This document shows positions 1 through 47,787 of a DNA stretch of 47,787 nt, piece after piece. Where the stretch lies: the NCBI RefSeq assembly GCF_001194135.2, contig NC_068981.1, forward strand, positions 48,102,707 through 48,150,493, read 5' to 3'. A program made the position numbers and the translations under genes. How positions within the stretch are numbered: the first letter of the stretch is position 1; each line of letters opens with the position of its first letter. The stretch comes from Octopus bimaculoides. Its lineage: Eukaryota. The notes under the pieces were generated by a model. It saw nothing but the letters and a program-made list of their open reading frames with translations. It did no database searches and was not told the origin of the DNA.

Positions 1-17
1 TATATATATATATATAC

Positions 18-295
18 ACATAACCAATAAAAAATCTCAGAACGAGGGATAAACAGTAGCTGCACGACAACGTGAAGTATATTTGCCACTTAAATGCAGC
101 TAACCACTAAAGGTGAATGCTACTGTAGTTTGTAGCCCTGGGAGAACACCTACTCAAGCTAGCTGTTGACACACGTACTCTGTCCTCTTAGTATTTGCAA
201 TGAGAAATCATCCTTCCATCGTGGACCTGTCGTGATACGCACGGACCTGGGTTTCTTGGTATTTACCCTTCGTCAGCGCAAGACAATGCGAAGGG
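18..295 (-). repeat. Probable non-autonomous repeat carrying a degenerate hammerhead motif; truncates the adjacent LINE
   Basis: L1-like homology is lost at about 295. The segment is non-coding, contains the HHR-like motif at 240-280 and ends at a (TA)n run. Confidence 0.35.
240..280 (-). ncRNA. Degenerate type I hammerhead ribozyme-like motif
   Basis: Minus strand reads TGCG-CTGACGA-AGGGTAAATACCAA-GAAA-CCCAGGT-C-CGTG. It has both core boxes, stem III ACC/GGT, a GUC site and a weak stem I (TGCG/CGTG, two G-U pairs). Stem II GGT/ACC lacks the closing G-C pair. Confidence 0.5.
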
Positions 296-1495
296 GTCCG
301 GATGCAAATACATCTTTATTATGGATCCAGCCGACATCTTTACTTGTCCCACATGCGACAACATGTGTTCAACGTAACTTATCAATCTGGATAGCTCCCG
401 ACATTGTACGAAAGCGTGCTGAACGGTGTCCTCGTCCTGCCCACATCTTGGACATGTCGGTGGCACTGACAATCCGTGCCTGGATAACTTATCGCGAACA
501 GGTAATGCATTCCTGTAGCACTGCCAGGTTAGGGATTTTAGGAAGTTGGCCAAGTACTCCGGCCTGGAAAAGATTTTGAACAGGTTGGCAAGTTGGTTCT
601 CATCGAACCCCAGAGACTCTCCTAGGACGTCATCGATGTTTACCTCTACCATCCCTCTATAGAACACCGAGGTGACATTCTCGCTGCCAGCCTTGCTCGT
701 CTTGTGGATTAGCCAGAGTGCCGGACGGCACTCATTCTGCTATTCTGTCAGATTCTGTCTTTTAATGAAACCGGGTATAAATCTCTCCAAGTATGCTGGT
801 CGCGGCAAGAACTCCCCCGCCAGCGGACTCCCCGAATTATCACCCTCCAGGTGGCACCAGAGATGTCTCAGCCTCAACGTATGTCTGCACATCATTAGCC
901 AGGGCATTTCCAGATCACCTTTTAACGGTTCCTGACAGCAAACGGAGTGCCTCACAAGTGTCTTTCCTCCCGTCTACAAAAAGCAGAAGAGGAGTCGTTC
1001 CAACATGTTTAGCCACAAATCGGGGCAAGGCACAACAGGCAGGTAGTACGTGATTGCAGATGCTATAAACACCTCCACCACCTCCACCCTGCCTTTCAAG
1101 GACAGAGGCCTTCCAGACCACTTCTGTATTATGACCTTTACCTTGTCCACTACTTCGCTCCAATTCTTCTCCGACTGGAAGCCTGGGCCAAACCAAACAT
1201 CAAGCAACTTGAAAGGACCACTTGTCCAGTGTCCATCGACACTGGACGATATCGGCTTGTTCCTCCAGGTGCCGAGGCAGAAGCTGATGGACTTGTCCTT
1301 GTTAACTTTTGCCACTGCCACCGCTTGGTATCCTCGCAGAGCATATTCTACACGGGGTATCTGTGCTTCGTTGGCCATGGCGAGGGTGATGTCGTCCGCA
1401 TAAGCCAAGGCAGACTTACCGCATCCGATTTAATTTGTGTTGCCTCCTAACTTCTCCAACTTTCGCAGTAATGGATCAAGAGACAAAACGTACAG
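296..1495 (-). mobile_element. L1/Tx1-clade LINE fragment: 3' part of ORF2 (RT and zinc knuckle), frameshifted
   Basis: Translations give YVLSLDPLLRKL, the RT motif AYADDIT (974-1408), WSGRPLSLKGRV, and ALPVRDKLSRHG...CPRCGQDEDTVQHAFVQC (zf-RVT/CCHC, 263-667). Confidence 0.9.
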
Positions 1496-1581
1496 AAGAG
1501 GAGACAAGGAACACACTTGACGCACTGAATGCTTGATCAAAAACGACTCCGTAAGGTAGCCGTTTATATGAAACTTGGACT

Positions 1582-1624
<43 letters not shown>

Positions 1625-3643
1625 NNNNNNNNNNNNNNNNNNNNNNNNNNNNNNNNNNNNNNNNNNNNNNNNNNNNNNNNNNNNNNNNNNNNNNNNNNNN
1701 NNNNNNNNNNNNNNNNNNNNNNNNNNNNNNNNNNNNNNNNNNNNNNNNNNNNNNNNNNNNNNNNNNNNNNNNNNNNNNNNNNNNNNNNNNNNNNNNNNNN
1801 NNNNNNNNNNNNNNNNNNNNNNNNNNNNNNNNNNNNNNNNNNNNNNNNNNNNNNNNNNNNNNNNNNNNNNNNNNNNNNNNNNNNNNNNNNNNNNNNNNNN
1901 NNNNNNNNNNNNNNNNNNNNNNNCTATACACGAATTATCTTCATGAAATAAGGCTGCCGTACAGTTCTACCGATTACATTGGGGTTATTTTTCAAAATGC
2001 CTCAGCTCATATATATATATATATTATGTATTTACGGCATATATGTTATTCTTTTCTTGTGTCAGTCATTTAACTGCAGCCATGCTGGCAATATGTACTA
2101 TATGCATAGATACACATGTGTATGTGTGTGTGTGAGTGTGTTTGCGTTATCTTGTATATGCATGTGCAGCACAAAATGCGTTAGTGCTTAGAAAGTTGGG
2201 TTTACTCCTTAAGTCCTTATTTGACATCCTAAATTCACTCGTAAATCTACTTATGTATTCCCTTTTAATATGTTGAGATATCATACATATTGAAATAAAA
2301 TTAAACTTTAAAGTTCATATTTTATTTTGTTTAGTCGAAAATGCAACAATCTCTTCTTTAGAGAAAGCTATAAAAATAGTTTGACTTAATATATGTGGAT
2401 ATAAGGAAAATAATACCACAAAGCTCCCTATGGTCGATATTTAGTATCCTCAATTTAAACAGAAAAATTAAAGAGTTGATTAAGGAGTAATCATCAAATC
2501 GTGCAGTAATAGAATTTGTGCTATGCATTAATATTTCCGATGTAAAACCTACGTATTTGAGGAAAAAAATATATCATGAAAAATGTCTAATTGCTATTTC
2601 AAATTCATAGACAAATTTTGATTCATAACGTGACAGTTGTATGACTCTAGAAATCATCATAAATGTTTTCACTTTATTATATATATGACAAGTTTTATAT
2701 TCTTCGTTGTAAAACTTCATAGCGTGCGCAAAGCAATTAAACCAATCGGCTGAACAGCTACTTGTAACTTGCAATGTGTCGTTGTTTAACATTTTGATGA
2801 TTCAGAACATATATTCTAGTCTCATTTCACACTTTGCGAATTAGGCTCAACAAAATTTAACGAATTTATTAGTAATCAGGAAAACTGTGGCAAGATAATA
2901 ACATCATAGAATTTTATGAATCCCTTGAGTATTAAATGTGCAACTTCCAATTATGTGCGCGTAGTATATCATTATATCAATTATTTAGAAATGATAAATA
3001 AAATGTCTGGAAATAACAATTCAAACACTGTTAAAATCAACTTTGCTTCTAATGTGAACTATATAAATTTCACACTTTCCACCAATTACCAAATGCTTTC
3101 TATTGCATCTGTTTTATTTGTTGAGGAGAAAGGAAAAACATAGAATTGAAACACACGCGTAAACGTGCAGCACAGACGCAAACGCTTACACACATACATG
3201 TTTACGTATACGAAATTTTTCTAACGGTTTCGTTTGCTTTTTGGGTGAGGTGGAGGTATATTCGACACTACCGTATATAGTACCTGAATGGATCTATTGA
3301 TACTATAAAATTCTTGAAAGTTTATCAAGAATACAGAACCCGGAATGCAGGTGTCTAGAAACGTTCGTTTACGGCAGTGAATTCGGTATTATCTACGTAT
3401 ACAGGCATGATGTGATTTCCTGAAGGTGATTTCGCATGCACTCACATACATCTATACACGCACGTACATGCAAACACGCACACTTTCACAAGCCCGCACA
3501 TAAGGTTCCATGTACGTGTCTATAAACGCACAGACAAAAAGAAGAGTGTAGGGGAGAAAACAGAAAAAAAATATGTGGAAAATATACAAAAATACACAGT
3601 AATTTCCCTTTGTTTACGGTCATTTATCACAGGAATTTTCAAT

Positions 3644-3714
3644 GGCCGGATAACTGAAGAGATGTTGGCGTGGGTTCCCACCCCGGCATCCGAAACTCGG
3701 AGTTTAATCAGGTC
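3644..3714 (+). ncRNA. Type I hammerhead ribozyme motif
   Basis: GGCCGGATAA-CTGAAGA-GATGTTGG(CGTGGGTTCCCACC)CCGGCATC-C-GAAA-CTCGGAGT-T-TAATCAGGTC. Stem I has 8/10 pairs, stem II is 8+4 bp, stem III lies in the palindrome AACTC-G-GAGTT, and the triplet is GUU. Confidence 0.75.
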
Positions 3715-4330
3715 TACCGAATCAGTGTCACATATTTTTACATATGTATATATATATACATATACATATATATNNNNNNNNNNNNNNNNNNNNNNNNNNN
3801 NNNNNNNNNNNNNNNNNNNNNNNNNNNNNNNNNNNNNNNNNNNNNNNNNNNNNNNNNNNNNNNNNNNNNNNNNNNNNNNNNNNNNNNNNNNNNNNNNNNN
3901 NNNNNNNNNNNNNNNNNNNNNNNNNNNNNNNNNNNNNNNNNNNNNNNNNNNNNNNNNNNNNNNNNNNNNNNNNNNNNNNNNNNNNNNNNNNNNNNNNNNN
4001 NNNNNNNNNNNNNNNNNNNNNNNNNNNNNNNNNNNNNNNNNNNNNNNNNNNNNNNNNNNNNNNNNNNNNNNNNNNNNNNNNNNNNNNNNNNNNNNNNNNN
4101 NNNNNNNNNNNNNNNNNNNNNNNNNNNNNNNNNNNNNNNNNNNNNNNNNNNNNNNNNNNNNNNNNNNNNNNNNNNNNNNNNNNNNNNNNNNNNNNNNNNN
4201 NNNNNNNNNNNNNNNNNNNNNNNNNNNNNNNNNNNNNNNNNNNNNNNNNNNNNNNNNNNNNNNNNNNNNNNNNNNNNNNNNNNNNNNNNNNNNNNNNNNN
4301 NNNNNNNNNNNNNNNNNNNNNNNNNNNNNN

Positions 4331-4370
<40 letters not shown>

Positions 4371-4379
4371 ACTATTAGC

Positions 4380-4510
4380 TTCTTTCAGTTTCCGTCTACT
4401 CACAGGTATTCCGTCGGCAGGAGACTATAGTAGAAAACACACGCCCAAGTTGCCACGCAGTCGGACTCAACCCTGCACCATATGGTTGGGATGCAATCTT
4501 CTTTATTTCA
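4380..4510 (-). mobile_element. tRNA-derived SINE head fragment (same family as 38125-38526)
   Basis: tctttcagtttccgtc...ctatagtagaaaacac...cccaag...gcagtcggactcaaccc matches the 5' half of the SINE at 38380-38520. Confidence 0.6.
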
Positions 4511-4759
4511 TAAATTGGCTATGAAAGCCGTACATAAATGGGACAAACAAGGACAGAAAACCATAGAGGGTGAAAAATTTGCTTATTACGAAGGAAAGAC
4601 TTTGGAATGATAAAATGTAAATGTCATGCTGTTAAAAATTATCTAACCGCCCCTTAAACATTTCTATATAAACATGATGATCATCGTAAATTTAGCAATG
4701 TGTGACTGAAGGAAAGACATTCAATCGCCACGTTAGAACCTTTCTTTTTCCTTCTGGCC

Positions 4760-7150
4760 CCACTTACCTGGTTCCAGTCACACGCAGCTTGTTCACTACT
4801 TTCTTCCAATATTTCGTGAACATATCCTGTGGTAGTTATCTCTTCTCCAGCCTGATCTTGCAAGTGATGTGGTAACTAAAGAAATTAATCAACTCCTGGC
4901 TGGAGACAAAGGTGCCTGTCACTATACTTCTTACACACGTCTTCCTTACTTTTTCTTTCCGCATGGCTACTACGTAGAAAAAAAAGCCTTCGTTTCCCTC
5001 TGGGGTGAAGGACGAGACACAATCTTGGTAACAACCGATATCTGTACTCTTCCCATTGTTGATAAATATTGCTTGGGCATATCAGTAAGAGGGCATTTTG
5101 TGCCGTGAAAGCTTGTCTCGAACTGGCAAAGCTGAGCGGTAGCTCTGCCAAGCCAGAGATATCTGGTTATTATCCAAATACCCCGGCCAGAAAGTTCTCC
5201 TGACTTTGATCAAATGATTTCCATCAAAGACCAGGGTCTCCCCCAGGACATTGTCTGACCTAAATTTCACTAACCCGCTATAGAATCCCGCAGTGGAACT
5301 CCCGTTGCGGGTATTGCCCACCCGAGAGAGTAGCTAAAGTGCCTGATGTCACTCTAATTGCTAATCCCCCAGCCTAGATATTCGTTAGATCCATAGACCG
5401 ATGTCCAACAGGAACATCAACTGTGGAAGATTCAACGTTACGTGCGGTGATCGCACCTTCTCTCCATCCAGGTAAAGCCAGAAGTGACTCAAACTTAACG
5501 CGAATTTTCGCATCTTCAGCGAAAGCAACCCTAGCCCACCCTTTAGCGGATTTTGGCAGCAGAAAACGCTTCACAAGTGGCTTTCCTCCCTAACATAAAA
5601 AGCGGAAAATATCGTTCCAACTTGTTCAACCACAAATCGGGGCAGGTCACAATGGTCAGGCCGTAGGTGATAACAGAATATCACAACCTCCGGCCTCCCT
5701 AGCAAGGATAACGCTCGACCAGACCAGGTCTGGTCTAGGGCAGTCAACTTGCTCCAGTTCTCTATCTAGAAGTCTGGATAGAACCAGACCCCGAGAAACT
5801 GAACTGAACCTTCCATCCAACCCTCCACAAGGTTATTGGACGACATAGAGTTGCCCATCTTGGTGTCGAATTGCAAGCCCACTGATTTATCCTGGTTAAT
5901 TTCTGCTCCTACTACTGCTAAGTGTCTTTTGATGGCGTTTTCCACAAAGAAAGCTGCCCTTGTTTTGACACGATGATGGAGATGTTTTCCGTATATGTAG
6001 CAACTTCTCTTCCGCACCACAGCCATGCAGCACGTCTCCTAACGCCTGCAACTTCAACTGCAATGGCTCAAGATCCAATACATACAAAATCGGTGACATG
6101 GGACATATCTGGCGTACTGAACGTTCAATCTTGAACGGTTTTGAAAACAAATCCCGTTTACTCGGACGATAGACTCGATGTCGCTGTACAAAGCAGCAAT
6201 CCAACTGCTGAAAGTCAGGCCCAAACCAGCTTTAATTCCATCACAGCCCAATGCACGTATTTTAGCCCTGAAACCTGCATCCTTATATTTGGCTTCGAAT
6301 TGACGGTCCAATGCCATTCTCGCTGCTAATATTTGGGATGCAGAGCCCAATCTCAACGCCGCTTCTAAAACCTTAAATAGGTTCCCTTTTATCCTAGCCT
6401 TAGCTGACGGCTAAATCTAATAGACTCAAAATGTATGGCGCTTTGTAAGGCAAGCCACCACCGTTTATTCACCACATTGCCGCTTAATGTCCTTTTCACT
6501 AACTACCTTAAACCGCTACGGTATGCCTCACAAGCCAAAATAGACTTGTTCAGCTTCCAGTAGCCGGATCCCTCCTTATAGTCACTATCGCAGTTCAGCC
6601 TACACTTAGCCATTTTATGGTCAGTGTAGGCGACTTGAACAATCTATGGACAGCTAAAGGTAGACTTTTCTCTAATCCTTATAACTATCCTGTCTAAGCA
6701 AGACTTGAGCTTTCCGTCGCCATTCATCTAGGTCCACACTGGGGTGCTCGGGTGCTGAAGTTCGTATCAATCTGCTAGCTGAAAACGCTGAAGCATATCG
6801 ATGAGGCGTACGATAACACTCCTACTAGTCGAGTCACAGCTATCCAGACGTGCATTCAGGATGGCTTTTTAGTCTCCTAACACAACAAATGCCTTGAAAG
6901 TCACGAGAAAGTTATCTAGGCACTAAGAGAAATCAGGTTGTTGCCTTCTTGCACAAGGCGCGTAAATAACGATCAAATTGAAGGCCTTGTTGCTGTATGT
7001 CACTTTAAGGACGATCAGCCCACATTCAGGGTCTACAAAGACCGTACTTGTCTCTAGAACTAAGCCTTTTCGGACCATAACCACTGCACACTTTTGACCT
7101 TCGGTCTGACCAGGAGACATGATTTTCTCATAGCCATTCAGCAGAGCCCA
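4760..7150 (-). pseudogene. LINE ORF2 pseudogene (APE-RT)
   Basis: VFVDPECGLIVLKVTYSNKAFNLIVIYAP (APE), SVRQICPMSPILYVLDLEPL (RT, cf. RQGCPLSP) and GAEINQDKSVGL. Many stops and frameshifts. Confidence 0.85.
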
Positions 7151-7199
7151 GAGGGTTTGTACTCTTTACAGCTTGGTCTCTGTAGCAACCATCAAATGT

Positions 7200-8510
7200 A
7201 TATCATATGATCTGGGTGGCGATGTGGGGGGCCACTTCATATCTCAACAGGGGGCCCCTCTTTTCTCCTCTATCCTGAAGTATTTTGGAACATTTTTTTA
7301 ACCTGGAGATGTCTTCTAGAAGCCTCTTCTTCAGTTGTTGAAATAATATTTCCCCTATCAAAGCACATTGTCTAGGATAGTTTTTGTGCTTTCGATATAA
7401 GTTAGTGTGTTGTGTTGCTATCACTTCATTTGTATATTTTTCTTTTGCGTCGAACTCGTTCGCCTGTTCTTTTTTCTGGGAAGGTTAAGCGGGATTGTTT
7501 TAATCTTTCAGTTGCTGTATTTTCCGTTTTTGTAGGGGATGTTGACGGGAATTGTGTCAACGTTCTTTTCGTCGAGTCACCAAGAAGAGTACTCCTCCTC
7601 GACCGCCTCCATGGTGTCCTCTGGGGAGGTGCAATTTTATTCTCAGGTGCCGTCGACTTTGAAGGGTGGGTATCTTTGTTGTTGTCAGGACTGGTGCGTG
7701 CGAGGGTTGGGGCTTTTGGAATACTTCTTTAGAGATTTGTGTCGGCACCCCAGTTGGGAGAGTAGGTGTCTTTGCTATTGTAGAGGCTGGTGTGTGTGTG
7801 GTTTTGAGAGCATTTTTTTTGGTTTCTGTGGGGTCAGGTATAAGTGTATTCATAGAAGTTTGGGCATTAACAATATCTTCCTTTTTACCCCGCGTCGTAG
7901 TTAACCCTTACGTGGCCTTTTCGTCCACATTTAAAACATTTGAGTTTTTTTTACCTCCACGTGGACTTTGAGGTCCACGTCCTCGCCCACGAGTACCCTA
8001 TCAGGAATCCTTTCTAGGTCTTCTTTTATCGCTTGAAGGATGGCGGCAATGCTCTGACTATGCCACTTTAGGGGGGAAGAGTGTGTTATTTGTAGGATAT
8101 TAATTTTATATTCCCTGTTAAATAATAGGGCGGTCATCAACCACGCTGCACCAACCTCCAGTGGTACCTCTGCCACCCTAACACGGGACGTGCGTCACTC
8201 CATATAGGTTTGCAGAAGCACCACTTGTTTTGTGTTCAACGGGCTGACAGAGTGCTCGCGGGCCATCTCTGTTCTTCTGAATCTGACTTCCATTGTGCCA
8301 AATTTCCGTCCTCTTTTTATATAGCTAATATGTTTCCATATAGGGTGCCAGGCATTTTTCAATTTTAGTCTGTTCCATATATTTCATTTTTTTTTCTTGT
8401 GTGCAGAATGTTTTCAATATAATTGTTTCTTTTTTAATTGTGTCTGTTGTGTTGGTGTGACATGATATTTTTCCTCACCCTCCTCCTCTGTCATTCTTTT
8501 AGACATTTCC
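7200..8510 (-). pseudogene. LINE ORF1 pseudogene
   Basis: Broken frames MSKRMTEEEG..., YIKRGRKFGTMEVRF and RVRVAEVPLEVGAAWLMTALL, then a Pro/Thr-rich low-complexity stretch, directly upstream of the APE domain. Confidence 0.6.
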
Positions 8511-8739
8511 TGGAGCTCCCATAATGGGTTCTCCAGACTTACCGTTTGTACGGCGGCAACTACTGCAAAGCCTTTAATGACTTGTTTTGGAGGATGGTTA
8601 GCCTCTAAATCTTCACTCTCTTCGAGGGAGCAGTTTTCTCTTATCTCCACCGACGTTTCAGTCAATATAAATAAGCAGAAAGCACAAGAACAAAAAAAAA
8701 AAAAACACAGTTTCAAGTTGTCTTTTTTTTTGCACTCAA

Positions 8740-9110
8740 TATGTTCAAATCCCACCCCTTTCAGCGGGGGAGGTGTAACTCATTGAAGCCAAAAACTACT
8801 GAAAAAAAGGTCTTTTTTTCAAAAGGAAAAATTATAGGCATCTGTTCCTTTTTTTGTGTTTAAAAAGAAAAATCACTTCCTCTCAAGAAGAACAACAGTT
8901 CAAATTCCACCCACTTCAGGTGGAGGGGCACAGCTAAAAACAACAAAAAAAAGACTTATACGGCTGAATACAGATCATATTTTCAAAAGAAAATTGTAGG
9001 TTACCCTTTTTTTTATTTTCAACCGTTCAAAAAATAAATTCCTGACAATAGGAACAACTGTTCAAATCCCACCCCCGATTGCGGGTGTAGCGCAGTTCAA
9101 CAATGCCTAC
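8740..9110. repeat. Three diverged tandem units of about 156-162 bp, each with GTTCAAAT(C/T)CCACC plus a GC hairpin
   Basis: The motif recurs at about 8743, 8899 and 9060. The spacers share ttttcaaaag(g)aaaatt(a/g)tagg. Confidence 0.7.
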
Positions 9111-9979
9111 GTAGGCTAAATTTTTTAAAAAATGCATTCCATTGAAGAATCCAGTCGAATAAACAATTACCAAATACCTACAGAAATTTCATTATATATC
9201 GTTTACAATTTGATTTCTTTTAAATAAACCTTAGAAACATATCCATTCGTATCTTCATCGCAAAGTTACGCTTTTGTGAAATAGACATCTTACCTGATAA
9301 TCACTAGTTTCATATTCTCTGGAAACTAATATCTGACAATATTGTTTTATAATTTGTTTTATTTTGTTTGGTTTTTCTTAAAATTTATCAAAGAATCTTA
9401 GAAATCCTCATTCATTTTGTCTTAGATATGCTTGATTTAATGCTAAAAATGCTTCAATATTTTTAAAGCATGACAAAAGATATTGAAAATTACCGTTTTG
9501 TATGTGATACTTCAATCTAATTCGGTGATGAATAATTGATTGGTGATGCTGAAGATTTATAGACTTTAAATATCCCTAGCGTAATGAAGGAAGATGAGAT
9601 ATGTTAATCGCTTGAGTGCACTGAGCATACATACAGGTACTTATGTGTTTGAATGAGGAAAATTAATAACTTCTGTAAATATAAAGGCAGCGTCAATGAA
9701 GCTATTTGAATATTTATAGGTTGAAGTGTAATGTGGCTTAATCATCGAGGGTCCTTTATACTGTATACACAGACAACTCCAAATAAATGTAAAGCTTTCT
9801 CAACTGATACGTTACTTGTTTCAATAAGGAGATTCACTTTTATAATGGAAATCTCCCTGCTTTACATATTAGTTTGTCTGTTCACATTTGGAACACCTGT
9901 AATGAATAAAACGGATATATGTCTAACCGGCATCAAGGGTATTAGGTCAGAATGACAAATCCGATGCGAAGACTGTGAG

Positions 9980-10300
9980 AATAAATTTAATGAATTTAAA
10001 GTAGAAACACTAAGTATAATAAAAATGAGGCTAATCTTCAAAATTCTATGATGTCAAATGTCCTGGATGATAGAGCAACAAAACAACTGTTATAACAAAT
10101 CTATCGCAAAAGAGAATGGATATATATTTGAGTAGAAGATGACAAACGTATGAATATCAAGCCGAAAAAACATATCAGGGGAAACGACATCTCACCAAAC
10201 AGGACTTGAATAAAAATGAGATAGACAGTGAACAAATATGCCTAAAACCATATCTCACTAAACTAACAATAGAATCTCTTACCGAGATTTCACTTCCTGC
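9980..10300 (+). mobile_element. Possible highly decayed RTE-like LINE 3' fragment
   Basis: SNVLDDRATKQLL resembles the RM.D.R.PKQLL motif of RTE C-termini. Nothing else is recognisable. Confidence 0.25.
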
Positions 10301-10584
10301 TATCAAATCCTAATCCTCAGTGATCTACCATCGTTATAATATGCTGGTAACTAATTTGGTTGATGGTCCTATAGAAATATCTGCGACTTTATTACATGCC
10401 GGTCTGCTTCTCATTCACTCGTTTAGCTACGGTAAATACATGCGATCATGTCATCTATAGATCACAGTTGGGTGTGTAGTTTCTAAAATGTTACTAGACA
10501 CTTACAGTTTACTACTCTCTGCATAATGACATTGGCAGGAAAATAAACCTATCTTCGTACATATGGCAGGGTGAGTGGATAAAT

Positions 10585-10830
10585 CTCGAAGGTCTGTATA
10601 TCAACTTGAACATCACCGCGAAAAGTCGATAAGACAATCTCTTCTCAAGGACTTTTGGCAGGAATGCCGAGAAAAGTATCTAAAATCGTCTGTCACTGCA
10701 GTGCTACAGTGAATCAATACTTATTTAAAGCAAGTTCTAAATATGTGGAAGTAGTAGTCGTGATATTTACCGATTCTTTCCTGCAGGGGAGATGCATTGA
10801 CCTTTGTTCAATACTTGCCGACATGTCTGG
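10585..10830 (+). mobile_element. Possible BEL/Pao LTR-retrotransposon integrase C-terminal remnant
   Basis: RQSLLKDFWQECREKYLKS followed, after a frameshift, by YVEVVVVIFTDSFLQGRC resembles the FW.RW..EYL...VGD.V.I....RG.W pattern. Confidence 0.35.
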
Positions 10831-11587
10831 AACGAATCCACCTTTCAGCCAAATCAGTACTGGAAATTAACGCGAAAGTCAACTTTAAAGGGTAGTGACG
10901 CTAATATTCCTCTCACTAATAGCTGTGACCACAGATATTATGTGAGGAATACGTCTGAACTCTTTGCACATTCTAGCTAAGCATTCACATCAACTTCAAG
11001 TACCATTTGAAGAGGAAAGTGGAACTTAATGATGGTGGCCCTGTTTTAGCGTGTCCTTCGAAAAGTTGTTGCGAGTTGTAAGACTGAGGTTTTATTTGGT
11101 TTAACCGCGTATGTTTCAATATGCACAGAAACAGACACTGGATGAGAACACATTCGACGTGGGAGATACAGTGGACTAATTCGTTATTTTGTCGGGGAGC
11201 TCCGTCCAAATCATCCTATTTGGTCTTAGCCACTAATAAGGAATTTTCATTGTAGACATTGTGATCATATTCTATCGTTTCATATCGTGAAATATGCATT
11301 CTCATCATATAAAACTCAAATTACTGTGCTGTATTATGTTCATTGTAATCTCCTGTGCTTTGGGCGTTTCCGTTCAATAATACATCATCATTATCATCGT
11401 CACCATTATCCCCATTTTTTAAATTCTACAGGTGTTTTAGACAAACTAATAAGCGTAGTATAAGATGCATTTGGCGCAAATGTCTATACGTTAAAGTTTG
11501 GAGCCCGAAACAGATTGCCATTAGACTACTGCAAACTGCGAAATATCTTCATATGGACTTTATGTCATACTCGACGGATCGTCTTCA

Positions 11588-12788
11588 GGATCTTTTCCCT
11601 TTGGACGCCACACCGAGAAATTAAATTTTTGTAACTAAACACTTTCAAACTTCGGACACTGGTAGAATGCGTCATATAAAACATATTTTACTCTTAGTGA
11701 TGTTGAGAAAGGTTTATATTTTCAAAGTTATATTTTCAAAGTTATCAATGACGTGTATTCAGGTGAATAAAATTACTGCCGTTGTTTCTCAACAACTATC
11801 GGCGGTGTATATTTCGTTCGTCACCGTTATTTATGACATCGTTCGTGTGTTTGTACTGGTTTTAGCTTTAAGGCTTTAGGGTTAGGGTTAGGGTCAGTGT
11901 TTTAGGGTCAGGGCTAGGAATAGAGTTTTAGAGTTAGGGTTAGGGCTTTATGGTTAGGATTAGGGTTCGGGTTTTAGAGTTAGAGTAAGTGTTAAGGTTA
12001 GGGTTTTAGTTTTAGGGATAGGGTTTTAGAGTTAAGGTTAGTGTGTTAGGGATAGGGATTTACGGTTAGGGATTTAAATTTAGGGTTAGGGTTTTAGGGT
12101 TAGGGTTTTAAATTTGGGTGAGGATTAGGGTTTTAAAATTAGGGTTAGGGTTTTAGGGTCACGGTTTGGGTTTTAGGGTTAGGGATAGGGTTTTAGAGTT
12201 AGGGTTAGGGTTTTAAGGTTATAGTAAGGGTTAGCGTTTTAGGGTTATGGTGAGGGTTAAGGTTTAGGGTTACGGTGAGGGTTAGGTTTGGTGTTTTAGG
12301 GTTAGTGTTAGGGTTGGGATTTTAGGGTTAGAGGTACGGAAAAATGTGAAAAATGAAGAAATTGGAGAGGGAGGGGCAAAAATGTATTTCCTAAAATAGT
12401 AGCTGAAAAACAGGAAAAAAACTAAAAGCAGTAGAAATGACCAAACGATTGTGATAATGCCATGAACTAAACATGTCTCAAATACACTCAATTTATTAAT
12501 GCAAACGTAACCGAGATGAAATATGCCATAAATAACAGAGGCAAACGAAATAGACACCACCAGAAGTTGTTGTTGACAAACAACAGCAGTAATTTTAGTC
12601 AGCTGTGTACACGTCATTCATTGTTTGAAATTACCGAAAATAGACAGCTTTAACACGAAATAACTTTGGAAATATAAACTTTGCTCAACATCATTAAGAG
12701 TAAAAGATGTTTTGTATGACACATTCTACCAGTGTTCGAAGTTTGAAAGTATTTAGTTGCAAAAAATTAATTCAACGGGCAAAGATCC
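11588..12788. mobile_element. Non-autonomous long-TIR DNA element (GGATC...GATCC) with an internal telomere-like array, copy 1
   Basis: Arms at about 11588-11870 and 12520-12788 are clearly reverse-complementary. Candidate 8-bp TSD cgtcttca (11580-87) / cggcttcg (12789-96), 6/8 identical. Confidence 0.8.
11870..12332 (+). repeat. Degenerate telomere-like array (TTAGGG mixed with TTTTAGGG)
   Basis: For example tagggttagggttttagggttagggtttta, a 14-bp composite unit. Confidence 0.9.
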
Positions 12789-12912
12789 CGGCTTCGTTGA
12801 TATTACAAAAGGATTGCTTCATCGTGCAATAATTCGCCACGATAAATAAAATGATAATAATAACAACAACAGCAACAGCAATAATAGTAATAATAATAAT
12901 AATAATAATAAT

Positions 12913-13486
12913 ATATATTCACAGACACGACTGGAAGCTATGCCAGCACTATGGAATAACAACAGAAAAAAGATGGTATAAACACACGCCAGAAAAGGTC
13001 ACAGAAAACGAGAAAGCAACCATACTCTGGGATATGCCAATACACACAGATAGAGAAATTAAGGCAAATAGACCAGATATACTTGTCAAAGATCATGAAG
13101 AAAAAAATGCTTTCTAATTGATGTATCAATACCAGCAGATGACAACGTTTCTCTAAAAGAAATGGAAAAACTTTCAAAATACAAAGACCTGGAAATACAG
13201 ATAAATCGAATGTGGAATCTAAAAACAGGAACAATTCCTATCATAGTAGATGCCTTAGGTATAATAAAAAAATATTCAGACAAATACATAACAAAAACAC
13301 CAGGACTTACAAATATATATAACATACATAAAATTGCACTACTGGGCACTGCACACATTCTACGCAAAACACTTTCAATACAGTAAACATAAGAGCACCG
13401 CAGCAAACCACAGCACATACCCAAGGCGCACAGAGCTGCGCTCGGTAGTGAAGTGAAAGCACGTTATAAAAATAAAACTACTGAAC
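12913..13486 (+). mobile_element. 5'-truncated R4/Dong-like (restriction-like endonuclease) LINE 3' end with 3' UTR
   Basis: HRHD...WKLCQHYG...ILWDMPIHTDREIKANRPDILV...MEKLSKYKDLEIQINRMW...LLGTAHILRKTL* (stop at 13384-86). One frameshift near 13110. UTR hairpin GCGCA-cagagc-TGCGC. Confidence 0.9.
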
Positions 13487-13556
<70 letters not shown>

Positions 13557-13577
13557 GTAGTAGTAGTAGTAGTAATA
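13487..13577 (+). repeat. (AAT)n then (AGT)n microsatellite: LINE tail or target
   Basis: Direct reading. An (AAT)n run also lies immediately 5' of the LINE (about 12880-12912). Confidence 0.95.
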
Positions 13578-14598
13578 AAATGCATTGTAAAATTCGAAAT
13601 CGACGGAACAACCTTTCACTCGAACTAAATCCACGTGCATATGATATATATTTGTGTTGGTCTTCAACGTGTAAATAGGGAGATGGTAATCTAATATCAT
13701 TGAATTATATATAGTTTATGTGATATTTGTTGCACGAAATAAATAACATTCTTAAAATTAGTATATATAATTCAGTTGGGACAACTGAATACAGTTGATA
13801 GTAAACAAGTTGGGAAGGAAATAAATAATACCGAAACAGTCATAAGATGTAGGAGACTTACCAGGCCTACTTGCTTTTCTATTTTCTACTCAGCCATATA
13901 TCATATACTACAGCAATATTACTTCAACAAGCGCTTTATGAAACGGATATATACTACATATGAGCTTTTCTGGAAATTCTTTTTCTCCTCGTGCATTACA
14001 TGCAATATTCCTTTGAGTGGTTTGCTACGTTTTGCAGATGTTTCCACGAAATAGCAATTTCCTCTTCTCTTATATATTTCAAACTCTACCTTGTAAAAAA
14101 AAAAAGAACAGGCATAGACGACATCAAGCATAAAGAAGCCATTAAGCTACGAAAAATATTTTTAGTTTATTATGTGCTTATATACATTTGTCTGGATATA
14201 TAGGAATAGCGAGCGGATGATGAAGACAGTGAAAAATATAATCTGTTGGAAAGAGCCGATGATATCTCTCTCTCTCTCTCTCTCTNNNNNNNNNNNNNNN
14301 NNNNNNNNNNNNNNNNNNNNNNNNNNNNNNNNNNNNNNNNNNNNNNNNNNNNNNNNNNNNNNNNNNNNNNNNNNNNNNNNNNNNNNNNNNNNNNNNNNNN
14401 NNNNNNNNNNNNNNNNNNNNNNNNNNNNNNNNNNNNNNNNNNNNNNNNNNNNNNNNNNNNNNNNNNNNNNNNNNNNNNNNNNNNNNNNNNNNNNNNNNNN
14501 NNNNNNNNNNNNNNNNNNNNNNNNNNNNNNNNNNNNNNNNNNNNNNNNNNNNNNNNNNNNNNNNNNNNNNNNNNNNNNNNNNNNNNNNNNNNNNNNNN

Positions 14599-14657
<59 letters not shown>
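14599..14657 (+). repeat. (TG)n microsatellite at a gap edge
   Basis: Direct reading. (TC)n lies on the other side of the gap (14265-14285). Confidence 0.95.
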
Positions 14658-14659
<2 letters not shown>

Positions 14660-14810
14660 ATTTGCATATCACTTCAAATTAGAAATTATTTTAAGAGTAG
14701 CATCATCAGACTAATTTATTTCCTGAACATCGTTTTGCACTTCATAAATATGATATATTTTACAAGACTCACATATCATCTCCAGAATTATATACATTCA
14801 TAAATATCTT

Positions 14811-14862
14811 CCGGACGCGTATCCATTAGTCTAAATGAAATCTTAAAGATCTCTCTTCAGGC
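14811..14862 (-). ncRNA. Decayed hammerhead-like remnant
   Basis: Minus strand CTGAAGA-GAGATCT(TTA)AGATTTC...TG-GATA-CGCGT-C. GAAA is mutated to GATA, the palindromic ACGCGT stem III and GUC remain, and stem I is lost. Confidence 0.3.
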
Positions 14863-15647
14863 TAACACGGCATGTTTTCACAGTTCTTTATGCATGGTAC
14901 GACACTAAAGGAGATCAGTTTCTGCATAAATCAGCGCACTACGTTAGTAATATTTTATATTCCTTCTGCAACTCATATTCATAAACGTAGTAAATAGTTA
15001 TAATATACTACGTTTAACAATAGAAGTGCGCTATTGCTTTAAAATAAAAACGCACTCGAAAACTAATAGCCCTAGATATGAATTTATTTTCTGCATGTAT
15101 TTTAAAGCACTGAACACATTAATCTGCGTTAATAGGACAAAGGTAACGAATCAAAATAAAGTGTCTGATAGTGGATATGGATACTTTCTATGAGGTGAGT
15201 ATTACTGTGAAATACACCCAAAAACTTTTAATTCCAATAATAGTGAAACGTCAGACTTAATCATTACAATGCATTTATGCCTATCATTTTAACTTTCAAT
15301 TTAACCTCTACTTCATTGTTTCGGAAGGATTTAGTGATACATGTATATGTGTGCACTTGCGTTATTTATAACAGATAGATATATCTGTGCACATACATAT
15401 ATACACAGAGTGGTAACGAGACACAGAGTGAGTATTTGTATAAAGACTATTACAATGCGAAATAATATTAACTCAAGATATTTCGATAACATTAGTCAAA
15501 GACGCAAGAAAACACTTTAAAATATTTTACTGCGATAATAGTAACAGGTGAAAATGTAGCGACAGGGGAAGTAGTATTGGTGATAGCAGTTGTAACGTTT
15601 GTAATAGTAATAATAATAGTAATGGTAGTAGAAGTAGGAAGGGGAAG

Positions 15648-16632
15648 GGATCTTTTCCTTTTGGCCGGCACGTAGAAAAAATATTATTTTGTAACTAAAC
15701 AATTTCACATTTCGTATACTGGTAGAATGTGCCATTTCAAACATCATTTACTCGTGACGTTTTTTAAGAAAATTCTTTATTTTCGAAGTTATTTTATGTT
15801 AAAGTTGTCGTATTTCGATAATTTCAACCAATCAATTACGTCTATTGAGGTGAAAACAATTACTGCTGTGGTTTGTCAACAAGACGTTCTGGCGGTGTAA
15901 ATTTACTTTGTCACTATTATTTATGACATCGTTCGTACATTTGTACTGGTTTTAGCTTTAAGATTTTAGGATTAAGTTTAGGGTTCGGGTTTTAGAGTTT
16001 GCGTTAGGGTTTTAGTGTCAAGGTTAGGGTTTTAGGGTTAGGGCTAGGGTTCGGGTTTTAGGGCTGGGATAGGCTTTTTACAGCTACTATTTTCGGAAAG
16101 ATATTTTTGGCCCCCTCGAAGTTCTTCATTTTTTCATACTCAACCGTAACTCTAACCCTAAAATCCCAACCCTAATGCTGAAACCATAACCCTAACCCTA
16201 ACTCTAATAGGAAAACACTAACCCTAACCCTAAAACCCCAACCCAAACTCTAAAACCCTAACCTAATACTAAATCCTTAAGCCTAATCCTAAGATCCTAG
16301 ACAAAACTTTAAAACACTAACCCTAACCCAACCCTAAAGCCCCAACACTAACTCTAAAACCCTATCCGTAACCCTAAAATCCTAACCATGACCCTAAAAT
16401 CCTAACCCTAAACCTAACTCTAAAACCCGAACCCTATCCCTAACCCTAAACCCTAAAACTAAAACTAGTGCAAACGCACGAACGATGTCATAAATAACAG
16501 TGACAAACGAAATATATACCACCGATAGTTGTTGTTGACAAACAACGGCAGTAATTTTATTCAAGGGAACAGATCCCAAAATAGGCAGAACGTCTTGCTG
16601 ACAAACCACAGCAGTAATTGTTTATCTTCCCC
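15648..16632. mobile_element. Long-TIR telomere-array element, copy 2 (opposite orientation, rearranged right end)
   Basis: Starts GGATCTTTTCC at 15648. Then a TTAGGG array (about 15960-16070), a spacer that is the reverse complement of the copy-1 spacer, a CCCTAA array (about 16145-16460), and a deleted arm ending GATCC at 16576, plus an extra arm fragment at about 16585-16632. Confidence 0.8.
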
Positions 16633-17165
16633 AACATAAACTTTCCCTCCTTCAAACGAGCTTATAGGCCACAATTTCTTTCATAACCCCATCTCCTATC
16701 CAGTATAATTCACCTACTCCCACCCACGGTGTCGCACTTGCCCATGCCTCTCCAACACTACCATCTTCACAGGTACCCATGATTGTCCCAATAATATCAC
16801 CGATTCTTTCACCTGCACTTCTCGTAATGTCATTACTGCATTTCCTGCTCCTTCTGTCCTTCCCTGTCATCGGTCAAATGGGACGCCGCTTGGCTGGCTA
16901 ATTCATGGAGTACATCCAAGATATACGACCCGGCAGTGACACTCCGGTTTTGTTACATTTCGTCTCAACCAGTCATTTGCTAAACGTGTCTTTGTTCGGA
17001 CTTTGCACACCACGTGGTTAGACACACGTCAACTATTATTATATCCTGTTCTTTTAGCCTGATTTCTTTCCAAACAGACCGCTGAAATCTACAGGTGTTT
17101 TGGGTTTTTTTTTTCATTCTCCCTCTGCTTAACGAAAAAATACTTTAACATTTTTCCCTCGCGTG
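16633..17165 (+). mobile_element. Penelope-like element fragment: GIY-YIG endonuclease (family A)
   Basis: PRCRTCPCLSNTTIFTG...DSFTCTSRNVI / (Y)CISCSFCPSL..IGQMGRRLAG*FMEYIQDIR..SDTPV after frameshifts. This is the typical PLE Cys-linker plus GIY-YIG. Confidence 0.85.
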
Positions 17166-17442
17166 AAACTAATATATATATCTGTCATCGTCTTTAGATT
17201 TCAATAAATTTATATACATACATACATATANNNNNNNNNNNNNNNNNNNNNNNNNNNNNNNNNNNNNNNNNNNNNNNNNNNNNNNNNNNNNNNNNNNNNN
17301 NNNNNNNNNNNNNNNNNNNNNNNNNNNNNNNNNNNNNNNNNNNNNNNNNNNNNNNNNNNNNNNNNNNNNNNNNNNNNNNNNNNNNNNNNNNNNNNNNNNN
17401 NNNNNNNNNNNNNNNNNNNGAAACATATGTTGTGTTTCGGGA

Positions 17443-17660
17443 GAGTCATTTTCTTGTTTGTGCCTTACAATTTAACATACTCACCGGTAAAACTTCCACT
17501 TATTTCTTATTTTTATTTTCCTAAACATTTTATTGCGTTTTGCACCCTTTTCAATAGTCTTGACTCTGTCTGTCATTTACACTGCGTTCCTTCTAGTTTG
17601 TGTGTACGCATGTGTGTCGGTTAGTGTGTGTGTGCCTATGCATGCATGCATCTACGTATA
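17443..17660 (+). repeat. Left copy of an inverted repeat pair of about 215 bp
   Basis: tactcaccggtaaaacttccacttatttc...tcaatagtcttgact... is the reverse complement of 19235-19450. Confidence 0.8.
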
Positions 17661-17799
17661 TATTTATATGTATGCATGTATGTATGTATATGTGTGTATG
17701 TATACATGTGTGTGTATGCATATGTATATATGTAGCTATGTATGTATGTATGTATTCTGCATATTCATGTTGTTCACAAGAACTCAACTTTGTCATACA

Positions 17800-18507
17800 T
17801 GAAAATTGTCATACTGATAGTAGACTTAGTTAGGTTAATGAACAATGCGTCCCCACTATGCGAACCCAATGAAACCGAAAAAAAAAACATATACAGAACT
17901 TCATGCACCACATGCAGTTCTCTAGATATGATCAGAAAGATAGAGTTCGAGTATACAGGGCGGGGGGGGTAGAAAGAAATTAGATAACATTATACGTAAT
18001 TATACCAGTGGTACCTGCTGTCGATATAGGAACAAAGAATGGAATAGGATACAAAGAATTTGTGACAAAGCAAACAGAGTGAACACGTGGTAAAAAACCG
18101 GTAAATATCAACGAGTAATATTTTTAGAGGCGACAGCCCATGGAGAACTAGCCCGTAGATTTAGAAAAGCTCTGAAGGAGACCAAATTCAACATTAAGAT
18201 TGTTGGAACTTCGTCAGATCACAACTAAGTAGGACGTACACTTTTTAGAATACCATATACACCAATGATAAATCCATGTTATGTAGGATTAGCCCTGGCA
18301 TTAACAGTAGTATTAGAAATGTAGTTTACAATATAAGATGCATAGAAGGTGCTTGTAAAGACATAAACATGACATAAAGAGGGGAGACATCTAGGAGCAT
18401 TGCGGAACGACTAAATGAGCATATGAGACAATATGATAACAAAGAACAGTCCTCCATACTCTACCAACATGTCCAAGACTAACATGGAGGCAACCTAGGT
18501 CAACTTG
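17800..18507 (+). mobile_element. Penelope-like element fragment: RT thumb/linker plus GIY-YIG (family B), cut by a gap
   Basis: IVDLVRLMNNASP..., W*KTGKYQRVIFLEATAHGELARR and RNVVYNIRC...C....T*RGETSRSIAERLNEHMRQY...ILYQH. Confidence 0.8.
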
Positions 18508-19029
18508 NNNNNNNNNNNNNNNNNNNNNNNNNNNNNNNNNNNNNNNNNNNNNNNNNNNNNNNNNNNNNNNNNNNNNNNNNNNNNNNNNNNNNNNNNNNNN
18601 NNNNNNNNNNNNNNNNNNNNNNNNNNNNNNNNNNNNNNNNNNNNNNNNNNNNNNNNNNNNNNNNNNNNNNNNNNNNNNNNNNNNNNNNNNNNNNNNNNNN
18701 NNNNNNNNNNNNNNNNNNNNNNNNNNNNNNNNNNNNNNNNNNNNNNNNNNNNNNNNNNNNNNNNNNNNNNNNNNNNNNNNNNNNNNNNNNNNNNNNNNNN
18801 NNNNNNNNNNNNNNNNNNNNNNNNNNNNNNNNNNNNNNNNNNNNNNNNNNNNNNNATATCAACAGACAAGCACACATACGCAGACGGAGACTGAAACACA
18901 TGACCATATATACACACACACTTTACTTCACACAAGGACACATATGGAGACACGTGCCCACACATATGGAGATGCACATCCATACATACATATATACATA
19001 TGCATACACGCATATATATACATACACAG

Positions 19030-19232
19030 AAGCTATGATAGACCGTTGACCAAACACCATTCAATTTTTTTTCTCCGTGTTTTTCTCCTTGTTTTCTCCG
19101 TATTCTCTCTGTTCAAGAGCGTAGCTGGAAACGTTAAAGACTTTCCGTATTCCCGAGCGTCATACTAATACATCCTCTTGTTGTTTATACCACCTGTTCT
19201 CGTCTGCTGTTGTTTTTTTCGTACATTCTCCC
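19030..19232 (+). repeat. Probable Penelope pLTR-like / tail segment with a broken minimal hammerhead-like motif
   Basis: tctctCTG-ttc-AAGAG-cgtag-CTG-GAAAC-GT-T-aaaga at 19104-19140. The core is non-canonical. Confidence 0.35.
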
Positions 19233-19234
19233 AT

Positions 19235-19450
19235 ATATACATACACACATGCATACATACATGCATGCATAGGCACACGCACACATGCGCACAAACAAAC
19301 AAAACAGAACGCAGTGTAAATAACGGACAGTCAAGACTATTGAAAAGTTTGCAGGGCGCAACGAAAATTTTAGGAAAATAAAAATAGGAAATAAGTGGTA
19401 ATTTTACCGGTGAGTGTGCTAACTTATAAAGCACAAAAAGAAAACGACTC
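19235..19450 (-). repeat. Right copy of the inverted repeat pair (partner of 17443-17660)
   Basis: agtcaagactattgaaaag...ggaaataagtggtaattttaccggtgagt. Confidence 0.8.
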
Positions 19451-19491
19451 TAACCAGACACAAACGAATATATATATATATATAATGGCAT

Positions 19492-20144
19492 TACTACAGA
19501 ATAATGCCACACACCAGACTACCCAAATAAAAACATTTCAGTACCGATTGCGAGGGAAAGCAATCCTCAAAAGAAACCAACCATAAAAAAAAATAAAAAC
19601 CTCAACTATGTATCGACCGATTTGTCGATTACCAGAATGAAATCTAGTTTCCGCAGGTCAGCATAGTATAGTACCAATATATATATAAATAAACAGAATC
19701 CTCACCTTATCAAAACGAACACCTTATGCATCCGACAAAGCTAAGGGAATGATGTTTATCTCTATACATCCTATTTTGAATTTATTAATGAAATATATAT
19801 CCGGAATATATTCAATGCTGAATTTTATTCCGCTTTGGACACGTGTACCGAGAGCAACTCAGAAAGATTCCCCCTTTTTTGCAGAGATGTATAGAGATAA
19901 ACATCATTCCTTTTGCTTTGTCGGATGCATAAGGTGTTCGTTTTGGTAAGGTGAGAATTTTGCTTATTTATATATATATTGGTACTATACTATGCTGACG
20001 AGCGCAAACTAGATTTCATCCTGATAATCGGGAAATTGGTCGATACATAGTTGAGTTTTTTTTTTTAAAAAAAGGTTGATTTCTTTTGAGGGTTGCTTTT
20101 CCTCGCATTCGGTACTAAAATGTGTGTGACATTATTCTGTAGTA
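19492..20144. mobile_element. Foldback/MITE-like palindrome: arms of at least 260 bp with a spacer of about 115 bp
   Basis: 19492-19770 is the reverse complement of 19886-20144 (for example gcatagtatagtaccaatata / tatattggtactatactatgc). The right end runs into a gap. Confidence 0.85.
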
Positions 20145-21109
20145 NNNNNNNNNNNNNNNNNNNNNNNNNNNNNNNNNNNNNNNNNNNNNNNNNNNNNNNN
20201 NNNNNNNNNNNNNNNNNNNNNNNNNNNNNNNNNNNNNNNNNNNNNNNNNNNNNNNNNNNNNNNNNNNNNNNNNNNNNNNNNNNNNNNNNNNNNNNNNNNN
20301 NNNNNNNNNNNNNNNNNNNNNNNNNNNNNNNNNNNNNNNNNNNNNNNNNNNNNNNNNNNNNNNNNNNNNNNNNNNNNNNNNNNNNNNNNNNNNNNNNNNN
20401 NNNNNNNNNNNNNNNNNNNNNNNNNNNNNNNNNNNNNNNNNNNNNNNNNNNNNNNNNNNAAATACGCATATATACAGACATAAGTACAGATAGGCATATC
20501 AATATGTGTATGTGTGTGTGGTGGAGTATCAACAGGACTCCATGTTACTCGACCGCTGTTCGCAATTCAAGGCTATGCCTTTAACGAAATGATGCACATT
20601 CCGTCCCAACCTTCTGCCTCTATCAACAGGAAAAACAAAACATTTTATTTTGCTTGGTGAATTTGAAACTAGCAGCCAATAACTCCGATATACCACCATA
20701 ATATTGGCTGCACCACAACCCTAGCTGCCCCACAAGCAAGATCAGGGTTCCTAACGACCTCCGTCTACGCCGACGACAGGCAATCTTCAAAAGTGAAGCA
20801 TCCTCTGCAAACCTATACATTCGCTTTCTTTGAAGTGGGTGTGCCCATTCACATGCACACATACACACATACACTCACAAACACACACACATACACACAC
20901 AAAAACACACATACACACACAAACACACACACATACATACACAGCACACATATATGTACATATGCATCTTTCTTTTCTTTTATTTCCACAAAACTAAACC
21001 TAAGATCAAGGCCCCCTCGCCCCCAGCACCCCTGTTACAATTACTCTACCATACATTTGTCATGCCGGTACATTCCCGAAGAAAACAAGAACGCACTCAC
21101 ATACGTTCT

Positions 21110-21300
21110 CACAGAGAAACACGCACACATTCGTACATTTACATACAAATGCAATTATCCATACGCACACACAGATTTGCTTGAATCCTAAACACATTCG
21201 CTCACGCGCACTTATACAACTGACAATAGTGCACACATTATTGCACGCGTGGAAACACACACACACACACACACACACACATGCATTTAGACACACATCT
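21110..21300 (+). repeat. Dispersed CA-rich repeat, copy 1
   Basis: agaaacacgcacacattc.tacatt...ttgcttg.at.ctaaacacat.cgctcac.cgcacttat is also found at 24043-24215. Confidence 0.7.
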
Positions 21301-21949
21301 TCATACGACGAATATCACACTCGTCGGTGTTGTACACTGCTAACAAATTCCTACATGTTCGTCCACGCACGTTTTCACACGCGGTTAATACGCATTCACA
21401 CCCATACATACATACATACATGCATACATACATATATACATACATACTTACATACATAGATACATACTACCAAACATGCACATATAAATAAACGAGCTGA
21501 TGCCATCAGCCCCTCATCCATACACGAACTCTCACCCATACACCAGCTTACACACACGTACACACCCCGTTCACTCATACTCACACATTTTGTATGCATA
21601 GACTCCCAGACGCACACCCAGTCGCAGGCCATCTTCCTTGTGGCCTCAAAGTCCCTTCAAATACCTGCCAGACAAGAGCGTTATGACCAGGCAGGTTGTC
21701 CAAGTAATTCTCCTAGCTTATGTATTGAGTCTCACTGAATTGCACGTCTCTCTTCAAATAACACGTTGCAAAACACCTTGAGTAATAGCAGCCCAGTTTC
21801 CTGTACCGCTCTTGGATTTGCAGCATCTCTTAATTCGGCAATATGTCTCTGAACGAATTGGCTTGCAGTAAGAAACCTGCGGCATTTTAAAATTTATGGA
21901 ACCGAAGCAGACTGATTTTAATGAAAATATGTACATAGGCTTAGGCATG

Positions 21950-22320
21950 GATACATGGTATGTAGATTGCTTCGACGTGGTTCTGTGTTCAATTTCACTG
22001 CCTGGCTATTAGGGTAGGTGTTTTCTACCATAGCGTCGGACCGATCAATGACTTGTGAGTGGATTTGGTAGACGGAAGCCAGTACATGCATATATGTATG
22101 TATACATCATACATGCATACATGCATACATGTGTGTGTGTGGCTTTTTGTCTCTGTTATTCCTTACAATTGCCTGGGAATCAGTGTTATTATCCTTACTT
22201 TATGATGCGGGAGAAGAAACGTATATAAGTACCAGGATTTAGAAAATAGCTACTGTCGATTCAGTTATCCACAATTCTTCAAGGCTGTGCTCTGACAAGT
22301 CCGAAGTCTAATACGTGGAA
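21950..22320 (+). mobile_element. tRNA-derived SINE, diverged (family of 38125-38526)
   Basis: cttgtgagtggatttggtagacggaa and a 3' aagtacc...gtcgattc...ttcttcaagg body, with an internal microsatellite. Confidence 0.7.
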
Positions 22321-22777
22321 GAATTACATGTACAGAAGATGATGAACTGGAAAGTTCATAGGCCCAAAATGAATGTGTAATCCTTGAGCAGTGAATGAAT
22401 TAATATCAACCTTCCTATTAATAACTTCAATGTTTCTCTCCAAGCAAACCAACAGTTTACTGCTCGAAGAGGACCTCAAAAGTAATCGGTAGCAAATTCT
22501 CTTGAACATGGAAGAAAAAACAGCATCGTGGTTTTATCAAGTGCCTGCAGAAAAAAGTATTGAAACCACAAGGATGTTCATGCTGACATAGTTGCTACAT
22601 TAGGGAATGGGTCTCCAGTTTCATCAGCTGTGCAAAATGGGTGCCTAAGTTTAGCAAGGGATGGGAAAGAAATGTAGATGACCTGAGGTCTGGATGCACT
22701 GCAACTGTCCCCAAGAAAGGAAAACATTGATCGTGTCCATCACATATTGATGCATATCCAGTGGTATCCAAACTATA

Positions 22778-23654
22778 CGAGGAGGTTCCTCCAAAAGAAA
22801 AAAGACGGAATTTTGCAATATTTTTTCTTTATTCACTTAGATTTAAATGTTTACACATTTATGGCTTTCAACGTATTCCCCATTTGAAGTAATGCATCAA
22901 CCCAGGCGCGTTTTCCAATATTCGATGCAGTGTGGGAACTCTTGCGAAACGATGCCTTTTAACGTCTCCGACGTATTTTACTTCACTTCTTCCACGTCAG
23001 CAAATTCCGTAGCATCAGGTTTTATCATCAGTGATGACCTCCGAAAAAACGTCCGGTTCAACAACCAACTGTTCTTTCAGTTCACGACACGCATTCCTTC
23101 GTGACTGCTTTTTATCTTCCGGGAGCAAGCGAGACACAAATTTTGCTACAGCCCTTTTCATTCGCAATTCCTCTCTCAAAATTCGTTAGGATGTTCTCCA
23201 GGATATACCAGTAATATCATTAAATTCATCAATTGCTCAGTGACGTTCTTGCAAGATCAGTTAAAAATTGTTCATGATGTTTTCTATAGCCATCCTGAAC
23301 GAGGCTGGTCTCCACTCGACATGTGAGCATTCCTAAAGCGCGAAAACCTCTCGTAAACTTGTGTTTTGCTCATGGCTGCGTCTTTGTAAGCTTCAGCCGC
23401 ACTTTTCCCCAAGCGAAAATAGAGTCTCACGAAAGCACGTTATTCCTTCCTTTAAGCCATCGCATAAATCGACGAAAAGAGGAGAAGCATCACAAAACAA
23501 AGACGCACCACGTGGCAATAGGACTAGAGTCCACGACGCCAGTCGTCGTACAGATGTCTGAAAAGCGTATCAACTGCTTTCATTCGGCTGAAGCCTGAAG
23601 CACAACGGGCTTGTCTCACAGAGAACGTTTCCTTAAACTTTTGGGTAGCCCTCG
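22778..23654 (-). mobile_element. Mariner transposon B: internally deleted, inserted into mariner A at a TA
   Basis: TA-CGAGG... and ...CCTCG-TA termini. Translations MSKTQVYERFSRFRN...QPRSG, ILREELRMKRAVAKFVSRLL...VITDDKT*CYG and WKTRLG*CITSNGEYVE. Confidence 0.9.
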
Positions 23655-24042
23655 TAAATCAAATAGTTAATACTAATAGTATATCCCATGACACATTGTA
23701 TAATTTTCTGCACGATGAACGTGGGATGACGATAGTTAGTGCTCACATCATACGAAACTTTGACATTGTTCGAGGCACATCCAGCTGTTAATCTTGAACA
23801 TTTCCTAATCCAAATGGAAAGTTGGGGTCATCACTTTGATCCGGGGACCTGCTACAAAGTAGGCCAATGTTGTTTTATCTGCATGGCACAATTGTTGGGG
23901 GAAGCAAAAGGACCATCAACGAAAGGGCAGTCCCATTAATGAAAAATTACTACGGAAACGTGCTAAGGCAGTTATACAAATTTCGAAAGTGTTCTTGTTT
24001 CGCCAGGACAATACTACAGAACCCTGGTCCCTTGTTCTCGGA

Positions 24043-24215
24043 GAAACACGCACACATTCATACATTTTCATACAAATGCACGAACGTATATACGTTCACC
24101 AATCATCCGTACGAACGCACAGCTTTGCTTGCATTCTAAACACATGCGCTCACACGCACTTATGCACACATAATCGCACGCGCGGAAACACACACACACA
24201 TACACATAGACACAT
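24043..24215 (+). repeat. Dispersed CA-rich repeat, copy 2, inside mariner A
   Basis: Homologous to 21110-21300. Confidence 0.7.
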
Positions 24216-24519
24216 TTCTTGTGCATGATTGTTGTTTTGAAATAGTTGTTCGTCTCCTGATTTTGGCCCTATCTGAAAATCATCTGTACCTCTACACGAA
24301 AGAATACGTATCTCGGTACAAGTATGGCAGTGATAATGACGTCATATATGCTGTTGATGATATTGTTGACCTACAACATGGAAATATTTTAACAAATGGC
24401 ATATAAGTACTGCATTACCGGTGGAAAACGTTTGTTGCTTGCAAGGAGGAATATATTAAATAATAAACCTCATTTTGTCATAGTTAACCCTTTCAAGGTA
24501 ACCTTCGTGTGTGCGCGTG

Positions 24520-24556
<37 letters not shown>

Positions 24557-25347
24557 GAAATATGTTAACAAAACAAAATAGAAACTACACGTGGAAATGT
24601 AAGGGGAAAAGCAGAAAAAGAAGAGAGAATGAACATTGGAAATCAAAAACAAGGTAAGGCTTTTTTATGAAAAGTAACGATATATATANNNNNNNNNNNN
24701 NNNNNNNNNNNNNNNNNNNNNNNNNNNNNNNNNNNNNNNNNNNNNNNNNNNNNNNNNNNNNNNNNNNNNNNNNNNNNNNNNNNNNNNNNNNNNNNNNNNN
24801 NNNNNNNNNNNNNNNNNNNNNNNNNNNNNNNNNNNNNNNNNNNNNNNNNNNNNNNNNNNNNNNNNNNNNNNNNNNNNNNNNNNNNNNNNNNNNNNNNNNN
24901 NNNNNNNNNNNNNNNNNNNNNNNNNNNNNNNNNNNNNNNNNNNNNNNNNNNNNNNNNNNNNNNNNNNNNNNNNNNNNNNNNNNNNNNNNNNNNNNNNNNN
25001 NNNNNNNNNNNNNNNNNNNNNNNNNNNNNNNNNNNNNNNNNNNNNNNNNNNNNNNNNNNNNNNNNNNNNNNNNNNNNNNNNNNNNNNNNNNNNNNNNNNN
25101 NNNNNNNNNNNNNNNNNNNNNNNNNNNNNNNNNNNNNNNNNNNNNNNNNNNNNNNNNNNNNNNNNNNNNNNNNNNNNNNNNNNNNNNNNNNNNNNNNNNN
25201 NNNNNNNNNNNNNNNNNNNNNNNNNNNNNNNNNNNNNNNNNNNNNNNNNNNNNNNNNNNNNNNNNNNNNNNNNNNNNNNNNNNNNNNNNNNNNNNNNNNN
25301 NNNNNNNNNNNNNNNNNNNNNNNNNNNNNNNNNNNNNNNNNNNNNNN

Positions 25348-25351
25348 ATAT

Positions 25352-25414
<63 letters not shown>

Positions 25415-25452
25415 CATACATACATACATACATACATACATACATACATACA
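25348..25452 (+). repeat. Compound (GATA)n-(CATA)n microsatellite
   Basis: Direct reading. A similar compound array lies at 26382-26541. Confidence 0.95.
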
Positions 25453-25454
25453 TT

Positions 25455-25995
25455 CGTTAGTACTGAAGATATAAGCAGTTGTTCGAAAATGTCATCACGG
25501 TACTATCCACCGATGAGACATGATGTTGCAGCTAGGACACTCTATAATGAAATCCCTCGGAAGTATAACTCCAGTGACAAAAAAAGTCATAGCCACCCGT
25601 GATAAAACGGAGTGTTGGTGTGATGTCTCTGTGAAGACCATTATAAAATATTAGCTCAAAAACCTGATATTATTATTTGAGATAGAGAAGAGAAACTGTG
25701 TACAGCAGTTAAAAACAGCTGCCCAGCAGATGTTAACATAAAGGTGAAGATCAGTGTAGAAGAGAACACCTATGCTGAACTATTGAGAAATTTGCGGTAA
25801 CTCTATCAAGATTACAAGTTCAGGTTTACAGCTGTAATTATTTTGATCCTAGGATATGTAGTACACTTCCTAAATACCAATCTTCAGAAATTAGGCTTCT
25901 CAAAACCACAAAGGAGAAAGCTAATTCAAAGACAACAGAGCTAATCCTTCGCTTGAACTGTAAAAAAATCCGCTATAACTTTCCAGAAGTTTATC
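25455..25995 (+). mobile_element. Older restriction-like-endonuclease LINE (R2/R4-like) 3' fragment
   Basis: SSCSKMSSRYY...MRHDVAARTLYNEI...KPDIII*DREEKLC...SCPADVNI...YAELLRNL, that is an RHD plus PD..(D/E) endonuclease pattern. Several stops. Confidence 0.75.
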
Positions 25996-26384
25996 ATTTA
26001 AATACATTTAAATATTTAGATATGCAACAATATGCCTGAGAATACATACATAAAACAAAACATACAAATATGCACTTATACATATATGAAGGTATCTTGG
26101 ACTAGATAAGATANNNNNNNNNNNNNNNNNNNNNNNNNNNNNNNNNNNNNNNNNNNNNNNNNNNNNNNNNNNNNNNNNNNNNNNNNNNNNNNNNNNNNNN
26201 NNNNNNNNNNNNNNNNNNNNNNNNNNNNNNNNNNNNNNNNNNNNNNNNNNNNNNNNNNNNNNNNNNNNNNNNNNNNNNNNNNNNNNNNNNNNNNNNNNNN
26301 NNNNNNNNNNNNNNNNNNNNNNNNNNNNNNNNNNNNNNNNNNNNNNNNNNNNNNNNNNNNNNNNNNNNNNNNNNNNNNNNNTAT

Positions 26385-26415
<31 letters not shown>

Positions 26416-27788
26416 CATGCATCGATCGATCCATCTATCGATCCATCCATCCATCCATACATACATACATACATATATACATACACACATTCATATATAC
26501 ATACATACATACATACATACATACATACATACATACATACACATAGGGAAAAAAACAGAATAGATAAAGACAGATAATTTGACATAATGCATGACATGAA
26601 TTTCCATACGTTTTCTAAAAGATGATTATGTTATAGAAATTTATAATATTACAAGATTCTGTATTCACTGAAATGACTGCCTGAATATACGTAGCGATAT
26701 GCCTGTGATACACAATATATAAGAAATTCGAGTATAAAATATTTTCTTAAAGGCAATATACATTATGAACAAAAGCTGCAATGAATGTGATACGAAAACT
26801 TATTTATATTTTGCATTATGCTAAGATCAATTTTAACAAGATTTGAGGATAGTATATTCATATATATAGTAAGAACCGCAAATTAAAATAGATGTAGCCG
26901 AAGTATTTCAAAGAATTCACTCTGTATTGGAAACGTTGCACATGCACACATCATTTGCAAGTGTGCAAATGCATGTTTGAGTATATATATATACACATGT
27001 GTGTATATATGTTTGTATGTAGGCATGTATGTATGTACGCGTGTGTTCGTGTGTGCGTGCGTGTGTGTGTGTGTTTGTGTATATGCATATACCTGCGACG
27101 AAGTGACAGTGATGGCATGTCTGTGTCTGCGTGTGCAGAGAGATTTTTGATTTAGTGATCGTGTATCATTAAATGCACGTATATATGTGTGTGAGTGTGT
27201 GTGCGCGTGTGTATGTGTGTGTGTGCGTGTGTGTGTGCGTGTGCGTTTGCGTGTGTGAGTTTATTTGTCCGTCTATATGCAATGTCATGACGAAATGAGA
27301 ATATGTATGCAATTTCGCTTGAAGACGAAATGATGAATTGCACCAAAGTCTGTACTCGTATAACTCAAATGAAATGTAAGGAAGCATATATAGCTATGTC
27401 CCTTCCAACATTATTATAGCATATATCTTGTGGTGATATTCAAAACTTCGTTGAAAATAATGACGCTCGTGCAGAAAATGATATGTGGTATAATAGGCCA
27501 GCATGTCATTTATAATAAAATATATACATTGCAGAGATAATTAAGTATATTTCATTACAATATACCCAAGTATAATCTAATGTACGGCAAAGGAGATAGA
27601 ATTATTGTAAAGCAAAACAAACACTTGTATGGAACTTATATGGATACTTGTTAAAATAGTGCATACAAAATGAATATAAGATTCTCATTCATTTATACTT
27701 ATCGTGGCCCACACGACCCTAATTTAACTATATTAAAAGAGAATACATTTATATATGGAAAGTTGAATTGTGTATGTCTGTCTGTCTG

Positions 27789-28200
<412 letters not shown>

Positions 28201-28369
28201 TTTTGATCACTTTGTTTATGAAATTATTTGGATAATACCATACTATATTCCGGTGCCTAAACTTAAGTGCCGCATTCAATTTTGAATATATGTATATATC
28301 TGTCTGTTAATCGGTTTGTCTCTCTAACACACAAACACACAAATACACACACACACACACTCGCACGCG

Positions 28370-28406
<37 letters not shown>

Positions 28407-29456
28407 TGCTTTCACTCAATATGTATTTATGCATGCACGCACATGGACAAATATAGAGATAATTTTATGCATATACTTACAGGATGTGCCTATATACACA
28501 TCTAAGTAAGTGTTTGCAGTGGAGTGATTAGAGCTGAAACATGTCTTTTCACGCGGAATTTTCTGTATGTGTGCAATAAAAGAATGTAAATATTATTCCG
28601 TTATGTGATATACAACTTCGAATAATGCACTTTCCCGACGTAATAATTTCATGAGTTACACTTCTTGGCGAATGCCTATTTTCGAATAATATGCAAGTGA
28701 AAAAATATTTGTCTTTAGCCTAGGATATTATTATTTAAATGTATAGCTGTCTCTCTTTAATTCTTTGGCAAAGATACATTCTCTAGACAACCTATCGTAA
28801 ACTCTACTGCTCGTGCAACAGTTTAAAACCCATTTTAATATATCTAGATATAAACCTTCTAAGCTGCTGGAATCGTGAAGTCACCAGCATTTCTTCCTGT
28901 TTTCCGTTCAGAGTACAAATTATTTATACAGATTATCATTTTAAAATATAAAATATAATAGGTCATATCTGAGCAATTCTTTCTATGCTGTTGCAATTTC
29001 ACTTACTGCAATCAGTTTTGTTATTTACCGTAGAGAAAGGTCGAGGACATTATCGAATTGTTTAAAGTTTAAGATCATTCTAAAATTAGGCATGATTCTA
29101 TTCTATATTTTTGAAAGGAAACACAGTAGCGTGCATCATACAAAAAAAACATTAGATGCGTCACTGCATAATGTAGTTGGGGACGATGTGTTTTGATAGT
29201 GTACAACTATTCTCACATAAGTAATAGTGTCTCAGTATACTACAATATAAAAAGTCCATTTAATGATTTATTATTGATAATATATACATATGTTTGCATG
29301 TGTGTGTCCGCGTATATATGTATGTATGTATGTGTGTGTGTATGCATGTATGTATGTGTAAATATATATATATATATAATTAGCAGAACCATATACACGT
29401 TCGCCTCTAGGGGTGAACAACTTGTATAAGATTCTGAGAATTATAACTGTCTTGCA

Positions 29457-29523
29457 GTTCGCGCTGAAGAGGAGCAGATTTTCTTGGTAAGAGATGTTTA
29501 AGTACGAAACCTGGTCCGCGAAT
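29457..29523 (+). ncRNA. Type I hammerhead ribozyme motif
   Basis: TTCGCG-CTGAAGA-G...C-GAAA-CCTGGT-C-CGCGAA. Perfect 6-bp stem I, intact core, GUC site (cleavage after 29516) and quasi-palindromic stem III ACC-T-GGT. Stem II is long but imperfect. Confidence 0.75.
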
Positions 29524-29683
29524 AACAATGTTTTAATTTTATGTATGTAATTTTAAATGTCTTGCTCGCTTACGGTTTCGTATTTCGCTGAATCTCTTTT
29601 GAGAATTACTAGGTCTTAGCAGACACAAAATGTGGTCTATTTCTAGCACATTAAATGTCCACTTTACTGGTCAACTTCCATGG

Positions 29684-29760
29684 GAAGAGCCGTTTTAACG
29701 ATGCGTCCTACCCAGCTCTTCGAAACGCTGGTGTTAAAACGGGGGTAGCTGATGAAGGAA
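29684..29760 (+). ncRNA. Candidate non-circularly permuted hammerhead ribozyme
   Basis: GCGT-C-CTACCC (29703-13), CTTC-GAAA-CGC (29718-28) and GGGTAG-CTGATGA-AGGA (29743-59). Stem I is 6/6, stem III 4/4, stem II weak. Confidence 0.55.
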
Positions 29761-32159
29761 AATGTTCTCTATGTGGCGTGTGTGTTTTCTTGTCTACGTT
29801 TTGTTTGCAATGTCCTGTACACATATATGCACCTATACATACAGGTGGATGTCGGTATGCACATACCTGTACGTATATATGCATATACTCATTTACTATT
29901 TGTTTTTACATGACCGAACGCAGCGTCACCATTTGTAAGTAGTTATCGCAACTTTATATTTTCCGACGCTACTCTATCTCTTTCTCTTTCTCTTTCTNNN
30001 NNNNNNNNNNNNNNNNNNNNNNNNNNNNNNNNNNNNNNNNNNNNNNNNNNNNNNNNNNNNNNNNNNNNNNNNNNNNNNNNNNNNNNNNNNNNNNNNNNNN
30101 NNNNNNNNNNNNNNNNNNNNNNNNNNNNNNNNNNNNNNNNNNNNNNNNNNNNNNNNNNNNNNNNNNNNNNNNNNNNNNNNNNNNNNNNNNNNNNNNNNNN
30201 NNNNNNNNNNNNNNNNNNNNNNNNNNNNNNNNNNNNNNNNNNNNNNNNNNNNNNNNNNNNNNNNNNNNNNNNNNNNNNNNNNNNNNNNNNNNNNNNNNNN
30301 NNNNNNNNNNNNNNNNNNNNNNNNNNNNNNNNNNNNNNNNNNNNNNNNNNNNNNNNNNNNNNNNNNNNNNNNNNNNNNNNNNNNNNNNNNNNNNNNNNNN
30401 NNNNNNNNNNNNNNNNNNNNNNNNNNNNNNNNNNNNNNNNNNNNNNNNNNNNNNNNNNNNNNNNNNNNNNNNNNNNNNNNNNNNNNNNNNNNNNNNNNNN
30501 NNNNNNNNNNNNNNNNNNNNNNNNNNNNNNNNNNNNNNNNNNNNNNNNNNNNNNNNNNNNNNNNNNNNNNNNNNNNNNNNNNNNNNNNNNNNNNNNNNNN
30601 NNNNNNNNNNNNNNNNNNNNNNNNNNNNNNNNNNNNNNNNNNNNNNNNNNNNNNNNNNNNNNNNNNNNNNNNNNNNNNNNNNNNNNNNNNNNNNNNNNNN
30701 NNNNNNNNNNNNNNNNNNNNNNNNNNNNNNNNNNNNNNNNNNNNNNNNNNNNNNNNNNNNNNNNNNNNNNNNNNNNNNNNNNNNNNNNNNNNNNNNNNNN
30801 NNNNNNNNNNNNNNNNNNNNNNNNNNNNNNNNNNNNNNNNNNNTATATATATAAACAAATATATATATACACATATATATATGCATACATGTATGTAAAA
30901 CATTGTATTTGAATTCTGTAAATGGCAGAATCTGATCTTCTAAAACACTTTGACTTGTCCACAAAATAAATTTAAACAAAATTCAAAGATGCCAATATAT
31001 TTTTCTCATTGCATATAAATTTTCATGAACAGCTTAATTGTCACTCTGCAGATAATATGTTAACTCTCATTTGAAATAGTTAAAATTTAGCAAGAAACGA
31101 GTAATTATCAGAGACTAATCCGATATGTAAAACAATTTAACGGGTGAGAAAAATAAACAGGCAATAATGACAGCATAACACATAAATATAACAAAAATAT
31201 TTTTCATAAACAATCATCAAGTAAACAAATAACACTGCTTTATTTCGATGAGAATGAAAACGCTTCTCGCGTAAATGCAATGGTACCAATTGTGACAGGC
31301 AAACGAAAGTGCTTTGCATACGTAATACATTGTATTATGCACCATGTCAAATTCAGCAACATCCAAGTTTGACAACAACGACTATAGAATATAAAATATT
31401 CACGTATGATGGAGTAGCAGACGTTTTTCAACCAAGATTTATCGGGAGATTTTGCGTCGAAGCAGACTAGTTTTCGATAAGGAAATAATGTCAAAGTATA
31501 ATATTTAATGTGTTCACATAAAGTTCAAGTGTGGTCTTGAGTTTCTTCGGACGAGCTATTTGTATGAAACAAAATAAAATGTTTTCGTGAAAAGAAATAT
31601 TAAATGGAGAGATATCAGAAATAAATTCTTTATTGTCTCCAAAGAACATTCACAAATCTACCAATATAAAAGAAAAACTCATTTAGTCACACACACGCAA
31701 ATGGGAAACAAATATAGATACAAACACCTGTATGTGTGTATGTGTGTGTGTGCGCGTGTGTGTGTATATATCAGAACGTTTGTGTTTTGGCTTGTGCGAC
31801 CATTTAAGTGTAGATATGACAATTTTTTGGAGAATACCTTGATACGATTATGTAGAATCTACTCATGAGTAGATATTTTTCAGCATCATTTTGGTTACTT
31901 TGGAATTGATTGCACACAAAAGTGCTTTCCGTGTCAGGATTACACTCTTAGTATTTGGGATCCATAATTCAGTGATTTTTGTAATGGCGTATGAACAACC
32001 ATATATGGCAAATTTGATTTGCTATATAAGCCACTTGGGATTTTCTTTCTAATTGCTTTTTGATTTTGAATGTGTGAAAGCTAATGATATGAGTTGAAGC
32101 TCATAATTATTTCTATTATTCCAAGACGACTACATATAATTTGCTAAGATGAGTATTTG

Positions 32160-32470
32160 CTTACGACGACGAGTATCCCAGTTGGTTCGATCAACGGAAC
32201 AGTTTTAGCGTGCAGTCTACGTGGACGTGATTTAACACTCCACAGACATGTGTACATGGCTACTCTTAACGTAATGCTCAGTGCGATTCAGTATGCTACA
32301 TAGAATATCATAAATCTGTCCCCTTTGAAATGCAAACACCACTCGCCTTTGCCAGTTGAGTGTTCAGGAACTTGGTGAAATAAGTTGCGTTGCTCTATGA
32401 CACAACGCACCAGTAGGATTCAACTTTAATCCCTTACGATAGAGACACGAATGCAATAATCACTAAGCTA
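32160..32470 (-). mobile_element. Old tRNA-derived SINE related to 33190-33575
   Basis: Shared body actccacagaca.gtgtac...cttaa.gta.t.ctc...ga.attcag; decayed head at about 32400-32470. Confidence 0.6.
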
Positions 32471-32599
32471 CACACCTTCACATTCATACAATTAATTCAA
32501 AGTGGATTGCACTATGGTCCTTTCTAAACTGTACGTTGCTTGGTGAAAAGGTTTTCCTAATTGGTTCATTTCAAATCTTTAAACCTACCAAATCAAGTA

Positions 32600-32950
32600 C
32601 GGTAATACGTTAATTTCCCAGCACATGTATCCAGATTTAGTCCTACGCTGATTCAGAAAGAGCATGAGTATCTTTCACTATAACTTCCTACTGTCCAAAG
32701 ACTTATGAATGGATTTTCAAGACGAAACTGAAAAAAAGCCCATGTACGTATGTGTGTGTGCGCATGCGCGTATGTCTGTAACTTACCTCTTCTCGACAAT
32801 TGTCCACGTTATGTTGACGTTCCGATAACCTACGAGTTCGGCAAAGAGTCTGCCAGAATAAAAGTAAGGCTTTAGAATATAAATGCTGGGTTTGCTCCGC
32901 TCGTCTAAATTTCCTTACGGTGGAGTCACAGAACTAAGAGAAATCCCTAA
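32600..32950 (+). mobile_element. Diverged SINE (family of 38125-38526)
   Basis: gacgaaactgaaaaaagccc and gttcggcaaagagtc..ccagaata blocks. Confidence 0.6.
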
Positions 32951-33049
32951 GATAATTAGAGCCATGCATCTCTGTGTGGAAAACTATAGAGACGATTATC
33001 TTGATGTTTTAAATATAGACTTAAATATTCACAACATGCATGCATCTTT

Positions 33050-33660
33050 TATCTTTTAGTTGCTTCATTAACTGGACTGCGAACATTCTAAGGCATCGCT
33101 TTAAAGTGTAGTCGAACAAAGGGAGGAAATACTTTTTTTATGCAAGTTTAGTAACAATGTATTGGTCTCTTTTGCTGATACACTAGATTGTTGTTGTTGG
33201 TACTCCGTCGTTTACGACGTCGAGGGTTCTAGTTGATACGATTAACAGAACAGCCTGCTCGTGAAATTAACGTGCAAGTGGCTGAGCACTCCACAGACAC
33301 GTGTACCCTTAAAGTAGTTCTCGGAGATATTCAGCGTGACACAGTGTGACAAGGCTGACCCTTTGAATTACAGGCACAATAGAAACAGGAAGAAAGAGTG
33401 AGAGAAAGTTGTGGTGAAAGAGTACAGCAGGATTCACCACCATCCCTTGCCGGAGCCTCGGGAAGCTTAAGGTGTTTTCCCTCAATACGCACTCACAAAG
33501 CCAGGTCTGGGAATCGAAGCCACGATCCTATGACCGCCAGTCCGCCGCCCTAACCACAGGGCCATTGCGCCTCCACTGATACACTAGATTACAGTGACGT
33601 AATCAAACCACCATCGGTTGCCATGCGATGCTGTGGGAGAAACACGCATACACACACGTA
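33050..33660 (-). mobile_element. Diverged SINE body split by a younger SINE insertion
   Basis: ggtctcttttgctgatacactagatt|acagtgacgtaatcaaacc rejoins to match ggtctctttttgccgaaccgctcagttacggggacgtaaacacacc at 38234-38279. Confidence 0.65.
33190..33575 (-). mobile_element. Full-length tRNA-derived SINE with a 15-bp TSD
   Basis: Head GTGGAGGCGCAATGGCCCTGTGGTTAGG (A box)...TTCGATTCCC (B box) and a (CAA)n tail. TSD ctgatacactagatt at 33175-33189 and 33576-33590. Confidence 0.9.
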
Positions 33661-36600
33661 AATGAAACCCGGTTTCACACACACTTACAGACACCCACAT
33701 GCACACAGGCATGTGTATGCACACACATATACACACATACACAGACACAGGACTATAAGACGCACAATTTATATGAACAAAATTTACTCACAAGGCGTGC
33801 TTTAATCGACCCTCGTCTATTATGTGATACACCTGCCAAAGGTACAAAGGAGTGACGTTGAACCAGAAGCCGCTTGGCTGCAAATTGAGCTATGTAACTC
33901 CTAGTTCATTCTTCATTCTTGTGTTTATTAACCGGATTTTCATGTCTACGAGTATATTTTTTATATATATATTCACCGCGTATAGATGAAGCAAATGTAC
34001 AGACTTAAGCATGAATGAATATATATCTGCAAATTTCCAAGTCACAATGTAAAAGAGTATATATAATTTGGAACAACTGTACGTAATATCTATTCATTTC
34101 AGCTATTAAGGCATAGCAACGCAGCGCTAATGCTTCTCGACATATGATTTACTTATTACATAAAGGATGAGGAATTGTAATTATATATAATCCTTACAAA
34201 CAGTTTGATATATTTCTTCATTTTCATTGGGAACGGACATGCATCATTAAGGACGTCATCTGACCTGGTATTCGAAACGAAAGACGAAACGAAGCAGGAA
34301 GCGTCCGGAATCCCGACTTCTTTACACACAATAGAGATTATGACATCAGCAAAGAATAATAAAATGAAACTATGGGATACCCACACAGACAAGCGCGCGC
34401 TCGCACATCAATATACACAGACACCCACGAAGGCTGAGACTTGAAGCAGGCCTTTCGCGTCACTCTTAAAGCAAAATATCTGCTCAAATACATATTTACT
34501 TTTGAAAGGGATAGATTAATAATAGTTAGTTGCTACTTGGGTTAGACAAATTTTTCATTCCGTTATGTACATTACTATTTTGTCAATTATTTTTGGTTAT
34601 AGAAACATATTTAGTAAAGTACATATTATATATCACAATTAGAAGACTAAAACAGAAAAGCACATTCTGAATTATTGATACATCAAATATCAAGCAACAA
34701 ACAATTACTTACAGAAAAGATGTTATCTATACACACGCGCGTACACATATATGTATAAAGATGGATGTAATTTATGTATTCATATTATAGGGAACGGAAG
34801 AATTTTCAAAAAGTGGCATATGTATTATTCATCAACGTATTTGTTACATTTGCGTAATTTCACAGATATATACGTTACGAAGATACAATTACCTTTAACC
34901 GAAATAAATAGCAGGTGATATATTAAGTAATGTTTTCTGACTAAATGCTGAATGTACTGTAGAACAAAATGCATGATGTAAATTAGGAACACGCTTGCAG
35001 TACCTCAGTTTATATTTAAATAAATATCAATAGTATATGAAAATGGAAATGAGAAAAATGCGGATGAATTTGTGAAGAACAATAATATATGCTAACACTT
35101 AAATATTATAAGTGAAGATATTAACAAAAACTAAGACTACCATTTATTTCTTATTATTGTTTCAACAAACTTGATATCGAAATACTGTGTTACTACAAAA
35201 TAAAATCAGGTAGGGAACGAGTGAATTGACATTACATATCAAACTCTCCTCAATAGTGGCAGATATGATTTCCGTTTAAATATTGCTCAGTCCATAAATC
35301 ATAGACAGTCGCCAATAAATCATTTTGCAATAAAATTCAGTCTAACTCATGCTACTTGTGATATTTCAAATTCACCACCAAAATCTCACACAACGGAGCT
35401 TTCACATTTTACTATATATATTTGTGCTTGTTTGTTATATGTTAGAATGGAAATCGAGGTAAAATGGAAGTTATTCGCAATACTGTTATTAGTTGATATG
35501 CATATAGTATTTTAAGCATAATATCTTGCTAACAATGTCATTGTGTGTGAGCGCGCTCGCGCGCGTGTGTGCGTGTGCGCACCTGCATGTGAATTTTGTG
35601 TGTATGTGCGTCTGTGCTTCCATATTGGAATTTTCCAATTCACATGTTATGTTCACGAAAAAATATGTAATTGTAATAATAACCATTGGAAAAATTTTTT
35701 TAGCATAAGGAGTACACTTTAGCCATTGCAGTATTTTATATTAACGACAATCTATGATTTGCTAACTGCGTAATAGCAGGGCATTCATTTAGCAAACAAG
35801 CTAAACGATGCCAATTTAAGAGAATACATTTTGTTTCAATGTATAATGATCCCTAGTGTAATTCGAACTTCGGAAATATATTTACCTTCATGACAGGCAT
35901 CATACATATACTGAAGCATATGGTGCTTTAGTGTAATTTGTATTTTATACAAAACGGTTATAAAGAAATCTGGCAAAATATATTTCATTGTCCACGGCAA
36001 TATAGTTCTTAGGATGCTCTCATTTGGGAAACTTTTTCTAGACAAAAATTCGTAATCATTACAGCTGTTATATTATACTTCTGAACGCATCAATGAAAAA
36101 TTAGTAGTAAATATTAAGTACAGAAATTAAGAAATGAGATACATTGTACGTGTCTTTAAGTTATTCATTATGACACACACATATTTGTAACAATGATGAC
36201 TTCGTACTAGTAGATTCATGTGATTAATAGTTTTACGAATGCATAATCATAAATAAGAGATGCATCATATATATGATTTTACTGATTGAATTCGAGTCAT
36301 ATGGTGCAGAAAATTGTCTTTAAAAGTCGTGCAATGAAATTTCCAGAACGCAATTAATTGTACTAGGATGGAAAACGGCTAGACAACATATCAGTAAGTA
36401 CCACTACCAAATAGTCTACATTTCTTCGAGCGATTATAAAGGTTAGATGCTAATAAATATGGATATATATAAAATAATATATTTGAAGTTGGTGTTTGGG
36501 GTGCTGCAGATAATGATGAGGAAGATAATGGCGATGAAGAGGACGAAAATGATCATGATGATTATATTGGTTGAAACGGAAATAACTATATCCAAGTGTT

Positions 36601-37934
36601 AAAATAACGTACGTAAAGTAAGCATAAAATCATGGTTACATATTTTCCTTTTTCAACTTGCTTCAGTTTAAATATATCTATTTTGCTATAGTATTGGTGC
36701 AGAATTTCAAACGTTGATATATTACTTATTTGGTATATTATATCAAAGGTGTACGTCATTCCGCTAGGTAGGGAAAGCCTATTTTTAGAGAAAAATATGA
36801 GAAGATATGCTGAAGAGGATGACAAAACATGAACTACTTCAAACCCGTGAATTAAAATCAGAAAAGTGAATATTAACCCTGCCAGGCAGTATGCTTGCTA
36901 TAGCAGTAATATGTTAAACATCATCTCCACTGGATTCCCAGTAAAGTGGTAATGAACAAAACACATAGAAGAAGAAAATGCAGCCGATTTGTCCATTAGC
37001 TTCCCTCCCACCTGGAATCCGAAGGAAAAATAAAGTTAATACTTGCATATACAGCTCAAGCATAATGATTGCAGGCAAAGACAGGCACAATTGATCAGGT
37101 CTGTGAGGGTTGTGGATAAAATAATAATAAAAGCATGATGATATCTGAGATGAGCAGTGAGATAAGGAATTTGCCCCTAGTGAGATAAGGAATTGGCAGA
37201 AAAGAAAAAAAAAGAATAAAAAGAGGAAGATGAAGGAGAGGGAGGAGGGAGATTAAAAAGAAAACCAGCAGCAACAACAACAATGAATGATTAACAAGAA
37301 ATGAATACGACAAAATAAAAAGTTGAATAGTAAAAAAAAAAAAATATTATAATAATAACTATCAATAAATGTGTATACGATTCTTTTTGTGAAATGCTAC
37401 TTGGGGATTCTAAACCGTTGGTGATGTCAAAATATTGTTTGTATCCTACCCATGTATTCACTGAAAGATTAGTTACTATACTTAATGGTTGACTTGTTTT
37501 TCTCCTGCTGTCATATTTCTTCTTCTATGCAGAATTGAATTTTCCGTTTACTTCTTCTTTTGGTATGTTCGTTATTTTATTTTTACATCTCAAATGTTTT
37601 GCCTTCTTTCCAATCGGTTTTAAGTTATTTAATTCATTTCTATTCTCGAAAGCGTAAAGTCCATTATGCGTTTCATATTTTTATATTGAAATTAAAATAA
37701 CGCTGATACAATCACACAGTGCAACTTTCACAAACTATTATTGCTTTTGTTTGGCCTGAATCTCAATAAAATTGATTTACTCGAAATTTCCTTCGATTCT
37801 TTGTATATTTCTTGCTGAGAAGAAAATCGTTTCGAGTTGATTCTTTTAGATTTAATTTGAAAATATTCAAAACTTGATTAAATCCATTGGGAAACATTTC
37901 AGCTTATGAAACATTATTTTGCAAGTTGAATAAT

Positions 37935-38077
<143 letters not shown>

Positions 38078-38124
38078 TATTTTCGTTGTTCTAGATGTTT
38101 TATTGTTATTATTATACTCTTTTA

Positions 38125-38526
38125 CTCTTTTACTTGTTTCAGTCAATTGACTGCGGCCATGCTGGAGCACCGACTTTAGTCGAGAAAATCGACCCCAGGA
38201 CTTATTCTTTGTAAGCCTAGTACTTATTCTATCGGTCTCTTTTTGCCGAACCGCTCAGTTACGGGGACGTAAACACACCAGCATCGGTTGTCAAGCGATG
38301 TTGGGGTGGGGTGGGGCAAACACAGACACACAAACATACACACACGTATATACTTATATACATATATACGACGGGCTTCTTTCAGTTTCCGTCAACCAAA
38401 TCCACTCACAAGGCTTTGGTCGGCCCGAGGCTACAGTAGAAGACACTTACCCAAGGTGTAACGCAGTGGGACTGAACCCGGAACCATGTGGTTGGTAAGC
38501 GAGCTACTTACCACACAGCCACTCCT
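38125..38526 (-). mobile_element. Well-preserved tRNA-derived SINE with internal microsatellite
   Basis: A box TGGCTGTGTGG (about 38512-38522) and B box GGTTCAGTCCC (38468-38478). Several homologous copies occur in this window. Confidence 0.9.
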
Positions 38527-38994
38527 GTGCCTTTATCTTTATCATTATTATCTAACTTTAATGTGCATGTTTCTTACAATCACATACAGAGTCACACTCA
38601 GCGTCCTGGGGCGAGTGAAGCATAAGAGATGTTACAGTATGACTGAAAGCTTGGGGATGAGAAGTGACAGGGACTGTAGCTAAATAACTTTATGTAATAC
38701 AACAAACATTCAAATTGATAGGGTTTTTCTAGGGATGTGGGAGCTAATTGTCAGCACAAACTTTTGGATTACTCTGAGACATGGTTCTCCTGGGAACTTA
38801 TGTAAATGTTTTTGGCATCCTTGTCTTATCATACATAGCGCACCACATATCATACATAGCGCACAAAAGATGCCACATCGTTTGTATTTCAATTTCCTGG
38901 TCATTATATTTACATATTTTTTTCTAATTCTCTTAATGATATATCATCATCATCATCGTCGTCGTTGCTTTTGTTGTCGACGTTGTTGTTAGGC

Positions 38995-39170
38995 GAACAC
39001 AATGCTGTGTGGTAAGAAGATTGCTTCCCAACCACATATTTCTGGATTCAGTTCAGCATAGTCACTCGGGCAGTTGTCTTCTCCTATGACTTTGCTTTAA
39101 CGAAATATATGTGAGAGGATGATTCGATAGATACAAAGTGAATGGAAGATGTCCTTCCACAGACGGGAGA
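38995..39170 (+). mobile_element. Diverged SINE head fragment (same family)
   Basis: tgctgtgtggtaagaagattgcttcccaaccacat...ggattcagt. Confidence 0.6.
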
Positions 39171-40019
39171 TAATAGTAAAAATGCAAAACATATTTTTTC
39201 AGTGCTTCCAAAGCATCGCCCGGACAAACAAGAATATCACTGCTAAAAAGCAGTAACAGTAATAATACTAAGTACATCAGTAAAATAGGAAACAGCAGTT
39301 GATGAGACATAGAAAATTAGTAAGTACAGCAACAAGAGCAACTGACGCAGTATCACTGAACAAACGACAAGTTCGCAACAATAATAGTAATATCATATAT
39401 AGAAATAGTATCTTCAGTCTCAGTAACTGAGTTCTCTAATAGCAATGCTACACTACACTAAAATATGCTTTCTCTATTATATCATTCACATATATCCTAT
39501 AATCGTGGAGACAGAGACGAAAATAAAAGTTATCCTCGAAAGAAAAAAATAAATATAAGAAAATAATGTGTTTCTTTAAAAATCCGAGAGATAAGAAGTA
39601 AGAATTAAATTGAGCACAGCAGCAAAACTATACCGCTTCGATTACCTGTTACAATTGGTCAACGGGATATGCCCAAAGTGATAACTGACCGAAATAGGGT
39701 GTCTGTTTCTCCATTATTTGTCAACTGTTTCATGTAGTTAGAGGCTCTATTTACTCGCAACAAAGGCGACGAAGATGTCTGTTCATGCCGAAGATGATAT
39801 TGAAAACTTTGTAGTACTACCGCATAGATTGCAGATAATTGAAGAGTTCATGGATGAACGAGGTTCAAGCCATGCCTTTCCTTCTCTTTGTCTCTGTGAC
39901 TGAGTTGGTGTCATGGACTGCAGCACAGATCAATACACAGCGTATGGTATTTGGAATGAGATAATGCACGCACAGCCTTGTACTAGCAGGGCAGTGCAAT
40001 CAGAGGAAGTCTGCCATTA

Positions 40020-40966
40020 TGGATTGATGGCAGGCGGAACGATGAAGTTCTTCGAGTAACTCTGGCCATCGACAAATTTGATGTGTACTAAGCGCTCAGC
40101 AACTATTTCAAGCTTCACTCGGAAAGGAAAATGTGAGTAGAGGGGTAAATGCAACCATTCATCAATTTCGTTGTTTCCACACATTGCCCAAAACTTTAAC
40201 AACAGTCAATGGCTATGTGAGCGAGCCATCTTGGTTTCATATAATGATGCTGTCGACAAAATCAATTGGGATCTCTTCCAACTGTTGCCAGGATAAGAAC
40301 GGTCTTTCAAATCCATCCACACTGTGATTCATCAGGATCAACCTGTAGTTTTTTTTTCCAACTAATTCCTGCACTCTCTATAGCAATCTGGGATGCCACT
40401 TTACAACTTAACACTTAAAAAGGAGGCTCCAATCATGCTGCTCAGGAATCTGGATTCACCTCACCTATACAATGGTACTAGATAGTTGTGAATGCGATGC
40501 AGTCCCATATCCTTCAGGCAGCAACTATCACTAGGAAATATAACTATGAAGGTGTCATGCTTCCACGGATCCTGCTAATCCTATTTGATCGCCCCTTTGA
40601 ATTTAAACGTCTCCAGATCCCAGTGAAACTAAGTTTTGCTATGTCGATTAATAAATCGCAAGGATATTCTCTCAAGGTCGTTGGATTTAACCTTGGTTCT
40701 CCTTGCTTCTCTCATGAGCAATTATATGTAGGACGTTCGTGATTTGAAAGTCCTCCAACTCTCTTAATTTGTACCCCAATTAAAGAACATACTGAAACAT
40801 TTTATATTTTGAAGTTATACAAAATTAAACTATGACTGGTTTCTGGATTTGTTTTAATAACTTTGTCTATACTGACGTCATCTCATAGACTCTTTCTGAA
40901 AATAAATATATTTATCTCCTTTAACATTCTTTCAACTCTTCGAGCAACGCCAGGTACTTAGGCTAG
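40020..40966 (+). mobile_element. Helitron 3' portion: Pif1-like helicase pseudogene plus terminus
   Basis: WLCERAILV..N, APIMLLRNLDSPHLYNGTR and FKRLQIPVKLSFAMSINKSQG...FSHEQLYV. Ends CGAGCAACGCCAGG-tacttagg-CTAG|T at 40966. Confidence 0.9.
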
Positions 40967-42320
40967 TGTATATATATATNNNNNNNNNNNNNNNNNNNNN
41001 NNNNNNNNNNNNNNNNNNNNNNNNNNNNNNNNNNNNNNNNNNNNNNNNNNNNNNNNGTGTGTGTATGTGTGTGTGTGTATGTATGTGTGTGTGTGTGTAT
41101 GTGTTTATGACTTGTGATCTTTGCTTCTTTGTGTATCCATATATATACATGTGAGAGTGCACGTGTGTGCGTGCATGAACGTGTGTGCGTGTATGAACGT
41201 TTATGCGTGTGTGTACGGGCGCACACGCGGATGCCTGTATGTTGGTTAATAGCGTTATTTTTGCTAAAACGTTAAAAATTTTGTTCGTATTTTGTAATTG
41301 TGAATTTTTTTCGCCATGAACGGTTTGTATTTTTAAACGGAATGTGTTTTTTCTGATGTTATATCTGTTCCTGAATGATGTGTAAAGAAATTTTGATTTA
41401 AGCATCTTAATGAATTCTTTATACTGAAATATATATTGAAGAAGATAAATATGTTCTTTTGAATTTATACGTTTTTGCGTCGTAACTCCTTTATTATTAT
41501 ATATATCTATTGGATCTATTGGATCTATTGAAACGTAGATTAACATTATTTCTTGCTTAATCCTTAAATATAGACAACTAAGGATTTCACGATTTATTGC
41601 ATTTCGGAACTCAACCTGTTTTGATTTAGAATCTATACGCTATCCAAATTAGTGTTTCGTGTTATAGGTCCCTACTACGTATATTTGTGATATGACGACG
41701 GTTAATGTATACATTTTTTATAATCTGTGACCGACAGATATGATTAAATTTAACCACGGGAGCACCTCTTCATGGACATTATTTTTATAATACATAACAC
41801 ACAAAACTTTGGCAGTTTGAAAAGGAATATTACGGCTCACTGACACATTTAATAATGCAATATTTCCGAATAAAGAAAAGTGTTAAAGATTAAGGACAAA
41901 TTTTAGACATGAATGAGCTAGATTTAAAATCAATACACAAAATAATTTTTCGGCATAGATAAACAGTTGGCTAATATATGTATTGGCTTTGACTAAACTC
42001 AAAATTTGAAAACGGCTTTCACAATAAGTTGGAATTTTGATTACACATATCTACTACTGAAGTCATGAGTATAAATTTATGAATTCTGGAAAACCAACGC
42101 AATACCTACATAATACATTGAACTTAGACGGTAGAAAGTCGAGATCTTTAACAATACATGAATGGAGACTTATATATCAAAAGAATGCAATTCAAATTGT
42201 CAATTTAAAGACATTTATTTGAAGAATATACCTTGATAAAATGAATGATAAATAATGAATTTAGCATGTTGAAAGTATAAGTACTTTTATGATAAAATGT
42301 TCTTTATTCTTTTTTCACAG

Positions 42321-42338
42321 GCTTCAAAAGCCTTCAAG
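42321..42338 (+). CDS. Candidate 18-nt microexon of an unidentified host gene
   Basis: ttctttattcttttttcacag|GCTTCAAAAGCCTTCAAG|gtaagt. Strong acceptor and donor, length divisible by 3, no stop in any frame. Confidence 0.55.
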
Positions 42339-42593
42339 GTAAGTTCTGTCTCAATTTTCTTTAAACTTACAACATCAATATTATTAAAGATCGTGCACAC
42401 AAATGTTTTAGTATGAAATTTTACGATTTATCAGCACTGAATCTGTTAAACAGAAAGAAAAATATTTCAAATACTATGCTTAGAATGAGACATAAAAACT
42501 GACTACATGCCATTTTGTATAGAGAAAATATCTCGAGATTCTTATTTTCTTTAATGCTACTTCTATCTTTTTGGTGGCATTTTATATACAGCT

Positions 42594-42752
<159 letters not shown>

Positions 42753-43044
42753 CAGTTTTGGCTGTTGTAGTGGTGGTTTTAGAGATGTTACTAGTAGTGA
42801 TAGTAGTGATAATAATAACAGTAAATATCTACGCAACTACCTCGTTATAAGGATCATCATCCAGATCCAATCTGAACAAAAAACACTACCTTCGCTATTT
42901 TCAAATATAACAATCAAATAGATTGAAAAAAGCTTTGACCAAACAAACCTGAAAATATCAAAAGCAAAAAGAAAAATAGCCATATATGTTTATACAGCAA
43001 AACAAACACACACACATACAAACACACAAACAGACACACTCACA

Positions 43045-43125
43045 CATACACACAGAAACAAACATACACACAGAAACAAACATACACACAGAAACAAACA
43101 TACACACAGAAACAAACATACACAC
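43045..43125 (+). repeat. 18-bp minisatellite (acacacagaaacaaacat) x4
   Basis: Direct reading; embedded in a CA-rich tract. Confidence 0.9.
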
Positions 43126-46100
43126 ATACGTACATATAAAACTATTAGTGTGTTGTGAATGTGTGTGTCCGGCAGCACAAGTATCGTATCATCACATCGT
43201 TCCAGAATATAGGTATATATGCATGCACATTTTTGTATGTCTTACATAGGATAATCGTATTCTATTCAAACTTTAGCATCAACAAAGCTGACCTTTAAGA
43301 TATCTGTCTTCCATATCAAAATAGATTCAAATCAGATCATATTTAACAATACTGTAGAATGCACGCTATTCAGACAGATTTGATGCTACTACCGTTAACA
43401 TTCCACTTTGTTTATGAAAACATATACCTGAAATTTTCTTTATTTTCAGCCTTCGTGTAGTTTCTCCCATTGTTCATGTATGCATATATATATATATATA
43501 TATANNNNNNNNNNNNNNNNNNNNNNNNNNNNNNNNNNNNNNNNNNNNNNNNNNNNNNNNNNNNNNNNNNNNNNNNNNNNNNNNNNNNNNNNNNNNNNNN
43601 NNNNNNNNNNNNNNNNNNNNNNNNNNNNNNNNNNNNNNNNNNNNNNNNNNNNNNNNNNNNNNNNNNNNNNNNNNNNNNNNNNNNNNNNNNNNNNNNNNNN
43701 NNNNNNNNNNNNNNNNNNNNNNNNNNNNNNNNNNNNNNNNNNNNNNNNNNNNNNNNNNNNNNNNNNNNNNNNNNNNNNNNNNNNNNNNNNNNNNNNNNNN
43801 NNNNNNNNNNNNNNNNNNNNNNNNNNNNNNNNNNNNNNNNNNNNNNNNNNNNNNNNNNNNNNNNNNNNNNNNNNNNNNNNNNNNNNNNNNNNNNNNNNNN
43901 NNNNNNNNNNNNNNNNNNNNNNNNNNNNNNNNNNNNNNNNNNNNNTATATATATATATATATACATACATATATATATATATATTCATATATATATGTGT
44001 ATATGTATGTATGTACGTATGTATATATGTGTATATGTATGTATGTATGTATGTATGTAAGTATGCATATGTGCATGTATGTATTAACAAATTGATAAAC
44101 TTAAAAAAAAAACATTGTTTTGACACTAGCGGACGTATTTTCCGTATATATATATATACATATATATATTCTTTAGGCTTTTCCTATGAATTTAGTAAAC
44201 TTCATTTTTGTCAATAAAGTCTTGTTAGCATTGTATACAACAAATAAGTATGGAACTAAACGATGGCATTGTAGTTAGTACAATTTTTTCACTACGATAT
44301 ATTTTACCATGCTTGTTGAGTTTCACATGTATAATAACATACTTCGCATCTTTTGTTATTTAATTTCGCCATTTCAATGTTGTTTCAGGAATTAGCTTAG
44401 CAGGATTTACGCTTTCGATGTGTTGAGCTTCCCCAATATCATAACGGCAAGTACCGCTGTGTATATCAAATGGTCGATATCTTTCAAAACAATATTTATT
44501 GCATATTTCTTGTAAGAAGACACTTTGAAATTAAAATTGATTTATAATTATTATATATGTTTGCTTTGCTTAGTTATGCTAAGAATATCATACATACTCT
44601 GGGAAGAAATTTTCATCCCGTTTTGTCACTTAGCACAGTATGCACTATGCCTCTATTAGTTACTTTGTCTCCTCAGTCTTTTAATTGCAATGCTATATGC
44701 TATATATCTAAAGGTTCTGTTGACTTACCTCCCGAAGAATAATGACAACGGCACTCTTATAATCATGCACCTGGTATTCGCGCTAATTAGGAAAATGTGG
44801 TGGCCAGTGCCTCAGTAGTTGTTTGTTTGTGTGTGTATATGTGTGTGGTGGAGGGTGTACCTGTGTGTGTGTAGTTACACCACACAAATTCACATGCAAT
44901 TCACACGCATATATTTATCATTCGTCAACCATTTGGATCACTATGTCTGCAATCATATTGTTTTCACGAAACTTAATTTCTGTATATACAGGAAATTAAT
45001 GCCTCTGCATTAAGTTTCGCTTATTAAGGTGAGGTACATTTATGAGAAATGTCAAGCAGCAGATAATTTATTTTCTGTTTAAATACATTTATATTCTTGC
45101 CATATACGATTTTACATTTCGCTGGCAAGATAAGGAAACACATAGGACGTATGAGCACTGTGATGCATATGACCTTGACTTTTATAGGAATCGTGAAACA
45201 TTTCGACCTAAAGTGTACTGCCCAATAAATTGCTATTATATTGCAATAAAAATGTTTAGGGTAGGCACTCGAATGATTTTCACTTGATAGGTTAAAGCAT
45301 TTCTTATCCGTTTTCTCAAGAGGGTGTTTTGGTTCTTTCATCTTCCAGTAGATTCATTGTTGCAATGAGGCGAATTGCCTCTTGAAGCATACTCATATTA
45401 CATCAAGATCCGCTCTTATTTCAGTGATAGTAGTCATGAACATTAATTTAGAGAGCGGATGTAGATTCTTGCCATCATATACTGAAAATATCTGATCATA
45501 TCTAGCCAGTCTTTTGTACTCGTTGCCATTTTTCCTATATGTGCATTATAAAGAGTCATCAAAATCTATTTTTATCCCCTGTCACACACGTACACGGATT
45601 TTGGACTTTCAGTCACCAGGTTCTGTGCATTGTGGTTGCTGGGTACATTGGTTACTATAGCGAAAAATAAGAAATCTTCTATTTTTAAATCGGTAAATAT
45701 TTCTTGCACCTCACTTGCAGTAGCTATCAATAGAGGTGTATAGTCTTGATATTACCTAGTCTTAACTGCGATAAAACACTTCACTAAGCAAGGTTAGTAA
45801 AAGTTGTGTTTATATAATTGTACCATGTGAAATACCAACAGAAAATGACACGGCCTACATATAATGTTTATATGTGTCAGCACATGAACGTGTATGAAGA
45901 TATGTGTGCATGTATTTATGTATGTGTCTATGTTTGTATGCATCTATATTACAATATATATATATATANNNNNNNNNNNNNNNNNNNNNNNNNNNNNNNN
46001 NNNNNNNNNNNNNNNNNNNNNNNNNNNNNNNNNNNNNNNNNNNNNNNNNNNNNNNNNNNNNNNNNNNNNNNNNNNNNNNNNNNNNNNNNNNNNNNNNNNN

Positions 46101-46886
46101 NNNNNNNNNNNNNNNNNNNNNNNNNNNNNNNNNNNNNNNNNNNNNNNNNNNNNNNNNNNNNNNNNNNNNNNNNNNNNNNNNNNNNNNNNNNNNNNNNNNN
46201 NNNNNNNNNNNNNNNNNNNNNNNNNNNNNNNNNNNNNNNNNNNNNNNNNNNNNNNNNNNNNNNNNNNNNNNNNNNNNNNNNNNNNNNNNNNNNNNNNNNN
46301 NNNNNNNNNNNNNNNNNNNNNNNNNNNNNNNNNNNNNNNNNNNNNNNNNNNNNNNNNNNNNNNNNNNNNNNNNNNNNNNNNNNNNNNNNNNNNNNNNNNN
46401 NNNNNNNNNNNNNNNNNNNNNNNNNNNNNNNNNNNNNNNNNNNNNNNNNNNNNNNNNNNNNNNNNNNNNNNNNNNNNNNNNNNNNNNNNNNNNNNNNNNN
46501 NNNNNNNNNNNNNNNNNNNNNNNNNNNNNNNNNNNNNNNNNNNNNNNNNNNNNNNNNNNNNNNNNNNNNNNNNNNNNNNNNNNNNNNNNNNNNNNNNNNN
46601 NNNNNNNNNNNNNNNNNNNNNNNNNNNNNNNNNNNNNNNNNNNNNNNNNNNNNNNNNNNNNNNNNNNNNNNNNNNNNNNNNNNNNNNNNNNNNNNNNNNN
46701 NNNNNNNNNNNNNNNNNNNNNNNNNNNNNNNNNNNNNNNNNNNNNNNNNNNNNNNNNNNNNNNNNNNNNNNNNNNNNNNNNNNNNNNNNNNNNNNNNNNN
46801 NNNNNNNNNNNNNNNNNNNNNNNNNNNNNNNNNNNNNNNNNNNNNNNNNNNNNNNNNNNNNNNNNNNNNNNNNNNNNNNNNNNNNN

Positions 46887-46930
<44 letters not shown>

Positions 46931-46931
46931 T

Positions 46932-47256
46932 GAGACCTCCTTCGGTCATGACTGACCATGGTATTGCGCCTAGATAGTTACCCTCCCAGGCACAAGTACG
47001 GGCAATGTTGTTTATAGATGACTAGCAGTCGCCCATGCATACCGGCCCCCGTCTCCACGCGACCAGTGTTATCCAAGGGAAAGGCAAATCCGATACAACT
47101 TAGCACCTGTGACATCGCAACTCATTTCTACAGCTGAATGGACTGGAGCAACGTGAAATAAAGTGTCTTGCTCAAAGACACACTACCCAGCCTGCTCCAG
47201 GGCTCGAACTCACAACCTCGCGATCGTAAGCTCAGCGCTAAAACCACTGAGCCATT
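46932..47256 (-). mobile_element. tRNA-head SINE with a structured, possibly RTE-derived 3' part
   Basis: A box TGGCTCAGTGG (47244-54), B box GTTCGAGCCC (47200-09), hairpin GTGTCTT/AAGACAC, and a GC-rich 3' segment at 46932-47090. Confidence 0.8.
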
Positions 47257-47284
47257 ATATATATATACATATATATATTTATAT

Positions 47285-47787
47285 ATATATGGAAAGACTT
47301 GAGCCTCAAAAATCAAAACATAGTACAAGACTTCTGATGATTTATTTTTCGAAATAGTCCCCCTCGATGGCGGAATACTTTCTCCAGCGGTACTGAAGCG
47401 CCATTATCCAGGCGTAGAGGAACTCTTTTGTTAGAGAGTCCAGGAAAATTCATATGACGTCATTGTCACTGGCAGAATGGAGACCAGCCAGGGCATTTTC
47501 CATTTTTGGGAATAGAGGAAAGTCAGAGTGGGCTAAGTTTGACGAATAAGGCGGATGGAGAACAATTTCGTATCCACAATCACGAATTGTTGCTATGGTA
47601 ACCAGTGAGGTGTGGGCTGCAGCATTGTCGTGATGAAAAAGGACTCCCCTGGTGAGCATTCCCGGCCTTTTTTTCTTCGATTGCTTCTCGGAGGTGTTTC
47701 AGTAGCAGAGAATAATACAGCCCTATCACGGTGTGACCCTTTTCAATGTAATCGATCAGCAAGATACCTTGAAAATCACAAAAAAAA
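47285..47787 (-). mobile_element. Mariner transposase C-terminal fragment, runs off the window
   Basis: IDYIEKGHTV..LYYSLLL, LFHHDNAAAHTS and HPPYSSNLAHSDFPLF (cf. YSPDLAPSDF). Frameshifted. Confidence 0.9.

Follow-up and report, generated by a model that had tools for sequence, protein, structure and literature searches.

A 47,787-nt stretch of the Octopus bimaculoides genome (hereafter, the window) contains at least two copies of what is, with a probability of roughly 0.8, an old DNA transposon of class II (cut-and-paste type) that is non-autonomous and has a foldback architecture. The two loci share this architecture and identical termini, lie within unrelated flanks, carry arms whose linkage to a telomere-like array is ancestral, and have no coding capacity. 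As a mobile element it is of an ordinary kind, and what sets it apart is the telomere-like internal repeat.

Two diverged copies with long inverted arms

The first copy occupies positions 11588–12788 and is a non-coding element of 1201 bp. Inverted-repeat seeds of 113, 53 and 55 nt (78–90% complementary), together with gapped alignment, delimit a left arm at 11588–11867 (+ strand), the unique flanking domain of the inverted repeat, which starts with GGATCTTTTCC; alignments with this arm and with the second copy place the right arm at 12421–12788 (− strand). The termini read GGATC (11588–11592) and GATCC (12784–12788), and in a gapped alignment of the left arm with the reverse-complemented right arm, 86.5% of 251 ungapped positions are identical, in agreement with an earlier note on this DNA that had described long terminal inverted repeats (TIRs) of about 270–280 bp with such ends. 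The right arm is longer than the left (~370 versus ~280 bp) through indels; it carries an extra insert of ~62 bp at about 12461–12522, and the left arm has a 14-bp tandem duplication at 11714–11745. When the array between the arms was taken out and the arms were folded as single-stranded DNA, they reached −171 kcal/mol, compared with −70 ± 4 for shuffled sequences (z = −22.8). Next to the right arm lies the middle domain (12332–12420, + strand), a non-repetitive, non-coding sequence that corresponds to the short asymmetric spacer reported earlier and has 83–86% identity to the reverse complement of 16076–16140 in the second copy. No family-matching open reading frame was found in the element, and a pseudo-ORF that recurs in the arms had no homologues in a protein search.

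The second, diverged copy lies 4 kb away, at 15648–16623. Its left arm (15648–15959, + strand) again starts with GGATCTTTTCC and is 81.6% identical to the left arm of copy 1 and 76.8% identical to the reverse complement of the copy 1 right arm. A TTAGGG-type array of 111 bp follows (15960–16070, + strand; Tandem Repeats Finder (TRF) period 20; 6 TTAGGG), then a middle domain (16071–16139, − strand) in the opposite orientation to that of copy 1, as given by a local alignment of 12308–12410 with the reverse complement of 16076–16175 (83%), and then a mirror-image, CCCTAA-type array of 326 bp (16140–16465, − strand; TRF periods 6/20/26/59/85). Beyond it, only the inner part of the right arm is preserved (16466–16563, − strand), its outer ~200 bp being missing; this remnant matches the reverse-complemented left arm of copy 1 at 92.6% identity but the left arm of its own copy at only 80.4%. 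The locus closes with a rearranged segment (16564–16623, − strand) made of 22 bp with GATCC and a 38-bp piece that blastn aligned at 97% identity to the reverse complement of 15854–15891, a composition indicating that the right end of locus 2 is chimeric or rearranged (or misassembled).

That chimeric end, along with the 12 N-runs in the window, is what would speak for an assembly artefact of a gap-rich draft scaffold, with repeats collapsed or chimerically joined. Neither element contains a gap, however, the two loci differ by 18–23%, each of them holds together internally over a length of more than 900 bp, and the degenerate array is unique enough for assembly, so that we find an artefact hardly credible.

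Evidence for a mobile family comes from two loci with three intact ends. Homology among these ends begins exactly at GGATC (position 11588 in copy 1), and all three have GGATCTTT in common. The sequences outside are unrelated: aligning the flanks of one locus with those of the other gave scores in the range of shuffled sequences, a 14-mer common to both flanks is within chance expectation, and neither flank paralogues nor a paralogous empty site was found in the window. From this common starting point and the unrelated flanks, we read the two loci as independent insertions of a mobile family. The second copy, with the same GGATCTTTTCC terminus and with arms again joined to TTAGGG-type arrays, bears out the earlier description of a non-coding, transposon-like element with long TIRs; termini and arm–array association, whose inconsistency in other copies the earlier note had held to count against its reading, are consistent as far as two copies allow. 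Searches of metagenome contigs and viral contigs with two exact or degenerate arm patterns yielded no further copies.

Telomere-like arrays within the inverted repeats

In an octopus host, TTAGGG is the telomere motif (PMC13218726). The array of copy 1 (11868–12331, + strand), delimited with TRF, is a degenerate TTAGGG/TTTTAGRG minisatellite whose G-rich strand reads inward. At 464 bp, with 28 exact TTAGGG, 8 TTTTAGGG and 2% C, it accords with the roughly 460-bp TTAGGG array noted before. TRF returned periods of 6, 20 and 26 at 63–66% matches, comparison of the array with itself gave peaks at offsets of 20, 6 and 26, and the repeating unit consists of one TTTTAGRG plus two or three TTAGGG (20/26-bp higher-order). 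The right array of copy 2, read as its reverse complement, holds 15 TTAGGG and 5 TTTTAGGG in the same organization, such that a 20/26-bp higher-order periodicity is common to both copies. The array is a 20/26-bp higher-order minisatellite and not a pure product of telomerase. Outside both element loci, the remaining ~40 kb contain 10 isolated TTAGGG/CCCTAA hexamers and no dimer. The proposal that the array is prone to form G-quadruplexes proved weak: because the repeats are degenerate, there are only 2 canonical G3N1-7 motifs in the copy 1 array.

In its complete form, represented by copy 2, the element has its G-rich strand directed inward (5′→3′) in the left and the right half alike. All four arms pass into the array at homologous junctions, including the right arm of copy 1, where the junction motif CTAAAAGCAGTA is kept with no CCCTAA repeats beyond it. 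Given these homologous junctions, and given that copy 2 has arrays on both sides in inverted orientation, the array is a tandem-repeat domain of the inverted repeats, and its linkage to the arms goes back to the common ancestor of the copies. The copy 1 array continues the left arm, with the mirror-image right array apparently lost from this copy. The TTAGGG array that had been described between the arms is thus real, but its status as a separate insert or cargo does not stand, since copy 2 has arrays on both sides and all four arms have homologous junctions.

The array might otherwise be a secondary, copy-specific acquisition, arising for instance through telomerase-mediated break repair inside an ordinary MITE. 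Its presence on one side only in copy 1 would suit such an event, and in mammals telomeric repeats are known to have been inserted where breaks were repaired (PMC7215372). Against it, arrays at both loci start at a homologous arm position in four arms, ~25 bp of array beside the centre are conserved between copies 1 and 2, and both copies have the TTTTAGRG-containing 20/26-bp unit in common. Junctions, conserved edge and common unit place the array before the divergence of the copies, and we reject a copy-specific event as highly improbable; telomerase-mediated repair may still be how the ancestor of the family first came by its array.

The layout of copy 2, in which a subtelomere-like arm and a TTAGGG array face a CCCTAA array and an inverted arm, also invites comparison with head-to-head interstitial telomeric sequences, of which human 2q13 is an example arising from telomere fusion. 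The locus would then be no transposon but what remains of a head-to-head fusion of telomeres or sister chromatids (subtelomere-TTAGGGn-CCCTAAn-subtelomere), or of another palindromic rearrangement, that was later copied locally. TTAGGGn facing CCCTAAn between inverted flanking sequences is a genuine likeness, and the two loci are only 2.9 kb apart. In contrast to such sequences, however, a conserved non-telomeric centre (~70–90 bp, 83–86% identical between copies and flipped in orientation), common to both loci, separates the arrays, and the ends are discrete: three of them break off at one and the same nucleotide of the homologous sequence, the termini are GG...CC, and an 8-bp near-repeat flanks the element. 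Further, the flanks of the two loci are unrelated, the copy divergence of ~18–23% suggests that each locus is an old insertion of its own and not the product of a single local duplication, and the array is a 20/26-bp higher-order repeat, not pure TTAGGG. A fusion-type interstitial telomeric sequence would have directly abutting arrays at a single locus and no discrete repeated ends, which is not what we found, and we consider this origin very unlikely.

Candidate target site, foldback architecture and superfamily

Immediately outside the termini of copy 1 lie a candidate left target-site duplication (TSD; 11580–11587, cgtcttca) and a candidate right one (12789–12796, cggcttcg). They match at 6/8 positions, as the earlier note had reported, and length 8 gave the only good match among lengths 2 to 12, with 1/7 at 7, 2/9 at 9 and 1/10 at 10. 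For random 8-mers from the window, the chance of at least 6/8 matches is 0.006 in a single test and ~0.06 allowing for the 11 lengths tried, and the evidence is one imperfect pair at the single copy with both ends. Given the 13.5% divergence between the arms of copy 1, the probability of two or more mismatches in an 8-bp TSD is 0.25–0.34, so that the two mismatches are compatible with a true duplication.

Foldback elements are non-autonomous, combine a flanking, a tandem-repeat and an inner domain with a middle domain, and have TSDs of 8–10 bp (described for Tetris, PMC4079207). Here, long inverted repeats account for the larger part of a non-coding element (~280 + ~370 of 1201 bp), a mirror-image tandem-repeat domain varies in copy number (111 + 326 bp in copy 2; 464 bp and none in copy 1), and a short middle domain of ~70–90 bp separates the inverted repeats. 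The same features are found in Drosophila FB, Galileo/Kepler/Newton, D. virilis Tetris, sea-urchin TU and nematode Tm1, which are likewise non-coding and consist mostly of long inverted repeats, with an outer unique flanking domain, a variable-copy tandem-repeat domain and a short middle domain, and whose copies are structurally variable and rearranged, with TSDs of about 8–10 bp (PMC4079207). Unlike those elements, whose sub-repeats are element-specific and 10–220 bp long, the present one has telomere-type TTAGGG/TTTTAGRG in a 20/26-bp unit, and it is small, at ~1.0–1.2 kb. "Mutator/foldback" had been only the alternative in the earlier note; the inverted arrays of copy 2 establish its foldback part.

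Which superfamily mobilized the element is less clear, and Merlin and a Mutator-type foldback fit about equally well. Merlin is defined by terminal 5′-GG, TIRs of 24–462 bp and an 8- or 9-bp TSD (PMC8101967). All three intact ends begin with 5′-GG (GGATC), the ~280-bp unique arm falls within the published range, the best TSD length at copy 1 is 8 bp (6/8 at 8 against 2/9 at 9, from a single copy), and some Merlin copies also hold tandem repeats (PMC8101967), making a long-TIR Merlin MITE, mobilized by an IS1016/IS1595-type DDE transposase, a possible but tentative assignment. GG or G-rich ends with 8-bp TSDs are, however, not unique to Merlin; Tetris-type foldbacks with TSDs of 8–10 bp have been assigned to Mutator (PMC4079207). 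In addition, no DDE_Tnp_IS1595 sequence was found in the scanned parts of the window, the sole DDE remnant being mariner-type. The earlier label "Merlin-like" has behind it the GG ends and one imperfect 8-bp candidate TSD, and the defining DDE_Tnp_IS1595 transposase was not found in the scanned parts of the window. The element resembles Merlin MITEs (Feschotte 2004; PMC8101967) in its 5′-GG ends, arm length and best-fitting TSD, and differs from them in being without a known IS1595-type transposase partner and in its telomere-like arm arrays, which the Merlin survey does not mention (PMC8101967).

A Mutator-type foldback like Drosophila FB or Tetris, or nematode Tm1, is an equally provisional assignment. 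It draws on the full foldback architecture (flanking, tandem-repeat and middle domains) and on the placement of most foldback elements, with TSDs of 8–10 bp, in Mutator (PMC4079207). TSD lengths of 9 and 10, the usual ones in Mutator (8–10 for Tetris), nevertheless match at only 2/9 and 1/10 positions in the single copy, a MULE transposase was not found in the scanned parts of the window, and the foldback shape has arisen independently in several superfamilies (PMC4079207). The Pfam scan behind these negative results covered 10/20 concatenated sets of stop-to-stop frames of at least 60 aa plus selected ORFs, and in searching the window for an autonomous partner or transposase it found only zf-RVT and the mariner-type remnant; by eye, the other frame sets consist mostly of low-complexity translations. 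Exact-protein look-ups of window ORFs gave no matches.

Other carriers and superfamilies were rejected. The hAT consensus combines an 8-bp TSD with short TIRs starting YARNG; the 8-bp TSD alone would be compatible, but the ends read GGATC and not C/TA-purine-N-G, and the TIRs are long. Helitrons have 5′-TC...CTRR-3′ ends and a 3′ hairpin, with no long TIRs and no TSD, and we rejected Helitron/Helentron carriers on the ~280-bp TIRs and GG...CC ends seen here. The P/Galileo superfamily was set aside because its 7-bp TSD gives 1/7. Tetrahymena Tel-1 and Euplotes Tec, like the TBE elements of Oxytricha, are ciliate telomere-bearing transposons. In TBE elements, too, inverted repeats hold a host-type telomere motif (bioRxiv 10.1101/2025.03.17.643836). 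Those motifs, by contrast, are G4T4 repeats in short terminal inverted repeats of elements that encode a Tc1/mariner transposase and target ANT, whereas here arrays of hundreds of bp lie ~280 bp inside the ends of a non-coding element, with no transposase and with flanks that are not ANT, and a TBE/Tel-1 reading was rejected on these grounds.

In the MITEs and Helitron-associated elements of bivalves and Xenopus that carry tandem repeats, one array in a single orientation occupies the centre and TIRs are short or absent, whereas the present array is duplicated in inverted orientation within ~280-bp arms. Bivalve pearl, DTC84 and BIV160 and Xenopus Xstir resemble the present element in being short and non-autonomous and in spreading a short tandem array that lies inside them, but their arrays are built of element-specific satellite monomers and not of telomere-type repeats (PMC5615363, PMC6947457).

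Proposed history and possible consequences

An intact foldback element of this family would have carried, at each end, a ~280-bp unique flanking domain starting from 5′-GGATCTTTTCC, followed inward by a 20/26-bp tandem-repeat domain, with the two ends mirror-image around a ~80-bp non-coding middle domain. It may have been mobilized in trans by a transposase making 8-bp staggered cuts, for which Merlin and Mutator-type enzymes are the candidates. Array size would have changed as the 20/26-bp unit underwent slippage during replication or unequal exchange, and not through telomerase, and both the flipped orientation of the middle domain and the loss of the right-hand array from copy 1 may go back to recombination between the inverted arms. 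The sub-repeats could have offered the transposase additional binding sites, by analogy with Galileo and other foldbacks. Neither copy is alive any longer, and within copy 1 the two arms differ by 13.5%.

The telomere-like character of the arrays invites speculation, to which we assign little probability, that the family is a mobile vehicle scattering ready-made, correctly oriented telomere seeds, or that the TTAGGG-type sub-repeats are bound by the transposase through a Myb/HTH-type domain with a relationship to telomere-binding proteins. Because the G-rich strand points toward the centre from both sides in copy 2, a break in the middle domain would leave both ends in TTAGGG-type repeats, in the orientation needed by telomerase and shelterin-like proteins. 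If the telomere-seed reading were true, insertions could promote the fission or healing of chromosomes, or provide telomere proteins with interstitial binding sites; recruitment of telomere proteins and chromosome healing are, as roles of this element, pure conjecture. Should the family be abundant in the genome, part of the interstitial telomere-like sequence would be transposon-borne rather than scars of chromosome fusion, which matters for karyotype histories drawn from interstitial TTAGGG signals (FISH, assembly scans) and for telomere placement in scaffolding. An abundant family would, in addition, be a clear case of the association of foldback elements with the way minisatellites arise and spread.

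Some further observations concern the window as a whole. Inverted repeats are prone to misassembly, and the window comes from a gapped draft assembly. Long "inverted repeats" of 99% identity (e.g., 3732–4330 versus 46330–46928) are N-runs matching N-runs and were discarded as not real repeats. Scans for Rfam families and for tRNAs gave no hits, nor did a text search with a distinctive piece of SINE sequence, and a search with an RT fragment returned one weak hit. Finally, a SINE-like repeat lies at 38376–38535, which presumably resembles the abundant octopus SINE and which we record as a lead only.

A non-coding inverted-repeat element with defined ends

Copy 1 of the element spans 1201 bp (11588-12788) and is non-coding, with a left arm (11588-11867) followed by a 464-bp G/T-rich array (11868-12331), a non-repetitive centre of ~89 bp (12332-12420) and an inverted right arm (12421-12788). 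It begins with GGATCTTTTCC and ends with the reverse complement of that sequence, GGGCAAAGATCC. From these ends the inverted arms run inward with ungapped seeds of 113, 53 and 55 nt that are 78-90% complementary, and in a gapped alignment with seven indel events they are 86.5% identical across 251 aligned positions. Folded as single-stranded DNA with the array removed, the arms reach -171 kcal/mol, compared with -70 +/- 4 for shuffles (z = -22.8), and the whole copy folds end to end at -173 kcal/mol. ORFs spanning the element are chance frames without coding capacity, and a protein search of 5.8 billion proteins returned no homologue of a pseudo-ORF that recurs in the arms. The earlier note's description of this copy, including its arms, ends, 6/8 candidate target-site duplication (TSD), array and spacer, was borne out in every particular.

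The right arm of copy 1 carries an extra segment of ~62 bp (12461-12525), which the other arms do not have. A 7-bp direct repeat (reverse-strand ATGGCAT) borders this segment, which may have arisen as a small insertion or through slippage duplication. At 11714-11745, the left arm holds a perfect 14-bp tandem duplication (TTATATTTTCAAAG x 2.3) where the other arms have a different segment of ~38 bp, marking this part of the arm as an indel hotspot.

The 8 bp outside the two ends (cgtcttca and cggcttcg) agree at six positions, and the flanks gave no good match at any other length from 2 to 12. Random 8-mers from the window reach 6/8 with p = 0.006, or ~0.06 allowing for the lengths tried; given arm divergence of 13.5%, it is no surprise for an 8-bp duplication to show two mismatches (P = 0.25-0.34). 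We aligned the three intact ends, comprising both ends of copy 1 and the left end of a diverged second copy (copy 2, 15648-16623), together with 30 bp outside each, and found that similarity starts exactly at GGATC, with none beyond. Save for (AAT)n microsatellite, which is common, the flanks of one locus show no relationship to those of the other in either orientation; their local alignment scores lie inside the range of the shuffle null, and the one 14-mer they share is within chance. Arms differ by 18-23% between loci and by 13.5% (K2P 0.15) within copy 1. A local segmental duplication, which would not give shared ends, unrelated flanks and these divergences, was rejected; the pattern is the expected trace of separate old insertions by a family with defined ends, confirming the mobility that had been proposed from the sequence.

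Telomere-like repeats as the inner domain of the arms

The array had been read as cargo carried between the arms; instead, it constitutes the tandem-repeat domain on the inner side of the inverted repeats. TTAGGG/CCCTAA repeats were also flagged by TRF at 15978-16465, and reading and alignment place them in the same family. In this second copy, a left arm (15648-15959) that starts with GGATCTTTTCC and is 81.6% identical to the copy 1 left arm leads into a short TTAGGG-type array (15960-16070), a centre (16071-16139) in the opposite orientation to that of copy 1 and 83-86% identical to it, a long CCCTAA-type array (16140-16465) and the inner ~100 bp of a right arm (16466-16563). Mirror-image repeats thus flank the centre, and from either end the G-rich strand reads toward the middle. 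Since all four arms share a homologous junction with the array (...ATCGTTCGT..TTTGTACTGGTTTTAGCTTTAAGG|TTTAGGG...) and the final ~25 bp of the array beside the centre are conserved between copies, the arrays were already joined to the arms in the copies' common ancestor. The right arm of copy 1 keeps the junction motif and has lost the repeats behind it, explaining the asymmetry of that copy.

Locus 2 has a chimeric right end, and its right arm lacks the outer ~200 bp. The end (16466-16623 overall) consists of an arm piece 92.6% identical to the copy 1 left arm and only 80.4% to its own left arm, then 22 bp with GATCC, then a 38-bp piece that matches its own left arm (15854-15891) in reverse complement at 97% identity. 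This structure could have come from recombination between members of the family, from a nested or aborted event, or from misassembly.

The copy 1 array contains 28 exact TTAGGG hexamers and eight TTTTAGGG, with only 2% C, and TRF assigns it periods of 6, 20 and 26 with 63-66% matches. Across the remaining ~40 kb outside both loci there are ten isolated hexamers and zero TTAGGG dimers, a near-absence that makes the array a real, local feature. Both copies show self-match peaks at offsets of 20, 6 and 26, and splitting the arrays at TTTTA yields a recurrent unit of one TTTTAGRG octamer plus two or three TTAGGG-like hexamers. The array is thus not a stretch of telomerase product; it is a higher-order minisatellite whose 20/26-bp units must have multiplied through slippage or unequal exchange. 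It may originally have been seeded by a captured telomeric tract or, alternatively, by the arm's T/G-rich inner edge. Owing to the degeneracy of the units, canonical G-quadruplex motifs (G3N1-7 repeated four times) are few, with two in the copy 1 array and one and three in those of copy 2, so the earlier description as G-quadruplex-prone holds modestly at best. If the complete form were to break in its centre, each of the two resulting ends would terminate in TTAGGG-type repeats in the correct orientation, which keeps a telomere reading alive at small probability; any consequences of the family for telomere biology are speculation.

Placement among transposon families

The element is a foldback-type, long-TIR, non-autonomous DNA transposon, and its family is real, well-defined and dead, with a telomere-like minisatellite inside the inverted repeats. 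Its layout runs from a unique flanking domain on the outside through tandem repeats of variable length to a short middle domain; coding capacity is lacking and rearranged forms are frequent. This matches the layout of foldback elements (Tetris, Galileo, FB), which are defined by flanking, tandem-repeat and middle domains, are non-coding and often rearranged, and make 8-10-bp TSDs (PMC4079207). Foldback elements are mostly placed in Mutator, with Galileo in P, and their shape can arise independently across superfamilies, such that a transposase is needed for classification (PMC4079207). Merlin is characterized by a 5′-GG end, TIRs of 24-462 bp, 8-9-bp TSDs and a DDE_Tnp_IS1595 transposase (PMC8101967). 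The element has the GG end and the TIR length, and one imperfect pair suggests the TSD, leaving the Merlin label of the earlier note possible and unproven; Merlin and a Mutator-type superfamily are about equally likely.

Selected ORFs and 10/20 concatenated sets of stop-to-stop frames (60 aa or longer) were scanned against Pfam, and the only finds were a LINE zf-RVT domain and a mariner-type Transposase_1 remnant, the latter the wrong kind of partner because mariner has short TIRs and TA targets. End structure was the ground for rejecting hAT, Helitron, P/Galileo (1/7 for a 7-bp TSD) and the telomere-bearing elements of ciliates, which carry their telomere repeats at the very ends, within the terminal inverted repeats; ciliate TBE/Tel-1 elements are the nearest conceptual relatives. 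Metagenome contigs, viral contigs, exact-protein look-ups and the protein search yielded no copies beyond the two loci. Keyword-level searches of the open literature, with curated repeat libraries outside their scope, found no foldback or MITE family with TTAGGG-type arm repeats, and reviews of transposon-borne satellites and microsatellites describe many cases, none of this type; such silence is weak evidence of novelty.

Other repeats in the window

The window is a gapped draft eukaryotic scaffold (12 N-runs, 5230 N in total) in which microsatellites and LINE debris abound. The 'longest inverted repeats' (3732-4330 versus 46330-46928 and similar pairs, about 600 nt at 98-99%) were rejected as N-runs matching N-runs beside AT/TA microsatellites. 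LINE-type fragments lie at 166-1408 (-), with a zf-RVT domain at 263-667 (Pfam, E = 4e-11), and at about 4900-6400 (-), where six-frame pieces show similar motifs (...SALPVRDKLSRH...). Directly right of copy 1, a retroelement-like coding remnant at 12920-13430 (+) with ...WYKHTPEKVTENEKATILWDMPIHTDREIKANRPDILVKD... and ...CFLIDVSIPADDNV... resembles the C-terminal region of invertebrate RT-bearing elements and had no significant Pfam match. The mariner-like transposase remnant at 47453-47786 (-) runs off the window end and scores 23.1 bits against the 24-bit Transposase_1 cut-off. A frame at 40482-40739 (+), ...QIPVKLSFAMSINKSQGYSL...FSHEQLYVGRS, may, by eye, resemble Pif1/Helitron-type helicase C-terminal motifs, with no Pfam match even at E <= 1.

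Two diverged copies of a SINE-like repeat (GGCTTCTTTCAGTTTCCGTC...GGGACTGAACCCGGAACCATGTGGTTGGTAAGC...), at 38376-38535 (+) and 4376-4500 (+), both sit directly after a microsatellite. We take the repeat to resemble the abundant octopus SINE; ARAGORN, Rfam and a literature text search returned nothing for it. If it is the octopus SINE, the host telomere motif is TTAGGG (PMC13218726). Trinucleotide (AAT/ATT)n arrays are unusually frequent (12860-12913, 13487-13578, 15600-15633, 37941-38075 and 42596-42752), and for this reason the adjacency of one such array to each copy of the element looks coincidental.
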